A DNA stretch of 64,000 bases, taken from a virus. Positions 1-64,000 of the stretch are shown here, piece by piece. The position numbers and the translations under genes were made by a program. Under the pieces are notes generated by a model. That model was not told the DNA's origin, did not search any database, and saw nothing but the letters and a program-made list of their open reading frames with translations. Position 1 is the stretch's first letter. Each line of letters opens with the position of its first letter. The stretch is from positions 1 through 64,000 of IMG/VR virus record IMGVR_UViG_3300045391_000822, one strand, 5' to 3'.

Positions 1-300
1 TTCATCAGGTGTCGGTTGTACCTTTTGAAGGTGACGAATGAAAGCCCTAGTTTTACTTGCCATGGTAGTGTTTGAAGCTCTTGCCCGACCGTTGGGTTTG
101 AGTACGGCGACGGCCACTGCTGTATGGGTGGCCTGTTCGCTCTTCGTGTCGAAGCCTATGCTGGTAATGCCACTGCGTTAGCGGGTGTTGTTTTTATGCA
201 ACAGAGCATTTACATTTGTAATGGCTCGTGTTACACTGAACATACAGGGCGCATTGGGCCCCTGGGTAGTAAGTAGATCGTCTCAACGTATAGAGGCAAC

Positions 301-579
301 ATGAAACAAGAATATCCATTCCGAGATGTCCAGCGCAAACCAGTGAAGGTTGTAGACCCCTTCGCTACAGAGAAGCGTGCTGTACGCAAATCGATCGCCG
401 GCCTCAATGACTTCGACGCAATGATCGAAATCGTTCTGAGCTACGCAGCTGAGCGTAAGCGTATGTCGGACATCGGAGCACTGAATTCTGGAGAAGCCGC
501 TGCTGATATTGCGCGTGCTGGCAAGCTCCTGGACAAAATGATTTCGAGCGTGACCCCTGCGAAGTCAAACATTTTCTGA
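301..579 (+). CDS. hypothetical protein
   Basis: ORF with GAGG RBS; followed by hairpin. Confidence 0.7.
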   Translation: MKQEYPFRDVQRKPVKVVDPFATEKRAVRKSIAGLNDFDAMIEIVLSYAAERKRMSDIGALNSGEAAADIARAGKLLDKMISSVTPAKSNIF

Positions 580-584
580 TAACC

Positions 585-605
585 GGGGCCCTTGGAGGGC
601 CCTTT
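585..605 (+). terminator. putative intrinsic terminator
   Basis: ggggccct-tgg-agggccct hairpin with short T run after stop codon. Confidence 0.45.
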
Positions 606-635
606 GCATTTGCCCAACGTATAGGGAGAAACATC

Positions 636-1127
636 ATGTACATCAAGCTCCGCAACACGGACAGCGATGAGAATATCACTGGCACGGTTCGCATGGCTAA
701 GAGCGTGTGGCAAGCATTGCGCAATTACATGCACGTCCCGTCGGATGAATCGCGTGACGTGATTCAGTTTCCTTACGGCACCCGGTTGGTGAAGCAAGGT
801 TACGGCTGGTATCGGCTCATCAACTACCGTGCTACGCAAGGTGTGCGCAAGATGAAGCAGGCCGCCCGTATCATTCGTCGATTCTTCGACGAGCAGCGTA
901 AAGATATCACTGCTGAAATCAAACGCTTGATGCGGCAGGCGACAGACGCGCAGCTCCGTGTTGTGGCCTACAGCTCACCGGTCGCTAATCTCGGCGGCGA
1001 TAACTTTGTCCTGGTGAAGCATGTGGAGAACAAATATTCTCCAACACCTAACCTGCCACAGCCACCTTCAAGTCATCAGATAGAAAACTTGTTGAGCCGC
1101 TTCGGCTCCAAGGAGCAACGACGATGA
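636..1127 (+). CDS. hypothetical protein
   Basis: ORF with GGGAG RBS. Confidence 0.75.
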   Translation: MYIKLRNTDSDENITGTVRMAKSVWQALRNYMHVPSDESRDVIQFPYGTRLVKQGYGWYRLINYRATQGVRKMKQAARIIRRFFDEQRKDITAEIKRLMRQATDAQLRVVAYSSPVANLGGDNFVLVKHVENKYSPTPNLPQPPSSHQIENLLSRFGSKEQRR

Positions 1128-1299
1128 TTGCTAAGGTGTTGCTAGTTATATCGGTTGTCTTCATGACTGCCGCGGTGATGTTCGCCCAGTTTGGTGTTTG
1201 TAGCCCCAAACGTCGGCAGCGCATCAGCAATTGCTGTAATTGGATGGCGGTGATTTTCATGGCCATATTTGTAGTGTTCATTCTGAACAAAGGGTTGGC

Positions 1300-1470
1300 A
1301 TGACGCTGTTCGACTATGTTGATAACAATCCCCTCATGGCCACGATCTTCTTGTTGGTCATCGCCTACATAGGCAAGATCTGGATCGACGCATGGCGCGA
1401 CGGTGGCCATGACTACAGTGAAGATGATGAAGACGAAGACGAACCTGTCCGAAGGAAACGCAATGATTGA
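1300..1470 (+). CDS. small membrane protein with acidic tail
   Basis: one hydrophobic segment then EDDEDED; overlaps next start. Confidence 0.55.
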   Translation: MTLFDYVDNNPLMATIFLLVIAYIGKIWIDAWRDGGHDYSEDDEDEDEPVRRKRND

Positions 1471-2008
1471 ACGCATTCAACTACCTAATAAGGTGGAACG
1501 TCTGTCCCTGATCACCGATTGGGTAGATAACTTTGTGCACCTGGTGGAAGAATTAACGCCGCACTCGTCTCGCCAACCCGTGGAAGCTGTGGTTCCCAGC
1601 AACCATATGTTGATACTGGATATGGTACCAGCTTCGGATTCCGATCTACAGGACCTAGGTTTCCTAGGCGCAGTCATCTACAAAAGGGCAGCCTATCTGG
1701 AGTTGCCGCTCACCGTAGCAGCGTTACTTGCGTTGACATATCTTTCGGAGCGTCCTGGAGACGCCGTGATGTATCTCACGGTGTTGAAACACCTTTTTGT
1801 AGCCGAGCAGATAGAAGGGATGCCAGTCAGATTGACCTACGCCATGGTTAAACGGACATTCCCGGTACCTCCTTCGCGTCCATTTCTGGATCGTCGGTGG
1901 GATGGCCAGAAATGGCATGGAGTAAATCTCGTGGATCTCATGGGTCCTCATGATTTTCTTCTGACTGCGGAAGAAGCAGTGTCTTTGGCCGATAAGGAGG
2001 ATCACTAA
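1463..2008 (+). CDS. hypothetical protein
   Basis: AAGGA RBS before ATG 1463; stop overlaps next start. Confidence 0.7.
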   Translation: MIERIQLPNKVERLSLITDWVDNFVHLVEELTPHSSRQPVEAVVPSNHMLILDMVPASDSDLQDLGFLGAVIYKRAAYLELPLTVAALLALTYLSERPGDAVMYLTVLKHLFVAEQIEGMPVRLTYAMVKRTFPVPPSRPFLDRRWDGQKWHGVNLVDLMGPHDFLLTAEEAVSLADKEDH

Positions 2009-3192
2009 TGGTACGGAAGTCGACAACCGGTCGCAAGATCATCATCTGGAACGAACACGAAACCACAAGCGTGGTAGTTAGCGCGTACAAGTTATCTAAA
2101 TACGCGAACTACACTATGGTGTATTTGTTCCAGCAGGCCCAATCAAGGGCACTGCCGGTACACAGGCAGCGGAAGTTTGCGGCACCTATCACCATAGGTG
2201 ACTACGCAAACGATCTATGGAAGGAGATCAATAGCTGGACGACGACGAAGGCAGACGCCTATGCCATGGCGTGGGAAGCCGGGCAAATAAAAGCTTCAAT
2301 GGAGGCCCGACCCCGTGGTATGCACGCCCGGAATACAGGCAAGACTTCGCTGCCCAAAGAAGGCTGGGACTGGAAGCCGCCGGAAGACGTAGCTAGTGAG
2401 GTAGACCACGAACAGCTGAGGCAACAAGCTTTGGCTGAATTGGCCAAGGAAAAAGAGGCTCCGGCTACACCAGCAACCCCTGGGTCCGACCAGATAACGG
2501 GCCTACCGTTGAATGAAGTTCAGCCAGAAGGCGTGACCGCACCACTACCAGTAGTGGAAGTGAAAGCGCGCGGAACATTTGTCACTGCATTGCGTGATTA
2601 CATGCAGACAATGATCCAAATTCATATGGACACGGTTATTCGTGAAGTTACTCAAGATCTGTCCGATAAGATGATCAAGCCCTTACTGAGGCCCCTTGTG
2701 CAGCAAGCGGTGCAGGACGAAATCATTCCATTGGTCGCTGAAACAGTGAACTCCGGTCTGAACAATGCCCTGGACGACCTCTCCAAGCAACTGCGTACAG
2801 AGCTTGACGCCTTAACCGGCCCAGGACAGCCGCAGGCAAATTCTCCTGTGCAAGCAGATGAGGAAGTGGAACTTCCGATGGAAAAACGACGTGCGCAACA
2901 TCACGTCGTGATATTTGGATTACAGCCTGATGAGTTTATGCGGGTAATCCAGGTGGTGGCGCCGCTTTCTCAGTTCGGCCTAGAAGTGCATCATGCGCGA
3001 GAAAAGCGTGACGTCCATCACCTACTGCGTGATGACACGAAGTTGATTCACATGATCAAGATGAGTGCTCATCTGGATTCAGCCATCAAGGAAAAGGTAG
3101 GCTACGTCTATCCTGTGGATGGTGGTGTCAGTGAAGCCCGGAAAGTTATTCTGGATATTGCGCGAGGAACCAATCGGGTAGCCAGATATTGA
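2008..3192 (+). CDS. hypothetical protein
   Basis: 394-aa ORF, AAGGAGG RBS. Confidence 0.8.
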   Translation: MVRKSTTGRKIIIWNEHETTSVVVSAYKLSKYANYTMVYLFQQAQSRALPVHRQRKFAAPITIGDYANDLWKEINSWTTTKADAYAMAWEAGQIKASMEARPRGMHARNTGKTSLPKEGWDWKPPEDVASEVDHEQLRQQALAELAKEKEAPATPATPGSDQITGLPLNEVQPEGVTAPLPVVEVKARGTFVTALRDYMQTMIQIHMDTVIREVTQDLSDKMIKPLLRPLVQQAVQDEIIPLVAETVNSGLNNALDDLSKQLRTELDALTGPGQPQANSPVQADEEVELPMEKRRAQHHVVIFGLQPDEFMRVIQVVAPLSQFGLEVHHAREKRDVHHLLRDDTKLIHMIKMSAHLDSAIKEKVGYVYPVDGGVSEARKVILDIARGTNRVARY

Positions 3193-3379
3193 AAAGGAGC
3201 ATGGTATGCGTACCGTAAATAAGAGGAGTACACTTCGTCCTCCCGGGAATCTCGGTGAGCTAGGTGCTTCGAACAATAAAGTTCGTCCTGCGAGGGCCAG
3301 ATTCCTCTCAGGCGACAAAGTTTTCTGGATTGCCATCGCAATTACGGCGATGGGGCTCTTAATCATGAATTGGTGATAT

Positions 3380-3661
3380 ATGTCGCAAGCTTCTCTTCGC
3401 GTTCCTGTGGAGGGCTATTTGGTCCCCTTTCTGCAGGATCGTATTTTCGATCAACACGGGACTCCGTCGTGTCGTGTAGTCTTCAACGAGGACGAAGACA
3501 CATGGACGATGCTCCCGTTAGAGGAACGTCGTAAGGCAGGGGTAGCATCATTGATGTGCTTCTTAAGCGCAGCACCGCAGGTGAATGCGACCACTCATAT
3601 CCGCATCACGTCTATCGGTAAACATGGCAGGCATTGCTACGGTGAACCATGGGTAATGTGA
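3380..3661 (+). CDS. hypothetical protein
   Basis: ORF in operon, GGTGA RBS. Confidence 0.6.
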   Translation: MSQASLRVPVEGYLVPFLQDRIFDQHGTPSCRVVFNEDEDTWTMLPLEERRKAGVASLMCFLSAAPQVNATTHIRITSIGKHGRHCYGEPWVM

Positions 3662-4383
3662 GTAGTTGGGCTACTCCGCTAAGCCTAGCGAAGTTGTTCG
3701 AGTATGAACTGGCGAAAAAGACAGCGTTGGCAGCGCGAGAGCGTCATACTGCACGTATTGACGTGTGCAACAACATCGTCAAAAAACTAGAACAGAATTT
3801 TCCTGCGCTTGTTGATGATCTTAACCGGTTAGAGTTGGCTATACGTAACCATACCAGCGGTGAACCAGACACGGAAGGGAGGGACTGGAAACCAGGACTG
3901 AACGTAAATAAGCTAGGTACAGAACGCCTTAATGCTGCTCATTGGTTGCAGGTGAAGAAATTCTTCAAAAATCTAGCTCGAATCTACCACCCAGACGTAG
4001 GTGGTGACACCAGCGAATTTGCTGCGATTGAAGAAGCACGCAGACACGGCGATCTGGATTATCTACGTATCAAGTTCGTTACTACTCACCAGCAATCTAG
4101 CTTGTATTGGAGGCAGGATGAAGGTGTCGTGTTCTGGTATACGCAGAAAAAGAAAGCAGACGTCAATTTGACACGCTTGCAAGGCACTTCTTTGTATAAG
4201 GTAGTGCAGGCACATATGGTCGGTAACCTGCCGTTGGCGTTGAAGCTGATGGAAACCGAACTACTTCAACGTCGGTTCGAACTCATTCAAGAACTGAATT
4301 ACATACTCAAACCAAAACCCTCCCGCGGAGAATACGATGGCGAAAGAAGAGAAGTTGAAGAAGAAAAAGAAAACATCGGCTGA
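3649..4383 (+). CDS. J-domain (DnaJ-like) containing protein
   Basis: VKKFFKNLARIYHPDVGGDTSEFAAIEEA matches J-domain helix II-HPD-helix III. Confidence 0.65.
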   Translation: MGNVSSWATPLSLAKLFEYELAKKTALAARERHTARIDVCNNIVKKLEQNFPALVDDLNRLELAIRNHTSGEPDTEGRDWKPGLNVNKLGTERLNAAHWLQVKKFFKNLARIYHPDVGGDTSEFAAIEEARRHGDLDYLRIKFVTTHQQSSLYWRQDEGVVFWYTQKKKADVNLTRLQGTSLYKVVQAHMVGNLPLALKLMETELLQRRFELIQELNYILKPKPSRGEYDGERREVEEEKENIG

Positions 4384-5107
4384 TGAAGGTGGCAAGGCCA
4401 CGATGAAGAAGAAAAAGACCAAGCTGTCCAAGGACGATGCGAAGAAGCTGAAATCAGACGCCAAGGTTGCAAAGACTGGCAAGGAAGATAAAGGTAGTAA
4501 AGACGGTAAGAAGAAGCCGTTTGGCGGGAAGGGCTTCCCGAAGAAAGGTAGCGGCAGCAGCAAGCCGAAAAAGAAGACCAAGATTCCGGCTTGGAAGGCG
4601 CCCGAAGACTTCAAGACCGGCTTCGTTGTCGAGTGGACCTTCGAAACCGAGAAGGATGGCATGCCTGGTGCCAAGATTCGTGCAATCCGTTTCAAGGGCA
4701 AGTACGACCCCAAGGCAGACGACAAGAAGAAGTTCGACATGATGTCTTACGACGTCAAGACCGTTCTGGGCATCCAGGCGCGTATGTCGTTGACGCAGTT
4801 CCATGCAACTGGCCGCGTCACCAGCAAGGGTGTGCGTACTCGTCTGGAGCCGAACAAGATCTACCGTGCATTGATTCGTGTTGGCAAGAAGAAGGCCGAC
4901 GATACGTTGACGGCCCGGGTTACTACCGTGCTGAAGGCCGTTGAAAAGAACGGCAAGATGAAGATGGTAGAACTGGATAAGAAGGATCCGGACTACCGCA
5001 AGATTCGAAAAGCAAACCGTTACCTGCCGGCGGCATTCCGTCATGTAGCGGCGCTGCCGGAGCGTAGTCGCCGCAAGCGTGAAAACGCCAACGACGAAGA
5101 AGAGTAA
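4337..5107 (+). CDS. Lys-rich basic protein, putative DNA-binding
   Basis: highly Lys-rich N-terminal third, folded-looking C-terminal part, GGAG RBS. Confidence 0.75.
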   Translation: MAKEEKLKKKKKTSADEGGKATMKKKKTKLSKDDAKKLKSDAKVAKTGKEDKGSKDGKKKPFGGKGFPKKGSGSSKPKKKTKIPAWKAPEDFKTGFVVEWTFETEKDGMPGAKIRAIRFKGKYDPKADDKKKFDMMSYDVKTVLGIQARMSLTQFHATGRVTSKGVRTRLEPNKIYRALIRVGKKKADDTLTARVTTVLKAVEKNGKMKMVELDKKDPDYRKIRKANRYLPAAFRHVAALPERSRRKRENANDEEE

Positions 5108-5115
5108 CCCACACA

Positions 5116-5138
5116 GGGCGGCCAAAAGAGCCGCCCTA
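5116..5138 (+). terminator. putative terminator hairpin
   Basis: agggcggc-caaaaga-gccgccct followed by agttattt. Confidence 0.55.
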
Positions 5139-5165
5139 GTTATTTCTGCAATGGAGAACTAGTTC

Positions 5166-5429
5166 ATGTATTTGAACTTGGAAAACGTACATCCAGATTT
5201 GCAAGAACACGTCCAGGCCATCCATGATGCAGTTGCTGCTATCATCGGTGCCGATACACTGCCGATAGACGTTCGACACATTGCGCTAGGCGAGGGAGAA
5301 AACCTCTTCGACGAGGCGTTCGAAACCTTGCAGGAAAAGCGTGACGACGCGGAGTCAGACGAAGATCTTGACGATCTTGAGTCTGAAGATTCAGATCTTG
5401 AAGGTGACGACGAGGACTTTGACGAATGA
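5166..5429 (+). CDS. acidic hypothetical protein
   Basis: ORF with D/E-rich tail, GGAG RBS. Confidence 0.7.
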   Translation: MYLNLENVHPDLQEHVQAIHDAVAAIIGADTLPIDVRHIALGEGENLFDEAFETLQEKRDDAESDEDLDDLESEDSDLEGDDEDFDE

Positions 5430-5761
5430 GCACCTACCTTGTGCTGCTGGCATCTGGTATGACATTGATCAGTCGTGGTCATGTTGTCACCGGTGACGCA
5501 GGCGATAACGTTCTTCAGTTGACCGAACCCTACATGCTCCAGTTTATGGAACATCCCCGACAACCTGGAATGATGGTACCGCAGGTAATGCCGTATTCCT
5601 TGATTCCAGGAATTACAACTCCTCGCAAGGAGTTGAATCTTCGTCCTGGTCAATACGTTGACTACGAAGAAGCTGAAGAAAAGATGTCAGCAATTTACAC
5701 CAAGGCTACCACGGGATTGGAGATTGCAGCGCGTTCTCCAATCCAACTGGCAAAACGCTGA
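5426..5761 (+). CDS. hypothetical protein, possible Sm-like fold
   Basis: pattern LVLLASGMTLIS...LQLTEP...MPY...IYTKATTG resembles phage Sm-like proteins. Confidence 0.45.
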   Translation: MSTYLVLLASGMTLISRGHVVTGDAGDNVLQLTEPYMLQFMEHPRQPGMMVPQVMPYSLIPGITTPRKELNLRPGQYVDYEEAEEKMSAIYTKATTGLEIAARSPIQLAKR

Positions 5762-5861
5762 TTGTTCTGTTCTGTAAATATTATGTGTGCGCCGCAGGTA
5801 GCCTACCACCTGCACACTCTGGCTAGAGTTTATCAAATCAATCTCGAGAGGCATTACCAAA

Positions 5862-6698
5862 ATGGCGAAAGCAACGAAGACCAAGAAAGCAGGCAAGGGC
5901 AAGGACGTGAAGAAGGTCGTCAAAAAGGCGAAGACCGTTCCTGCTAAGTCGGCGAAGGCAACCAAGGTTGTGAAGAAGGCCGCTAAGGCGAGTAAGCCTG
6001 TGAAGTCTTCCAAGGCCCCGAAGTCTTCCAAGAAGACTACCAAGGCGGCAGCTCCGAAGTTCGCTTCGACCCCCAACGGTACGTTGTACATGCGAACCAT
6101 TGTCGCCACCACAGGCGAGAAGGTTGTGTCCAACGCAGTTGCTTATGAAATCGACGGCGTGTCGATTCCGAAGTCCCACGTCAAGGTTGTCATCGGTAAG
6201 ATCGTGTACCATGAGGTTCTGATTCCGATTGGTGAGATCAAGGAAATCAAGGACGTTAAGGGCATCACCGTGTACGTTACCGAAGCAGGACCCGTGGTCG
6301 TGCGTGACGAACAGTTCGTGTTCATCGTGAACGGCGGAAACCAACCGGTCCTGGAGTCGGAAGAATCTGACGAGGAAGAAGACGAGGATGACTCGGACGA
6401 TTCCGATGAAGAGGAAGACGAGGATGATGAATCTGAAGAAGATGAAGACGAAGTTGAAGTCGACGAGGATGACGAATCCGACGAAGACGAAGATGACGAC
6501 GATTCCGATGAAGAGGAAGACGAGGACGAAGACTCGGATGACGATGATGACGAAGTCTCCGTAGAAGATGAAGATGAGGAAGACGAAGATTCGGATGAAG
6601 ACGAGGACGATGAGTCTGACGAAGATTCCGATGATGACGAAGAAGATGAGGACGAGGAAGAAGACGATGATGACGGCGACGAGAAGCTGGACGTCTAA
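5862..6698 (+). CDS. histone H1-like basic N-terminus / very acidic C-terminus protein
   Basis: KA-rich first ~67 aa, beta-rich core, ~115-aa D/E tract. Confidence 0.8.
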   Translation: MAKATKTKKAGKGKDVKKVVKKAKTVPAKSAKATKVVKKAAKASKPVKSSKAPKSSKKTTKAAAPKFASTPNGTLYMRTIVATTGEKVVSNAVAYEIDGVSIPKSHVKVVIGKIVYHEVLIPIGEIKEIKDVKGITVYVTEAGPVVVRDEQFVFIVNGGNQPVLESEESDEEEDEDDSDDSDEEEDEDDESEEDEDEVEVDEDDESDEDEDDDDSDEEEDEDEDSDDDDDEVSVEDEDEEDEDSDEDEDDESDEDSDDDEEDEDEEEDDDDGDEKLDV

Positions 6699-6761
6699 GT
6701 CGTGAATGTGGTGTGGTCGGATTTATTTCTGACCACACCAATTCCTACATCTGGAGTCCTT

Positions 6762-7067
6762 ATGACCAACGCAGATACCGAAGAGCTAGATCACCTGGAG
6801 GTATACTCGCGTAAGTGTTTGCGGTGCAGTCACTTGGTCGAAGGTGCCAAGAACACCTATGAAGAATGCCACTATCTTCAAGGCAATGAAGATTGTCCGG
6901 CATCTGAGGTACGTGTAGTAGTGACAGGTAGAGCAGCCCGTGCCGCTCGCCTTATCATGAAGGCACGTGAAGATCGCGATCCTGCCAAAGAAGCAAGGAT
7001 CCTACAGTCGATGGCAAACGAATCACCGGCTGTCCTGCATCAGCTATATGCTCGATTGAGTAGCTAA
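6762..7067 (+). CDS. hypothetical protein with Cys cluster
   Basis: CLRCSH...CH...CP; GGAG RBS. Confidence 0.65.
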   Translation: MTNADTEELDHLEVYSRKCLRCSHLVEGAKNTYEECHYLQGNEDCPASEVRVVVTGRAARAARLIMKAREDRDPAKEARILQSMANESPAVLHQLYARLSS

Positions 7068-7083
7068 TCCTTCCGGAGTCCAC

Positions 7084-7938
7084 GTGGAACAAACCACACC
7101 CGTAATCAGACTGGTAAAACACAAACAGTGGTACATACCAGCCGACGCTCAGGATTATCAGATTTTGGTAAACCTCGGTATACCGTCGACTCGAATCCAT
7201 GAAGATCAACGCGAGATAGTTAAGCATGTTGCCGAGCGTAAAGGTTATACGTTGCGTGGCAAACACTTTGAAACGGTGCTTGAAGAGTTCACCGAAGATC
7301 TTTACAAACGCTGGATGCGGTTCCCACACCGCAATGTAAAATTCAAGAAATCATCAATGATATTTTCAACCACTGACGCCGCCGCATTCAAACGGGCGCG
7401 GGACAAGTCGGTGCCTCTGCTTACTACAAAGCTCCAGGAGTTTTTCCAGCGATGGGGATTCGTGGGGGATTTCAAGTACAGCGAAAATCACGACAAGGTA
7501 CGCCTTGTCGTTGACTACAACTTCAGCTCATTCCGCAAGCCGGTGATAACGCTGAAGGAGAATCCTAAGGAGGTAACGAAGTCCGTTATCAACTTAGGCG
7601 GCAACCGATTGATCTTCTGGCGTGAAGATAAGCACCTGCACTGGGAAATCGAAACCAAGGCAGCGAACGAATGGCGCCCGCGTGTTAAAGGAAGTTGTCT
7701 TCATAGTGAGATGTCGGATCCAACTGATTCGATTATCCTGCTCATGCGCAGTTTGGATGAGACGGATTTGTCTCCGGACAAGTCCTTCGATAAGCAGATT
7801 GCAGCAGCATTTGCTGAACGAGATGCGGCCGTCGCCGAGAAGCTTCGTCTTCAAGAAGACCTTGCAAAAGCAAAGGAACGCATCGAGAGGTTGCGTAAAC
7901 CTAACGAAACTACCAACCATCCAGGGACGGATGTATGA
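7084..7938 (+). CDS. hypothetical protein
   Basis: 284-aa ORF, GGAG RBS, C-terminal coiled coil. Confidence 0.75.
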   Translation: MEQTTPVIRLVKHKQWYIPADAQDYQILVNLGIPSTRIHEDQREIVKHVAERKGYTLRGKHFETVLEEFTEDLYKRWMRFPHRNVKFKKSSMIFSTTDAAAFKRARDKSVPLLTTKLQEFFQRWGFVGDFKYSENHDKVRLVVDYNFSSFRKPVITLKENPKEVTKSVINLGGNRLIFWREDKHLHWEIETKAANEWRPRVKGSCLHSEMSDPTDSIILLMRSLDETDLSPDKSFDKQIAAAFAERDAAVAEKLRLQEDLAKAKERIERLRKPNETTNHPGTDV

Positions 7939-8107
7939 TTTTAATCAACCAGAAAGGCCATACGATTTCTGTGGACAACAACGATCCGGAGACCGTGTCC
8001 ATGACGGATACGGAGGCTAAGGAGATCAGGGATCTCACCGGAAAGCAATTACGAGAGCTTTCAACAGAAACGTTGCGCAGTAATCTGCGGTTCATTAACG
8101 TGGGTTG

Positions 8108-8350
8108 ATGATGGAAAAAGAACAGAAGAAGCCACGACCTCCCAAGAAGTTTGGGGGCTTCACCTTGGAAGAAATCGATGCCTTTGTTAAGGCAAGCGAA
8201 GAACAAGGCGAGAGTTTCGACTGGGTGGCGGGAGGCGATCTAGCGCACGGGTGTAATGTTGTCCGTGAGCTGGTAGTAGAACTGCGTGCCATGTCTCAGC
8301 GTCTTGCACAGGCGTCCAAAACTATCCGCAATTTGAAAGACGCCTACTAG
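8108..8350 (+). CDS. hypothetical protein
   Basis: ORF in operon. Confidence 0.55.
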   Translation: MMEKEQKKPRPPKKFGGFTLEEIDAFVKASEEQGESFDWVAGGDLAHGCNVVRELVVELRAMSQRLAQASKTIRNLKDAY

Positions 8351-8355
8351 TGCTA

Positions 8356-8431
8356 CGCCCTGTAGCTCAGCGGTTAGAGCTGCGGCCTCATAAGCCGTAG
8401 GTCGCGGGTTCGAATCCCGCCGGGGCGACCA
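8356..8431 (+). tRNA. tRNA with CAT anticodon, probably tRNA-Ile2
   Basis: full cloverleaf, loop CTCATAA, encoded CCA; anticodon stem/variable region (gcggc..gccgt aggtcg) identical to tRNA-Ile(GAT) at 46238, C4-G69. Confidence 0.85.
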
Positions 8432-8443
8432 ACCTTAAGGAAG

Positions 8444-8983
8444 ATGATGGAAAAGCAGGACGCGATTGGCTTCATTGGAGCAACCCGAATCACAGGATTT
8501 ATTCCTGGTACTACTCAAGGCGCAACTGATCAATTCGATCAGCTTTTTGGAGCCGAGTTCGACGTCCCGTCGTGGGGATCCACTTCGTGTGTGACGAAGC
8601 ACGCTACCGTAAAGAAGCTTCCTGCAGTAGCAGAAGTCATTGCGTTGGAAATTGGTGGTAGCAAAATCAAGTGTGGTGGCGATCAGATGTTCGCCATTGT
8701 TAATTATCGGTCCTACGATGTCAGTGAAGGCCGTGTGTTCCTGGAAGGTCATTCCAATCTCGCTTTCAAGCGTGCGCGTGATCTACGCAGTGGGGATATG
8801 ATTTTCAGCCCCGGTGCTAAGGAACGTGACAAGATTTCAGGGCTGACGTTCTGCCGTATCAGTAAACACCGCATTCAGCAGTTGAAAGATCCGGTAGATA
8901 TGTTCACACTGTCGGTACAAAGGGGATCAACGTTCCTCTTGCCTGGCAACATCATAACAGCCTCGTGGAAGCAACATGACTGA
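8444..8983 (+). CDS. stand-alone degenerate Hint (intein-like) domain protein
   Basis: blocks resembling intein A (GFIGATRI), B (IKCGGDQMF), N4 (FKRARDLRSGDMI), F/G (VDMFTLSVQRGSTFLLPGNIITAS), but catalytic residues absent. Confidence 0.6.
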   Translation: MMEKQDAIGFIGATRITGFIPGTTQGATDQFDQLFGAEFDVPSWGSTSCVTKHATVKKLPAVAEVIALEIGGSKIKCGGDQMFAIVNYRSYDVSEGRVFLEGHSNLAFKRARDLRSGDMIFSPGAKERDKISGLTFCRISKHRIQQLKDPVDMFTLSVQRGSTFLLPGNIITASWKQHD

Positions 8984-10991
8984 CAAGGTGAAGAAAAAGA
9001 AGAGTGCATCACAAGATGGGTTTGTGATCGCCGAAGGACTTGACGGGGTTCGGCTAAACCCTACCATGTACCTAGGAGAACTAGGTAAGTACATGGCGTT
9101 GCGATGCACCAAAGAAGTGACCGACAACGCCTACGACGAACACATTGCTGGACGCAACAACTTGATCGAGGTCGTCATTAACTATGACGATGATCTGATC
9201 GTGATTGCGGACGGTGCAGGTGGTATTCCGACCGACTACAAGAAGCTGAAAGACGGAAAGAAAGAAACGATCATGACGGCGGCTTTCAAGCGGCTTCATG
9301 CAGGTGGCAAGTTCAACGACAAGGCGTACAAGACGTCAGCTGGTACGCACGGCGTTGGTGTTGCTGCGGTGAATGCGGTGTGTCAGAGCCTTCGTGTATG
9401 GTCCACGTACAAGGGCAAACTTGCGCACCAAGCATTTGCGAAGGGTGAGATCAAAACCAAAGGTAATGATCCGGTGCAGGTTAAGAGGGTAGACGAGGAC
9501 GTGATGTCCTTGCTATCTTCTAAGATAAAGGTCTACGGCACGATCGTTGCTTTCGTCCTCGATCAATCGGTAGTCAGCGAAAGTGTGCGCCGTGGGAAGG
9601 AGCTTCCGAAGAATTTCGTGAAGGCCGAACCGGACTACAAGGCATTGGGCGAACTGCTTCGTAACGTGGCATACCTGAACCCTGGTTTGGTCGTCAAGTT
9701 TTCTGCCGTGCGTAAGGGCAAACGCAAAGATTTCGAGTTCCAGAACAAGAAAGGTCTGGAATGGATTCCGAAGATCATGTGCGAGAATAGAGAGCTTAAC
9801 CAGCTCGGCAAACCGCTGGTCTTTAAGAACGATCACATCAGCTGCTCTATCACTTGGGCGGATCATCCGGACGTCGATAACTTCTTGTCGTTCGTGAACA
9901 CCAGCCCTACGATTGACGGCGGCTGGCACGTTACTGGTTTCATGAAAGCGTTGGCAGCAGCAATCAAGCCGTATGCCAAGGAAAAGAAGGCGAAGAAAGG
10001 CAAGAAGGCAGACACTGGTTACAGCTCTTCGGATTTGTTGATTGGTCTTACTGGAATGTTCGACTGGCGTATGCACGGCGCGCAGTTCACTTCTCAGGTT
10101 AAGGACAAGTTGGCATCACGTGTCGATTCTGAAGTTGCAGAAATCATGCAACCGGTCTTTGAGTCGTATTTCAAGAAACATTCCAAGGTAGCTAAGGCAA
10201 TCATCAAGCGTGCCCAGGTGATGAACAAGGGTCGTGAAGAGCTTGCTGCTGTGGTTAAGCAGATGGCAGACGTGAAGAAGGTAGCGAAGGGCAACACACT
10301 ACCGTCGGCACTAGCCACCGCACCTGGTGCTAAACCGCATGAGCGGGAGCTGTTCATTGTTGAAGGTGATTCTGCTGCGTTGACTGCTATCGATGCACGC
10401 GATTCCAACTTCCAAGAAGTATTGGGCGCAGGAGGTAAGCCGCTGAACGCGTTGAGTGCCTCGTTGGCTGCGGTTTTGAAGCACGAGGAAATCCAAAACA
10501 TGCTTATCAGTCTAGGCGCTGATATCAAGTCGTTGGATCCGAAAGCAGAGAAGCCACAATTCAGTGCTGAGGGCTTGCGTACTGCACACGTTATCTTCCT
10601 TGTTGACCCGGACCCGGACGGTGGCCATATCGCAGTGTTGTTCTTAGCTGCTATCTATCGTTTGATGCCTGATCTGTTGAAGCAGAAGCGTGTCTGGTGC
10701 GTTGACTCGCCATTGTATGCGGCTGTGAAAGACGGTCAGGTGTACGGTGGCAAGACGTTCGAGGCGTGTCGGAAGGCTGCTCCTAAGTCCATCAAGGATA
10801 AAGAGATCACGCGCATCAAAGGCTGGGGAGAAGTCGATGAGACCTACCTGGAACCGATTGCGTTCAACACCAAGGTTCGTAAACTGATCTGCATCAATCC
10901 GTTTGAGAATGCAGAACAGGAGAAGTTCTTTCGTGGTGTTGTTGCAGAAGATTCATCGCACCGTCGTGCGCTTCTTGGTCTGGAGGACTAA
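8976..10991 (+). CDS. gyrB: type IIA topoisomerase subunit B (GyrB/ParE-like)
   Basis: GLDGVRLNPTMYLG, EVTDNAYDE, LHAGGKF, AGTHGVG, VEGDSA, DPDPDGGHI, IKGWGE. Confidence 0.95.
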   Translation: MTDKVKKKKSASQDGFVIAEGLDGVRLNPTMYLGELGKYMALRCTKEVTDNAYDEHIAGRNNLIEVVINYDDDLIVIADGAGGIPTDYKKLKDGKKETIMTAAFKRLHAGGKFNDKAYKTSAGTHGVGVAAVNAVCQSLRVWSTYKGKLAHQAFAKGEIKTKGNDPVQVKRVDEDVMSLLSSKIKVYGTIVAFVLDQSVVSESVRRGKELPKNFVKAEPDYKALGELLRNVAYLNPGLVVKFSAVRKGKRKDFEFQNKKGLEWIPKIMCENRELNQLGKPLVFKNDHISCSITWADHPDVDNFLSFVNTSPTIDGGWHVTGFMKALAAAIKPYAKEKKAKKGKKADTGYSSSDLLIGLTGMFDWRMHGAQFTSQVKDKLASRVDSEVAEIMQPVFESYFKKHSKVAKAIIKRAQVMNKGREELAAVVKQMADVKKVAKGNTLPSALATAPGAKPHERELFIVEGDSAALTAIDARDSNFQEVLGAGGKPLNALSASLAAVLKHEEIQNMLISLGADIKSLDPKAEKPQFSAEGLRTAHVIFLVDPDPDGGHIAVLFLAAIYRLMPDLLKQKRVWCVDSPLYAAVKDGQVYGGKTFEACRKAAPKSIKDKEITRIKGWGEVDETYLEPIAFNTKVRKLICINPFENAEQEKFFRGVVAEDSSHRRALLGLED

Positions 10992-12548
10992 GTGAAGAAG
11001 GTCAAAAAAGCCAAGAAAGAAAAAGCAGGTAAGCGGATCCTGAAAGCCGAACCGTTACCGACGTTGAAGTCATCAGGTATTCGTGACCAAGGTATTGAAG
11101 CTTTTACTCGTCAAGCACTTTTCGAGTACGGCTCCTACGTTGTTGAGAGCCGTGCGGTACCTGACTACCGTGATGGGCTTAAGCCAGTACACCGATCGTT
11201 GATGTGGTCATTGGCAGGTTTGGGATTACGTCCCAATGCTGCGTATAAGAAAGCGGCGCGCACCGTCGGTGACACGATTGGTAAGTATCACCCTCACGGT
11301 GACCAAGCGTGCTACGGTGCTATGGTAACGATTGCAAATACCATGCCACCGGTTGTTGACGGCCAAGGTAACTGGGGTTCGCCAATCAACAATGCAGCTC
11401 ACATGCGGTACACTGAAGCACGCATGAGCAAGTTTGCACACTTGTTCATGTTGGATCCGCAGTACCTCAAGGTGGTTCCGAAGATACCGAATTATTCCGG
11501 TGACGACACGATTCCTCTCTACCTGCCGGCTCTGTTACCGTTTATTCTGTTCTTGGGAGGTCCTCCCGTTCCGGCTTACGGTGTAGCTGCAGGTAATCCG
11601 AGTTTTAGCTTGCCGTCGGTTGCCAAGGTTGTCGCAACAATGTTGCGCGGTCAAGAGATGGATTCGAAAGAGCTGGCTAAGATCATGCGCGTTGAACATG
11701 CGTACGGTTGCCAGTGTATATCTGACAAGAAAACTTTGCGAGAAGTTCTCAAGACAGGTCGTGGTAGTCTCCAATACCAACCAGAAGTTGTAGGATTGGA
11801 GAAGCAGAAGCAGATCAACATTCGATCGTTCAGTCCTGGCAAGTTGAGTTCTAAGAACTCCGCAGATAACACGCTGAACAAACTTGCTTTGCTGGACGGG
11901 GTGAAACGTGCATACTCCAAGCAAGGTAAGAAGTCGAAAGGCTCCGGACCTTACGGCGCTCTCTACGTTGTGGAGACCAAGGGCTTGAAGGGCGAAGCGT
12001 TCGAGAAGCTGGTCGAGAAAGTCCGCAAGGAAGTTACGTCCAGCGTAAGCGTGCGCTTAGGCGTAACGATTCGAAAGGCGAATGATCCGAACGAGTTTCG
12101 TTACTGGAACTTCGTACAGTTTTTGAAGAACTGGATCAAGTACCGGATAGCACTTGAGCTGCGACTCATCAAATCGTTGATCGTAGAAGTGGAACGTGAG
12201 CTGCACCTTAACGAGGTGTACCTGTTCGCCGTCCAGAACATGGAGAAGCTGCTGAAGGCCTTGCCTAAGGTGTTGGTGGCAGATGATCCAAACGAAGCAC
12301 TTGCGAAGATTTTGCAAATACCGGTTGAAGATGCTATACTTATCTTAGACCGAAAGGTTCGTCAACTGGCTAGGTTGGAAGAGGCCGGCTTGATTGCGAC
12401 CATCAAGAAGTTGAAAGCAGAATTAGCTGGACTCAAGAAGGATCAAAAGGAGCCGGGTGAGCGGGCTGCGCGGGTCAACGATGAGCGCCTGGCTACCTTT
12501 TTGAAAAACCCGGATGCGAATCGCTCCGGACTGCGCTTCACCAAGTAG
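10992..12548 (+). CDS. gyrA: type IIA topoisomerase subunit A (GyrA/ParC-like), no C-terminal pinwheel
   Basis: RAVPDYRDGLKPVHR, GKYHPHGD, DGQGNWGS, AAHMRYTEAR catalytic Tyr; 518 aa. Confidence 0.93.
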   Translation: MKKVKKAKKEKAGKRILKAEPLPTLKSSGIRDQGIEAFTRQALFEYGSYVVESRAVPDYRDGLKPVHRSLMWSLAGLGLRPNAAYKKAARTVGDTIGKYHPHGDQACYGAMVTIANTMPPVVDGQGNWGSPINNAAHMRYTEARMSKFAHLFMLDPQYLKVVPKIPNYSGDDTIPLYLPALLPFILFLGGPPVPAYGVAAGNPSFSLPSVAKVVATMLRGQEMDSKELAKIMRVEHAYGCQCISDKKTLREVLKTGRGSLQYQPEVVGLEKQKQINIRSFSPGKLSSKNSADNTLNKLALLDGVKRAYSKQGKKSKGSGPYGALYVVETKGLKGEAFEKLVEKVRKEVTSSVSVRLGVTIRKANDPNEFRYWNFVQFLKNWIKYRIALELRLIKSLIVEVERELHLNEVYLFAVQNMEKLLKALPKVLVADDPNEALAKILQIPVEDAILILDRKVRQLARLEEAGLIATIKKLKAELAGLKKDQKEPGERAARVNDERLATFLKNPDANRSGLRFTK

Positions 12549-12682
12549 GAGAATAACAATGCGCAACTGAACCACCAAACAGTCCGAGAAGTTCGTAATC
12601 CACAATTTCAAATCGTAAATACCAACTGTACGATTCCAAGTACAGGTTCTGCAAACACCCTTTCCAAAAGGAATCACCTATC

Positions 12683-13177
12683 ATGTCGAAAGATGTCATC
12701 AAAGCCCTGGCCGAACTGTCGAAGCAAGTGAAGGCTGCTGTTAAGGAAGCTAAGGCGCAAGAAAAGCGTGCCGATAAGGCAGAAGCCAAGATCGAAAAGC
12801 TGGAAGCTAAGACTTCCGGCGGTGGCAAGAAGAAGTCGAAGAAGGCTGACAAGAAGGCCACCAAGAAAGCGACGGCGAAGAAGGAAAAGCCTGCCAAGAA
12901 GGACAAGAAGGGCAAGGGCAAGGCCAGCAAGTCCGATGACGACGAAGACGAAGTTGCGACCAAGACTTCCAAGAAGTCGGCCAAGAAGTCGAAGAAGGAC
13001 AAGGCTGAGAAGGAAGGCAAGGTTAGCAAGAAGTCGAAGAAGGAAAAGAAGGCGAAGGCCGAGAAGACCGAAGGCAAGAAGTCCAAGGGCGACAAGAAGA
13101 AGTCGAAGAAGGACAAGAAGGCTGACAAGTCGGACAAGAAGTCGAAGAAGTCCAGCAAGGAAGACTTCCTGGTGTAA
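12683..13177 (+). CDS. histone-like Lys-rich protein
   Basis: N-terminal coiled coil then K/S/A/D low-complexity; AAGGA RBS. Confidence 0.8.
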   Translation: MSKDVIKALAELSKQVKAAVKEAKAQEKRADKAEAKIEKLEAKTSGGGKKKSKKADKKATKKATAKKEKPAKKDKKGKGKASKSDDDEDEVATKTSKKSAKKSKKDKAEKEGKVSKKSKKEKKAKAEKTEGKKSKGDKKKSKKDKKADKSDKKSKKSSKEDFLV

Positions 13178-13266
13178 GCTCAGGCCTGAGCAGTGCAGAG
13201 ATTGGGTGAGGCGTACTCTACTAAGGGAACGCCTCACCCTTTCCAACATTCAGCAGGAGCATTGTC

Positions 13267-14385
13267 ATGGAAAAGACCACCAAGGTGGCACAAAAGAATA
13301 CCGTACTGCATTCATCGAAAACTGCCGGTGCAGACGCGAAGCAGGAAAAACCGTCTGACAAAAAGCCTGTGAAGGCCTCGAAGGATGCGCCGCCGCGAGT
13401 GGTAGAACCTCTGGTCCGGAGTAAGGACAACCTCTTTGATAAGTCACAAGCACACCGTGGTTTGACTGCAAAGAACAATTCACAGATGTCCCGGGTTATC
13501 GAATATGGCGTTAGCGCGTCAGCCGCGGAACGTGAAGATGCAGAAAAACGTGCCAAGTTGGAAGCACGTATTGTTTCCTTAAAGAAGACCATTGCTTATG
13601 TTGACGAGGCTAACGGACAGCTTGCTCTGTTGCCAACACTCAGCACAGAAGAAGCTAAGAACAAGCTTCTTGCAAAGGTCACCAAGCGCATGACCGCCCT
13701 GTATGAACACCCCAATCTTCCACTAGGTGCTTCTACGCCGATGAGGAAAATGCGCAATGAACTGATTTCTGCGCGTGAAGGTTTTATTGCGGATGGAGTT
13801 CTTGCCGCCTTTAACGAGGGGGAAGAAGCCGCTACGAAACTCAAAGCGACTCTGCAGTCCGCTGAAGAAACGTTGGCAATCCTGATACACGGCAATGACG
13901 TTTACATGGATAAGCTCTATGAGCGTGCCCGTGAGATCATCGAACGTACTGGTTCCGAGTCACGTCGTTTGGAATCGCTACGCGACAAGCCGATGGTGAT
14001 AAGTAGGATTCCTATTGTCCCGCTAACGGATCCACCGTTGAATCCAGATCAATTGAATCGCTTAGGAGTGAAGACAGAAAACCTTGGTGGTTATCCTTTG
14101 ATTCACAATCAATTGGTGATAGGTATCAACAAGACGGCGCTCGCGCAGAAAGGTCGCAAAGTTGAAAAGCCGATGGAAGCGGTGGAACGCTACCTGAAGA
14201 TTCTGTCTAAGCAAATGGGCAGGAACATCACGACAGTTTCCAATCAAGGTGTTCCGGGTCAAGGTGGTGTATGGTACTGGCTTGCAGATGAGCGCACCAT
14301 AAATGCTTTCCGGAAAGCTGGACGTGACCAACTCAAAATCCGTAGCTGGGGTTTTGGTTGGGGCGAATCGACATTCGGATCCTAG
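13267..14385 (+). CDS. hypothetical protein
   Basis: 372-aa ORF, AGGAG RBS. Confidence 0.8.
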   Translation: MEKTTKVAQKNTVLHSSKTAGADAKQEKPSDKKPVKASKDAPPRVVEPLVRSKDNLFDKSQAHRGLTAKNNSQMSRVIEYGVSASAAEREDAEKRAKLEARIVSLKKTIAYVDEANGQLALLPTLSTEEAKNKLLAKVTKRMTALYEHPNLPLGASTPMRKMRNELISAREGFIADGVLAAFNEGEEAATKLKATLQSAEETLAILIHGNDVYMDKLYERAREIIERTGSESRRLESLRDKPMVISRIPIVPLTDPPLNPDQLNRLGVKTENLGGYPLIHNQLVIGINKTALAQKGRKVEKPMEAVERYLKILSKQMGRNITTVSNQGVPGQGGVWYWLADERTINAFRKAGRDQLKIRSWGFGWGESTFGS

Positions 14386-14393
14386 GAGCCGCC

Positions 14394-14891
14394 ATGATGC
14401 TGAATACTTTGTATGTGGTGCTCGAAGATGGAACACGAGAGTACCTACAGCGCATGATGGGCGCTGCTCCTGACGGTTTGAATCTGGATTTTAATCCGAA
14501 AATTGAATTGTTTACCAGCCCGGATACCATTACGCCAGATAAGAGAAACATCTACAACGCTCGGTCGATTACTTTCGATATGTGGTACTCCGGACATATT
14601 CAGGCCACCTCTGGTTTGATTGTGCTGGACAGTCCATCGATGGAAAGCCGTTACACTGAGCTACTTAGTGAAGGACAAACACCAGCGTGGCCTTACGGCT
14701 ATCATCCTCACTATACGTTGATACCATTTGTGCCACCACTCAAACGCCATGTAAGGGCTTGGCTCAATAGCATAAGCAATACACTGGCAGAAAGCGATAC
14801 ACCGTTGATCTTTGGTAACGAGCAGGTCGAGGTTGTTGAATACACCTCACCACCCAACTATGAGTTCAACATGATAATGGATTCGAGGTAG
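14394..14891 (+). CDS. 2H phosphoesterase-fold protein, Acb1/T4 gp57B-like
   Basis: LYVV..., FDMW, LIVLDSPSMESRY, YHPHYTL, PLIFGNEQVE colinear with gp57B as recalled; first HxT appears replaced by KIE. Confidence 0.55.
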   Translation: MMLNTLYVVLEDGTREYLQRMMGAAPDGLNLDFNPKIELFTSPDTITPDKRNIYNARSITFDMWYSGHIQATSGLIVLDSPSMESRYTELLSEGQTPAWPYGYHPHYTLIPFVPPLKRHVRAWLNSISNTLAESDTPLIFGNEQVEVVEYTSPPNYEFNMIMDSR

Positions 14892-14894
14892 ATC

Positions 14895-15395
14895 ATGGCC
14901 GTACACTCAGCACACAAGGATTCCCAAAAACTGGACCATTGCTGGGTGTGCCGTACCCGGTTTGTCCAACATGGTGGAACCGCCCACAATGAAATCCACC
15001 ATGTTATCCCTGTTGCGTATGGTGGAACGGACGGACCAACATTTGATCTCTGCGATAGTCATCATTCCTGTCTGCATAAGATGGCTGTGGCAATCCGAGC
15101 AAAGAAACCCTACCATCATTTGCTCGGTACTCGTGATCCGGAATGGGTGCGCAAGCTATTGTGGCTTGCCACCAAGGTAAACGAGGCTGAAGCTTTAACA
15201 CGTAATGACCCTAATAAGAAAGTTGACGTGTTAGTCAGCCTCGATTACGACACACGTAACATGCTCGACCAACTACTGAAGGTTTATCCTAGCGTAAAAG
15301 GTCGAGCAGGTTTGCTGAAGGTGGCAGTACACGCTCTACACCGTCAGCATTTTATGAACAAGCCTGCAACCGTAAAGCAGGGTCACTCAAGGTGA
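14895..15395 (+). CDS. HNH endonuclease-like protein
   Basis: CWVC...EIHHVIPVAYGG...LCDSHHSCLH. Confidence 0.75.
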   Translation: MAVHSAHKDSQKLDHCWVCRTRFVQHGGTAHNEIHHVIPVAYGGTDGPTFDLCDSHHSCLHKMAVAIRAKKPYHHLLGTRDPEWVRKLLWLATKVNEAEALTRNDPNKKVDVLVSLDYDTRNMLDQLLKVYPSVKGRAGLLKVAVHALHRQHFMNKPATVKQGHSR

Positions 15396-16094
15396 ATGAT
15401 GAAAAAGTCAGACGTGATCGCCACTGGTAAGGTTTCCTCGAAGAATCTAAAGCAAGCAATGCGCTGTGGTGAATGCTTGCACTTCAATACGAAACAGCAT
15501 CAGGACAAAGGTGATCTCTGCAAGAATGAAGGCGTCGTGGCGGCTGGTATAGCGCCTCCTTGCTTCACACCCAACTACACGAAGGTAATTCAATCTTCAG
15601 ACGCACTCGTACATCTTAGTACGTTGATGCAAGAGCTGGGCCATAAGGAACGACGTATTCTTGCATCAGTGTTGATGTCAAAGCCAGGCCGTCTCCCTAT
15701 GGGAAAGAAAATCTACTTCTTAGCGTCTGGCAAGGACTACCTCAGCAACTATCTGGCAGGTTGGGTCGTTGGATACACCAGTGCGCGAGAGATCGTGGTA
15801 TTCGGTGATCCTGATAAACACCAACGTGGTAATCCGTATATTGCTTTCTTCAAAGACGAGAGCTCCGTGTTCACCGTCAAGGAATTCAAGCAAAAACGTG
15901 CAGCACTAGCTGCGAAGAATCGCGTTGAAGACCCCGATCAACCGCTGAAGAAGATCCGCAAGACGATCGCTATTGAATACGAACCGCCTACCATGGATAA
16001 CGCGCCTGCGCACTGGCATAATAAGTCCAAAGCGCCGAAGGCTAAGAAAGGTGATTCGAAGATCAAGGAGATCGTCATCTCGAGCAGTAAGTAA
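15396..16094 (+). CDS. hypothetical protein with Cys motif
   Basis: CGECLHF...C...CF; 232 aa. Confidence 0.75.
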   Translation: MMKKSDVIATGKVSSKNLKQAMRCGECLHFNTKQHQDKGDLCKNEGVVAAGIAPPCFTPNYTKVIQSSDALVHLSTLMQELGHKERRILASVLMSKPGRLPMGKKIYFLASGKDYLSNYLAGWVVGYTSAREIVVFGDPDKHQRGNPYIAFFKDESSVFTVKEFKQKRAALAAKNRVEDPDQPLKKIRKTIAIEYEPPTMDNAPAHWHNKSKAPKAKKGDSKIKEIVISSSK

Positions 16095-16109
16095 TACGAG
16101 GTGAACACC

Positions 16110-16499
16110 ATGTCCTATCAGGATGACGCAGTATTTCGAGAATTGATGCGTGCTCAAGAGGAGCAGGCACGTATAGGTGGCAGGAAGACTCCCCAAGAAT
16201 TGGAGCGCCAAATAAGGGACCGCGCTAACCAATCTCAACTAGATCAAATCGCAAATGGTTATGTACCAGAAATACCGTTGCCTGTAGCAGGTGTAGTTTT
16301 ACGCGAACCGGAGAAAGTAAAGGCTCGTGTAGGCGGCTACATCACTACCGCGAGTGCAAAGAAATTCATCGTTGAACGCCAATCAAAGAAAGGCGGTAAA
16401 TGGGAGGTGTTTAGTTCATTAACGGACGAAGCACAGGCACAAAAAGCGGTAAGCAAGGGTAACTCTGGAAAAACTCACGTCTATAGGATACGTCCGTGA
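16110..16499 (+). CDS. hypothetical protein
   Basis: GAGGTG RBS. Confidence 0.65.
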   Translation: MSYQDDAVFRELMRAQEEQARIGGRKTPQELERQIRDRANQSQLDQIANGYVPEIPLPVAGVVLREPEKVKARVGGYITTASAKKFIVERQSKKGGKWEVFSSLTDEAQAQKAVSKGNSGKTHVYRIRP

Positions 16500-16837
16500 C
16501 TGCACATACCGAATCGAAACTGTACTACGAGGCTCATATCACTATTGAGCCTGTCTTCGACGAACGATTAGATTTGGCAAAGCGTTTGTCAGCCCCGTAC
16601 AAGTTTCGAGTCGCAGATCTTCTAATGAAGAAGCGTGAATCAGATACAGAAGAACGAAGCGCCAACGATACGTTCATGACTGGTCACGGTAAGATCTACC
16701 TTGACCTTTCACTCCGAATGATTCAGCTGATCCGTCAGCTACAAGGTCACGGTTTTAAGGTATGGCGCTACAAGATCGAAGACACTATCATCGATAGTCG
16801 ACACGATGATGCGCTAGGTTTGCTCGACCCGCAGTAA
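16496..16837 (+). CDS. conserved-looking hypothetical protein
   Basis: YYEAHITIEP...VWRYKIE; GTGA overlap. Confidence 0.7.
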   Translation: MTAHTESKLYYEAHITIEPVFDERLDLAKRLSAPYKFRVADLLMKKRESDTEERSANDTFMTGHGKIYLDLSLRMIQLIRQLQGHGFKVWRYKIEDTIIDSRHDDALGLLDPQ

Positions 16838-16896
16838 GTTTGGTACCCGTGGACAAAGCCAGCACCCTCTGGCAACGTTCATTAAGGACACGCTCA

Positions 16897-17835
16897 ATGA
16901 TTAAACATACACTAGGCATAGAAGATCTGACAAAGACACAGATCGGTGCCATCTTCGCTTACCTATTCCGCCGCATCGAAGTAATGGAGTTTCGCAAATA
17001 CTTCGACAACGGAATTGCTGTTAAGAAGAAGATAGATAGTAGTGGCTACATCTTGCGTAATTGCAAACTGTTTGCCTACGCTCATTGGAGGGCTGTACAC
17101 TCTGATTCAGAAAGGCCTAAGGCAAAAGCGTTTGAAGTGTCTCCCCAGGATGCGCCGATACTTCGTCGACTGAATTTAGGCCACATACCAAAGAAGTTCC
17201 AAGTTTATTCCTTGGCTGAATACAAATCACTCATCGATGAATACCTCTGGTCTCAGCAGATTGACGTATACATCGGTAAGTTCATCAGCAAGAAGTTGCG
17301 ATTCCTCATCAAGTCCTATGGTTTGGATCGATCAGATATCGAAGCAGACTTGAAGATGAAAGGTCTGTACGACGTATACCGCATGTACCCGTTTTATGAA
17401 AGCCACCTGCACGTGGTTAACATTGCGAAAGGTGGGATCAAGCGGGCAGGCCAGGATTTGATCCAAGAACACACTTCTGGCAAACGCCAGAAGCTAAGAG
17501 CTAACACCGATGGTACGTTTGAACACCTACACGTTGCGCTAGATCTAGCTGCACCTGATCTTATTGCACCGGCTGTGGGGAACTATGTGCTTGATGGTAT
17601 GCGTGATCTCGAAAAGTTGGCACCGCACATGACGCCTAGGGCTCAGCGGTTTCTAACTTTATTGAGCGGGCAGCACGATGATGAGTTCTCTGAATACCTA
17701 GGTCGTGACAACGACAAGGCGTCGGAGAAGTTGGCCTTTGAAGTCTATTGTTCAAAGGTCCAAGCGTATATGGAGGTTTCGGATGCCTCACTCCAACAAT
17801 TTTTCGGCAAGTTACGTACCCGATTGAGCCGCTAG
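16897..17835 (+). CDS. hypothetical protein, possible divergent sigma-factor region 2
   Basis: LDRSDIEADL...VVNIAKGGIKRAGQDLIQ has weak sigma70 region-2 pattern; AAGGA RBS. Confidence 0.4.
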   Translation: MIKHTLGIEDLTKTQIGAIFAYLFRRIEVMEFRKYFDNGIAVKKKIDSSGYILRNCKLFAYAHWRAVHSDSERPKAKAFEVSPQDAPILRRLNLGHIPKKFQVYSLAEYKSLIDEYLWSQQIDVYIGKFISKKLRFLIKSYGLDRSDIEADLKMKGLYDVYRMYPFYESHLHVVNIAKGGIKRAGQDLIQEHTSGKRQKLRANTDGTFEHLHVALDLAAPDLIAPAVGNYVLDGMRDLEKLAPHMTPRAQRFLTLLSGQHDDEFSEYLGRDNDKASEKLAFEVYCSKVQAYMEVSDASLQQFFGKLRTRLSR

Positions 17836-17879
17836 TCGGTGTAGGCACGCGAACCCCAGATGTACGGGGTTTGCACGCC

Positions 17880-17969
17880 TGTAACATTTTTGTTACATTT
17901 GTTGTACGCAGACAACACCGGTAGAGCGCCGGTAGAATTCAGTTGCGGGTACTGAAAATGTGTTACAAT
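17880..17969 (+). promoter_or_regulatory. putative extended -10 promoter with upstream palindromes
   Basis: TGnTACAAT at 17961-17969; TGTAACA/TGTTACA and TGTTGT-N6-ACAACA inverted repeats upstream; 200-bp intergenic gap. Confidence 0.55.
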
Positions 17970-18032
17970 AAGGTAAGAGTACCACGGGTACTTAAAACGT
18001 AGAAATCGCACCTAACGTACAAGGAGCAAAAG

Positions 18033-18368
18033 ATGAAGAACAAGGTAACGAAAAAGCAGTACATGCAAACGTATAAATTTCTCTTAGGTCTTGGCTTCAG
18101 GCCATTTCTTATTCAGACTGAAGTGTTCGTTGATCCTGACGAGAACACCACCAGTTTCGGCGTTCAGGCAAGCGTGGGCGAGTCGTTCACCAAATCTTGC
18201 AAGCTGTTGAGGGCGGCAGGATTCAAGACGAAGACACTCATCACCAAGGCAGATAAGGAGGTGTGCATGACGCATCCTGACATCATAGGTAGCGAAGTCT
18301 TCGTAGAAGACACATACGCGCTAGGTGTGCTCCTCAACGTTTGCCAAGTTTATCCCGCCACCGTGTAA
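18033..18368 (+). CDS. hypothetical protein
   Basis: AAGGAG RBS, first gene after promoter. Confidence 0.75.
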   Translation: MKNKVTKKQYMQTYKFLLGLGFRPFLIQTEVFVDPDENTTSFGVQASVGESFTKSCKLLRAAGFKTKTLITKADKEVCMTHPDIIGSEVFVEDTYALGVLLNVCQVYPATV

Positions 18369-18410
18369 TTCGATAACGTTCCTGACCTGACGTGTAAGGA
18401 GGAGCAGCTA

Positions 18411-18611
18411 ATGGAAAACGTAGTGATGAACAAAGTCACAAAGACATTCAATGTGTTCGTTAACAACGGTTTCAAGTTCGAGTTCAAAGAACAACGCCAA
18501 GGGTCCTCGACCAAGCAAGTCAGGAAAATCATCCTTAATGAATGGGGTAGCTATCTGAATCCCTTTGATCTCAAAGTTCAAGAGCATAGGTGTCCGAGCT
18601 CCACTAAATAA
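18411..18611 (+). CDS. hypothetical protein (possibly frameshifted into 18565-18783)
   Basis: strong AGGAGGAG RBS. Confidence 0.5.
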   Translation: MENVVMNKVTKTFNVFVNNGFKFEFKEQRQGSSTKQVRKIILNEWGSYLNPFDLKVQEHRCPSSTK

Positions 18612-18752
18612 CAAGTTGTACAAAGCGCCCGCTGAAGCGTTTCGAGTGTTACTCCTTAATCGGTCCGCAGTTTCGATTATGGTCCCTCCCAGTCTCTGGA
18701 AGAGAAGCTTTTCAGCACCCCTCCAAACTTTCTCACTTGAAGGTGAGTCGAA

Positions 18753-19460
18753 ATGCAAGCCAAGATCCAAACTAAGGAAGTGACGTTCAAGTTGTTAGCA
18801 GTCGAAAAGTTGCCGGTCGCACGTGGTCGTCTCGAAGATGTGTACACGTATGTCAGCACCGACAACCAATTCGGCATTCAGTTCCATGCGCACCCTAGGC
18901 GCGCTTTCAGCTATTCCATTCTCAGAACTCATAACCTGAGTGTGGCGGGTCGGAAAAACTTGACCCGCAATCGGGCGGCCATTATCCAAGCCTTCATCAC
19001 GCAAGGCTTGAATCAAGAAGCCCTAGGTGGTTGGGATTCGGCTATCAAGGAACTCAACACCGAACTTGTTGTCGGTGTGTCGTTGAAGAACGTAGGTGCG
19101 CTCAAGAAGATGGGCGTAAAGAAAACAAAAGTGGTACTGAACGTCGATCGTCTACTGGCTGGTCTTCGAAACCAAGGCGTAATCGTAAAGCACGAAAAAG
19201 GTAAAGAGCGTCTCGATGGCGCGAAGACGTACAGGTTGACCTTTCCAGAGGGTCGCAAGGACGCCTCGTTGTTGCGTGCTGTAATGACCGCAGCAGGCAG
19301 CTGGAAGACCCAAGGTCCAGGAACGTTCCCGTTGATTGACGGTGACAACAAGCAATACTTCATGACTGCTAAGGCAGTGGTCCCGGAAACATGGGATTCG
19401 CAGGCAATGTATGACTCAGCACAACGAATACTCTTCGTGATGGAAGAGGGTAACTGGTAA
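18753..19460 (+). CDS. hypothetical protein
   Basis: AGGTGA RBS, 235 aa. Confidence 0.75.
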   Translation: MQAKIQTKEVTFKLLAVEKLPVARGRLEDVYTYVSTDNQFGIQFHAHPRRAFSYSILRTHNLSVAGRKNLTRNRAAIIQAFITQGLNQEALGGWDSAIKELNTELVVGVSLKNVGALKKMGVKKTKVVLNVDRLLAGLRNQGVIVKHEKGKERLDGAKTYRLTFPEGRKDASLLRAVMTAAGSWKTQGPGTFPLIDGDNKQYFMTAKAVVPETWDSQAMYDSAQRILFVMEEGNW

Positions 19461-19524
19461 ATTGTTCCACGTAGTTCATTTCGCAGTTCAATCGTAAGAC
19501 CTCCTAACGTACAAGGAATTCATC

Positions 19525-19764
19525 ATGTCGAAAATCATCGTATCGGTCGATTTCAATGGCCGCAGCAAAGACGTCGTTTTCAAATCGACGCATGGTCGGT
19601 ACAAGGCCATACCGATGGGCATCAACAAGCCGGAGCTGACCATCAGCCATAAGAAGGGTGCGTGGTTCGGATCTGCGAAGATTCGCAATCAGCGCGTTCA
19701 AACGGAGGGCATGAAGACCCCGCACGCGGTTTTCCAGGCCATGGTAAAAGAATACTGGCAGTAA
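19525..19764 (+). CDS. small basic hypothetical protein
   Basis: AAGGA RBS. Confidence 0.7.
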   Translation: MSKIIVSVDFNGRSKDVVFKSTHGRYKAIPMGINKPELTISHKKGAWFGSAKIRNQRVQTEGMKTPHAVFQAMVKEYWQ

Positions 19765-19786
19765 TTTCCGAAGGAAGAGGACTTCG

Positions 19787-20047
19787 ATGAAGAAGCTTAT
19801 CAGTAGAGCAGTGGCACGTGAAGCAGCTCTTTATTTCCATGGTCTGGAAAAACAAGGAGAGCTTCACCGTAGGGCTGAAATCTTTGTCACCCAAGACAAA
19901 GTTCGGTTTCTTTGGGTCGAAGTCCTCTACGAAGACGGCAAGGTAAAGGTGTCCACGTATAGCGGTGCTCCTAAGCAGGACGGCAGCAACGTAACCGACA
20001 CAGTGGTAGGTAGTATCAAGGATTACTATCAAGTCTACGGACTTTGA
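19787..20047 (+). CDS. hypothetical protein
   Basis: GAGGA RBS. Confidence 0.7.
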   Translation: MKKLISRAVAREAALYFHGLEKQGELHRRAEIFVTQDKVRFLWVEVLYEDGKVKVSTYSGAPKQDGSNVTDTVVGSIKDYYQVYGL

Positions 20048-20107
20048 AGCTGCATCAGCTCGCGGTCAACGTAGTTATAAGCTGTCCAACGTATAGGACC
20101 TCGACAT

Positions 20108-20566
20108 ATGAAGAAAGAGTATCAGACAAATCTGTCCGTCGCGTCGGTGCGCATGATCTGCAATGGTTTGAAAACCCAGATCAAGTCGCAACCGAAGTAT
20201 AAACGACAAGAAATGCCTGAGCTTATTCGTTTGCAACGTTTCATGCTCAAACACCTGAGTGGTTCGCTGATGGCCTTCAACAAGAAGCGCCATCAGCATA
20301 TCGTTCTCAGCGTCGTGGCAAAGCACGTGGAACTGGCTGACGTAATAACTAGTGCGGCTCGTCAGTCGTTGTTGGAACTGCACCTGAAAGGTACGCAGAC
20401 CTTCCAACATACCAAGGACATGTGCTGGGTTGTCGATAGAATGGACACGATGAAGGCTTACGTGCTCTACCCTGAACTTCGTTGTGCGAAGTGCAGGTGC
20501 GTTGGTGACAAGCGTAGTTTGCTGCTGTTTGGTGGCTACTGCGGTCGGCATTCTTGCAAGAACTGA
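20108..20566 (+). CDS. hypothetical protein with C-terminal Cys/His cluster
   Basis: CAKC...YCGRHSC. Confidence 0.7.
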   Translation: MKKEYQTNLSVASVRMICNGLKTQIKSQPKYKRQEMPELIRLQRFMLKHLSGSLMAFNKKRHQHIVLSVVAKHVELADVITSAARQSLLELHLKGTQTFQHTKDMCWVVDRMDTMKAYVLYPELRCAKCRCVGDKRSLLLFGGYCGRHSCKN

Positions 20567-20575
20567 GGAAGGAAC

Positions 20576-20818
20576 ATGATGAGCAAAGAAGAGATTTTCC
20601 GCGAAACTCTGCGCCGTGCTGTGATGCTGCAGGACGCAGGTATTGCAGGAACACCGACTGTGGTAAAGCAGTTGGCAAACCGAATCGCAGTGGACATGCG
20701 AGCGCTTCTCGCAATGGTCGACGAGAAAGAAATACCGGACACCCCTCAGCTGGTTGAGCAGAGGTTACGCGACATGCGTGCCCTTGCATTGCTGGTAGGG
20801 AACTCCCCTGTCCATTGA
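20576..20818 (+). CDS. hypothetical protein
   Basis: AAGGA RBS. Confidence 0.65.
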   Translation: MMSKEEIFRETLRRAVMLQDAGIAGTPTVVKQLANRIAVDMRALLAMVDEKEIPDTPQLVEQRLRDMRALALLVGNSPVH

Positions 20819-20829
20819 AGGAGAGCTCA

Positions 20830-20979
20830 ATGGAGAGCTATTCGTGGGAATACTGTGACGGCTACAACTCCGCGGCGTTCGGTCTGGAACGAGATAGAAG
20901 TCGTTCAGCGGAGTGGCTGCAAGGTTATGACGCGTTCAACGATGACATGACACGTAGTGAAAGCGAGCGTTTTGCCTAA
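20830..20979 (+). CDS. 49-aa protein with Rmf/CrpP-like pattern
   Basis: AGGAG RBS; YCDGYNSAAFG...EWLQGY. Confidence 0.45.
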   Translation: MESYSWEYCDGYNSAAFGLERDRSRSAEWLQGYDAFNDDMTRSESERFA

Positions 20980-21017
20980 GTAGTTTCTTATCAACATCTC
21001 TTGTGATGGAGAGTACC

Positions 21018-21626
21018 ATGACTCAAGCTGACAATACCAAAGAATCCCTGGCTTCCCAAATGCCGACCGAGACGTCCGTACCGGAGCAGGTACCGGAGAA
21101 GGCGCTTAAGAAGCCGAAAGGCGTCAAGCCAGGCGCGTTGAAGTTCCGATCGCAGTGGTTGACTGCTAAGCAGGAATTGGTCAACGCCAACAGCCTCGTC
21201 CAGTTCTTGGGCGGCCTGCATACGTTCTTTGATGAACCCCGTTTCCGCATGGCGGTGGCCAAATCGGTGGACGGAAAGGGTGATCCAATCGAAATTGTGT
21301 GGAAACGGGTGCAAGGTTCCCGAATCTCGGAATTGGTTTTTCCGATGGCAAAGACTGCCAAGGGCATACCGATGGTTGTGGCAGAGGCGACACTCGGTCT
21401 GGAGTTCGGTGAAACCCTGGCCAAGTTGTTGGGCGGTTTGGCTGATGGAATGAACAAAGACCGTCTCTACCTCCACCAACTCCTGTGGCTGTCCGATCCC
21501 AAGGACGACCGTACTGGTGAATACATCAATTTTGCGTTCATGGTAACAGACTGCCATCCGCAAGCTGTGTTGACCGGCGCTACGGTTCTGGTGGTTCGAC
21601 CGATCGAACTGGTTGACGAGCAATAA
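21018..21626 (+). CDS. hypothetical protein
   Basis: GGAG RBS. Confidence 0.7.
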   Translation: MTQADNTKESLASQMPTETSVPEQVPEKALKKPKGVKPGALKFRSQWLTAKQELVNANSLVQFLGGLHTFFDEPRFRMAVAKSVDGKGDPIEIVWKRVQGSRISELVFPMAKTAKGIPMVVAEATLGLEFGETLAKLLGGLADGMNKDRLYLHQLLWLSDPKDDRTGEYINFAFMVTDCHPQAVLTGATVLVVRPIELVDEQ

Positions 21627-21701
21627 GGTTAACGTCACTCTAATCAATTGGGTGGTTACCTCCGGGTAACCACCTGTGTCCATATCAGCTTAGGAACTAA
21701 A

Positions 21702-22637
21702 ATGATTTCGCAAAATCCCGTGATCGCCCTGCTGGACTCCGTTTACAAAGATGGTCAACAAAAGTCAATTCTGACACAGCACGCATTCCGTGGCGCGGCG
21801 TCAGAAGTTGTTGATAGCTTTGCCCAGCAGTTGTTGGACAACAACGGCTCGGAAGATGAAGAAGAAGCGCTCCGATCATCGGATCTAGGCACAGCCTTGA
21901 CGGGGTTGGAGTCTGCTGTATTCAGGAACGGACTCAAGCAGGAGTTCCTAAAAGGTATGGGCGACACCCATTTCAGCAATGATTTCGAGGAAGTCAATTC
22001 GTTGCTTGCACAGAACGGTTTTGAAAAGGTTCATACGTTCAAGTTCTGGCCTGTTGATGATCAAGGGGTCGAAGTTACGACCGATTCTCAGCTAGAGGAA
22101 AATCTGGTCATCTGGGCTCGTCGTGACCAAGGGCTGGTGGTATCTGTCGAGTCCTATACCGCGTCGGACAAGAATTCCAATTATTTCCGGCGTGGTGCTA
22201 ACACCATACATCTGTTCTACGCTTGGCGTGATGCCCAGCTTATTACGAGATCATACTCGTTACGGTCCAATGGGGAGTTGGTGTCCCCAGGCACGCCGAA
22301 CTGGCGTCAAGAATACCGAGATGCCGTCGATAACGGTGACGTGTACAAGATGCCTGACGATCTAACGTTTGTCGGTCGTTACGATGCGCGTGAAGGTATG
22401 TTCCTACATATTCGGCAGCTGATGCGTAGCGGTACGCTGTTACCGACGCATCCTCCTGGTCGTGATAACTTTGGACATATCTACGGTGTTGGTTTCTACA
22501 CCGACTATAAGAGAAAGGAATTTCTCGGAGACGATGGTCGATTTAATCATCGGAACTACGACGGTATCCGTGAGCTCCACAAGCAGCGACTTGCTGAGTT
22601 GCCTCAGTGGTTCCGTGAAATGGTAGGTCGCGAATAA
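21702..22637 (+). CDS. hypothetical protein
   Basis: AGGA RBS, 311 aa. Confidence 0.75.
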   Translation: MISQNPVIALLDSVYKDGQQKSILTQHAFRGAASEVVDSFAQQLLDNNGSEDEEEALRSSDLGTALTGLESAVFRNGLKQEFLKGMGDTHFSNDFEEVNSLLAQNGFEKVHTFKFWPVDDQGVEVTTDSQLEENLVIWARRDQGLVVSVESYTASDKNSNYFRRGANTIHLFYAWRDAQLITRSYSLRSNGELVSPGTPNWRQEYRDAVDNGDVYKMPDDLTFVGRYDAREGMFLHIRQLMRSGTLLPTHPPGRDNFGHIYGVGFYTDYKRKEFLGDDGRFNHRNYDGIRELHKQRLAELPQWFREMVGRE

Positions 22638-22664
22638 TCGTAGATCCGTTCAGGAGGATTAGGA

Positions 22665-23159
22665 ATGAACTATATGCAAGCGCGAAGCATCTTCTTTGTT
22701 GAACGGACACGAGAAGTTCTCGCTTTCATGAAAGAACACCCTGACGTGCATCATATTGTTATCATGCCTGCGTTTTCACGTCATGATGTTCTTGGTGATA
22801 TGTTCGATCGACAACGTTGCCTTAAGGAACGGGTTCCCTATTGTGCGTCCACAGCGCCGTTCCCTCAACGGCGTTTGTACCTTGATCAGCTCGAAACCTG
22901 GCTCAATCATCCTGCAGAGCCAGGTTTCACGTTGTTAAGTAGCTCATGGGCGTACATGGGCTGGCGTGTTGCGCAACACACGGACACCAAAATTATGGTA
23001 TCCTGGGTAGCAACAGTGACACCTGACATATCAGGAACGGACTCTGCTTCGGCCGAAGTAGAGCAAGCTCTTAGTCGGTACATCGGGCTGGATGGGGTAC
23101 GAGCAGGTATAGGAATCATCCCTGCTCGTAAACCTTTTGGATTGATAAGCAAGGAATAG
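22665..23159 (+). CDS. hypothetical protein
   Basis: AGGAGG RBS. Confidence 0.7.
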   Translation: MNYMQARSIFFVERTREVLAFMKEHPDVHHIVIMPAFSRHDVLGDMFDRQRCLKERVPYCASTAPFPQRRLYLDQLETWLNHPAEPGFTLLSSSWAYMGWRVAQHTDTKIMVSWVATVTPDISGTDSASAEVEQALSRYIGLDGVRAGIGIIPARKPFGLISKE

Positions 23160-23161
23160 GT

Positions 23162-23362
23162 ATGGAGATTCGTAAAAAGATTACCTACGAAGACGCTGGT
23201 ACGTTTCTTTATCTCGCTAGGACACGAGCGGCTCTTCAGCATCAGCGGTTGGGTCAATTGCTTATAAATGAGCTTGACCCTTCTAATACCAATCCTGAGA
23301 TCTTCTACTCGGAAGACGAGCGAAAGGTCGAAGCATGGTTTTACACGACGTGGGTGGCCTAA
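23162..23362 (+). CDS. hypothetical protein
   Basis: QRLGQ...P.IFY motif typical of small phage proteins. Confidence 0.6.
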   Translation: MEIRKKITYEDAGTFLYLARTRAALQHQRLGQLLINELDPSNTNPEIFYSEDERKVEAWFYTTWVA

Positions 23363-23841
23363 TGAAAGCCTTGTTTCCTTTTACAGCCCATAATGTTAGC
23401 CATGATCCTTGGTTAAGCTCGTGGATTCAACTGCACCGTAGCATGTTGAATGAGAAACATGGACACCGTACGTTCACTGGTAATGCCGAACGCGATCGTG
23501 AAAAGCATTTTACTTTCTACGAAGCGTCAGCCGAGATAACATCGGAGGACACCGCAGTCATCTACTTCTACGGTATGGAAGACAGCGTCCTTGGTGGCCG
23601 AGGTCCACTTGAAGTGGAAAAGAAGGCCAAGGCCTTGAAGATATACCCCTCCTTCCAGAAATTGGTAGAACGCAGAAAGGTCTGTCTAGTGACAGAGAGT
23701 ATCCTTGCCCAGGATCGAGAGGACCGTATCCGGCGTCTCCAAACCCGCATAGAAGAGAAGCATTACGCTGCCTTCAATCATTTCGTCTCCGATGAGATGA
23801 GAGAAGCAATTCGTAATGAGCTTGCGTTGAGGATAGATTAG
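23362..23841 (+). CDS. hypothetical protein
   Basis: TAATG coupling. Confidence 0.65.
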   Translation: MKALFPFTAHNVSHDPWLSSWIQLHRSMLNEKHGHRTFTGNAERDREKHFTFYEASAEITSEDTAVIYFYGMEDSVLGGRGPLEVEKKAKALKIYPSFQKLVERRKVCLVTESILAQDREDRIRRLQTRIEEKHYAAFNHFVSDEMREAIRNELALRID

Positions 23842-23843
23842 CT

Positions 23844-24572
23844 ATGAGGATCAAATCCAAGTTCAAAGATTACTATGACTTCCTGGGTGGGGTTCATGGC
23901 GAGGATCCCAACATAAACTATGTTCGGTTACCTCATAAAGGTGATCTGTACGAACAACGGGATTACAAATCCGGTAAACTCGTGACTAAGATGGTGGAGC
24001 ACGATTTCTTTTCAGTACCTGTCATCGTCGGTCTGCCTCATTTCCAATTGAAGGACGAATGGTCTGATCGTGGTTGGAAAGTAGATACTATCTACGTATG
24101 TGGAATAGCGTACTGCATCATTGGATTCGAAGCCAAAACCGAAATGGTTCATCGCAATAAACAGTGGGTCTACGAGAAGAAAGGCGAAGACATACCGTTT
24201 ACTGTGTTTGATCTCGATCATCAGTTTGCGAAGGACTACGTCATCTGGGCTGAAAGATTGCTGCCACAGCAGCATCGGTCTATAGCAGAACTACACAAAG
24301 TATCGGGTATGCCGGTTTGCAGAACATCTGGTTCTTTGAGCTGGGGTAGCAAGACTACTCTGATCGATACTCGTGTGCCTGTTCTGTCTGACTATAATTT
24401 TGGAAAAATTCTTCCGCCGGAAAAGATTTGGCAGGACATTCAGTATTGGTTATCTAACCTTATCAATGAAAGTCCTGATATGGCTCCGCCTCCGCGTCCT
24501 CCTCAATCCAACGCAGAAAAATTGGACGCACACGGTTTCGATAAACGTTGGTCTTTCCGTCATAGGAAATGA
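23844..24572 (+). CDS. conserved phage hypothetical protein
   Basis: MRIKSKFKDYYD...HGFDKRWSFRHRK termini. Confidence 0.75.
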   Translation: MRIKSKFKDYYDFLGGVHGEDPNINYVRLPHKGDLYEQRDYKSGKLVTKMVEHDFFSVPVIVGLPHFQLKDEWSDRGWKVDTIYVCGIAYCIIGFEAKTEMVHRNKQWVYEKKGEDIPFTVFDLDHQFAKDYVIWAERLLPQQHRSIAELHKVSGMPVCRTSGSLSWGSKTTLIDTRVPVLSDYNFGKILPPEKIWQDIQYWLSNLINESPDMAPPPRPPQSNAEKLDAHGFDKRWSFRHRK

Positions 24573-24573
24573 T

Positions 24574-24846
24574 ATGAGCATGGAACTGCATGAAGCGATC
24601 AAGAGAAACGTAGAGTTCGCAGAGTTCTATCAAGACGAGCTGCGCGAGCTCGCAGAGCAGATTTCTTTCGTTAATAAGAAGGCTGGTGATCGCCTTCTCA
24701 CGATTGCAAAGGGTATCGTCGCGTCCGCTGACACCGTACAGATAGCATACAGAGAAGATCTTAGTGCTAATGTGCGACGTCAAGAACAGACGATGGGTAA
24801 TTGGTTGTCACTACTTATGAGTGACAAGGTTAAGTTCGTTGCCTAA
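24574..24846 (+). CDS. hypothetical protein
   Basis: ORF in operon. Confidence 0.6.
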   Translation: MSMELHEAIKRNVEFAEFYQDELRELAEQISFVNKKAGDRLLTIAKGIVASADTVQIAYREDLSANVRRQEQTMGNWLSLLMSDKVKFVA

Positions 24847-24856
24847 AAGGTGTTCC

Positions 24857-25207
24857 ATGGAAAAGTATATCATACTTGATCAGGTTGAGTTGCTGGTCAA
24901 GGACTATAAAGAAAACGGTCCCTACCGTCTTGATGAGGAGCGCGAAGACGCGGCTGCTGCCGTACAGATCATCAATGACTGTCCTGAAGCTGTCGAGATC
25001 CTTAAAGCTGCAGGTGTCATGTTCAGTATGATTGGTGATGAAGCTGCTGTCTTTTCCCGAGCCGACCTCGAAGCAATCGGAGGTGTAGTATTTTCCGAAT
25101 CTGAAATGGAAGATATAGTCGATCGTAACGACGGTGACATCGATTCGGTTGTTCGGGATCTAGTGATTGAAACGAATAAAGTTCTTGGCGACAAGAAGGT
25201 TCATTGA
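24857..25207 (+). CDS. acidic hypothetical protein
   Basis: AGGT RBS. Confidence 0.65.
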   Translation: MEKYIILDQVELLVKDYKENGPYRLDEEREDAAAAVQIINDCPEAVEILKAAGVMFSMIGDEAAVFSRADLEAIGGVVFSESEMEDIVDRNDGDIDSVVRDLVIETNKVLGDKKVH

Positions 25208-25455
25208 TGCAGAAGATATTCGAAACCAAAGAATGGCACCAGAAAAGTTTGGCCAATAAGGAGTTGCTGCGCGACGCCGGTGACAATTGTGGCTGCTTCG
25301 GTTGTTGCAAAACACTCTCGTTTTCGGATATCACCGAATACGTGTCCGACAAAGGCGGCGAAACGGCACTGTGTCCTTACTGCGAAATGGACGCCGTTAT
25401 TCCGTCCAACGACGAAGTTCTTCTGAACAAGATGTTTGACGAATGGATGACTTAA
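25207..25455 (+). CDS. small Zn-finger-like protein
   Basis: CGCFGC...TALCPYCEMDAVIP. Confidence 0.7.
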   Translation: MQKIFETKEWHQKSLANKELLRDAGDNCGCFGCCKTLSFSDITEYVSDKGGETALCPYCEMDAVIPSNDEVLLNKMFDEWMT

Positions 25456-25676
25456 AGGTTTTCGATTGGTTACGGAGCCTACACAAGGTATGTAGGTTCA
25501 TGAGCGTGGAAAAACCATGCACTGTTGCGAGTAACAGTGAGCTTCAACGTTGGATTAAGGACGGAAGCATACTCGTAAATAGTAAGAGAATGGCACCTAA
25601 TGATGTCCTGGCATTCCCAGTAACGTCGTTGGTGTTGTTTCCCAAATCGCAACATCGCCGAACAACTGTTTGGTAA
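25443..25676 (+). CDS. stand-alone S4-like RNA-binding domain protein
   Basis: SNSELQRWIKDGSILVNSKRM matches S4 alpha-L motif. Confidence 0.55.
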   Translation: MDDLKVFDWLRSLHKVCRFMSVEKPCTVASNSELQRWIKDGSILVNSKRMAPNDVLAFPVTSLVLFPKSQHRRTTVW

Positions 25677-25688
25677 GAGGAACAACCC

Positions 25689-26522
25689 ATGTTGGTAAAC
25701 TTGATTGACAGCGCCTTGCTCAGCGATATGTACGACGCCTTGGAAGCAGAGGGTTTCGACGAAATCGTGAAGGCGACGGCATGGTCAGATGTAGGTCTTT
25801 GCCGGGCTGTCATGCTTCGACATAAGACTCTCCCGCCGGAAGATCGCATGGAGGGAATTCTCCTGAAGCTCAACGAGGGCGGCGCCTTGCGTATGGTCGT
25901 ACAAGGTAACGATGGGCCTTCACAGGCAGTTGTGTCGGCAGCCGATTTTGTTGAGAAGTTTGATTTCTTTCTTGCTGAAGACGTACTTCAGTTTCTAGAA
26001 GATTACGAAATCGATGATGGCGAGGAAGACTGGGAGGATGACGAAGAAGAAAGTGACAATGAGGACGAGGACGAAGAAGAGGACACTGAAAGCCAAACTG
26101 GTTACGATCCTGACAACCTACAGATTATTAATCTGTTCGAAATGATAGCCGAACTCCAATCCTTGGATTTCTCTATCCGCAATATGGCAAGTCTCAGCGA
26201 AGATTGGATGGAGCCGGCAGCCCGAGAAGGTATGCCGGAAGTAGGGGATCTGTTCGTAACTCGCGATCTGACGGATGCCTTCCGCGTGTTCCAACTGCGA
26301 AGTGACAGCCCGTTCCAGGTTGTATCCGTTAGTCCAGGTGACCTACAAGGAAGTGTCATCGATGGTGCAGAAGTTATTGCTACCTATCAGTTCCTGCCAT
26401 CCGTAGATGGAAAGCATCAACTGGAATACTGGGCGTTAGATCGTCTTATTGATCTTGCTCAACATCTGGACCCGGATGACGAAGACGAGTTTGAAGAGGA
26501 AGACGACGAGGAAGAAGATTGA
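25689..26522 (+). CDS. acidic two-domain hypothetical protein
   Basis: GAGGA RBS; two D/E tracts. Confidence 0.75.
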   Translation: MLVNLIDSALLSDMYDALEAEGFDEIVKATAWSDVGLCRAVMLRHKTLPPEDRMEGILLKLNEGGALRMVVQGNDGPSQAVVSAADFVEKFDFFLAEDVLQFLEDYEIDDGEEDWEDDEEESDNEDEDEEEDTESQTGYDPDNLQIINLFEMIAELQSLDFSIRNMASLSEDWMEPAAREGMPEVGDLFVTRDLTDAFRVFQLRSDSPFQVVSVSPGDLQGSVIDGAEVIATYQFLPSVDGKHQLEYWALDRLIDLAQHLDPDDEDEFEEEDDEEED

Positions 26523-26675
26523 AAATAAATTATCCAAGTCTATACTCGAAAGGGGTCATTACGAAAAGTGCTGATCCTTCTCGTGTAGGGCAAATAATTT
26601 TTATTCCGCCTTCTGTGATGAAGGCAATAATCAAGCTCCAATCGAAGTTGGAGCACTCATCTAAAGGTGATGGTA

Positions 26676-27410
26676 ATGCTTGACTTCTCTGATAAGGAGA
26701 AACGAGCCGCAGGTGTAGCCAAATGGGCTGTAGCTGTCGTGGGTCTCGCTATCCTTGCTCCTGTGGTGTTCACTGCCTTACAGGGTATGTTGGCTCTCGC
26801 AGTATTTGTTGGTCTCGGTGTCGCTATCGTGAACTTCGCTCCGTTGTTTGGACGCCTAGTTGGCATTTGGCGCGTGAAGGGCTTGAAGAAATTGGCGGAA
26901 GCCAATCCAATCGAGACATTGGAGATCTACCTATCCCAACGTCGACAACGGTTGGTTGACGATTATGGTTCCCGAGAAGACTATGCCGCTTCATTGGAAG
27001 TCCAACGCGGCCAGATAGTGGCATACGAGAAGGAGTTTCCGGATGGTTCCCAGGAGTTGTGGGACCAATACAATGAAGACGTGAAACTCTTGCAGGCAGC
27101 AGAATCTGACGCTACCGAGGAGAACCAAAACATCGTTGAAGCGGAAACCAAACTTCGTCAATTGAAGATGAAGTACAACATCTCGCAAGGCCGCGCACAG
27201 ATGGCGAAGACCATGAAGGGGCGTACTCTTGTGTCCGAAGACGATAGAACTTCTGTCAAAGCTGCTATCGAATCCATCGAGACGGCGTCGGCACGTTCGT
27301 CGGCAACGCTCAAACGTCTTGTTGTTCAGCGTGAACAGCGTGTGGGCATGTCGTCCAGTATCAATGAGCTGCGCCTCAAGCCTGTCCAACAAGTCAAGGA
27401 GCTCGCATGA
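26676..27410 (+). CDS. membrane-anchored coiled-coil protein (PspA-like architecture)
   Basis: two N-terminal TM segments then long helical region. Confidence 0.65.
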   Translation: MLDFSDKEKRAAGVAKWAVAVVGLAILAPVVFTALQGMLALAVFVGLGVAIVNFAPLFGRLVGIWRVKGLKKLAEANPIETLEIYLSQRRQRLVDDYGSREDYAASLEVQRGQIVAYEKEFPDGSQELWDQYNEDVKLLQAAESDATEENQNIVEAETKLRQLKMKYNISQGRAQMAKTMKGRTLVSEDDRTSVKAAIESIETASARSSATLKRLVVQREQRVGMSSSINELRLKPVQQVKELA

Positions 27411-27559
27411 AGTTTCGCATCGCTATGACCTTGTTGGTCCTCGTTATAGGTCTTCTGGGGTATCTGGCTTTCGGACGTGACGTGCCGTCATCGCATTCAC
27501 GATCGTCTGCTTCGAGTTCTACGCAGAACGACTCGTTCAAGAATTTCAAGATGCCCTGA
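27407..27559 (+). CDS. small membrane protein (50 aa)
   Basis: AAGGAG RBS, ATGA overlap, single TM. Confidence 0.55.
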   Translation: MKFRIAMTLLVLVIGLLGYLAFGRDVPSSHSRSSASSSTQNDSFKNFKMP

Positions 27560-27602
27560 GCTAACCAGCTCGATTCAAACCCCTTCCCATAAAAGGATTC
27601 TC

Positions 27603-28556
27603 ATGAATATGTTCAAGCAAGTTAGCGGTGGATTCAAGCGCGGTGCGATGATCCTTATCGCTGGTGCAGTAATGGCAAGCGTTTCGATGGTGGCCCATGC
27701 GCAGCAACTGTTGGTTGCCGTCGGAGCCCCGGAAGGCACCTACGCCAAGATGTTCGATCAGGCAACGGCCGTTTGCCAACAGAAGATTGTTCTCGTGCAA
27801 TACAAGCCGGCAACAACTGGTTCAGTTCAGAATGTGGAACTGTTGATGTCCAACAAGGTTAACGCTGGTATTGTGCAAGCCGACGTATTGTTCTATCGAG
27901 CAATGACCGACACCCGCACGGCCAGTACGGTCAAGACACTCTTTGGTTTGGCACCGGAAGAAATCCACCTGATCGCACGCGCAGACGGCGTGAAGGACGG
28001 AGGTTTCCTGGGATTCGGTGGTACGCGAGTGATTTTCAATGATCTGGCGGATCTCGATGGCCGCAATATCGGAGCGGTCGGTGGCTCTGTTATTACCGCA
28101 AACATCTTGGCAGCTCAGGCTGGCATCAAGATGAATGTGATCAACTTCAACTCGAACCCAGAAGCTCTGCAAGCCCTTCAGGAAAAGAAGATTGATGCGG
28201 TAGTAGTGGTAGGTGGTCAGCCGATGCCTGTTGTGTCTGCGCTGAGTTCGGACTACAAGCTGCTGTCAATCTCCGACAAGTTCGCTGAGAAGCTGACTGC
28301 GTTCTACACCAAGGCTTCCCTGAACTACCAGAATGTCGGTGCTAACGGTACGCCTACGTTGGCTACTCAAGCCCTTTTCGTCACGCGAGACTACCGTACA
28401 CCGGACATGGTCGAAGCGTTGACCACCTTCCGTTCGTGCGTGCGTTCCAATCTGCAAACTCTGCAAGAGACGCTGGGCAATCATGAGAAGTGGCAAGACG
28501 TGAAAGTCGGCGCTGATGGCAAGTGGCCTCTTTATGATCGTAAGGTAGGTCAGTGA
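27603..28556 (+). CDS. TAXI-family TRAP solute-binding protein
   Basis: signal peptide, G..GTY, TTGSVQNVELL, AGIVQADV, EEIHLIAR, IDAVVVVGGQP. Confidence 0.8.
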   Translation: MNMFKQVSGGFKRGAMILIAGAVMASVSMVAHAQQLLVAVGAPEGTYAKMFDQATAVCQQKIVLVQYKPATTGSVQNVELLMSNKVNAGIVQADVLFYRAMTDTRTASTVKTLFGLAPEEIHLIARADGVKDGGFLGFGGTRVIFNDLADLDGRNIGAVGGSVITANILAAQAGIKMNVINFNSNPEALQALQEKKIDAVVVVGGQPMPVVSALSSDYKLLSISDKFAEKLTAFYTKASLNYQNVGANGTPTLATQALFVTRDYRTPDMVEALTTFRSCVRSNLQTLQETLGNHEKWQDVKVGADGKWPLYDRKVGQ

Positions 28557-28993
28557 TGACGGTGCTTCACGCTAAGGTTTGGGAATATAAAGGCTATCTG
28601 CTCTGTGGTGCTACAACGACGACCACAATCGAAGGGGAGACGATCCGTCCCACAGATCGTCAATCGTTGGGTTGCGTAACGTTTCATACCGACAAGTTTC
28701 TAGGTGTGTCCGCTGAAGCCTTCGAGTTGATGAAGACTATCAAAAACGGTTTTGATGATCTCAGTCATATCGATTGGTTCATTACAGATGAGGGCGAGTC
28801 GGTATTCGCGTGGCTTGGTGGGCTGTATGTAATCCTTGATCCTAAGGAAGTCGAAGGGGCACGGTACTATGCAGTACGCGAAGGCATGTACGTACCGATC
28901 CCCAACGATCCACCGGACGAAGCTAAGGCTGCTGTCGATCGATTAATCGCTGAGGCAGCACCTCAAAAACCGCAGTGGTCAGCTGAGGAGTAG
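28553..28993 (+). CDS. hypothetical protein
   Basis: GTGA overlap. Confidence 0.7.
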   Translation: MMTVLHAKVWEYKGYLLCGATTTTTIEGETIRPTDRQSLGCVTFHTDKFLGVSAEAFELMKTIKNGFDDLSHIDWFITDEGESVFAWLGGLYVILDPKEVEGARYYAVREGMYVPIPNDPPDEAKAAVDRLIAEAAPQKPQWSAEE

Positions 28994-28999
28994 AAGTAG

Positions 29000-29030
29000 A
29001 AGGGGCTGGTGACAAGGGTCATCGGCCCTT
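29000..29030 (+). terminator. putative terminator hairpin
   Basis: aaggggctggtgac-aagg-gtcatcggcccttt. Confidence 0.5.
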
Positions 29031-29467
29031 TACCTATTGTTCAACGCAACACAACGGAGGTTCCTATGGAACGTAGAGACCGTTATTTGCAGTTGCAGTT
29101 TGCACGTGATCTACGTAGAGACATCTGGTCTCAGAGTAGACGATGTAATGTTCCCTTCAAGCTCTTGGTCGATGTGGAGAGACATTCCACACCAGTGTAT
29201 TACGCTACTCTTGTAATGCTGCTGGAGACGAAGACCTTCAAGAGCACATTTCGTGAACGTATTGCCTTATGGGCCCGGGAATGGTTTGAAGAGGACGCAA
29301 TACGATCGGTGCGATCAATGCCCATTTCGGAGAAGCAAGCAAATGCCTGTGCAGCCCCTGGTCTAGATTCAAGGCTTAAGAAAATGCCCAGATACCGTGC
29401 CCAACAGGCACATATTCGAAGAAATGAGTTTCGACCGTTTGACACCTAGACGTAAGGGGTATAACGA

Positions 29468-29519
29468 TGTTGTATACAAACAACACCTAGGTCAATAAAG
29501 GGTTGGTGCATGTTAAAAT
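29468..29519 (+). promoter_or_regulatory. putative extended -10 promoter with upstream palindrome
   Basis: TGnTAAAAT at 29511-29519; TGTTGT-N6-ACAACA at 29468-29485 matching 17900 site. Confidence 0.55.
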
Positions 29520-29558
29520 AGTGTACGGAGCACTGGGTTCCGTAGACGGAGGTATTTG

Positions 29559-29933
29559 ATGGATAAGAATTCTCGCAAGGTTCGTACACATGCGAAGCTG
29601 GTTATCTCGTGGGTCGACGTGATAAGCAATCTAGCTACAGATAAAGGCCTTCTTGAAGGTGACGCAACCTTCAGCTTACCTGATGGCATCTTGTTATGCT
29701 CTTTCGCTATGGTACCTCATTCGGAAACCAATGTACCACGTTGGTATATTCGATTGAGCGTAAAACCTGACACTGTTCTATTCGGCGAAGAGGATGAAGA
29801 AGAGTTGGACTTCGATCATGAAGAGGCCAAGGTCTTCTTTGACCAATCAGAAGATGGTAGCACCATGATCTTTGGTGCAGACTCGGTGACCTTACTTATT
29901 GGTATGGTGTACTCGAATTTGAAGACCGGGTAA
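29559..29933 (+). CDS. hypothetical protein
   Basis: GGAGGT RBS. Confidence 0.7.
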   Translation: MDKNSRKVRTHAKLVISWVDVISNLATDKGLLEGDATFSLPDGILLCSFAMVPHSETNVPRWYIRLSVKPDTVLFGEEDEEELDFDHEEAKVFFDQSEDGSTMIFGADSVTLLIGMVYSNLKTG

Positions 29934-29956
29934 TTGCGTATACGCAGGAGTGTTGT

Positions 29957-30331
29957 ATGTCACAGTTGAAAAATCACTCATCATTGATTACCGAATGGTT
30001 GGGTGTCCTGCCGAAGATTCTAGCTACGGGTGCTGATCAGATTGACATCCGTTGGCCACTCCCTGGGTCTGGTTGCGAACTTCGATGCCAGCTTCAGCTG
30101 TCAACAGTTGAGGAAGATCGAGTTTCGATCTTTATCTATGAATCGGATGGTAATGAAAATCTCGTAGAGAAGGCCGTCATCACAGATCCAATACACGATT
30201 TACACGCTACCTACCACATAGGTAGTCTGGTTGTTGTAGAAAACGGCGCAGGCGTAGACATAGTGGCTCGTTCGCTCGAAACGGCTGTCAGCATGTTGAC
30301 CTCATACCTCCAAGGAGACCAACACCATTAA
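29957..30331 (+). CDS. hypothetical protein
   Basis: AGGAG RBS. Confidence 0.7.
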   Translation: MSQLKNHSSLITEWLGVLPKILATGADQIDIRWPLPGSGCELRCQLQLSTVEEDRVSIFIYESDGNENLVEKAVITDPIHDLHATYHIGSLVVVENGAGVDIVARSLETAVSMLTSYLQGDQHH

Positions 30332-30401
30332 GGTGCGGTGGGACCGGGTCCCACCTTTGTTCTTTGTTTTTCTTCCTACAATAAATTTGGAACCAAAGTA
30401 A

Positions 30402-30806
30402 ATGTCCATAAAGAAGCGCGTCGCCAGCGGTACTGTCCCCTACAAATTGGTAGAGGAGGTATGTCATATCTTGCTAGTCAAGAGTACCAGCGGCGGCAAT
30501 TGGGTGTTTCCGAAAGGTGGCCTAGAGCCGGAATTGACGAAGCGGGAAAACGCATTGAAAGAGACTTACGAAGAAGCTGGCGTAATCGGTGTACCTGGCG
30601 AGAAGCTGGGTGAGTACACCTACTATAAGGCTGGAGTTGAGCAAGAAGTACATATGTATGAAATGCGGGTCACGTTGGAGTTGGAAGAATATCCTGAAGG
30701 CGAGATGCGGGATCGCAAATGGATTAAGTTGAGCGATGCTTTTGATACGTTGTCGACGGATCACCAGTTCCTGCTGGGACCTTTGCTCGAAAGGTACAGC
30801 GTCTAA
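30402..30806 (+). CDS. Nudix hydrolase
   Basis: WVFPKGGLEPELTKRENALKETYEEAGV Nudix box. Confidence 0.9.
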   Translation: MSIKKRVASGTVPYKLVEEVCHILLVKSTSGGNWVFPKGGLEPELTKRENALKETYEEAGVIGVPGEKLGEYTYYKAGVEQEVHMYEMRVTLELEEYPEGEMRDRKWIKLSDAFDTLSTDHQFLLGPLLERYSV

Positions 30807-31183
30807 TGGCAGATGTCTCCATCTATGCGGCGGCAACAGGAGCCGCATTCTGTTCCACCTTTCTCCGTGGATTCCAGAATAAGAATGTTGCTGCGGGACT
30901 GAAGAGTTTGGCGTTTGGTACAGGTTACTTGATGAACCTGGCTGATATTGCTTTAGTGTCGATCGTAGCCCACGTCGGTAGCGGAGCTGACATGTTTGCG
31001 GCACTCCAGGTCGGTGCAGTCTCTGCTGTGGGTGCTGGTGCCGGATACGTAGCAAGTATGAAGGTGCACGACATCTTGCTGAAGGAGAAATACAAGGCAG
31101 CTGAGAAGGCCGCGAAACAACAATTGAAAACTCGTGTGCGCAAGTACGTTCGTCGCGAGATGGAGAATAGTCATGTTGACTGA
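30806..31183 (+). CDS. membrane protein (paralog of 46672-47007)
   Basis: three hydrophobic helices, basic tail. Confidence 0.7.
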   Translation: MADVSIYAAATGAAFCSTFLRGFQNKNVAAGLKSLAFGTGYLMNLADIALVSIVAHVGSGADMFAALQVGAVSAVGAGAGYVASMKVHDILLKEKYKAAEKAAKQQLKTRVRKYVRREMENSHVD

Positions 31184-33086
31184 TACCAAGTTCTTAGAAT
31201 CTCTTTCTTTGGACAAGAAGAAAAAGTTATACAAGGAGGCTCTCCCGGCTTACGAGGTGGGAAACCCCCTTATGTCGGATAAGGTGTTCGATGCGCTTGA
31301 AAACCGAATCAAGCAAGAAGACCCTAACTGGTCTGCGTTGGCCAAGACTGGCGTGAAGATGAAGAAGATGAAGACTCCCTTGTATGAGCCTGCGCCTTCT
31401 CTAGGAAAGGTCTACCCAGAAGCAGCTAACAAATGGTTGGCTAAGAGCCCAGAAGCTCTTGTTCTCGCTGATAAGTTGGATGGTAGTTCAATTCAACTTT
31501 TGGCCGATAAAGGCCGTATCACCAAGATGATCACCCGTGGTGACGGTACCACGGGTCAGGATATATCGTTTCTACTACCTTACGTTAAGAGGTTGCCGTC
31601 GTCCTTGATCCTCAAAACCCCTCGTGTTATTCGCTGTGAAGCGATTATGAAGCAAGAAGTCTTTGAGAAGAAGTACGCGGAAAAGTATGATAATCCACGC
31701 AACTTGGTTGCTGGCATTCTCAATCGAAGTCTTAAGAGCGGAGAGAAGCCGGATCCTGCGATTAAGGATATCGATATAGTTGTGCTGGGTGTTTACGGCA
31801 TGACCAATTATGTTGGTTTGAATTGGGCTGAAAAATCAGGATTTCTGGTTGTTGAACATGAGGTGGTTTTCAATAAAGAGCTCAACGCTTTGAAACTGGG
31901 CAAGCTCCTGAAGGGAAGACGTGCAAACTCTCTCTACGAAATGGATGGCCTGGTACTTTCCGATGCCCTTTACGAATTCGGTTATGATTCAGCCGAAAAA
32001 CCAAAATGGGCAATTGCTTTCAAAGAAAACCTTAGTGAGGCAGACGCGCCTAAGACTAAGGTGGTTGATGTCATCTGGCAGACAAGTCATAACGGCCGCC
32101 TAATACCTAAGGTGCAGGTAGAGCCTGTTCGACTTGACGGTGCCAAGATAACATATGCGACAGTCCATAACGCTGAGTGGATGACGGAACGAGGAATCGG
32201 ACCTGGTGCAGTAATCCAAATCGTCCGTAGTGGAGGAGTGATCCCCAAGATCACCAACGTGATCAAGAAAGCGAGCAAGCTCAAGCTACCTGACGTAGCC
32301 TATGAGAAGAAAGGTGTCCATTTCGTGGCAACTGAAGAATCGTTGGAGTCGGAAACGAAATCCATTTATCGATTCTTGCTGAAATGTGGTGTAGAATCCA
32401 TCGCGTTGAAGACAGTTACGAAGCTGTACGAAGCAGGTACGATGGAGTCATACCTGGACTACGTGATCATGTCCCAGCGTGGTGCTGATGAAGACTTCAT
32501 CTTCGAAATGAAGAAGGCAGGATTCACGTTGAACACTACCAAACGTATCTGTGCTGAACTGGCAGCAAAGCTCAGCGTTATCGATGTTAATGCAGCAATG
32601 ATAGGTACAGGTTCGTTTGCTGAAGGTATTGGAGAGCGTCGACTGGACTTGATTAACAAGACTATCAGTACTGGACAGTTGTTGGATATGTCGAAGGAGT
32701 TCTCGACTAAGCAATTTGCTGAGACACTATCACAGATCAACGGTATTGGTCCGGTGGTGGCAAAGCAGATTGTAGAAGGTATACGCTCATTCCGCCGCAT
32801 ACATCTGCCTGAGCTTCAAAAGCGGGTAGAAGTAACGATACCCCGTTCTGTGAAAAGAGCACCTCGTGCAAAGAAAGGTATATGGGCAGGTAAGTTTGGT
32901 ACCTGGACTGGATACCGTAATAAGGATGAAGAATCACAGTTCGTTGCAAAGGGCGGACAGATAGTGTCGTTCGGTAGCAAGACTAACGTCTTGTTCATGA
33001 AAGAAGGTGGCAAGGCCAGTAGCAAGATCACGACGGCCAAGGCCAAGGGCATTAACGTTACTACCTGGGAAGAATTCCGTGGATGA
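31173..33086 (+). CDS. ligA: NAD-dependent DNA ligase
   Basis: KLDG, TRGDGTTGQD, NPRNLVAG, YEMDGLV, PKWAIAFK, OB fold, HhH, BRCT-like end. Confidence 0.93.
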   Translation: MLTDTKFLESLSLDKKKKLYKEALPAYEVGNPLMSDKVFDALENRIKQEDPNWSALAKTGVKMKKMKTPLYEPAPSLGKVYPEAANKWLAKSPEALVLADKLDGSSIQLLADKGRITKMITRGDGTTGQDISFLLPYVKRLPSSLILKTPRVIRCEAIMKQEVFEKKYAEKYDNPRNLVAGILNRSLKSGEKPDPAIKDIDIVVLGVYGMTNYVGLNWAEKSGFLVVEHEVVFNKELNALKLGKLLKGRRANSLYEMDGLVLSDALYEFGYDSAEKPKWAIAFKENLSEADAPKTKVVDVIWQTSHNGRLIPKVQVEPVRLDGAKITYATVHNAEWMTERGIGPGAVIQIVRSGGVIPKITNVIKKASKLKLPDVAYEKKGVHFVATEESLESETKSIYRFLLKCGVESIALKTVTKLYEAGTMESYLDYVIMSQRGADEDFIFEMKKAGFTLNTTKRICAELAAKLSVIDVNAAMIGTGSFAEGIGERRLDLINKTISTGQLLDMSKEFSTKQFAETLSQINGIGPVVAKQIVEGIRSFRRIHLPELQKRVEVTIPRSVKRAPRAKKGIWAGKFGTWTGYRNKDEESQFVAKGGQIVSFGSKTNVLFMKEGGKASSKITTAKAKGINVTTWEEFRG

Positions 33087-33354
33087 ACAAGAGAAAGAGG
33101 CTAAAAACGTAGTTGTTCTAGGCGGTAGACGCGGGAAGAATGGACTTGCTGCGTTGGCCATCGCCTCGATGGTAGCGGGTGGGCCATTAGCCCCAATCCT
33201 ACGGAGACAACAGTCAGCACCTGATGATGTAGAAACACGTATTGCACGCGCAGGTGTAGAAGCCCAGTTAGCGAAAGAAGCTATAGCGGCAGCTGACGCG
33301 AAACGAGAACGTAAGCGGTTGAAGCGATTGGAAATTTCCAAACGAAATGAGTAA
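33079..33354 (+). CDS. hypothetical protein
   Basis: AAADAKRERKR tail; overlaps neighbours. Confidence 0.5.
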   Translation: MDEQEKEAKNVVVLGGRRGKNGLAALAIASMVAGGPLAPILRRQQSAPDDVETRIARAGVEAQLAKEAIAAADAKRERKRLKRLEISKRNE

Positions 33355-33607
33355 TATCATATCCTTTCTAAGGGCATTCTGGTTTCGGTCTTCGATGCCT
33401 TATACCAAAGGTTGGTATGACCTATATGGTATCGACGCCCAGTTGAATTCCTCATACAGAGGTTCGTTTAGGGAACACGAATTATTCTTTGCCTTGATAA
33501 AGGCAAACGCCGTTATGTACGATGTACACAATAGGATTGTTGGCTTGAAAAATGGTTGGCGAATTGAACTTAACTACGCCTTATCCTTAAGACACCATAG
33601 GAACTGA
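33347..33607 (+). CDS. hypothetical protein
   Basis: ORF in operon. Confidence 0.5.
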   Translation: MSNIISFLRAFWFRSSMPYTKGWYDLYGIDAQLNSSYRGSFREHELFFALIKANAVMYDVHNRIVGLKNGWRIELNYALSLRHHRN

Positions 33608-33608
33608 A

Positions 33609-34544
33609 ATGAGCACTAGCCGTATCTTGATCAACGGAGCTGACCTTTTGGAAATTGCCACCTATCCTGGTGGCGAAGTTCGTATAGGCGCTATCCCTTC
33701 CGGGCGTATCAACTATATCAAGGCACATATATCTGATAGCGACGGAATCATCGCGCTCCAGCAATTGGCAGATCTTCTTCGCCGCCAGTCTGTTCGCAAA
33801 TGGGGCACCTATGATGGTATGGAATTACCTCGTGGACCAGCTGTGTTGCCACCCTTGATTTTACCGTACGTACCTTACGCACGCCAGGATCGTGTGAAGT
33901 TGGATACCGTGTACAACCAGAGTCATGCTCTTCGCGTATTTTGTGATACGTTGAATGCTATGGGATGGTCGAAGATTACGATCTGGGATCCTCATTCGGA
34001 TGTTGCGCCTGCGTTGATTAACAACGTGGAGGTGATTACTCGTACTCAGATGATTGAGACTACCATCAATCAAATCAAGGCTCGGTTTTATGAAAAACCG
34101 ATTGCTCTTGTAGTTCCGGATGCCGGTGCTTTGAAAGCCTCGTTGGAGCTAGCGGAAGCATTCCGAATAGAAACGGTCTGCCAAGGCGAGAAGGTTCGTA
34201 ATATGAGAACCGGAGAAATCACTGGATCGTTCGTACACAACGTCGCTCACCTGCGTAACAAGGTAGTGTTGATAGCAGACGACATCTGTGATGGTGGCAG
34301 AACGTTTACGGGGCTTGCTGAATTTGTTCGCGGACACATCGCGGTTGAAGCGATGGTCCTGTACGTGACCCATGGTATTTTCAGTAAAGGTATGCGGGTT
34401 ATGATGGACTATTTCAATATGGTGGCTACGCCGAATCAATTCATGCCGCCGCATACTGACATATCTGGGAAAACCCAATATCTGGCAGAAGCAACAGGCA
34501 TAGTAGTTAACACCTACGGACACACCGTCGTTTACAGCAACTGA
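33609..34544 (+). CDS. Prs-like pyrophosphokinase (candidate ADPR-PP synthetase, Adps)
   Basis: YPGGE, LPYVPYARQDR, DPHS, VPDAGA, IADDICDGGRTF, VTHGIFS. Confidence 0.88.
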   Translation: MSTSRILINGADLLEIATYPGGEVRIGAIPSGRINYIKAHISDSDGIIALQQLADLLRRQSVRKWGTYDGMELPRGPAVLPPLILPYVPYARQDRVKLDTVYNQSHALRVFCDTLNAMGWSKITIWDPHSDVAPALINNVEVITRTQMIETTINQIKARFYEKPIALVVPDAGALKASLELAEAFRIETVCQGEKVRNMRTGEITGSFVHNVAHLRNKVVLIADDICDGGRTFTGLAEFVRGHIAVEAMVLYVTHGIFSKGMRVMMDYFNMVATPNQFMPPHTDISGKTQYLAEATGIVVNTYGHTVVYSN

Positions 34545-34568
34545 TTCGTACACAAGAGAACAATAGAT

Positions 34569-36371
34569 ATGAACCAAGAACGTAAGCAAGCCCTGATATC
34601 TCGTATCAATGCCGGAGATCATGATCTTACCATGATGTACTGCGCGCCTCTCTTGAAAGACGTGTACAAGGTAGGTCACATCTTTCAATATCCGGACAAC
34701 ACGCAGTTGGTCTACTCGAATATGACACCACGTTCAGACAAACATCTACGTGGTCGCGTAAACGAACGGGTATACGATCAGAAATCTGTTTTCTTCGGCC
34801 TGCAAGGCTTCATAATCGAAGTCTTGATGGATCATTGGAACAAGACTTTCTTTCATCGTTCGTGGTCTGAAGTAGGTGACGTGTACAAGCGTTATGTAGA
34901 TGCTGTCCTGAATACAGATTTTCCGGTCGATCATATCAAGGCGCTTCACAAGCTGGGGTACCTTCCGATTGAAATCCGAGCCTTACCGGAAGGTACGTTG
35001 GTGCCCTTTAAGATTCCTGTGTATACGGTGCACAATACGAATCCTAACTTCGGGTGGGTAACCAATATGTTGGAAACGGTCATGAGCTCCGATACATGGA
35101 AGCCTGCAACGGTGGCCACGTTGGCCTATAACTTCCGACGGACACTTGATTACTGGGCGGAAAAGACTGGTGGCATATCAGCCCTGCTTCAATGGCAAGG
35201 CCATGACTTCAGTTTCCGTGGTATGTCCAATCATCAGGATGCTGCGGCTTGTGGTGTTGGCCATCTTTGCTCGTTTTCTGGAACCGATACGTTGCCGAGT
35301 ATTGCGCGTGCAGAATTCTTGTATGGTGCGGACGTAAACAAACAGATTGTCGGTGGCTCCGTTAATGCTACGGAACATTCCGTCATGTGTATCAATGGTG
35401 GTGATGGCGAGTTGGAGACATACAAACGTCTCTTGCAAAAATACCCCACAGGTATTCTCAGTATCGTCAGCGATAGCTTCGATCTGTGGCAAGTTATCAA
35501 CGAATGGGCGCCGGGACCGCTTCGTAGCCTCATTGAAGGCCGTCAAGGTAAGGTGGTGTTCCGCCCGGATAGCGGCAATCCTGCTGATATCCTTTGCGGT
35601 ACGGTTCGTGGAATACCAAATCATTCTCAGCAAGAACTGTTCTTTGCCTATGGAGAAGCTCTGGGTACCGAAACCTTGGTTAAGGAAGTCCGTGAGGAAT
35701 ATTTCTACGTTTATTGCGTAGAAGACGATACCTATTATAAGGTCGTCGTTAAAGATGATGCCGTGGCAGAATTCGGTATGTATTTTCTTATACAAGGAGT
35801 TTTTGATGCAGACATTACGCCCGAAATGCGTGGCGTTGTAGACTGCCTGGGTTACCATTTTGGTACGGTCACCAATGAAAAGGGCTACAATGACCTTGCA
35901 GCTTGTGTTGGTACTATCTACGGTGACAGTATCAATCCTCGTCTCTTCGATGAAATCCTGAAGCGACTGGCTGACAAAGGATATAGCTCCAACTGCGTTG
36001 TCGTCGGTATCGGTAGCTACAGCTATCAGTACATGACCCGTGATACTTTGGGCTCGGCTGTTAAAGCCACCTTTGGTGTTGTTGGTGGTGTCGGTCGAGG
36101 GATCCTTAAAGATCCGAAGACAGGTGACGGTATAAAGAAAAGCGCCTATGGGCTCCTGACTGTGGCCGATATGGCAGGTGGAGGGCAAGAGCCTCTACTG
36201 GAATTGATGGACGGCGAAGTAGATATCCCTGCCGAAGCTGTCTTCGAAGGTAACTTCGACAGTGGAGAGTTGAAACCTGTCTTCCGCAATGGGCATCTAC
36301 TGAAGTTCCAGACCTTGTCCGAGATTCGTATGCGCCTGCATGGTTGGGATGATAGCATTCCTTCTCTGTAG
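34569..36371 (+). CDS. NAMPT-like phosphoribosyltransferase (candidate Namat)
   Basis: DVYKVGH, HDFSFRG, GTDT, ATEHSVM, SIVSDS, RPDSG, IYGDSI, KDPKTGDGIKKSA. Confidence 0.9.
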   Translation: MNQERKQALISRINAGDHDLTMMYCAPLLKDVYKVGHIFQYPDNTQLVYSNMTPRSDKHLRGRVNERVYDQKSVFFGLQGFIIEVLMDHWNKTFFHRSWSEVGDVYKRYVDAVLNTDFPVDHIKALHKLGYLPIEIRALPEGTLVPFKIPVYTVHNTNPNFGWVTNMLETVMSSDTWKPATVATLAYNFRRTLDYWAEKTGGISALLQWQGHDFSFRGMSNHQDAAACGVGHLCSFSGTDTLPSIARAEFLYGADVNKQIVGGSVNATEHSVMCINGGDGELETYKRLLQKYPTGILSIVSDSFDLWQVINEWAPGPLRSLIEGRQGKVVFRPDSGNPADILCGTVRGIPNHSQQELFFAYGEALGTETLVKEVREEYFYVYCVEDDTYYKVVVKDDAVAEFGMYFLIQGVFDADITPEMRGVVDCLGYHFGTVTNEKGYNDLAACVGTIYGDSINPRLFDEILKRLADKGYSSNCVVVGIGSYSYQYMTRDTLGSAVKATFGVVGGVGRGILKDPKTGDGIKKSAYGLLTVADMAGGGQEPLLELMDGEVDIPAEAVFEGNFDSGELKPVFRNGHLLKFQTLSEIRMRLHGWDDSIPSL

Positions 36372-36378
36372 GTAACAT

Positions 36379-36394
36379 GGGGCTTCGGCCCCTT
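36379..36394 (+). terminator. UUCG hairpin, putative terminator
   Basis: ggggc-ttcg-gcccc-tt. Confidence 0.5.
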
Positions 36395-36417
36395 CCTAAA
36401 ATATATAAGGATAGAAT

Positions 36418-36879
36418 ATGCTGTACGAACAAATTAAAGAAGACCTGATTTTTGCAATGAAGCAACCCATGAAAGCACTCGTTAATATCGAAAACGATGA
36501 CCGTGCTCTGCGTATCGGTACGCTTCGTATGACGAAGGCTGCGATTGATAGGGAAGCCAAGGATACCGGTGTAGAAATTACCGACGAGTTGGTTACCAAG
36601 GTCTTGGCGCGTGAAATGAAGAAACGCCAGGAGTCCATCGAGCAATATGCGAAAGCAGGTGCTGTCCAATTGGTTGCTGTCGAAACGGCCGAAGCTGCTG
36701 TACTCAAGCCTTATCTTCCACAACAAATGGACAAGGCCAAAGTTGAAGCCATGATCGATGAAGTCATCAAGATGCATGGCAAGAGCATTGGGCCTGTCAT
36801 GAAGGAAATGAAGCTTCGTGTAGGCGCTGCTTTTCCTGGTAAGGATCTCGCCGATCTGGTTAAAGCGAAACTCCAATGA
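36418..36879 (+). CDS. GatB/YqeY domain protein
   Basis: IKEDLIFAMK...KKRQESIEQY...YLPQQM...IGPVMK. Confidence 0.88.
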   Translation: MLYEQIKEDLIFAMKQPMKALVNIENDDRALRIGTLRMTKAAIDREAKDTGVEITDELVTKVLAREMKKRQESIEQYAKAGAVQLVAVETAEAAVLKPYLPQQMDKAKVEAMIDEVIKMHGKSIGPVMKEMKLRVGAAFPGKDLADLVKAKLQ

Positions 36880-37106
36880 GTGTATCGTTACAGTCTATTG
36901 TAGAGACCTTAGAATGGTCTCGGCTTGAAATGATTCACGCAACTGATCCAAGTCGGAAGCGTAGGCTTGGTGCAGAACTTGGTAACGTCACTGTAGTTCT
37001 TCTAAGAAAATTGATAGATGATGGTTTGATAGAAGACACGTTGGACCAGGTACACCAACGCTTCTTAGAAGCACACCCTCAATATGCCGAAGACGTTGGC
37101 GATTAA
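36876..37106 (+). CDS. hypothetical protein
   Basis: ATGA overlap. Confidence 0.55.
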   Translation: MSVSLQSIVETLEWSRLEMIHATDPSRKRRLGAELGNVTVVLLRKLIDDGLIEDTLDQVHQRFLEAHPQYAEDVGD

Positions 37107-37157
37107 TCGATACTTGATCTTTCATCTCGGTAGGTAGTACCTACCATTGGAGCGCTT

Positions 37158-37682
37158 ATGACAACCGTATTTATCATGATTGGTCTTTCTGGAGCTGGTA
37201 AGACAACTTGGGTACGAGACCAAATTACCCAATACGAAGATGCTTCTGTTTGGTCTCTGAACAATCTTCGTCTGCAATATGCGTACAAAGAGCTGGGAAT
37301 CGGTCGCGATCTTGCCTTGTGGGAGGAGCCTACCGCGCAGGAATACGAAGCTGCGTGGGAAGCCACCAAGGATGATGATAATTTCCATCACGTGACCAAT
37401 TCAGCGTTGAGTCAGATGATTGGTCGTGCGATACGTGGTGCACCTTTGTTTATTGACAACATGAACCTGCGGCGTAAAGGACGGAGACAGTTGGTTAACC
37501 GTATGCGCAACAAGGGCTTTCATGTTGTTGGTGTTTATATCAAGGCTTCCTACGCAGAGTCTATGGCACGACAACAACGTGGCCTGCCTGAGGACGTTAT
37601 TCGGCAGCATGTTGATAACATGGATATTCCTTTGTCGGAAGAGTTCGACACGTTGCTAACTGTGGGGCCGTTATGGCGTTGA
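37158..37682 (+). CDS. P-loop kinase (AAA_33 / polynucleotide kinase-like)
   Basis: MIGLSGAGKTTW, IDNMNL, R..R lid, P..EEFD. Confidence 0.8.
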   Translation: MTTVFIMIGLSGAGKTTWVRDQITQYEDASVWSLNNLRLQYAYKELGIGRDLALWEEPTAQEYEAAWEATKDDDNFHHVTNSALSQMIGRAIRGAPLFIDNMNLRRKGRRQLVNRMRNKGFHVVGVYIKASYAESMARQQRGLPEDVIRQHVDNMDIPLSEEFDTLLTVGPLWR

Positions 37683-38101
37683 CAGACAAACAATTGTTTG
37701 GAGTAACACGGGTGTTGATCCATTCCATGGAAGTGGATATGGAAGAGAATGGTCGACCTCGGTTACCTAAGGTGTTGGCCAATCCTTTAGCATCTGAATC
37801 TTTGGTAGAGACCACTAGAAGAATCATGGCGGTTATGATCGAAGCACAAGCGTATCTTCTGTGTTCGCAGCAAACAGTGTTTCCTTATGACGTGGTAAGA
37901 GACACGAAGAAACTTTTGTTGAAGTTCAACGGATCTTTTGATCCTACCGAGCCTAAATCCAGACCTTTCCTCTTAGGGAAAGCCGCAGGGCTGGATATCA
38001 ACAAAACCACATCGAGGTGTCCGTGGGCTCGATATGTGGATTTTACACTCCACATGCAATGGATGAGAGGATTCAAAGTAGGTAGAGCCATAATTACCTA
38101 G
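37673..38101 (+). CDS. hypothetical protein with C-terminal Rmf/CrpP-like motif
   Basis: FLLGKAAG...CPW...QWMRGF. Confidence 0.55.
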   Translation: MALTDKQLFGVTRVLIHSMEVDMEENGRPRLPKVLANPLASESLVETTRRIMAVMIEAQAYLLCSQQTVFPYDVVRDTKKLLLKFNGSFDPTEPKSRPFLLGKAAGLDINKTTSRCPWARYVDFTLHMQWMRGFKVGRAIIT

Positions 38102-38110
38102 GAGCGAGAC

Positions 38111-38350
38111 ATGAGAAGTTTTGCGTATCGTCAAATATCCAGCGTGCAAGGTGTTCATGATTACCTGGACACCTGGGATGTCCCTCGTCTCATTGAGGCT
38201 ACGCCAGGTATCATCAAGGTAAAAGTTCCTGCCTCTTCACTTCGCCAGGTTGGTGTTCTGGTTAAGTGTAATGCTTCGCCTGAATTCAGCCTAAGACTGG
38301 TTTTCGAGAAGATGACAATGAAAGAGCGCCTGCTCAGTATGTTCTCGTAA
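38111..38350 (+). CDS. hypothetical protein (paralog of 59109-59369)
   Basis: RLIEATPGIIKVKVP. Confidence 0.65.
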   Translation: MRSFAYRQISSVQGVHDYLDTWDVPRLIEATPGIIKVKVPASSLRQVGVLVKCNASPEFSLRLVFEKMTMKERLLSMFS

Positions 38351-38377
38351 ACATATAGTACATACCAGGAGCATCAA

Positions 38378-38593
38378 TTGAAGTCATATTTGACCCCGGC
38401 GAAGGGGGAAGCAGTTGATTGGAACTATTCGGTACCAAAACACCCAGGCGCAAAAATGCAACTCCTTACCATAGGCAACGTTGCTGTTCATGGCACCTGG
38501 AAAGGAGAGCTTGGTCAATACTTTAAGGCGTGGGCACCGATGCCACGTCGAAACAAACAGCTCGAGAAACAACTCTTCGGAAGTCTTCAATGA
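38378..38593 (+). CDS. hypothetical protein
   Basis: AGGAG RBS, TTG start, AWAPMP. Confidence 0.65.
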   Translation: MKSYLTPAKGEAVDWNYSVPKHPGAKMQLLTIGNVAVHGTWKGELGQYFKAWAPMPRRNKQLEKQLFGSLQ

Positions 38594-38976
38594 AAACTTT
38601 GGCACAAGCTATTGCAGCGAACTCTTCGGAGTTCACAGCAGTTCTTCAGAATACTATTGCCGAGTGGTGTCGAGAGGCATCGGCAGATAAAATCAAGACC
38701 GCCTTTTTCCCGGAACGCGCTGGAGTTGAAATTCATCTTCCAGAAAAAGATGATGTTGACGAACCTCCCCTTCAAGGATGTGGTGAGATTTATTTCATTC
38801 GGGTCAATGCTGAGGAGCCGTACAGCATCCTGCAGGATGAATCTGTTGGAAAGAATGAGTACTTCACTGTACCCTTCCTTTTCCATAATAAAGAAACCGC
38901 ACGGGCTATGTGCGACGCTCACGGTATTCCTTACGGCAATATCTATCCGGTAGAGATGTGGAAGCTTGATCGATGA
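38590..38976 (+). CDS. hypothetical protein
   Basis: ATGA overlap. Confidence 0.65.
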   Translation: MKTLAQAIAANSSEFTAVLQNTIAEWCREASADKIKTAFFPERAGVEIHLPEKDDVDEPPLQGCGEIYFIRVNAEEPYSILQDESVGKNEYFTVPFLFHNKETARAMCDAHGIPYGNIYPVEMWKLDR

Positions 38977-39173
38977 ATACGTTTTTTGATAAGGTGACTT
39001 ACGATACTATCGTATACGGTGTTCTGGATTCTACACAAACCGAACTATGTCGTGGTGTTATTGCTCCGCACCTTTTTAGTTCCCGCGAACTAGCGGAAGC
39101 TTGGTGTGTAAATCAAGGACTACCAACCGGTAACGTTACCCCTATGACGGTTATGAGCTCTAATGAACAATAA
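38973..39173 (+). CDS. hypothetical protein resembling C-terminus of upstream ORF
   Basis: PHLFSSRELAEAWC..GLPTGNVTPM vs PFLFHNKETARAMC..GIPYGNIYPV. Confidence 0.6.
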   Translation: MNTFFDKVTYDTIVYGVLDSTQTELCRGVIAPHLFSSRELAEAWCVNQGLPTGNVTPMTVMSSNEQ

Positions 39174-39501
39174 GGCAGAAGTTCGATTCTTCCAGACCGA
39201 CCGCAAACAGTGGCCAACACGCCTTCTGAATATGGAACTTCACGCACGGCTGGCCGTTCCTACGAGAGCAGTGACGATCGTTACCCATCTAGCGAATGTA
39301 GATGAATGGGAACGTCAATTGAAGGATACACAGGTTAAGGTGTCCACTCCCTTCCGTGTTAAGGGTAAGCCGTTGGAAGGTCTGATTCTGGTAGATCATC
39401 TTGATGCCCAGGCTCTTGTAGAGATGCACAAGCTGGTTATCAAGGAAGGCGCAGAGTTCAGTGTTATCGATCTTCGCAGCCTCAGTGGGATCAAGCGATG
39501 A
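39163..39501 (+). CDS. hypothetical protein
   Basis: ORF in operon. Confidence 0.6.
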   Translation: MNNKAEVRFFQTDRKQWPTRLLNMELHARLAVPTRAVTIVTHLANVDEWERQLKDTQVKVSTPFRVKGKPLEGLILVDHLDAQALVEMHKLVIKEGAEFSVIDLRSLSGIKR

Positions 39502-39680
39502 TCATGGCGCCACACCAACTCCTAGGTGTTATGATTATCATCCTGGTATGCGTTGTAGTAGTCACGCGTCTAGCGGTGCTAGGTACGATTGGGCGTGCCA
39601 CTGGCGCGTTCATGTTGGTGTTGTTATTGGCAATCTACCTGGCAGTGATATACCAATTAATAAAGGTTTTAACTGGGTAG
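39498..39680 (+). CDS. small two-TM membrane protein
   Basis: hydrophobic, ATGA overlap. Confidence 0.55.
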   Translation: MIMAPHQLLGVMIIILVCVVVVTRLAVLGTIGRATGAFMLVLLLAIYLAVIYQLIKVLTG

Positions 39681-39694
39681 CTACTGGAACAACT

Positions 39695-39943
39695 ATGTCG
39701 ATCATCGAAATCAGTGAAAACAAAGCCTACAAGATTGAGTCGGTCAAGATCAAGGGTAAGAAGTACGTGAACATCCGGCAGATGTATAAGACCAGAAAGA
39801 CGCCTGACGAATGGCAACATGGTCGTGCTGGTATGGCTATCGAAGTGGCAGATCTCGAGCAGGTTTTGAAGAAGATGAAGGTAGTAGGTGCTCGTCCTGA
39901 TTCCAAGTTCAAGGAGCTGAACTTGGAGAAAGGTAATGAGTAG
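39695..39943 (+). CDS. PC4/p15-like ssDNA-binding protein
   Basis: KGKKYVNIRQMY...EWQHGRAGMAI. Confidence 0.7.
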   Translation: MSIIEISENKAYKIESVKIKGKKYVNIRQMYKTRKTPDEWQHGRAGMAIEVADLEQVLKKMKVVGARPDSKFKELNLEKGNE

Positions 39944-40589
39944 CAGGATAGAAGCAGTTGTCAAAGCTCTCCGGGACTTGGACTCAGATGAGAGACGGTA
40001 TCTGGCAGATGCCCTTCATAATGACGATGACGAGATTATTGGTGTTGAAGGGTTGATCAGTTGTTTCAAAAATTTGGATAGTAAGATCAATTCCTTAGGT
40101 CAATATGATAAGTTGGCCCAGAACTTAGAAGGTATTGGCCGTGCCATATCAGTGGTTGATGAAGGAGCTCGCCGTTTTTATATGGTGAAATCTATTCTCG
40201 ACAAGTTGCGTGAAACGGTCTCGGTACCTCCGACTTCCTTAACCCATGATAGGCTTCATTGGTCTATGGGTAATTTAGAACACCCTCTGGGCAGCTTCGA
40301 AATCTGTATCTCCTCTGCTAAGGGTGGGATACATGATCGCGACTCTACTGAGTACTCGGTAACTTGGAGAGCAGGTTACACGTTAAAAACCTTGCCTAAC
40401 TGCAGGATCCCGTTTCGTTCGACTCGGGTAAATTTGTCCGGTGATTTTTATTCGGACCTGAATGACTGGTTACTCAGAGTCCAGAGTTATTTGCAAAAAG
40501 CTAAATCTTTAAAGAAGACGCCTGCCTACAAGGCGAGTAGAGCTAAGGCTAAACCGAACAACGTAATTGATGAGGACGATGATGACTGA
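39936..40589 (+). CDS. hypothetical protein
   Basis: 217-aa ORF. Confidence 0.7.
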   Translation: MSSRIEAVVKALRDLDSDERRYLADALHNDDDEIIGVEGLISCFKNLDSKINSLGQYDKLAQNLEGIGRAISVVDEGARRFYMVKSILDKLRETVSVPPTSLTHDRLHWSMGNLEHPLGSFEICISSAKGGIHDRDSTEYSVTWRAGYTLKTLPNCRIPFRSTRVNLSGDFYSDLNDWLLRVQSYLQKAKSLKKTPAYKASRAKAKPNNVIDEDDDD

Positions 40590-41127
40590 TGTGCAACCCT
40601 TTACCTTCGATGATCTGAAGAAACGAATTGCTGAAGACGTTCAATCGAAGTTCGGTTCCATGATTCCTCCTGAGGTATTCGAGGACATGATCGAACAATC
40701 GGTTCGAAAATTCTTCGAGTCTACAACGGAAACGTTCCGAGTTACAAGGGTGAACTACGCCTCTTCCGAGGTAGAAACAAGTCTCTCACCATTCCAAATC
40801 ATAGTATGGTCCAAGTTACGTGATATTGTTCGTCCAGCTCTAGATAAATGGTTTGGAGAAAAGCAAGAAGAAATTACGAAGATGATGGAAGAGGCTCTTC
40901 AAACGAATACCAACTATGGGGCTACTTTGAATAGTGCTGTAGGACCTATGGTTACCGGTATGGCACAAGTTCAGGCTTTAGCAGCCATGCGTCAGGCTAC
41001 CTATCCATACCAGCTACAAGTGGCACAGACGTTGAGCCATGCAGGTATAATGGTGCCGTGGCCTATAGCTCCTAACAATGACCCGAAGGAAATCCTCAAG
41101 GGGCTAATCGATGAAAAGAAGTATTGA
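40582..41127 (+). CDS. hypothetical protein
   Basis: GAGGA RBS. Confidence 0.7.
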   Translation: MTDVQPFTFDDLKKRIAEDVQSKFGSMIPPEVFEDMIEQSVRKFFESTTETFRVTRVNYASSEVETSLSPFQIIVWSKLRDIVRPALDKWFGEKQEEITKMMEEALQTNTNYGATLNSAVGPMVTGMAQVQALAAMRQATYPYQLQVAQTLSHAGIMVPWPIAPNNDPKEILKGLIDEKKY

Positions 41128-41374
41128 AGAGTTGATAGCTATCAGAACGAAAGAGCTTCTTCTAGTCGATCCCCGCAATGGTGGCGGTGCTCGAATGTTT
41201 GAAATCAACAAGGACCTTGAAGTTTTGAAACGTGCTCAACGTGGTGACGTTTCAGCCCTGCCTTTAGTAGAACTAATCGAAGCACAGATCAAAGATACGG
41301 AACGTAAGAAGGGTCTTTTCCAGGAGACATTTCGTCCGGTGGATCCTTCGGAATTTCCAAAGCTTGGGTCATAA
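41111..41374 (+). CDS. hypothetical protein
   Basis: ORF in operon. Confidence 0.6.
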   Translation: MKRSIEELIAIRTKELLLVDPRNGGGARMFEINKDLEVLKRAQRGDVSALPLVELIEAQIKDTERKKGLFQETFRPVDPSEFPKLGS

Positions 41375-41397
41375 CGCTCCCTATCCAAGGAAGTAAA

Positions 41398-41808
41398 ATG
41401 TTCCCATTAACCCCAGCTCAGCTGGAAGACCGTCGAATTTGTACAGCACGCCCTGTCCGAACCCGGTATCGGGTTGTTGGAGTAAGAATGACGCGGCATC
41501 TACTCATCACGCACAATGGTGTACGAGCACTGATGTGCTTTAAGAACGTAGAAGACGTACCGTATTGGCTTGCACAAGTCGCAGATGACGTTGTATTCCT
41601 GAACCCGGAACAAGTAGCAGAGTGTCCGTGTCCAACGGGAGAGTTTGTCTACGATGAGCTTCTCGAAGATGGCGAGCTGACAATGCGTGTCGTCTGCGGT
41701 ATAAGGGCCGAAAATGGTTTTGTTCTGCGACGACCTATGGTTCATGTGGACGCCGACATGACAGGACACGACATAGTTTGGAAGCCTGGACTCCCTTCAG
41801 ATGCCTAG
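41398..41808 (+). CDS. hypothetical protein
   Basis: AAGGA RBS. Confidence 0.65.
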   Translation: MFPLTPAQLEDRRICTARPVRTRYRVVGVRMTRHLLITHNGVRALMCFKNVEDVPYWLAQVADDVVFLNPEQVAECPCPTGEFVYDELLEDGELTMRVVCGIRAENGFVLRRPMVHVDADMTGHDIVWKPGLPSDA

Positions 41809-41848
41809 TTGCCAGCAATTTTATGGCATTCCCAACTAGGAGAACAAG

Positions 41849-43519
41849 ATGTTGATAACCGCTTCCATCCTCGCCAATCTGCTTGAAGTTCTGTACGTTC
41901 TTGTCATCGATTGGAAGGAGTCCGGTGAAGGTAAAGCTCAAAGCGATACAGCTTCCGAGCTTAAACAGTTGGCTCCACGTGCTCTACGTAATTGGAAGCG
42001 TGCCCTTCCTGCACTAGAGCCTGCGCTACAATCCGCGATCTCTGGACAGAACAAGGTTGAATCCTTGGTAAGCCTAGGGCAAGAACTGAAGGATCAGTTT
42101 CCGCTCTTCCGTAAGAATCACGACTTCACTGCACAAGAACTTGAAGTAATGAATGCGCTTGGTGCGTATATGCGTACCGATAGCGAAAATGCACTGAAGA
42201 AGTTGGTCAAGCTCGCTGGTATAACCCAATCGGTTTGGGTTGCCCAGAAACTTCGCCCGGATGTAGGATCACAAGGACAATCGGAAGGCGCACTCCGTAA
42301 GCTGGTCAAGAAAATGGCTGGTCGTGATGACGTGTGCCTTACCTTGGAGGAATCCAAGGTTGCTAGGGAAACATATCCTGACGAATACAAGGAATACCTG
42401 CAGTTGAGTCGCGCATTTAACCAAGTGTGGAAAGACTCCTTGGTTAACTTTGTTCGCCAATCAAAGAAACGCTTGGTGCCCTATCAAGACGTGTTGGACT
42501 TCATGAAGTCCAACGGTATTCATAACAAGCTTCCTTTGGGCTTCACTGGTCTTATTGACGATCAAGGCAAACTGTACACACGAGACGGCAAAGCTGTTGA
42601 TGGTGTACCAAATGCAATGACGTCGCCTACCGTCAAGATGAATACCAAGTATGGTCCTGAATCACCATGGGTGTTCATGGCGGTTAAGGCTGATGGTTCA
42701 GCTCCAACGTATTTCTACACTGCGGATTTCAAAAAGAGCCAAGCCAAATCGAAGTTCACCAAGGTAAAGGATTTGACTGCACGTATTCCTCAGATGCGTG
42801 CCAAGTGGTTCATGAATGTGAAGAAGTTCAACCAAGCCAGCGTTACCTGCGTGGCATCGGTAATCCTGGAGCTCCTTTACCAGTATAGTGCCCGTGTTGG
42901 AACCACTGGCAATTCAACCTACGGTTGTGGAACGTTGTTGGTTAAACATCTAAAGAAAGAACCAACTGGTGACTACACGATTCGTTATCTAGGAAAGGAT
43001 TCGGTGCCAACCAAACATGTGGTGCGTGCATCAGACCCTGAGCAACGTTTCATTGTTGCTGCCTTAGATCAGTTGGTGGCGAATAAAGGTCCGAAAGAAA
43101 AGGTGTTCACTTCGGTGTCCCAAACTGGACGCCCGAAGTTGGTTGGACCCGTGGCTGTGAACAAGTTGTTCAAGGAATTGGCAGGTACTGCGGAAATTAC
43201 GGTACACAAACTCCGTACGTACCGTGGTACAAAGTTGTTCCAAGAACTTTCTGAGGAAATCATTCCGCGCCTTCAACCAAAGGTTGAGAAATTGGCTGCA
43301 AAGAATCCACGTCTTGCAGAGAAGCTGGTGTTGGATGAATTTCGGTCTATTGCTGAGAAAGTTGGGAAGTTGCTGAATCACGTCCGTCGTGGAGCAGCAG
43401 GTTCAAAAGTTACTGGCGTAACGGCGATCGCCAATTACATCGATCCTCAATGTTCGATAACCTTTTTCCGCAACTTAGATACTCGCCCTCCCAAGATGTT
43501 GGAAAAGTTTGATGTGTGA
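41849..43519 (+). CDS. type IB DNA topoisomerase with long N-terminal extension
   Basis: ARVG, YG.GTL...H, YLGKD, TVHKLRTYRGT, LLNH, NYIDP catalytic pentad. Confidence 0.85.
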   Translation: MLITASILANLLEVLYVLVIDWKESGEGKAQSDTASELKQLAPRALRNWKRALPALEPALQSAISGQNKVESLVSLGQELKDQFPLFRKNHDFTAQELEVMNALGAYMRTDSENALKKLVKLAGITQSVWVAQKLRPDVGSQGQSEGALRKLVKKMAGRDDVCLTLEESKVARETYPDEYKEYLQLSRAFNQVWKDSLVNFVRQSKKRLVPYQDVLDFMKSNGIHNKLPLGFTGLIDDQGKLYTRDGKAVDGVPNAMTSPTVKMNTKYGPESPWVFMAVKADGSAPTYFYTADFKKSQAKSKFTKVKDLTARIPQMRAKWFMNVKKFNQASVTCVASVILELLYQYSARVGTTGNSTYGCGTLLVKHLKKEPTGDYTIRYLGKDSVPTKHVVRASDPEQRFIVAALDQLVANKGPKEKVFTSVSQTGRPKLVGPVAVNKLFKELAGTAEITVHKLRTYRGTKLFQELSEEIIPRLQPKVEKLAAKNPRLAEKLVLDEFRSIAEKVGKLLNHVRRGAAGSKVTGVTAIANYIDPQCSITFFRNLDTRPPKMLEKFDV

Positions 43520-43684
43520 TACCAAGAAAGGAATGATTCCGGATGAATGCGAGCTATACACAATCATCCGGAGTTTTGGGTACGCTACCAGTGGCCAAAG
43601 CGAGGAAATTGCTGAAGCTATCCGAGAAGAGTTAGAAGCACGCGGATTTGAAGCTGGTAGCGTTTATCGAAAGGATCGGAACGA

Positions 43685-44020
43685 ATGACAGTAGTCCTTG
43701 CAGGTAAATCTGCGGTAGCCGCATCAATTCTGGATAGACTGTATCCACACCAGAAAAAGATTTTGCTGAGCCTCCAGGATTTCGCCAAGGGTAGAGACAG
43801 ATTCTTAATCAGCTATCCTAGACTACCTGGTAGGAATACAATTCTCAATATCATTCGCAACGAGCTTCCTTACGATGAGCAAATCAGAGATACCTGGGCG
43901 TCCTACACCGACACCCAAGAAGGTGAACAGGTTAAAATTCCCGGGGCACGCAGAACTAGGCTTCGCAGGTCCCTGTTCGCAATGTGGTCGGAGTCCAGGT
44001 TACGACCAGGCCTTGGATGA
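43685..44020 (+). CDS. hypothetical protein resembling degenerate terminase ATPase N-terminus
   Basis: LYPHQKKIL...RFLISYPRLPGRNT (Q-motif and decayed Walker A). Confidence 0.4.
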   Translation: MTVVLAGKSAVAASILDRLYPHQKKILLSLQDFAKGRDRFLISYPRLPGRNTILNIIRNELPYDEQIRDTWASYTDTQEGEQVKIPGARRTRLRRSLFAMWSESRLRPGLG

Positions 44021-44360
44021 ATACGATCCAGATTTTATATATCCTGCCACCAGAACCGGACATTCGTTAGCGTTGAAACACGCAGTCTGTTCTGAAACGT
44101 GGGGTGGATGCGGGCACGTGGTAGTAGCACTCTCGTATCAATCATGTGTCGATCTGTGGAACAATCCTACACCAGATATGGCGTATACCTATCTACCTGG
44201 TATGGAAAAATTGATAGCAGACTATGTGGTTGCCAGTCGTAAATGGTGGGATGAGTTTCAGCGCACTGGTGATGCACTTCATGCACCTCAACCACGAGAC
44301 TGGTCGTACAACGTTGATATGTTTCTACAAGAAAGGTTACCAAGACGAGGTAGAAAATGA
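43875..44360 (+). CDS. hypothetical protein with CxxC..CxxxxxxC (Lar-like)
   Basis: PCSQCG...VCSETWGGCG...LWN; ATGA overlap with next gene. Confidence 0.5.
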   Translation: MSKSEIPGRPTPTPKKVNRLKFPGHAELGFAGPCSQCGRSPGYDQALDEYDPDFIYPATRTGHSLALKHAVCSETWGGCGHVVVALSYQSCVDLWNNPTPDMAYTYLPGMEKLIADYVVASRKWWDEFQRTGDALHAPQPRDWSYNVDMFLQERLPRRGRK

Positions 44361-44689
44361 ATGAATGGAAAGAAGCCGCTAATTACCGTCGTGATGTCCG
44401 ACACGGACTCCTGAATGCTCAGGACGAGACGTTGCGTCTGCCAAAAGGCAAGAAGCATGAGAAGGATTGCATTGAAGTTCATTATCGTCATGTGTTCTAT
44501 GACGGTAAGGGCTGGTTGCAGAAGACGAAATTTCCTTCTCGTAAGAAAGCGGTAGAGTTTATGAATCGGATGAACCAGTTGGAAGCCAACAAGCAAATCC
44601 TGCGTGGTGCTCATCCTGCTGATGTGGTAAAGCCTTATTTCATTGCAGACGATGCCGCCAATGATGAGCAATCCCGAAAAGCCGCGTAA
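44357..44689 (+). CDS. basic hypothetical protein
   Basis: GAGGT RBS. Confidence 0.65.
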   Translation: MNEWKEAANYRRDVRHGLLNAQDETLRLPKGKKHEKDCIEVHYRHVFYDGKGWLQKTKFPSRKKAVEFMNRMNQLEANKQILRGAHPADVVKPYFIADDAANDEQSRKAA

Positions 44690-44969
44690 TCGCATATTTC
44701 TCCATCCCGGACCTGTTACCAGTAAGGTAGATGGAGACCGCCACTACGTGGATGCCGCAGCACTCAGTTATCTCTACAGCGTACCGCTCAAAGCGTGCAA
44801 TGTTGTGCTATCTGATCTGCCTGCTTGGTGGATCCAGAGGATGCGTCGTCAGGATTCAGGCTTTGAACATTTTCTGCCTGTTGGTGTATTCCCCCAAGAG
44901 GGTGATGTTCATCTGTACCCTAGATATGATGGTAAGTATTTTCCGATTGTAGAAAATTTACCAGCATAG
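44661..44969 (+). CDS. hypothetical protein
   Basis: HPGPVTSKVDGDRHYV...HLYPRYDGKY. Confidence 0.65.
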   Translation: MMSNPEKPRNRIFLHPGPVTSKVDGDRHYVDAAALSYLYSVPLKACNVVLSDLPAWWIQRMRRQDSGFEHFLPVGVFPQEGDVHLYPRYDGKYFPIVENLPA

Positions 44970-45012
44970 CGCGGTTAGTAAATAAAGAATAAGATCAACA
45001 AGGAGTATCATT

Positions 45013-45510
45013 GTGGCTACTGGTTTTCTTCGCGCTTTCAGCACCCCTTACCGAGAACGCACTTTTGCCAATCGTGCTCTTGCTCAAATCCGATCAAGCC
45101 GGTCTACAGGACAAGGTGCAGGCATCCTATTCTACGCTACCGATACGGAAAGGTTCCTCTTAGGTAAGAGAGCTCCTGGATGTGAGCAGCCTGGTACTTG
45201 GGCAAATTTCGGTGGTGGCGTGGAGTATGGGGAATCATTGGAGGAGGGTGCAAAGCGTGAAGTTTGGGAAGAAGCAGGTTTCCGGGGCCCAGTTGAATTG
45301 TGTACCTTGTATGTGAGTAAGCAACCAGGCTTCACCTATACCAACTTCCTAGGAACAGTAGCCAAGGAATTTACGCCTGTATTGAATGACGAGCACACGG
45401 AATTTCGTTGGATTGAACTTGGGGAATTTCCTGAGGAGTTACATCCAAAGTTTGCTGACGCTCTTCAATCGCCGGAAGCACGGAAGATTTTCCAGTCGCT
45501 TGGTATGTAA
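45013..45510 (+). CDS. Nudix hydrolase
   Basis: GTWANFGGGVEYGESLEEGAKREVWEEAG, LNDEH. Confidence 0.9.
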   Translation: MATGFLRAFSTPYRERTFANRALAQIRSSRSTGQGAGILFYATDTERFLLGKRAPGCEQPGTWANFGGGVEYGESLEEGAKREVWEEAGFRGPVELCTLYVSKQPGFTYTNFLGTVAKEFTPVLNDEHTEFRWIELGEFPEELHPKFADALQSPEARKIFQSLGM

Positions 45511-45584
45511 ACCAGATTCTGTAAATATCAACGTAAGTTCAACAGGCACAATTTTAAAACCTGTAGGAATGCAAATTCCGATTT

Positions 45585-45661
45585 CGGAGTGTAGCGCAGC
45601 CTGGTAGCGCATCTGCTTTGGGAGCAGAGGGTCCAAGGTTCGAATCCTTGTACTCCGACCA
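45585..45661 (+). tRNA. tRNA-Pro(TGG)
   Basis: cloverleaf, loop TTTGGGA, CCA. Confidence 0.95.
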
Positions 45662-45684
45662 TCATTTTCCTTTTCGAGAACATC

Positions 45685-45930
45685 ATGTCCAATAATCTGT
45701 CCAATCAAGAAATTCAGGATCGCGTAGTTGAAACGATCGAGAATTATTGTGGTATCAAACCTGAGTTGAGCCATAGTCTGGAAGACCTAGGGTTGGATTC
45801 ACTTGACGAGCTCGAACTTGTTATGGAACTCGAAGACGAATTCGAGTTTGAGATTCCTGATGAAGACGCGTCGAATTTCAAGACCGTTGATCAGGTGGTG
45901 ATTTATATCACCGAGAAGCTTTCCGCCTAG
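45685..45930 (+). CDS. acpP: acyl carrier protein
   Basis: [29 protein letters not shown]. Confidence 0.9.
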
Positions 45931-45963
45931 CGGAGCTACTGGAACGTAGTTTCGCTAAGGTAA

Positions 45964-46040
45964 GGGTGAGTATTTCAATTGGCAGAATGTCGGTCTCCAA
46001 AACCGTACGGTTGTAGGTTCGAATCCTACCTTGCCCGCCA
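45964..46040 (+). tRNA. tRNA-Trp(CCA)
   Basis: cloverleaf, loop CTCCAAA, G73, CCA. Confidence 0.9.
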
Positions 46041-46050
46041 ATACCTTATA

Positions 46051-46137
46051 TAGCGAATACGTTCCGATTCGTAAGAGTCGGTTTGGTGCACCGCACCCGT
46101 ATACCCGATACAAATGATTCCAAGAATGTATTCGCTA
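46051..46137 (+). ncRNA. orphan four-way-junction structured RNA
   Basis: 14-bp closing stem plus three internal hairpins. Confidence 0.4.
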
Positions 46138-46154
46138 GTTTCGATTTCAAGAGT

Positions 46155-46237
46155 TGTGCTGTAGCTCAGAGGCCGAGTAGCCTTACCATCAAATCGACGT
46201 AAGGCCGACGTGGGTTCGATTCCCACCAGCACTCCCT
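46155..46237 (+). ncRNA. tRNA-like RNA with enlarged anticodon arm
   Basis: D and T arms canonical; 7-bp stem with 12-nt loop; no CCA. Confidence 0.55.
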
Positions 46238-46313
46238 AGCACCTTAGCTCAGTCGGTAGAGCAGCGGCTCGATAAGCCGTAGGTCGTAGGTTCGAACCCT
46301 ACAGGTACTACCA
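46238..46313 (+). tRNA. tRNA-Ile(GAT)
   Basis: cloverleaf, loop TCGATAA (C33), CCA. Confidence 0.9.
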
Positions 46314-46331
46314 TCATCTTCAAGGTTACTC

Positions 46332-46541
46332 ATGACAATGGTTACCACAGGATGTTTCGTTGCCGTTATCATAGTTTGCTTAACGTGTACGTTCATCCTA
46401 TACCAGTTAGTTGGAATTTTTACCAAACCCAATAATCCTATTGATTCGTTTACCGCGTTGATAGCGAGACTTGGTATGGCACTGTGTTTAATCGCTGCTG
46501 CGATTTCAGCCATCGCTTTGATTTCACAGTTCACAGTTTGA
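46332..46541 (+). CDS. small membrane protein
   Basis: two hydrophobic segments. Confidence 0.5.
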   Translation: MTMVTTGCFVAVIIVCLTCTFILYQLVGIFTKPNNPIDSFTALIARLGMALCLIAAAISAIALISQFTV

Positions 46542-46560
46542 GCTGGTAGTTGTTTCATGT

Positions 46561-46636
46561 TGGCTAGTAGCTCAGTTGGTAGAGCGGCGCACTGTTAATG
46601 CGTTGGTCGCTGGTTCGATCCCAGCCTAGCCAGCCA
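46561..46636 (+). tRNA. tRNA-Asn(GTT)
   Basis: cloverleaf, loop CTGTTAA, G73, CCA. Confidence 0.95.
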
Positions 46637-46671
46637 AGATTAACCCACTCCGCGTCAGCGGGAAGGGCTTT

Positions 46672-47007
46672 ATGAGTTCCGTAGTTTTGTACATCTCGGC
46701 AATCATTGCAGCGTTTCTGTCTGCGTTTCTAGCTGGATTCCAAGGCGTTAATCTCGCCTGGGGCAACCGTAAGTTGGCAATAGTCACCGGTGGCCTAATG
46801 ACTCTAGCAGAAGGATCAATAATTTGGTTCATAGGTAAAGGCGGACTAGGCGTTGTGCTTGTTGCTGCTCTTGGGGCAGCAGCCGGTTATGGTGTAGCTA
46901 TGTATGCTCATGATTGGTTGATTGAAAAACCCGAGGAACTCTCCAAGTCAAAAGTGAAGGCGATGATTAAACGCCAGATCGAGAAACACTTAGAGAAAGA
47001 TAAGTAA
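46672..47007 (+). CDS. membrane protein (paralog of 30806-31183)
   Basis: AAFLSAFLAGFQGVN...GAAAGYGVAMYAHD. Confidence 0.7.
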   Translation: MSSVVLYISAIIAAFLSAFLAGFQGVNLAWGNRKLAIVTGGLMTLAEGSIIWFIGKGGLGVVLVAALGAAAGYGVAMYAHDWLIEKPEELSKSKVKAMIKRQIEKHLEKDK

Positions 47008-47012
47008 GTCCT

Positions 47013-47090
47013 GGACATGTAACTCAGTCTGGTAAGAGTGCTGGCCTGAAAGCCCAGATGTCGTTCGTTCAAATCGAACCGTGTCCACCA
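47013..47090 (+). tRNA. tRNA-Phe(GAA)
   Basis: cloverleaf, loop CTGAAAG, C31/C39 mismatch, CCA. Confidence 0.85.
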
Positions 47091-47113
47091 GTTTTAAACA
47101 GAGTACGTTCTGT

Positions 47114-47195
47114 GGATCCATCGCATAATGGTATTGCAGTGGATTGTAAATCCGCCACCCTTTGGGTATTGTTGGTTCGAGTCCAGCTGGATCCA
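47114..47195 (+). tRNA. tRNA-Tyr(GTA)
   Basis: loop TTGTAAA, long variable arm; CCA not encoded. Confidence 0.88.
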
Positions 47196-47220
47196 CAGAA
47201 CGTATTCTGTAAATGTTTGA

Positions 47221-47296
47221 TGCGGGGTAGCTCAGTTGGTAGAGCGGAGGTTTCATACGCCTCTTGTCGTGGGTTCGAGTCCCACTCCCGCTACCA
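47221..47296 (+). tRNA. tRNA-Met(CAT), initiator-like acceptor stem
   Basis: loop TTCATAC, unpaired 1:72 (T/T), GCGGGG acceptor, CCA. Confidence 0.85.
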
Positions 47297-47311
47297 GTTA
47301 ATCGAGTTTGA

Positions 47312-47388
47312 TGGGGTGTAGCGCAGCCTGGTAGCGAAACGGATTTTGATTCCGTTGGTCGTTGGTTCAAATCCAACCACCCTAGCCA
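47312..47388 (+). tRNA. tRNA-Gln(TTG)
   Basis: loop TTTTGAT, U1-A72, G73, CCA. Confidence 0.92.
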
Positions 47389-47626
47389 ACTTCTAGTCAT
47401 TGTTTCCTATCCTGTACGTTTGTTCCATGGTGTATCCGTGAGAACTTCTTAAACAGTGTTTTAATCCTTAGGAGAAAGAAATGAATGACATAGAAGAGCA
47501 AGACGATCCTTTCGGCTTTGGAAAGGCCATTAAAGAAATGATCGAGCGAGGTGAAGTTGATGAGCTTCTAATTCCGGATGTTCTTCCGGAAGACGAGGAG
47601 AATATCGACAAGACCTAATTAAGGTA

Positions 47627-47700
47627 GCGAGCTTGGTATAGTGACTGTGCCTCGGCCTTCCAAGCCGGTGAGACGGGTTTGATCCCCGTAGCTCGCTCCA
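47627..47700 (+). tRNA. tRNA-Gly(TCC)
   Basis: loop CTTCCAA, U73, CCA; D-loop GA and T-loop TTTGA. Confidence 0.88.
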
Positions 47701-47750
47701 GCAACCTAGACAAGGAGAATGTCATGTTATCTTGAATTTAACAGGAGATC

Positions 47751-47927
47751 ATGATGTTTCACAAGAAACGCTTTTTCGCGAAGTATGCTGGTTTCGACGT
47801 TGGCCTTGGTGGCATAAGGTGCCCTTGCTGCGCTCCACCTCCTAAGAAAAGGAAGAAGCTGTTCAGGAGTGGGCGTAAACAATTGAACCGAGCGGTCTTT
47901 AAGATTGAGCGTGAACAAGAAGAGTAA
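47751..47927 (+). CDS. small basic Cys-containing protein (58 aa)
   Basis: AGGAG RBS; GGIRCPCCAPPPKKRKK. Confidence 0.65.
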   Translation: MMFHKKRFFAKYAGFDVGLGGIRCPCCAPPPKKRKKLFRSGRKQLNRAVFKIEREQEE

Positions 47928-47934
47928 ATGGTTT

Positions 47935-48018
47935 GCAGACGTGGCGTAATTGGTAGCCGCGCAAGCCCGAGGAGCTTGTGACTCAGTCGTGTGGGTTCGA
48001 GTCCCACCGTCTGCACCA
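47935..48018 (+). tRNA. tRNA-Leu(GAG)
   Basis: loop CCGAGGA (C33), variable arm, A73, CCA. Confidence 0.9.
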
Positions 48019-48041
48019 ACCCAATGTATCAAAGAAGTACC

Positions 48042-48118
48042 AGGAGTATAGCTCAACTGGTTAGAGCAATCCCCTTTTAAGGGATAGGTTCTGGATTCGA
48101 GTTCCAGTACTCCTACCA
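48042..48118 (+). tRNA. tRNA-Lys(TTT)
   Basis: loop CTTTTAA, CCA. Confidence 0.93.
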
Positions 48119-48125
48119 AACATAC

Positions 48126-48210
48126 GCGGGCATGGCGAAATTGGTAACCGCACCAGGTTTAGGTCCTGACGCCTTTAGGCTTTCCGGTTCGAGTCCGGAT
48201 GCCCGTACCA
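48126..48210 (+). tRNA. tRNA-Leu(TAG)
   Basis: loop TTTAGGT, variable arm, CCA. Confidence 0.92.
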
Positions 48211-48227
48211 ACACTATTAGTTCAAGA

Positions 48228-49015
48228 CCCCGGGTGATGAAATGGGTAGACGTAGGAGACTTTAACTTATTGAGCACCACCGAAAAATGATTGGTAGTCA
48301 GTCTGCGACACAGAGATAGTGCTTAACGGCATAAAGCGAAAGCTTCAGATAATCTGACTCCGATGGTAAGACGTACGCGCAGAGGCGTAACATTCAATCG
48401 AAAGACGGTAAAACAGTTGTTGGCTTCTTTGCTTGGAATAACACCCACCTACGAACAACGAACGCCGGAATGATTAAGTTAAATCTTAATTGGGACGGAA
48501 CTAAGCGTAGGCCGGTGCCAGGTTAACAGCAATGATTGGGTGAATGGAATCAAAGTCGGCGAATGCTTTATGGTAATGAGACAAGCGAAGGCCAGCATCT
48601 TAAGATGCAAGAGTGCAGACCTTGTAAATTCCTGCTAACGCCGAGCCAAGCCTGAGAAAGTCGGGTTCAAAGTCCGAGGCCCTGTAAGAGGGATATAGCA
48701 TAGATGGAAATGCGCTCAGGAAGGTGTAGAGACTAAACGGTTCCCTCCTAAGATAGGCGACTAGCTCCATGTGTTACGGAGCTACCGCGGTAATTCCGGT
48801 AGGCCTAATTAAATCCTGCCTTATTACGGAGAAGACATAGTCCAGACCATCAAACTTTTATGGCGCCATAGGTCGAAAGCGGCAAATTTGTCGCCTGTTA
48901 AAACGGCGTCTTAGCGTTGGTTTATCTAGACCAACGGAGAAGGTAGCGAAAGCTATAGTGGTACGAAAATCTCCCGCCTTAGGGCGTACCGGTTCGAGTC
49001 CGGTCCCGGGGACCA
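48228..49015 (+). tRNA. tRNA-Leu(TAA), split by intron (exons 48228-48262 and 48966-49015)
   Basis: joined exons give ccccggg/cccgggg acceptor, ggaga-CTTAAAA-tctcc anticodon arm, variable arm, T arm, ACCA. Confidence 0.9.
48263..48965 (+). mobile_element. group I intron (IC3 / trnL-UAA type), 703 nt, no homing endonuclease ORF
   Basis: U before 5' splice site, IGS ttgag, P aaagtcggcgaa, Q taacgccgagccaagcc, R ggaaggtgtagagactaaacgg, S aagacatagtcc, P9 tagcgaaagcta, terminal G. Confidence 0.9.
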
Positions 49016-49294
49016 TTCATTAAGACGAAGCGTAGATGAAAAACATAGCAGGCAATATCTTGTCGATGTTAATTTCGTTGTTTGCGACCATTAATGCATT
49101 CAGTCAAGGTAACTTGATAGGGATAATTCTTGGTGCGGCTGCGTCGGCATGGAACATCCGTATGATGTTCACACTGCATAATATTCGAGGAATAAATATG
49201 AAGTTTGCACGAATCAATAAAGGTGGCATCCCTATGATGCCGCATTGGATAATGGTCGGCACCCGCTCGACACCAATGCGGCGGGGAGCTACCG

Positions 49295-49561
49295 ATGCGA
49301 AAAACCAATCGCAGTATACGCCGCAAGGAAAGAGCGCGCCTCAAGAAGGTTCGCAAACACTACTGGTGGGGAGCCAGCGTTGACGGACCTTTGACTGGTA
49401 AGTACCTAGGTATGGCAGTGAACACCTCTACACCGTGTTCCTGCTGGATGTGTTGTAACCCTCGGAAGAGCTGGGTGGACGATACACCTAAAGGTATGAC
49501 CGTAAAAGAAGTATCCGATAATGAACTGGCGGACCTCATGGAAACGGAGTACGTTAAGTGA
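49295..49561 (+). CDS. small basic Zn-binding-like protein
   Basis: GGAG RBS; PCSCWMCCNPRK. Confidence 0.65.
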   Translation: MRKTNRSIRRKERARLKKVRKHYWWGASVDGPLTGKYLGMAVNTSTPCSCWMCCNPRKSWVDDTPKGMTVKEVSDNELADLMETEYVK

Positions 49562-49893
49562 CTCAACCTATTCAGTTGACTAGTGCCAATTTCGTAGAAA
49601 CGGTAGATCAGAACACCAAATTGATTGTTCGATTTACTGCACCGTGGTGTGGTCCGTGCAAGACGTTTGCTCCTGTATTTGATAAGGCTGCAGAAGAAAC
49701 GTCTGGTATGACATTTGCTGTATTGGACGTAGACGACAACCAGGATATCGCTACCGAATTCGGTATTCGTGGTGTTCCGTCCGTAGTGTTTTTCAAGGAT
49801 GGTGAGGTAGCTTACCGAATGATGGGTGCTATGACACCAACGCAGTTTCAAACAGGTATCGAAAAAGCCTTTGCTCCGAAATCGGTTTCGTAA
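49558..49893 (+). CDS. trxA: thioredoxin
   Basis: FTAPWCGPCK, LDVD, IRGVP. Confidence 0.93.
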   Translation: MTQPIQLTSANFVETVDQNTKLIVRFTAPWCGPCKTFAPVFDKAAEETSGMTFAVLDVDDNQDIATEFGIRGVPSVVFFKDGEVAYRMMGAMTPTQFQTGIEKAFAPKSVS

Positions 49894-49915
49894 ATACTGG
49901 TTGCAAGCAAAGGAG

Positions 49916-50101
49916 ATGATAATGCGTAAGAACCTGATACGTGCTTTCTATCGAAACTTGACTGGACTGTCCGATCAAGAGTTGGATCAAGCTTTTACAG
50001 TGGAATATTTCCTGACTCGCAGCAAGTTCCGTGCTATGTGGAACATGCTGAAATGGAATAAGGAAGTGATCCAAGGAATGGCCGCTACCTTTAAATTCTG
50101 A
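49916..50101 (+). CDS. hypothetical protein
   Basis: AAGGAG RBS. Confidence 0.5.
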   Translation: MIMRKNLIRAFYRNLTGLSDQELDQAFTVEYFLTRSKFRAMWNMLKWNKEVIQGMAATFKF

Positions 50102-50195
50102 GGTAGTGTTTGTAAGTGAATGCGAGGCACCAGAAGCCACTGGTAGCAGTAGGTGGACGGAAGTGCGTTAGTGCTGGTGGGTAAGCCACCACAAT

Positions 50196-50283
50196 GGGTG
50201 AATGGCTGAGAGGTCTAAGGCGGCAGTCTTGAAAACTGATGAGTGTAAAAGCTCCGTGGGTTCGAATCCTACTTCACCCGCCA
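50196..50283 (+). tRNA. tRNA-Ser(TGA)
   Basis: loop CTTGAAA, long variable arm, G73, CCA. Confidence 0.93.
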
Positions 50284-50297
50284 TTGCAAATGATTAC

Positions 50298-50376
50298 GTC
50301 GAGGTCCAGTTGGGGACAGGATGCCGCTGATCACGGCCGATCAACCTGGTGGGTTCGAACCCCACACTCGACTCCA
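50298..50376 (+). tRNA. atypical tRNA-like gene (loop CTGATCA, U73)
   Basis: canonical T arm and TCCA end; 6-bp acceptor, irregular D arm, 4-bp anticodon stem. Confidence 0.5.
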
Positions 50377-50587
50377 ACATTCAAACGTTTTCGTTGGTGT
50401 TTATCTCCTTGGTACGAGCTGCGATACCAACGAAATTGTACCGAGCAGGTGTAGGTTTAACGACCGCTTCTACTTGGGCTACTACGTTGCCTATGAGCTT
50501 CCATAGTGCGCCTGTCTGCTGGAATGACGACAACGTAGCAGTTAGGGACAGGACCAAAGCGGACTTCGGGTCCGGAGAATGCTTTGG

Positions 50588-50662
50588 GGTGATAGTAGCT
50601 CAATGGTAGAGCCGTGGATTGTGGATCCACTGACGAGAGTTCGATCCTCTTCTATCACCCCA
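50588..50662 (+). tRNA. tRNA-His(GTG)
   Basis: G-1:C73, loop TTGTGGA, CCA. Confidence 0.92.
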
Positions 50663-50694
50663 AAGCGTTTTCAAGTTCCGTAAATAGTTGATAC

Positions 50695-50870
50695 GAGATG
50701 TCTTAGGGGTAACGGGAAGGACTAAGGTTGAGAATAAGAGTTAGTTCGGTGCACCGATTAACTTGATTTCGACTAAGGTGGCTTCAGCAGATAGTACCCA
50801 TCATAAGGTTGCGCGCCTTGGATACTGTAGTTTCAGGATCGTTCCCTGGTCGGTGCCCCTAAGACATTTC
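50695..50870 (+). ncRNA. orphan structured RNA A
   Basis: 17-bp terminal stem, T-arm-like hairpin tcagg-ATCGTTC-cctgg, three TAAGGT repeats, upstream CGTAAATA. Confidence 0.55.
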
Positions 50871-50875
50871 AAAGT

Positions 50876-51074
50876 ATTCTCAGAGCAGCAATGCAAAGCG
50901 AAATCAGTAAATGCCTGGTGAGTGCGCACAATCCAGAACATCGAAACAAAGTAGCTGGTGCAAGATACTAACCCGCGTAGTTGTTTGACGCGAGTACGGC
51001 ATTCTTATTGGATGTGACAGTACCGGTCTACGTTGGAGGCTCCTGGATCGTCCCCAGGTTGCTGCTCTGAGAAT
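50876..51074 (+). ncRNA. orphan structured RNA B
   Basis: perfect 16-bp terminal stem stacked on T-arm-like cctgg-ATCGTCC-ccagg. Confidence 0.55.
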
Positions 51075-51080
51075 TGCTTC

Positions 51081-51164
51081 CATAGTTGGTAGCGTTGGAC
51101 GTCGATATCCAAATAATCCTGTTGGATCCGGATCACAGGTTGGATACCAGCGTTACCAACTATG
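51081..51164 (+). other. long irregular hairpin upstream of tmRNA
   Basis: 18-bp basal stem plus tatccaa/ttggata and cctgt/acagg. Confidence 0.5.
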
Positions 51165-51560
51165 GTAGTAGGTGACCTAAAGGTTACGAGAGTGAGAAAT
51201 GAATGGCGGTAAGACGCGGGTTCGATTCCCGCCGGCTCCACCATACACGCCTTGTCTTCATGAAGCACGCCTTAACAGGACGTGTATGATGGGGCTGACA
51301 TGGATTCGATTATCGTGCTGAAGTGGACGCAACTACCCGGGCAAGCGGAGCCCGCTGACCTAGGTCAGGAATACCAAGCAAAGAAGATAAATGCTAACGA
51401 CAGCATCTTTGAGCAGCGCCTCGCGGCCTGATCACATAGTCCCTAGTAAACTGGATAGTTGATAACGATACGATTCCAGGGAGCTAGGTGGGGCCACCGT
51501 GTACCTAGTACACCTGTGTCAGAAACCTACCTTGTCAGATAGGAAGAGTGGCCCACCTCC
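51163..51560 (+). ncRNA. ssrA: circularly permuted (two-piece) tmRNA; outer ends approximate
   Basis: T arm + CGGCTCCACCA ends at 51243, GGGGCTGACATGGATTCGA starts at 51291, G3-U pair, tag ANDSIFEQRLAA* 51393-51431. Confidence 0.88.
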
Positions 51561-51574
51561 AGGTTAAGATAATC

Positions 51575-52192
51575 ATGGCTCTAAGAACGATAACGTTTGA
51601 TGATGAAGACCTAGATTCTGTCTCTAGGACAATTAATATATTGAACAGTTTCCGTGGAACGTTAAGGGCCAGGTCCGGTACGGCTACCGTGACGAGCAGG
51701 TGTAACGCTCAATACAACGCCGCAAAAGCTATCATAGAAACCAGAACTGCGTACCTGTATGGTAATTATGTACAGCGCAGATCCAGGGGTTGCTATGTGT
51801 ACATGCACTGCGAGGCCGATAGGAAACTTCATCGTGGCAAAAGTGGCGTAATCAATTTCCTTTTGGATTGCGGTGTTGAGTACATGCCCTTCTATGTAGG
51901 CAAGGGAGTAGGCTCGAGAGATATCTGCCTAGACAGAAACGAAACACACCGCAAAGTACGTCAACGACTCCAGACGTTTGGCAAAGATGTTGTAGTCAAA
52001 CGAGTTGCAGAAGATCTTTCCGAGAAAGATGCGTTAGCACTGGAATCACGATGGCTAGATGTGTTAGGACTCCGAGTGAACGGAGGAATGTTGGTAAATC
52101 TTGATGAAGGTGTGGAAACAGCTAGACGACGTGTTCTGTACAAGGAGCACCTGGTCGTTTTATCAGAATTTTACCAACATTCGGTAAAATAA
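51575..52192 (+). CDS. free-standing GIY-YIG (LEM-3-like) endonuclease
   Basis: YVYMH...PFYVGKG..R...LSEKDALALE...LVNLDEG. Confidence 0.75.
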   Translation: MALRTITFDDEDLDSVSRTINILNSFRGTLRARSGTATVTSRCNAQYNAAKAIIETRTAYLYGNYVQRRSRGCYVYMHCEADRKLHRGKSGVINFLLDCGVEYMPFYVGKGVGSRDICLDRNETHRKVRQRLQTFGKDVVVKRVAEDLSEKDALALESRWLDVLGLRVNGGMLVNLDEGVETARRRVLYKEHLVVLSEFYQHSVK

Positions 52193-52196
52193 TTCA

Positions 52197-52363
52197 AGAA
52201 TCCAGCGCCGAGGATGCTCCACTCTAGTGGTAGCCATAGAGACAGCTACTTAGGTAGGTTCTGAAGCGCGGAAACCGTATAGTCAACAAGGTGACCTGGG
52301 TAGAAACTGCCCGGCATATATCCGTTGAGAGCCAAGGACGTAGTGTTCTCGGCACTGGGTTCT
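52197..52363 (+). ncRNA. orphan structured RNA C
   Basis: ~22-bp terminal stem enclosing about five hairpins. Confidence 0.5.
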
Positions 52364-52371
52364 AAATTGAC

Positions 52372-52444
52372 CTCGCGTGGTCAGGTAGGTTATGTGATGG
52401 ATTGCAATCCATCTAGACTGGTTCGATTCCAGTACGCGAGTCCA
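52372..52444 (+). tRNA. tRNA-Cys(GCA), 6-nt anticodon loop
   Basis: atgga-TTGCAA-tccat, U73, CCA. Confidence 0.75.
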
Positions 52445-52446
52445 AA

Positions 52447-52534
52447 GGATACATGGCTGAGTGGTCGAAAGCAGCACGGTGCTAACGTGTCGAGTCGAAA
52501 GGCTCCGTAGGTTCGAATCCTACTGTATCCGCCA
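52447..52534 (+). tRNA. tRNA-Ser(GCT)
   Basis: loop GTGCTAA, long variable arm, G73, CCA. Confidence 0.92.
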
Positions 52535-52560
52535 ACCGTAATTTAACTTCGGACAATACG

Positions 52561-52761
52561 ATGTACTATGTTGAATACTTCACACGTCGTGATGGCGTGT
52601 TGGTATCTTCTGGTGGTATTAAATCAGTACGTGGTAATAATATTGAAGAAGCACATTTAGGTGCTGTGCAGAAAGCCACAACAGTAGATTTTGGTTATCG
52701 GCTTTATGAGGGTCCTATGATGTCTCTAATTCGTCCGGTAACTGGCGTTGTTGAGCGTTAA
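52561..52761 (+). CDS. hypothetical protein
   Basis: short ORF with GGA RBS. Confidence 0.5.
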   Translation: MYYVEYFTRRDGVLVSSGGIKSVRGNNIEEAHLGAVQKATTVDFGYRLYEGPMMSLIRPVTGVVER

Positions 52762-52766
52762 AGATA

Positions 52767-52994
52767 ATGGGTAAACTGTCCAGGCATAAGAAAACGAAGA
52801 TGGGTGCATTACCTGGTGACATACCTTTGCAGTCCAAGGTAGAAATGCTAGAAAAAGGTAAGGCCGCAATTCGATTTTCAAAAGGCTATTCCCAGGAAAT
52901 GGGAAAGAAGGCGAGTAAGGCATTCAAGAAAATACTACGTGGACCTGAGAGAGCGCGTCTTAAAGAACGCTGTAGAACAGAGTTTGAAGAATAA
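52767..52994 (+). CDS. small basic protein
   Basis: K/R-rich ORF. Confidence 0.55.
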   Translation: MGKLSRHKKTKMGALPGDIPLQSKVEMLEKGKAAIRFSKGYSQEMGKKASKAFKKILRGPERARLKERCRTEFEE

Positions 52995-53032
52995 GTGATT
53001 CCGTAAATAATATGGAGTCGCTTTTCAACTAC

Positions 53033-53104
53033 TTGGTGGCGAGGGCTATCGGTTACTTCCAGACTTTGAATCTGACCAAAACACCGTTGCTAATTATTCC
53101 CCAA
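53033..53104 (+). ncRNA. Y RNA-like 1 (minimal, single hairpin)
   Basis: GGTGGCGAG..GTTACTTC..TATTCCCC ends; caga-CTTTGAA-tctg hairpin. Confidence 0.7.
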
Positions 53105-53157
53105 GTAGCTGAAAAGCGATTCCGTAAATAACTGTGAAGAAGTTATCTTTGATTCTA

Positions 53158-53296
53158 GCAGTGGCGTAGCTGTGCAGTTACTTCGACTGTTAATCGAGTG
53201 GTCGCAGGTTCGAGTCCTGTCACTGCGTAAGTGGTGTAGCTCAGTTGGATAGAGCACTTGGCCGAAAGGCCGTTCCTGCAGGCGAGGGTTCCCTGC
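53158..53296 (+). ncRNA. Y RNA-like 2 (YrlA type)
   Basis: CAGTGGCGTAG..GTTACTTC, CTGTTAA loop, T arm, closed acceptor stem, D arm, GTTCCCTG. Confidence 0.85.
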
Positions 53297-53331
53297 TAGA
53301 ATCAAAGATAATTTAGACTGTTATGATGTGT

Positions 53332-53456
53332 GCGGTGGTGAAGTATACGATTCCATCTCAACCAGTGGGTCGCGGGTTCGAGTCCCGTCTATCCGTCAGG
53401 ATAGTAGATCAGTTGGTAGATCAACCGGCAATTAATCGTACACGATTGTTCCCCGC
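53332..53456 (+). ncRNA. Y RNA-like 3 (YrlA type)
   Basis: CGGTGGTGAAG..., T arm, ctatcc-gtca-ggatag, D arm, TGTTCCCCG. Confidence 0.8.
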
Positions 53457-53487
53457 ACACATCATAGCAGTCTCAGAGTTTTAGTTT

Positions 53488-53633
53488 AGCAGTGGCGTAG
53501 ATAACAGTTACTTCGCATGGAAAGCCGGTACCGTAAGGTTGCGCTAGTTCGAATCTAGCCCCTCCCAAATCTGTGGGAGGGTAGGGAAGTGGATAAACCC
53601 GCCGTAACGTTCTGTTGTCGTTTGTTCCCTGCT
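53488..53633 (+). ncRNA. Y RNA-like 4 (YrlA type, Ser-like)
   Basis: CAGTGGCGTAG..GTTACTTC, ATGGAAA loop, long variable arm, T arm, closed acceptor, D arm, TGTTCCCTG. Confidence 0.82.
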
Positions 53634-53635
53634 TT

Positions 53636-53711
53636 ACATCCATCGTCTAGAGGCCTAGGACACTGCCCTTTCACGGCAGGTACGCGGGTTCGAATCCCGC
53701 TGGGTGTGCCA
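53636..53711 (+). tRNA. tRNA-Glu(TTC)
   Basis: loop CTTTCAC, G73, CCA. Confidence 0.93.
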
Positions 53712-53782
53712 GTTTAGGCTCCTTGTTTCACGGACATGCTAGTCCGAGGTTTTGAAACTGGAACAAGGAGTCCTTCTTAGTT

Positions 53783-53890
53783 TTGCAGTGGCGTAATTAA
53801 TCGAGTTCATCGCTAATTGGATAAGCACTGGGGCTTGGTCCCAGTTTAGTGGTTCGATTCCACGCTCTCGATAATGTCTGTTCCCTGCAA
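53783..53890 (+). ncRNA. Y RNA-like 5 (arms in canonical D-anticodon-T order)
   Basis: CAGTGGCGTAA..., D arm, ctggg-GCTTGGT-cccag, T arm, TGTTCCCTG. Confidence 0.75.
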
Positions 53891-53902
53891 ATTGATTTAT
53901 GT

Positions 53903-53978
53903 GGTGCGTTAGCTCAGTTGGTAGAGCGCTGGATTGTCTATCCAGAAGTCAGGAGTTCGAGCCTCCTACGCATCGCCA
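53903..53978 (+). tRNA. tRNA-Asp(GTC)
   Basis: loop TTGTCTA (U37), G73, CCA. Confidence 0.9.
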
Positions 53979-54073
53979 AGTTTGGACCACCAGCTTGTTA
54001 ACTGAATCTGATTCATATGGCTCAGCGCGCTAGTGACCAGCTTTTTTGTAGAAGCTGGTGGTCCTACTAGTTT

Positions 54074-54189
54074 GGTAGTGGCGTAGTTAGTCGGTTACTT
54101 CTTTGCAAGAGAATGCTAGGTTCGATTCCTGGTGCGGCCGGAAGGCTGTAGGCATGGCGCCAACTACCCGACAACGTTTGTTCCCTACC
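54074..54189 (+). ncRNA. Y RNA-like 6 (YrlA type, reduced D arm)
   Basis: TAGTGGCGTAG..GTTACTTC, TTGCAAG loop, T arm, tgcggcc-ggaa-ggctgta, TGTTCCCTA. Confidence 0.8.
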
Positions 54190-54372
54190 TACCCTGTCTC
54201 TGTTTCTGCCTGACGCAGAGATACGCGCTGTCAAGTTCTTGTAGACCCGGTGGGGCCGGCACCTATGAGGATTTGACAGCGCATCTTTTTGGGGTTGGTG
54301 AGGAAGTTGAACGTCTACGAACTACCGAAGTTCGTTCTTTCATCTGTCACTCTTCACTACAAAGGAGCCAAA

Positions 54373-55845
54373 ATGGCCCACCTCAACCGTAAAGCTGATC
54401 CGCATCGTAAAGCGGTAACCAAAGAATCTGTCCTTAACAATGCTCCGTTCGAGCAACTTTCCCGTGCAGTGATGACCTGCCTGCTGTGGGAAGGTACTGA
54501 AGACGAACGCATATCCAAGCTCGTTCCCAGCGTTCCGCTGGAAGATGTAGCGTACCTGGCACGGACGGCACATGAAGATATGAAGCTGCGCCATGTGCCG
54601 CTACTCCTGGCTCGGGAAATGGCGCGCCATCCAGGTCGTGTGGAAAATCCTTCCGTCATCGCGAACACGATTGAAGCGGTTATCAACCGTCCTGATTCAT
54701 TGACGGAATTCCTGGCTATCTATTGGAAGGATGGACGTCAGCCATTGTCAGGCCAGGTAAAGAAAGGTCTGGCTCGCGCATTTGCAAAATTCAGCGAGTA
54801 TCAACTAGCGAAGTACAATCGTGATCACGAAGTGAAGTTGCGCGACGTGCTCTTCCTTTCACATGCAAAGCCGAAAGACGTTGAACCTGGTTCTGCTTTG
54901 TGGAATAAGGATGCGCGTACCAACTACAAACCAAACAAGGGGTTTGTACGCGAGTTCACGAAAGGCGAACTCCTGTATGGTCGAGTAGTTCACGATCAGT
55001 TGGTTTCCCCAGAAACGTGGGAAAACAAGCTGTCACGCGGCAAAGACAAGAAAGAAACGTTTGCTGATTTGATGAAGAGTGGTAAGTTGGGAGGCCTGGC
55101 TTTCCTGCGTAACCTGCGCAATATCAAAGAAGCCGGCATATCTAAGGATGTGGTCAATAGCTATGCAGATGTAGCCAAGGTTGATGGAATCCTGCCTTTC
55201 CAGTTCATGTCTGCGCAACGTGCAGTTCCTGAATGGGAAGATGCCATCGAGAAGATGATGCTCCGCGCAGTGGAGAACATTCCCAAACTACCAGGACGCA
55301 CGGTGTTGGTTGTGGACTTGTCGGGTTCCATGAGAGCGCAGATGGCAGATAAGTCGGGATTGGAACGTACTGATGTAGCGGCAGCATTCAGTGTTCTGTG
55401 CCGTGAACTGTGCGAGAACATTGCAGTGTTTGCTACGGCAGGTAACGACCATAGCCGGAAGCACGCTACGATAACTGTTCCGCCGCGTCGTGGATTTGCT
55501 TTGGCAGAAAAGCTGCGTGTTGGTGGAGATCAAGAAATCTATCGTCGCATTGGCCAAGGCGGTATTTTCCTTAAGCAGGTTACGGAGTTCGTTTCTGGCA
55601 CCCTTGGTGATCAAGATGTCGAACGTTGTATCGTCATCACTGACGAACAGGATACGGATATCGACGGAACTTCTGCGAAAGCAAAGTTGATCGGTAAACA
55701 CAACTACATCGTCAACATCGCGACGAACGCTCGAGGTATCGGTTACGGACGTTTCACCCATATCAATGGATGGTCCGAAGCTGTACTGAAGTTCATCGCA
55801 GCCTATGAAGCGAACGAAGAAACGATGCACAAAGGTGCAGCTTAA
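54373..55845 (+). CDS. rsr: Ro60/Rsr TROVE-vWA RNA-binding protein
   Basis: EQLSRAVMTCLLWE, LRHVP, FSEYQLAKY, KLRDVLFLSHAKP, TWE, AFLRNLRN, VVDLSGSM (MIDAS), ITDEQ, GWSE; AAGGAG RBS. Confidence 0.92.
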   Translation: MAHLNRKADPHRKAVTKESVLNNAPFEQLSRAVMTCLLWEGTEDERISKLVPSVPLEDVAYLARTAHEDMKLRHVPLLLAREMARHPGRVENPSVIANTIEAVINRPDSLTEFLAIYWKDGRQPLSGQVKKGLARAFAKFSEYQLAKYNRDHEVKLRDVLFLSHAKPKDVEPGSALWNKDARTNYKPNKGFVREFTKGELLYGRVVHDQLVSPETWENKLSRGKDKKETFADLMKSGKLGGLAFLRNLRNIKEAGISKDVVNSYADVAKVDGILPFQFMSAQRAVPEWEDAIEKMMLRAVENIPKLPGRTVLVVDLSGSMRAQMADKSGLERTDVAAAFSVLCRELCENIAVFATAGNDHSRKHATITVPPRRGFALAEKLRVGGDQEIYRRIGQGGIFLKQVTEFVSGTLGDQDVERCIVITDEQDTDIDGTSAKAKLIGKHNYIVNIATNARGIGYGRFTHINGWSEAVLKFIAAYEANEETMHKGAA

Positions 55846-55864
55846 CTAGTTCGTAAATAGGATA

Positions 55865-55891
55865 GCGGGAGGCAAGAACATGCCTCCCGCT
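55865..55891 (+). terminator. hairpin after Ro60 gene
   Basis: agcgggaggca-agaaca-tgcctcccgct; no clear U tract. Confidence 0.4.
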
Positions 55892-55937
55892 CGTATGCGG
55901 CTCACGACCTGTAAAGAGCCAAGAATTCAAAACCCCT

Positions 55938-56387
55938 ATGAAAGATCCTAATGTAGTGGCAGTCCTAGGACTGTTGTTGGGACTCGGTGTGAAGCATCTC
56001 ATTGTGGACTTCGCATTGCAGCCACCGTACATGTACTTGAACAAAGGAAAATTTGGCCATCCTGGTGGCATCATACACTCGCTCCTACACGCTGCCTCTA
56101 CAATTGTTGTCATTGGTATTTGGTCCGTCGTTACCAAATACGGAATTGCAGGTGCTCATGCGTTGGTTAACATCGTGGTGCTTGAATTCTGGTGGCACTA
56201 CATGACAGACCTGACTAAGGTACGTCTGTGTCAACATTTCGGATGGAGAGCACTTCCTCCCAAGGGGAAGGAGCACGACGTACAAGAATTGGCTAAGTGT
56301 AATTGTTTCTGGATCGCACTAGGTGTTGATCAATTCTCCCATTTTACCAATTACCTGGTCATTGCTTTTGTGATGATGGCTATCTAA
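55938..56387 (+). CDS. DUF3307-like membrane protein
   Basis: KHLIVDFALQ, HSLLH, HYMTD, LGVDQFSH. Confidence 0.8.
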   Translation: MKDPNVVAVLGLLLGLGVKHLIVDFALQPPYMYLNKGKFGHPGGIIHSLLHAASTIVVIGIWSVVTKYGIAGAHALVNIVVLEFWWHYMTDLTKVRLCQHFGWRALPPKGKEHDVQELAKCNCFWIALGVDQFSHFTNYLVIAFVMMAI

Positions 56388-56396
56388 GGAACATCA

Positions 56397-56762
56397 ATGA
56401 AAGGTGCTGAACATATTGAATTCGAGTCCTATGCGGCTGCAAAGGAACGAACTGCTCATTCATTTGTAGATATGGAAACATTCCACGATGACCTACGCAG
56501 TCACACGCTGAATCACCATTTCAGTGGTATCAAGATTTTCATTCCTGAAGACGTATACGACACGCTGTACCGTACTCTCGTGGAGTCAGGAGAGGAAGAA
56601 GATTCTCGCGTGTCGTTGGATGAGCAGCAACAGGAAGATAATGAAGGGTATGTGTTCACTTATCGCAAGATGGCGGTGATCACGGATACTATTCTTGATA
56701 AATCACGGCGCTTCCTTCCTCCAGGAACCTATGTCGTGGCCTACTACCCCACCTCTAACTAG
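56397..56762 (+). CDS. hypothetical protein
   Basis: AAGGA RBS. Confidence 0.7.
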   Translation: MKGAEHIEFESYAAAKERTAHSFVDMETFHDDLRSHTLNHHFSGIKIFIPEDVYDTLYRTLVESGEEEDSRVSLDEQQQEDNEGYVFTYRKMAVITDTILDKSRRFLPPGTYVVAYYPTSN

Positions 56763-56771
56763 GAGACAACT

Positions 56772-57128
56772 ATGTCGAACTTAAGCACTGGTAGCGTTAA
56801 GAAAGCAGCAAGTATTGGTGAAGAAGATATTCAGTCCTTTGTAGCACGATCCATGGACTGTGTAGGGCCTATAAGCGGTACGATGCAGCAGATTCGGAAC
56901 ATGCAGGATCAAGTGGACATCTTTAATAACCTCTTGTTGAGTCTGAAGAACCGACTACACCCGGTAACTATACCGCCTATTACGGCAGAAGCTGGGATAG
57001 ATTCTACGGATAAGCAACTTCCCTATACGTCTTCGAGCCCTGTAGCCCGAGAGATCGAATCAACTGTTCGTGCTCAGAAGTTGCTTAATTCTGAGTTGCG
57101 GGATCTGCTCTCTATGCTGGAGATCTAA
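56772..57128 (+). CDS. helical hairpin protein
   Basis: AGGAG RBS; two coiled segments around LHPV. Confidence 0.7.
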   Translation: MSNLSTGSVKKAASIGEEDIQSFVARSMDCVGPISGTMQQIRNMQDQVDIFNNLLLSLKNRLHPVTIPPITAEAGIDSTDKQLPYTSSSPVAREIESTVRAQKLLNSELRDLLSMLEI

Positions 57129-57129
57129 A

Positions 57130-57438
57130 ATGGTACAGGTAGCTAGACGAGTTGATTTATCAGATTCCCAACAAGCTACAGAACAGAAAGTAGTAGGTTA
57201 TCTGGAGCGTGAACTCAACGAGGTTGATAGCCTAATCACCAAGTTGGTAGCTGCGGTCGATCATCATGAACAGGTATTGAATCCTGTTCTAGGATCGTTG
57301 GAAGAGGAGAAAGATACACCTCCGGAGCCAGAGATAGATCCAGACACATTGATAGGACAGAAACTGCTATCCGTTCGAGAAAGTCTAAGGTACGTAACGC
57401 AACGATTGTATAGCCTGACTGGTCGTACACGGGTTTAA
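57130..57438 (+). CDS. helical hairpin protein (probable paralog of upstream gene)
   Basis: GGAG RBS; two coiled segments around LNPV. Confidence 0.65.
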   Translation: MVQVARRVDLSDSQQATEQKVVGYLERELNEVDSLITKLVAAVDHHEQVLNPVLGSLEEEKDTPPEPEIDPDTLIGQKLLSVRESLRYVTQRLYSLTGRTRV

Positions 57439-57473
57439 AAATTATTTGGTTTCCTGCAGCAAGGAGTAAGATT

Positions 57474-58190
57474 ATGGCTTTGAAAGAGTTATCCATTTCG
57501 GAATTATTGGAACTTCCAGATCATGAACCCCTGTGGGTTCTGAATAATTCCATGAATGCAGTTGGTCGATATACGAGGATTACTCGTCCTTCAGATGTCC
57601 TGATAGATATCCGCAAGCCTATAACAGGGAAGCTTTTCCAGTCCCATGTTATGGATATTGTGAACGCCGTTTCAGACGCAATGGTTTTAGACGATACGGC
57701 AGCTATGAGTCACCGCGATAAGTTTCTTGAACCGATGAAACATGAACTTAGCGTTCAGCTAACGCGGGAGTTGAGACTTGAGAGCACACGGGCTACTACC
57801 ATTGTGGTACCTCATGACTACAGGGGATTCCCTTTTGACTGTGCGGTAGCTCTTCCTCGGCAAGACATCCTTGCTAACGGAAATTTCCGTGCAGCTCTTG
57901 AGAAGAAGCTGGTAATAGGTATTACGACTGAAGACGCAGAATGGTTAATCGCCTATCTGGAAACCTTTTACGAAGGGTTCGAGGAACCAGACCGCCACCG
58001 TGCATTTCAACATCTGTGCATGGGTGTAGAAAAGGACGAAACGAATTTGTCGAATACGTTGACCGTATGTCCTGTTGATCGTATTCGAGACATATTCGAC
58101 AACCGTGATCGAGAACTTGCGCGTCGGCGTGCATTGGCAGCACGTCCCTGGTACGTTAAGTTGTACTCATGGATCCGTGGAGGTGAGTAA
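57474..58190 (+). CDS. hypothetical protein (paralog pair 1)
   Basis: LSISEL...PLWVLNN. Confidence 0.75.
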   Translation: MALKELSISELLELPDHEPLWVLNNSMNAVGRYTRITRPSDVLIDIRKPITGKLFQSHVMDIVNAVSDAMVLDDTAAMSHRDKFLEPMKHELSVQLTRELRLESTRATTIVVPHDYRGFPFDCAVALPRQDILANGNFRAALEKKLVIGITTEDAEWLIAYLETFYEGFEEPDRHRAFQHLCMGVEKDETNLSNTLTVCPVDRIRDIFDNRDRELARRRALAARPWYVKLYSWIRGGE

Positions 58191-58987
58191 TGTACGAGAA
58201 CTCACTTTCTCTTGAAGAGATCAAGAATGGTAAAGGACCTCTGTGGGTGCTGAATAATACTAAGGCTGGAGGCGTAACCAGCCTTGGTGAAGTATTGGTA
58301 GAGATACGTACCAAGATTGCCAAGGTCAAGAGCAGCAAGCAACACGAAATTCATGATCTAGAAAATTGGATGAGATCACGTACCATAGGTGCGCCATTGA
58401 AATCGGCACAACCGATTGAAGAATTCTCTGTAGAGCATCTTCAATTACCAGCGACGTGGCTACCTATGTGCGTTACCAATGAATTTTCTCGCAAAGTTCT
58501 TCTGGAGTCAGAAGGATTTATTCACGCGCTAGAAGAAGGTATCTTGGTAGCTATCTCAGAAAAACTAGCATTGCGCTTGCTAGAAAATGAAGCAGCTCCT
58601 GAAGAGTTAGCACGGTTAGATAAGCAACGCGATGCACGAAGGTTTGTGGAAACAACGCAATTGGAGCTGGTACCATCAGGTTACGATATAGATCCAATGC
58701 TCAGTATCTGGCAGGAGCAGCTGATACAGTTTGTAGAGCCTAGCGTAGAAGGTGAAGGATATTTTCCACCTCCAATATTTGGAGAAAGCAAACCTCTGTC
58801 CAGTAATCCTGCCCGGATTGTGAGTAATAGTGACCTTGATACGTGTTGGGATATGTACGAAGGATGTTCTCGGGCAATCATTGATCCAGATATCTACCCA
58901 GATCAAAAACCTGAAATAGTTCCGACAGCAAAACCAAAAGAAAAATGGTTTTCATGGATCATAAGTGTACTCTTTGGACGTAAATAA
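58190..58987 (+). CDS. hypothetical protein (paralog pair 2)
   Basis: LSLEEI...PLWVLNN. Confidence 0.75.
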   Translation: MYENSLSLEEIKNGKGPLWVLNNTKAGGVTSLGEVLVEIRTKIAKVKSSKQHEIHDLENWMRSRTIGAPLKSAQPIEEFSVEHLQLPATWLPMCVTNEFSRKVLLESEGFIHALEEGILVAISEKLALRLLENEAAPEELARLDKQRDARRFVETTQLELVPSGYDIDPMLSIWQEQLIQFVEPSVEGEGYFPPPIFGESKPLSSNPARIVSNSDLDTCWDMYEGCSRAIIDPDIYPDQKPEIVPTAKPKEKWFSWIISVLFGRK

Positions 58988-59010
58988 GTAAGAGTGCAAT
59001 TTGATAGGAC

Positions 59011-59086
59011 GCTAGAGTGGCTCAGCGGCAACAGCACTCGCCTTGTAAGCGAGCAATCGTGGGTTCGAGTCCCACCTCTAGCACCA
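59011..59086 (+). tRNA. tRNA-Thr(TGT)
   Basis: loop CTTGTAA, CCA. Confidence 0.93.
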
Positions 59087-59108
59087 GCCCTAGCAATAAG
59101 GAAGATCC

Positions 59109-59369
59109 ATGGGAAGTATCATAGTCACTATCAAGGACTTGAAGATTGCGCTAAAGAATACAGCGAAGCGTGGTCGTGTTGTTGAACATACGCCAGGCCT
59201 ATTACTAATCAGCGTACCAAAAAGTAAGTTGGTAGAAGTAGAAGAGTATCTTAGGATGCATCTGCCTTACAGCGTCAGATTCGACCTCAAGCCTCTGAAG
59301 ATTTGGGATACGTTTTTCCTGTGGACAGTTAAGCATCGCAACATATCCACTTTCGGAGAAACGTTTTGA
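59109..59369 (+). CDS. hypothetical protein (paralog of 38111-38350)
   Basis: RVVEHTPGLLLISVP. Confidence 0.65.
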   Translation: MGSIIVTIKDLKIALKNTAKRGRVVEHTPGLLLISVPKSKLVEVEEYLRMHLPYSVRFDLKPLKIWDTFFLWTVKHRNISTFGETF

Positions 59370-59815
59370 ATCCTAAAACAAAGTTAACGCCTGAGTTAAT
59401 TGAGGACATGGTGGAGTCATTCACCTGGACGCTATTACCTAGTGGTAAGTCTATGGTGTGTGAAGCCATATTGAATAATGGTCACGCTGTTCATGGCATC
59501 GCAAGTGTTACCGATCCAGAAAACTTCAATGAAGAAATAGGAAAGGTAATCAGTAAGAAACGGTGTTTAGACGCTGTAGGTAATTTTGCTGCATATGAAA
59601 TGCACTCCAAGATTCGTCGAATTAAGATTGGCTTCGAGCCCAACACACTCGGTCTAAAACTAGAAAAATTACCATGCCAAAATGGATCTGTAGATTGTTT
59701 GGTCACAAATGGTACGGAGTCCCTTCGTGGGAGACCTGGCCTACCTACCGATATAGATGTGAACGCTGCTATTGTAGTAGAGTCGACGTCAACTAGTTCC
59801 AAGGATGTAGAATGA
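59366..59815 (+). CDS. N4 gp49/Sf6 gp66 family protein
   Basis: MVCEAILNNGHAVHGIASVTDPENFNEEIGKVIS. Confidence 0.75.
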   Translation: MNPKTKLTPELIEDMVESFTWTLLPSGKSMVCEAILNNGHAVHGIASVTDPENFNEEIGKVISKKRCLDAVGNFAAYEMHSKIRRIKIGFEPNTLGLKLEKLPCQNGSVDCLVTNGTESLRGRPGLPTDIDVNAAIVVESTSTSSKDVE

Positions 59816-60132
59816 GCATGAACATGGGTTACCTACGTAGCATCCGATCGATGCGTGCGGAAGTAGGAAACAAGTTGCTCCAAGGTTTAGTTCAGACAGC
59901 TCTAGAGCAGGTAGTTATTCCTGAAGGCTGGGTCATGCAACGTAACCCGTCATCAGTAATGTATGCAAATCGACAACATCGATTACCCCATATAAAGGCA
60001 TACTACGATAAATATCGCGTTGATGTTGATGTAGGCAGAGGCTGTGATGTGAAGAGTACGCGGCAAGAGTTTGATTCCGCAGAAGAGATGGCGAAATACG
60101 TACAATCGCAAATCTGGTCTTTTGCTCAGTAA
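59812..60132 (+). CDS. hypothetical protein
   Basis: ATGA overlap, last + strand gene. Confidence 0.65.
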   Translation: MSMNMGYLRSIRSMRAEVGNKLLQGLVQTALEQVVIPEGWVMQRNPSSVMYANRQHRLPHIKAYYDKYRVDVDVGRGCDVKSTRQEFDSAEEMAKYVQSQIWSFAQ

Positions 60133-60151
60133 TGAATTCCTTTAGTCCAAG

Positions 60152-60190
60152 AAGAAGGCCCTGTAGACTCAACATCTACAGGGCCTTCTT
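60152..60190. terminator. bidirectional terminator between convergent transcription units
   Basis: perfect 16-bp inverted repeat aagaaggccctgtaga/tctacagggccttctt. Confidence 0.75.
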
Positions 60191-60205
60191 GCGTTTTCGC
60201 CAGAA

Positions 60206-60970
60206 TTACATCGAGGCTGATTCGTTCGTGTATTTCACAAATGCGTCAGCGTAGGGCTTGTCATAGGAATACAGAGTGCGCCAGTATTCTGCGGCCTGCG
60301 CTACTTCACCAGAAGTTTGAACACGAGCCATCACCGCCTTGTGAATTTCCTTGTCGATGCTGACAGGAGTAAGGCTAGCGATTAGTTGGTTCGGAACAAC
60401 CACTGGACGTTGAGTAGCCATCGACATGATTTCGCACTTGGTATTGGAAGTGCGAGTCACGAAGCCGTAGTCCATGTTGCCATCAAGTCCGCAGTAGGCT
60501 GCGAATTCACCACGACCTGCCTTGGCAATAGTGATACGCGACAGCTTCGGAACGTCGGTACGCTGAAAGTTAGTGGTCGCCTCAATCAGCTCAGCGAGAT
60601 TCTCGTTTCCATGACGTGCCAGGTATTTTCCGCCAGGGCCGTCTTTAACTTCCCAGAGCGTACGGTCTTTGTTGTCCATCAAGATGTTGTTGGACATAAC
60701 CTTGTACTGGACACGAGCCATAACTTGGCCAGTCTTAGGATCCTTGGCTTCATTCAGTTCGCGGATTTCACGGTTCGCGCGAACGAAACCAACAGCGGTA
60801 TCCTTGGTGAGGCTGCGGAATGAATTCTCCACAGGCGTAGCCAGATACTTCATCTGTTCCGTCAACATGCCGGCCATGGTTTCGGTGCTCATTTCACCAG
60901 TCCATGCGACAATAACGCGAGCCAACGTGGGGGTAACAAGCTTGTGATCGGTAATGGTAATAGTTTGCAT
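60206..60970 (-). CDS. hypothetical protein, probably virion structural
   Basis: GAGGA RBS; downstream of tail genes. Confidence 0.7.
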   Translation of the reverse strand: MQTITITDHKLVTPTLARVIVAWTGEMSTETMAGMLTEQMKYLATPVENSFRSLTKDTAVGFVRANREIRELNEAKDPKTGQVMARVQYKVMSNNILMDNKDRTLWEVKDGPGGKYLARHGNENLAELIEATTNFQRTDVPKLSRITIAKAGRGEFAAYCGLDGNMDYGFVTRTSNTKCEIMSMATQRPVVVPNQLIASLTPVSIDKEIHKAVMARVQTSGEVAQAAEYWRTLYSYDKPYADAFVKYTNESASM

Positions 60971-61078
60971 GATATCCTCGATTCGATTGGGAACCTCAAA
61001 CGGTAGCGAATCTCTTTTAGAGAAAGGCCCTGCTAAGAAGCAGGTGCCGTGTACGCCATTAAATTAACGGGCGTGGAC

Positions 61079-61402
61079 TTATCCTTGTGCTGGACTGACT
61101 ACAATGGTTCCTTCAGGGCGACTAACAAAAACCTGAATCCCTTCTCCTACAAAGTACGCGCCACCTCCATTACTCTTTTTGTCAAAAGAAATATTCATCT
61201 TCTTGAGACAGTCACCCAAGGCGGATAGTTTGGCATCAAAAGTTTTACCTGGTACCCGTGAAAGATAGATAGAAGCTGCATAATCAGGGGAACTACTGGA
61301 AAACTGAGTACCAAAAGCGTCCTTTATTGCACGGGCTACGGAGCGGACATCTGTAGATGCTCGGATGGCAGTTGAAGATAGGATACGTTCTGCAAAATTC
61401 AT
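61079..61402 (-). CDS. hypothetical protein
   Basis: AAGGAG RBS. Confidence 0.7.
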   Translation of the reverse strand: MNFAERILSSTAIRASTDVRSVARAIKDAFGTQFSSSSPDYAASIYLSRVPGKTFDAKLSALGDCLKKMNISFDKKSNGGGAYFVGEGIQVFVSRPEGTIVVSPAQG

Positions 61403-61417
61403 AATTGTCTACTCCTT

Positions 61418-61924
61418 TTATACGGTTTGCCAATCGGTATATCGGAAACTAACTTGAAGATGAACCGCACCGTTCTGTGAACCGTCCAGCTGAACTTCTT
61501 GCATGTTTTCTGGCCACATGTTGTTGATCTGCGTGGTCGCGACAACAGTTGGAATATCATCATAGGTAACAGCTTGTGCGGTAACCCAATATCCAGTGCT
61601 GAACGAACCAGAATTATTACGCCAGGAACGAGCTGACTCAATCCAGCGACGAAACTTCTCTCGTGTACTCCAGTCATGCGTTTCCAAGAACGTTACGTTC
61701 AAGGTCTGCGTGAACATACGACGACCAGCATACGGGATCTGTACACCGTGTAATGCAACGTCGACAGGTTCAAGTTGCGTACCAGGAAGGTCCATGGACT
61801 GGCATTTGAACGTCAGGTCGCGAGTATCAGACGATCCAGGAATCACAGGAAGGAACAGGTCGAAGTTCCAAATGTGCGCTGGGTCGCCAACACTCAGGGT
61901 ATCTTGAAGGCTTGAACGAGCCAT
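61418..61924 (-). CDS. tail tube protein (T4 gp19-like)
   Basis: DP...F, C.S.DLPG, YAGR, LNVTFLE, WP, LD, VSFRY pattern; near sheath gene. Confidence 0.75.
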   Translation of the reverse strand: MARSSLQDTLSVGDPAHIWNFDLFLPVIPGSSDTRDLTFKCQSMDLPGTQLEPVDVALHGVQIPYAGRRMFTQTLNVTFLETHDWSTREKFRRWIESARSWRNNSGSFSTGYWVTAQAVTYDDIPTVVATTQINNMWPENMQEVQLDGSQNGAVHLQVSFRYTDWQTV

Positions 61925-61943
61925 GATGTGCTCCTGTGTTGAA

Positions 61944-63155
61944 CTAGAACATGCTGTCTATAAGCTTGAGCTTTCTACCGGCAGGTATTATGTACAAGCC
62001 GAATTTCTTACTCAGGTATTGACCGTTTGGGGTTTTCACGAAGCTGAGCTTTTCCAGTTCTTCACACACATCGTCGACACCCTTATCGAGTTCGCATGTT
62101 AAGCAAAGGCTGAGCGTACCAGGAACTAGAGATTCTAGGCCTACGTCTGCTCCGTGAGCAATGAAATGTTCCATTTGGTTAAGCACTTGAAATTTCTGTA
62201 AGCTCTTACCCAGGAACGTAATTACTGTACCGAATCCGGAAGTGGGTTCGCGCACCACTATCGGGAACTCGCCGTTGATCGACATAAAAGCAGCATCGCG
62301 TAGAGTACGTGATAGCCGCCATCCATTTCGCATGATATCGAATTGCCGGTAACCAATTCGAGAAACATCGGACACTACATCACGAACATCGCCAGAACAG
62401 GAAACAGCGTTATCGATATCATTGCGTTTGTAGTCGAACTGTGAAGATCGGTTAAGCTTATCGACGAGCGTATCACTCATCTCACGTGCTTCGTGCCTGT
62501 CTGCGAATGTTTTTGCACTCACCGCACCTGCCATCTCAGGCATCTTCATTTTTGCTTCCTTCTTGAATTTCTCTGTAGACCATCCGCTACCTAGAAGAAC
62601 CAATCGATAACTGGAAAGTCCCTGTTCACGCGGACTTACGTCTTGACCGAGATAGGTAGTATCATAGTCGGTATATTCAATCCAGAACCAATCCCAACGA
62701 TGAGTTAACTTCCACCAAAGTGCGTTAGCAGATGAGCTCTGTTCACCCCCAGACACCAAGCAAACTCCATTACGCAATACCATATCGTACATGGAATAGG
62801 CATAGCCCTGGCCACGGTAAACATTACGAAACATCGTATGGGGCTCTAGCACCTTCTTACCTAAACCAGATGGTTGAAGATCTAGCTTACCTGCTATGAT
62901 TTCCTCGTCAACGTCGTAAAGATATGCAGTAGCCCCATAGCCGTCTTGAGAGGTTAAGATGACTAGGTTAGATTCATCGGTATGTATCGCATGACGTAAT
63001 AGGTCATTGAACATCTGATGAGAGTGCATCCTGGTAAGGTCCTCGTCAAGACGTTTGTTAACCTGTGAATCAGAAATCTTCACAGATAACTTTATTGCCT
63101 CCAGAGGACCTTCCTTGTGGTCTGCTAGACGTCGTTTCTTATCGATGTCTCGCAT
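61944..63155 (-). CDS. hypothetical protein with GNAT-like acetyl-CoA motif
   Basis: VYRGQGYAYSMY...LVSGGEQSSSANALWWKL. Confidence 0.55.
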   Translation of the reverse strand: MRDIDKKRRLADHKEGPLEAIKLSVKISDSQVNKRLDEDLTRMHSHQMFNDLLRHAIHTDESNLVILTSQDGYGATAYLYDVDEEIIAGKLDLQPSGLGKKVLEPHTMFRNVYRGQGYAYSMYDMVLRNGVCLVSGGEQSSSANALWWKLTHRWDWFWIEYTDYDTTYLGQDVSPREQGLSSYRLVLLGSGWSTEKFKKEAKMKMPEMAGAVSAKTFADRHEAREMSDTLVDKLNRSSQFDYKRNDIDNAVSCSGDVRDVVSDVSRIGYRQFDIMRNGWRLSRTLRDAAFMSINGEFPIVVREPTSGFGTVITFLGKSLQKFQVLNQMEHFIAHGADVGLESLVPGTLSLCLTCELDKGVDDVCEELEKLSFVKTPNGQYLSKKFGLYIIPAGRKLKLIDSMF

Positions 63156-63187
63156 AATCAGCCTCGCTAGATTTTGTCTCTTCTACC

Positions 63188-63216
63188 AAGTGGGTGGAGG
63201 ATTCCTCCACCCACTT
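63188..63216 (-). terminator. 13-bp hairpin right after sheath stop codon
   Basis: aagtgggtggagg-att-cctccacccactt. Confidence 0.5.
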
Positions 63217-63219
63217 AGG

Positions 63220-63999
63220 TTAACCGCCGTAGAGCTGAGTGACCGTTTCTTGGAACGACACACCTTGCTTGCTGATTACGACGTCGATTTGCAGTTCATG
63301 AACAGGAATCACAGGAATCAGGATAACCGTGCAACGCAGAACGCCGCTGTTTGCATCAGCAGCACTGTTGTTACTAGCATCCGCGATCACGCTGTAGCTG
63401 TTCAGGGCACGTGCATTCTGGAGGGTGTCCAGATAATCGCTGAACGATCGAACCATCTGACGACGCGTGAAGTCATCATTCGGTTCCTGTAGAACGTAGA
63501 GACCGAATTGGTACAGGGATACCTTGATGACGTTCACGATACGGCGAACAGACAACCACGATAATGCGCTGGCTTTCGCCTGCATCGTCTGTTGTTCCCA
63601 CAGTGCAATGCCTTGGCCAACGAACGTACGGGTGTAGTTCACCTGGGCCTTGAACATAGCACTCGCTTCGCCGTCATCGTAGGAGAAGCGTGTCTTCAAC
63701 ACGTTCACTAGACCACGATTCAGGCCAGCGATAGAGAACGACGGGTTCGCTACACGATCAGTACGAGCACACAATGCAGCAGCCCATCCGGAGAATGGGA
63801 CATACTGTTGCTTGCCGTTGATGTTGTCCGATTCCAACATGTCCGGGCAGAACAATGCAGAATACGAGCTGTTCAGGTTCAACGTCAGATTGCGATAGTT
63901 AATCGCTTGCTGGAATTGTTGGCTGTTCGAAGGAACGTCCAACAGTGCTACCGCGTCACCACGGGACTGTGCAAGCGAATCCATAGCTTGCTGAACCGT
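63220..63999 (-). CDS. contractile tail sheath protein, C-terminal part (runs off window)
   Basis: VPFSGWAAALCARTD, AGLNRG, LSVRR, EPND, NN..D, I.LIP motifs; frame open to window edge. Confidence 0.88.
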   Translation of the reverse strand, partial: TVQQAMDSLAQSRGDAVALLDVPSNSQQFQQAINYRNLTLNLNSSYSALFCPDMLESDNINGKQQYVPFSGWAAALCARTDRVANPSFSIAGLNRGLVNVLKTRFSYDDGEASAMFKAQVNYTRTFVGQGIALWEQQTMQAKASALSWLSVRRIVNVIKVSLYQFGLYVLQEPNDDFTRRQMVRSFSDYLDTLQNARALNSYSVIADASNNSAADANSGVLRCTVILIPVIPVHELQIDVVISKQGVSFQETVTQLYGG

Positions 64000-64000
64000 A

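What the first reader, a model, noticed from the sequence alone, without database searches (positions are those of the whole stretch)
53060..54113. Y RNA units each display a different anticodon-like loop (Gln, Asn, Ser, Cys): possible decoys for anticodon nucleases
Seen: directly after GTTACTTC come 7-nt loops with U at the 33-equivalent position. They are CT-TTG-AA (unit 1), CT-GTT-AA (unit 2, identical to the tRNA-Asn loop at 46561), AT-GGA-AA (unit 4, with a Ser-like long variable arm) and TT-GCA-AG (unit 6). None has a free CCA end, so none can be charged. Inference: they may titrate host tRNA-cleaving defences or tRNA-sensing/modifying enzymes. Alternatively they record repeated birth of Y RNAs from different tRNA genes. 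In units 2 and 4 an alternative pairing with the post-D-arm strand could open the hairpin.
Basis: inference. Interest (0 to 1): 0.8.

Follow-up and report, generated by a model that had tools for sequence, protein, structure and literature searches.

The report
Phage Y RNAs with anticodon arms
Small RNAs that partner the phage's Ro60 protein are complete, unchargeable tRNA look-alikes with a real anticodon-arm mimic whose "anticodon" differs from unit to unit. This feature turns out to be widespread and gives a concrete handle on what these long-puzzling RNAs bind.

Summary
Unit 2 (CU-GUU-AA) is a textbook anticodon-arm mimic. Unit 4 (AU-GGA-AA) fits the family plan with one mismatch. Units 1 and 6 are doubtful.

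Comparison with about 140 related phage units and about 100 bacterial units, mostly beside Ro60 genes, shows the hairpin after the conserved GUUAC motif is not a variable arm. It is the outer three pairs plus the 7-nt loop of an anticodon arm. The inner two pairs come from the two bases after the D arm, with strong covariation. The module is therefore a whole tRNA, permuted at position 28/29, with a closed acceptor stem.

The loops keep U33 (70/73) and a purine at 37 (73/73). A34 is rare, and position 36 is coupled to 37 (UA or GG). The triplet varies, even between sister Caulobacter phages.

The decoy idea is compatible with this but untested, and bacteria carry the same RNAs. "Repeated birth from different tRNAs" is not supported. 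The pairing with the post-D strand completes the arm rather than opening it.

Earlier notes in this scan describe related Ro60-like RNA arrays that display anticodon loops on other DNA.

The parts
53014..53124 (+). Y RNA unit 1, short type with no T, D or acceptor parts. It has a long terminal stem, the Ro-type 5' motif GGCGAGG, GTTAC at 53052-56, and a candidate hairpin at 53060-53074 with loop CTTTGAA at 53064-70.
   Evidence: The hairpin is ambiguous (P about 0.09). Short-type relatives have TTC..GAA hairpins with loops of 3-28 nt, mode 7.
53142..53312 (+). Y RNA unit 2, a complete permuted tRNA mimic.
- Ro motif 53161-69
- GTTAC 53177-81
- outer anticodon stem 53184-86 / 53194-96
- loop CTGTTAA 53187-93
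- positions 42-43 (AG) 53197-98, paired with post-D CT 53257-58
- variable loop TGGTC 53199-203
- T arm 53204-20
- closed acceptor stem 53221-36
- D arm 53239-55
- extra GGCC-GAAA-GGCC hairpin 53261-72
   Evidence: R1 scores 67.7 bits and R2 87.3 bits. The Rfam tRNA model gives 28.3 bits and YrlA 44.8 bits. ARAGORN calls it tRNA-Asn.
53315..53473 (+). Y RNA unit 3, classical YrlA type. It has the T arm, closed acceptor stem and D arm, and post-D AC pairs with GT before the variable loop. It has no outer anticodon hairpin.
   Evidence: Rfam YrlA gives 50.3 bits, below the gathering score of 69. R2 gives 52 bits with the hairpin pairs unmatched.
53489..53632 (+). Y RNA unit 4.
- GTTAC 53507-11
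- outer stem 53514-16 / 53524-26, with a C-C mismatch
- loop ATGGAAA 53517-23
- GG 53527-28, paired with post-D CC 53602-03
- long variable arm 53529-42
- T arm 53543-59
- closed acceptor stem 53560-81
- degenerate D arm 53584-600
   Evidence: 23.3 bits; 32.5 bits, E 9e-6.
53785..53889 (+). Y RNA unit 5. It has the Ro-type ends but a non-permuted tRNA-like interior (D arm, hairpin with loop GCTTGGT lacking U33, T arm).
   Evidence: tRNA-Sec model 20.9 bits, not significant; 25 bits.
54074..54192 (+). Y RNA unit 6.
- GTTAC 54094-98
- hairpin 54099-54113 (TTCT / TTGCAAG / AGAA, or 6 bp with a GCA triloop)
- only TG before the T arm at 54116-32
- acceptor stem closed by GGAA
- truncated D arm
   Evidence: 16.7 bits, E 0.04.
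54373..55845 (+). Ro60 / TROVE-domain protein gene (490 aa), the presumed protein partner of the six RNAs.
   Evidence: Pfam TROVE, E 4e-15. The best relatives are 40% identical in cultured phages and 49% in IMG/VR.
53636..53711 (+). Genuine tRNA-Glu(UUC), interleaved in the Y RNA array.
53903..53978 (+). Genuine tRNA-Asp(GUC), interleaved in the Y RNA array.

Best explanation
The hairpins are the outer half of a genuine anticodon-arm mimic built into Ro60-partner Y RNAs.

Architecture. In the full form (unit 2, and less perfectly unit 4) the RNA is a whole tRNA body: T arm, acceptor stem, D arm, a 4-5-nt variable loop, and a 5-bp anticodon stem with a 7-nt loop. Its chain is permuted. The acceptor stem is closed by a small loop. 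The two ends leave the anticodon stem between positions 28 and 29 and form the Ro60-binding stem. This architecture is shown by covariation.

Selection on the loop. Selection keeps the loop tRNA-like (U33, purine 37, A38, few A34, coupled 36-37), while the triplet differs between units and between related phages. This is shown statistically.

Inferred function. Each unit therefore offers a different, unchargeable tRNA 'identity' to proteins that read tRNA shape plus anticodon loop. The most likely use is as Ro60-tethered pseudo-substrates or competitors, or as cleavable sentinels that release Ro60. The targets would be anticodon-loop enzymes, anticodon nucleases first of all.

My odds: architecture about 0.9; the loop is read by an anticodon-loop protein about 0.55; specifically a nuclease decoy or sentinel about 0.25-0.3.
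For: Family and linkage to Ro60.
- The GTGGCG-(T/A)AG-N6-7-GTTACTTC scaffold lies on the Ro60 strand beside Ro60 in most of 56 loci found through the protein.
- Units found by RNA pattern alone have a Ro60 homologue in the held stretch in 84 of 116 viral loci. The same holds for 30 of 39 bacterial loci carrying anticodon-arm units.

Anticodon-arm register.
- Of 138 non-redundant T-arm units, 95 have 19-23 nt between GTTAC and the T stem.
- Of those, 75 (73 unique) fit the tRNA register of 5 + 7 + 5 nt plus a 4-5-nt variable loop.

Stem covariation.
- The outer pairs covary: 8 and 13 double changes with none unpaired, and 0 of 500 shuffles reach the score.
- Positions 42-43 pair with the two bases after N26 in 58 of 64 units. 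That is 116 of 128 Watson-Crick cells and 7 dinucleotide types, against 75 +/- 3.5 in shuffles (0 of 2000).
- The tool count on A3 gives 100% paired, with 16 and 3 double changes.

Loop composition.
- T33 70/73, R37 73/73, A38 65/73, no G32, A34 5/73.
- Positions 36-37: TA 41, GG 23, GA 2, TG 0.
- This differs from 204 real tRNAs of the same loci (chi-square p 6e-7).
- 53% of loops are exact 7-mers of real tRNA loops, against 35 +/- 4% after column shuffling.

Triplet change and conservation.
- Coupled TA to GG switches occur in three close pairs.
- The corresponding units of CcrColossus, CcrPW and Papperlapapp read AU-CUG-GA, AU-UAG-GA and AU-GUG-GA; the CcrColossus and CcrPW units have the same stems and T arm.
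- CU-GUU-AA recurs in the window, Tabio, CcrColossus and CcrPW.

Other.
- The Y RNA arm model hits a real tRNA-Thr at 35.5 bits.
- Hughes et al. 2020 (PMC7790460) already suggested that the YrlA tRNA-like domain may act as a competitive inhibitor of an anticodon nuclease.
Against: - There are no functional data of any kind.
- Among close relatives the triplet diverges at about the same rate as the sequence-free acceptor and P2 helices. Neutral drift at positions 34-35 is therefore not excluded.
- The family is also present beside Ro60 in bacterial genome assemblies, so it is not a phage-only weapon.
- About 45% of T-arm units lack the arm, as do units 3 and 5 here.
- Short-type units have loops of 3-28 nt.
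- Units 1 and 6 of the window are poor mimics.
- The held 155.6 kb of this phage, estimated 66% complete, has no RtcB, Rnl2-type ligase or CCA-adding enzyme.
- Salmonella YrlA, which lacks the loop, is not cut by the SOS-induced anticodon nuclease (PMC7790460).
- A decoy would have to compete with abundant tRNAs.
- The sequences are related to one another, so the p-values overstate independence.
Confidence: 0.4

Rival explanations
1. Structural relic. The arm is kept only because a complete tRNA fold, with a U-turn loop, stabilises the RNA or the elbow that the true effector binds. The triplet is neutral and carries no identity.
For: - The triplet diverges at the rate of unconstrained helices.
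- Many units do without the arm.
- Wang et al. 2018 (10.1101/312249) expect the effector to bind the conserved elbow.
- Chen et al. 2014 (PMC4201824) proposed that the stable tRNA fold protects the RNA against nucleases.
Against: - A34 is depleted (8/113).
- G36-A37 is avoided although it is common in real tRNAs (Fisher p 2e-4).
- Coupled TA-GG double changes have occurred repeatedly.
- Exact real-tRNA 7-mers are in excess.
- GUU recurs across very distant phages.
- None of these is needed for a mere U-turn hairpin.
Confidence: 0.3
2. The loops recruit or titrate non-nuclease tRNA enzymes, such as the position-37 enzymes TrmD or the t6A machinery, Tgt, or a synthetase anticodon-binding domain. 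Either the enzymes modify and stabilise the Y RNA, or the RNA tethers Ro60 to them.
For: - Phage loops are almost all U36-A37 or G36-G37 (64 of 73). From established knowledge, these are the determinants of t6A37 and m1G37.
- 16 of 73 loops carry G34-U35, the Tgt determinant.
- Salmonella YrlA is modified by TruB and DusA (PMC4201824).
Against: - Bacterial members have a broader, more tRNA-like 36-37 spectrum.
- No modification data exist for the loop.
- No obvious benefit to a phage is known.
Confidence: 0.15
3. One reading: each unit was born separately from a different tRNA gene (or tRNA dimer), and the loop is a fossil of that donor.
For: - Unit 4 joins a Ser-type triplet (GGA) with a long variable arm.
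- Unit 2 shares its loop and variable loop with the phage tRNA-Asn.
- Wang et al. 2018 cite a model in which YrlA arose from dimeric tRNA transcripts (10.1101/312249).
Against: - Units with different triplets share GUUAC-UU, identical stems and T arms.
- The anticodon stems do not match those of the cognate phage tRNAs.
- A change of 1-3 loop bases between sister phages is point change, not new birth.
Confidence: 0.07
4. The units are permuted or split tRNA genes. They are opened at the acceptor loop, CCA-tailed, and used in translation.
For: M. smegmatis YrlA is cut by RNase P and receives CCA (PMC4201824). The phage also uses a two-piece tmRNA.
Against: - The acceptor stems are closed by tetraloops and lack a discriminator or CCA, while the eight real tRNA genes printed all end in CCA.
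- A large Ro60 stem projects from the anticodon stem.
- Triplets such as AUG, AAG and ACC occur.
Confidence: 0.03

Closest known systems
YrlA-type Y RNAs of bacteria and mycobacteriophages (Rfam RF02553; Chen et al. 2014, PMC4201824; Salmonella YrlA structure, Wang et al. 2018, 10.1101/312249)
   Same: - Encoded next to Ro60.
- 5' GNCGAA-G-like motif.
- Conserved YUAY (here the UUAC of GUUAC).
- T arm, closed acceptor-like stem and D arm in permuted order.
[quoted passage not shown]
   Different: - That stem-loop was labelled V and equated with the variable arm.
- Salmonella YrlA 'lacks the anticodon loop', and its anticodon stem runs straight into the Ro60 stem.
- Here the hairpin is the outer anticodon stem plus a 7-nt tRNA-type loop. 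A separate 4-5-nt variable loop follows, and the Ro60 stem branches off at 28/29.
- The window units stay below the Rfam gathering score (50.3 and 44.8 against 69).
Y RNA arrays of cultured phages: Caulobacter phages CcrColossus and CcrPW, Brevundimonas phage Papperlapapp, and the Xanthomonas phage Tabio group
   Same: - Arrays of 5-8 units with the same scaffold upstream of the Ro60 gene.
- Units with CU-GUU-AA arms identical to unit 2 (R2 88.4, 72.7 and 73.0 bits).
- A second arm-bearing unit with a variable triplet.
   Different: Their Ro60 proteins are only about 40% identical to the window's. Their units are unannotated or mislabelled: one is annotated tRNA-Gln in CcrColossus.
Deinococcus radiodurans Yrn1
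   Same: Chen et al. 2014 drew a potential 'anticodon arm' with a 5-bp stem.
   Different: - The loop is 6 nt.
- The T and D elements are oriented differently.
- There is no full D arm.
- The authors regard it as independently evolved (PMC4201824).
Thermus phage phiLo Ro60 with Yrl1/Yrl2 (PMC12135203)
   Same: A phage Ro60 binds phage-encoded Y-like RNAs and can assemble with host PNPase. The authors propose a role in escaping host defence.
   Different: In the passages I read, those RNAs are described as stem-bulge-stem Y RNAs, with no tRNA-like module or anticodon loop mentioned.
RNA-level counter-measures in the tRNA arms race (from my own knowledge, not checked here): phage tRNAs with altered anticodon loops that escape anticodon nucleases, T4 tRNA repair after PrrC, and pseudo-ToxI RNA decoys
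   Same: A phage nucleic acid neutralises an RNA-targeting host enzyme by replacing or imitating its substrate or inhibitor.
   Different: None of these is a Ro60-bound, unchargeable tRNA mimic. No decoy for an anticodon nuclease has been shown.
Permuted tRNA genes of Cyanidioschyzon merolae (from my own knowledge)
   Same: The 3' half precedes the 5' half, and the two acceptor strands are joined by a short linker.
   Different: Those are processed into normal, charged tRNAs. Here the break point carries a Ro60-binding stem, and nothing suggests maturation.

Membership tests
YrlA-type Y RNA | Encoded next to, and on the same strand as, a Ro60/TROVE gene | tested here: met
   The TROVE protein is at 54373-55845. 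All six units lie 0.2-1.4 kb upstream on the + strand.
YrlA-type Y RNA | 5' GNCGAAN0-1G-like motif in a terminal stem formed by the 5' and 3' ends | tested here: met
   The units carry GGCGTAG, GGCGAGG or GGTGAAG in long terminal stems, with a 3' GTTCCC partner. The match to the published motif is approximate (T for A in four units).
YrlA-type Y RNA | T arm, closed acceptor-like stem and D arm in that order, with conserved YUAY upstream | tested here: met
   Units 2, 3, 4 and 6. YUAY corresponds to the UUAC of GUUAC. Unit 1 lacks the tRNA module, and unit 5 is not permuted.
YrlA-type Y RNA | Score at or above the Rfam RF02553 gathering threshold | tested here: not met
   Best scores are 50.3 bits (unit 3) and 44.8 bits (unit 2, partial) against 69. 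The Rfam model treats the hairpin as an insertion.
YrlA-type Y RNA | Bound by Ro60 in vivo | not testable with these tools
   Needs immunoprecipitation or EMSA.
Canonical tRNA | 5-bp anticodon stem, 7-nt loop with U33 and purine 37, 4-5-nt or long variable region, T arm | tested here: met
   Unit 2 meets it fully. Unit 4 has 4 of 5 pairs.
Canonical tRNA | Free 5' and 3' acceptor ends with a discriminator base and CCA | tested here: not met
   The acceptor strands are joined by GTAA, AAATCTGT or GGAA loops. The eight real tRNA genes printed all end in CCA.
Canonical tRNA | Score at or above the Rfam RF00005 gathering threshold | tested here: not met
   Unit 2 scores 28.3 against 29. ARAGORN nevertheless calls it tRNA-Asn.
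Decoy or pseudo-substrate of anticodon nucleases | Binds, is cut by, or inhibits a tRNA anticodon nuclease, and protects the phage | not testable with these tools
   No host, nuclease or expression data are available.

The most novel reading that the evidence does not exclude
Ro60-Y RNA arrays are a switchable anti-nuclease system. Each Y RNA presents one tRNA identity as an unchargeable bait held on Ro60. The bait soaks up an anticodon-specific nuclease, or is cut by it and thereby releases Ro60. Phages and bacteria retune the bait by one or two loop mutations, obeying the 36-37 rule, as opposing nucleases change. This would give bacterial Y RNAs their long-missing function and add an RNA-mimic layer to the tRNA arms race.
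Probability: 0.25. Interest if true: 0.85.

Novelty: new variant of a known kind. Interest (0 to 1): 0.62.

Why it matters
What the tRNA-like domain of bacterial and phage Y RNAs binds has been open since 2014. The solved example lacks an anticodon loop, so attention went to the elbow.

This analysis shows that a large and widespread branch of the family carries a complete anticodon arm. The arm is built from a split stem, and its loop obeys tRNA rules while its triplet changes between sister phages. That points the search for the effector at anticodon-loop readers: nucleases, position-34 and position-37 enzymes, and synthetase anticodon-binding domains.

It also names cultured systems in which this can be tested: Caulobacter phages CcrColossus and CcrPW, and the Xanthomonas phage Tabio group.

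Finally, it explains why tRNA finders and at least one RefSeq record label Y RNA modules as tRNA genes.

Tried and rejected
- A 'longest contiguous hairpin' scan of the segment after GTTAC was too noisy because of competing pairings. I replaced it with a fixed tRNA register counted back from the T stem.
- The MAFFT alignment A1 placed a gap inside the loop for the 21-nt class, so I did not use it for pair counts.
- I first read the arm as a simple 5-bp hairpin with two U-G/U-A pairs from the invariant UU. I dropped this once the post-D dinucleotide was seen to covary with 42-43.
- I considered a pseudoknot between loop bases 36-38 (UAA or GGA) and the invariant GUUACUUC. I set it aside because it explains neither U33, the 7-nt length, nor the broader 36-37 spectrum of the bacterial members.
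- I looked for evidence of diversifying selection. The triplet changes 3-9 times faster than the conserved scaffold, but no faster than unconstrained helices. No such claim is made.
- RtcB, Rnl2-type RNA ligase and CCA-adding enzyme families were not found in the held 155.6 kb.
- The promoter and terminator scan of the array gave nothing above chance.
- Three papers are not held: Sim and Wolin 2018, Sim et al. 2020, and Burroughs and Aravind 2016.
Full report
**What is there.** The window is the first 64 kb of a 155.6-kb IMG/VR virus record, estimated 66% complete. It carries 20 tRNA genes, two doubtful tRNA calls and a permuted tmRNA gene. Between 53.0 and 54.2 kb lie six small RNA units, interleaved with genuine tRNA-Glu and tRNA-Asp genes. 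A 490-aa TROVE/Ro60 gene follows at 54373-55845. Each unit has a long terminal stem with a 5' GGCG(T/A)AG-type motif and a 3' GTTCCC partner. Rfam's YrlA model matches unit 3 at 50.3 bits and part of unit 2 at 44.8 bits, both below the gathering score of 69. These are therefore Y RNAs of the YrlA kind, already reported beside Ro60 in more than 250 bacteria and phages (Chen et al. 2014, PMC4201824).

**The observation.** The four loops are at the stated places:
- CTTTGAA at 53064-70
- CTGTTAA at 53187-93
- ATGGAAA at 53517-23
- TTGCAAG at 54103-09

Each lies 1-4 bases after GTTACTTC. Unit 2's loop and variable loop equal those of the phage tRNA-Asn. Unit 4 has a 14-nt extra arm. No unit has a free CCA end, whereas the eight real tRNA genes printed all end in CCA.

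**Is it more than chance?** Ro60-guided loci showed that GTGGCG-(T/A)AG-N6-7-GTTACTTC recurs on the Ro60 strand next to the gene in most of 56 metagenomic phage loci.

A pattern scan required only the Ro motif, GTTACTTC and part of a T loop. It placed no constraint on what lies between, and it added about 115 viral loci and 120 bacterial-genome loci. A Ro60 homologue lies within the held stretch in 84 of 116 of these viral loci. The same holds for 30 of 39 bacterial loci with arm-bearing units.

There are 138 non-redundant viral units with a T arm. Of these, 95 have 19-23 nt between GTTAC and the T stem. Of those, 75 (73 unique) fit a tRNA register counted back from the T stem: a 4-5-nt variable loop (mostly AGGTC or TGGTC), then 5 + 7 + 5 nt.

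**Architecture.** The two pairs next to the loop covary freely, with 8 and 13 double changes, no unpaired cell, and 0 of 500 shuffles reaching the score.

The decisive point is the inner end of the stem. Positions 42-43 do not rely on the invariant UU after GUUAC. They pair with the two bases that follow N26 after the D stem.
- In 58 of 64 units both pairs form.
- 116 of 128 cells are Watson-Crick.
- Seven dinucleotide combinations occur: CT:AG, CG:CG, CC:GG, CA:TG, GC:GC, TC:GA and AC:GT.
- Partner shuffles give 75 +/- 3.5, with 0 of 2000 reaching 117.
- The tool count on alignment A3 gives 100% pairing, with 16 and 3 double changes.

The anticodon stem is therefore split. Pairs 27:43 and 28:42 use the strand coming from the D arm, as in a real tRNA. 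Pairs 29-31:39-41 and the loop form the hairpin. The Ro60-binding stem leaves between positions 28 and 29.

The module is a complete tRNA, permuted at 28/29, with a closed acceptor stem. Chen et al. called this hairpin 'V' and equated it with the variable arm. The solved Salmonella YrlA has no such loop (Wang et al. 2018, 10.1101/312249). A model of the Y RNA arm plus T arm hits the window's real tRNA-Thr at 35.5 bits.

**The loop.** In the 73 viral arms:

| Position | Count |
|---|---|
| 33 | T in 70 |
| 37 | purine in 73 |
| 38 | A in 65 |
| 32 | never G |
| 34 | A in only 5 |

Positions 36-37 are TA in 41 arms and GG in 23, but GA in 2 and TG in 0.

In 204 real tRNAs from the same loci, GA (24) is as common as GG (23). 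The two distributions differ (chi-square p 6e-7; Fisher p 2e-4 for GG against GA).

The 40 bacterial arms keep T33 (37/40) and R37 (37/40), with a broader, more tRNA-like 36-37 spectrum.

Overall, 53% of the arms carry an exact 7-mer seen in a real tRNA loop. After shuffling columns the figure is 35 +/- 4% (0 of 2000 shuffles reach 53%).

The triplets are varied:

| Triplet | Count |
|---|---|
| GTT | 10 |
| GCT | 9 |
| TGT | 7 |
| TGG | 6 |
| GTG | 5 |
| TTT | 5 |
| TAG | 4 |

All these p-values treat related sequences as independent, so they are optimistic.

**How the triplet evolves.** Units with nearly identical scaffolds differ in the triplet. Its per-site divergence is 3-9 times that of the other 50 nt. 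It is about equal to that of the acceptor and P2 helices, whose sequence is free. I therefore cannot claim diversifying selection.

Three close pairs show the same coupled change, T36-A37 to G36-G37. In L040/L043 and L091/L117 this double change is among only 4-5 differences in about 125 nt.

In cultured phages the corresponding unit reads AU-CUG-GA in CcrColossus, AU-UAG-GA in CcrPW and AU-GUG-GA in Papperlapapp. The CcrColossus and CcrPW units have the same stems and T arm. The CU-GUU-AA unit, by contrast, is the same in the window, Tabio, CcrColossus and CcrPW. There is therefore both conservation and switching. The scaffold constancy argues against separate births from different tRNA genes.

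**The window's units, one by one.** Scores are from the full-module model R2.
- Unit 2 scores 87.3 bits (it was in the training set). The independent Tabio unit scores 88.4. Its CT at 53257-58 pairs with AG at 53197-98.
- Unit 4 scores 32.5 bits. CC at 53602-03 pairs with GG at 53527-28. It has one C-C mismatch and a long variable arm. On its own the hairpin is weak (P about 0.06).
- Unit 6 scores 16.7 bits and has only two bases before the T stem. Thermodynamics prefers a triloop, and the similarly built third unit of Tabio has TTCT-TGC-AGAA. Its 'Cys' loop is probably not an anticodon mimic.
- Unit 1 is a short-type Y RNA. Its relatives have a TTC..GAA hairpin with loops of 3-28 nt (mode 7, only weakly tRNA-like). 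The proposed hairpin has P about 0.09.
- Unit 3 is a classical YrlA without the outer hairpin.
- Unit 5 is a non-permuted variant.

**Function.** The architecture and the tRNA-like constraints on the loop are shown. What reads the loop is inferred.

The closed acceptor stem excludes charging. The 36-37 coupling and the shortage of A34 have no decoding reason in such an RNA. They do make sense if proteins that recognise real anticodon loops bind it.

My leading reading is a Ro60-tethered pseudo-substrate, competitor or sentinel for anticodon-loop enzymes, nucleases first (about 0.25-0.3 for nucleases specifically). Hughes et al. 2020 (PMC7790460) raised competitive inhibition for Salmonella YrlA. 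The phiLo study proposes a defence-escape role for a phage Ro60 particle (PMC12135203).

Points against this reading:
- The family also occurs in bacteria.
- The triplet rate looks neutral.
- Many units lack the arm.
- No RNA-repair genes are in the held contig.
- A decoy faces the stoichiometric problem of competing with abundant tRNAs.

The rival readings are a structural relic, recruitment of modification enzymes, separate births from tRNAs, and functional split tRNAs.

**Novelty.** Y RNAs beside phage Ro60, their tRNA-like domain, YUAY and the extra stem-loop are all published. In the papers I could search I found none of the following:
- the split anticodon stem
- the complete 7-nt tRNA-type loop
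- its 36-37 rule
- triplet switching between sister phages
- arrays that offer several identities

Three relevant reviews or analyses are not held, so prior mention cannot be excluded.

Earlier unchecked notes of this scan describe Ro60-like proteins with RNA arrays displaying anticodon loops on other DNA. I did not use them as evidence.

Noticed in passing
window 52372-52444: A tRNA-like gene with a CCA end whose anticodon stem closes a 6-nt loop, TTGCAA. ARAGORN reports a 2-base anticodon. It lies directly before tRNA-Ser(GCU), and its loop resembles that of Y unit 6.
   Followed up: no
L301 2418-2485 (NC_019406.1 109217-109284); window 53157-53228: The RefSeq record of Caulobacter phage CcrColossus annotates the arm-plus-T-arm part of a Y RNA unit as tRNA-Gln (D866_gt024). 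ARAGORN likewise called 16 Y RNA units tRNAs, including the 'tRNA-Asn' inside unit 2 of the window.
   Followed up: partly
window 53717-53772 and 53984-54068: Two long, nearly perfect hairpins (13-14 bp stems) sit directly after tRNA-Glu and tRNA-Asp, between Y units. They have no T tract and no match to the Y scaffold. Their role is unknown (processing signals?).
   Followed up: no
window 51183-51232: The permuted tmRNA carries GUUAC 23 nt upstream of its T arm, so the Y RNA arm model R1 matches it at 23.3 bits. This may be coincidence or shared ancestry of tRNA-like parts.
   Followed up: no
related loci L001-L172, strand after positions 27-28: The linker from the split anticodon stem back to the Ro60 stem falls into two conserved types, AAAAUYUC and (U)AACGU(A/U)C. 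The second type can pair with GUUAC with one bulged U. Unit 4 of the window has a perfect GTAAC complement at 53604-08.
   Followed up: partly
window 52999-53012 and 53119-53132: The direct repeat GATTCCGTAAATAA flanks Y unit 1. The only sigma-70-like match in the array (52984-53011) overlaps the first copy, but that scan was not above chance.
   Followed up: partly
window 53785-53889: Y unit 5 keeps the Ro-type ends but holds a non-permuted tRNA-like body, in which the Ro stem continues into the acceptor-like stem. Its hairpin loop GCTTGGT lacks U33.
   Followed up: partly
window 55938-56387: A DUF3307 membrane-type protein gene lies directly downstream of Ro60. I did not check whether this pairing is conserved.
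   Followed up: no
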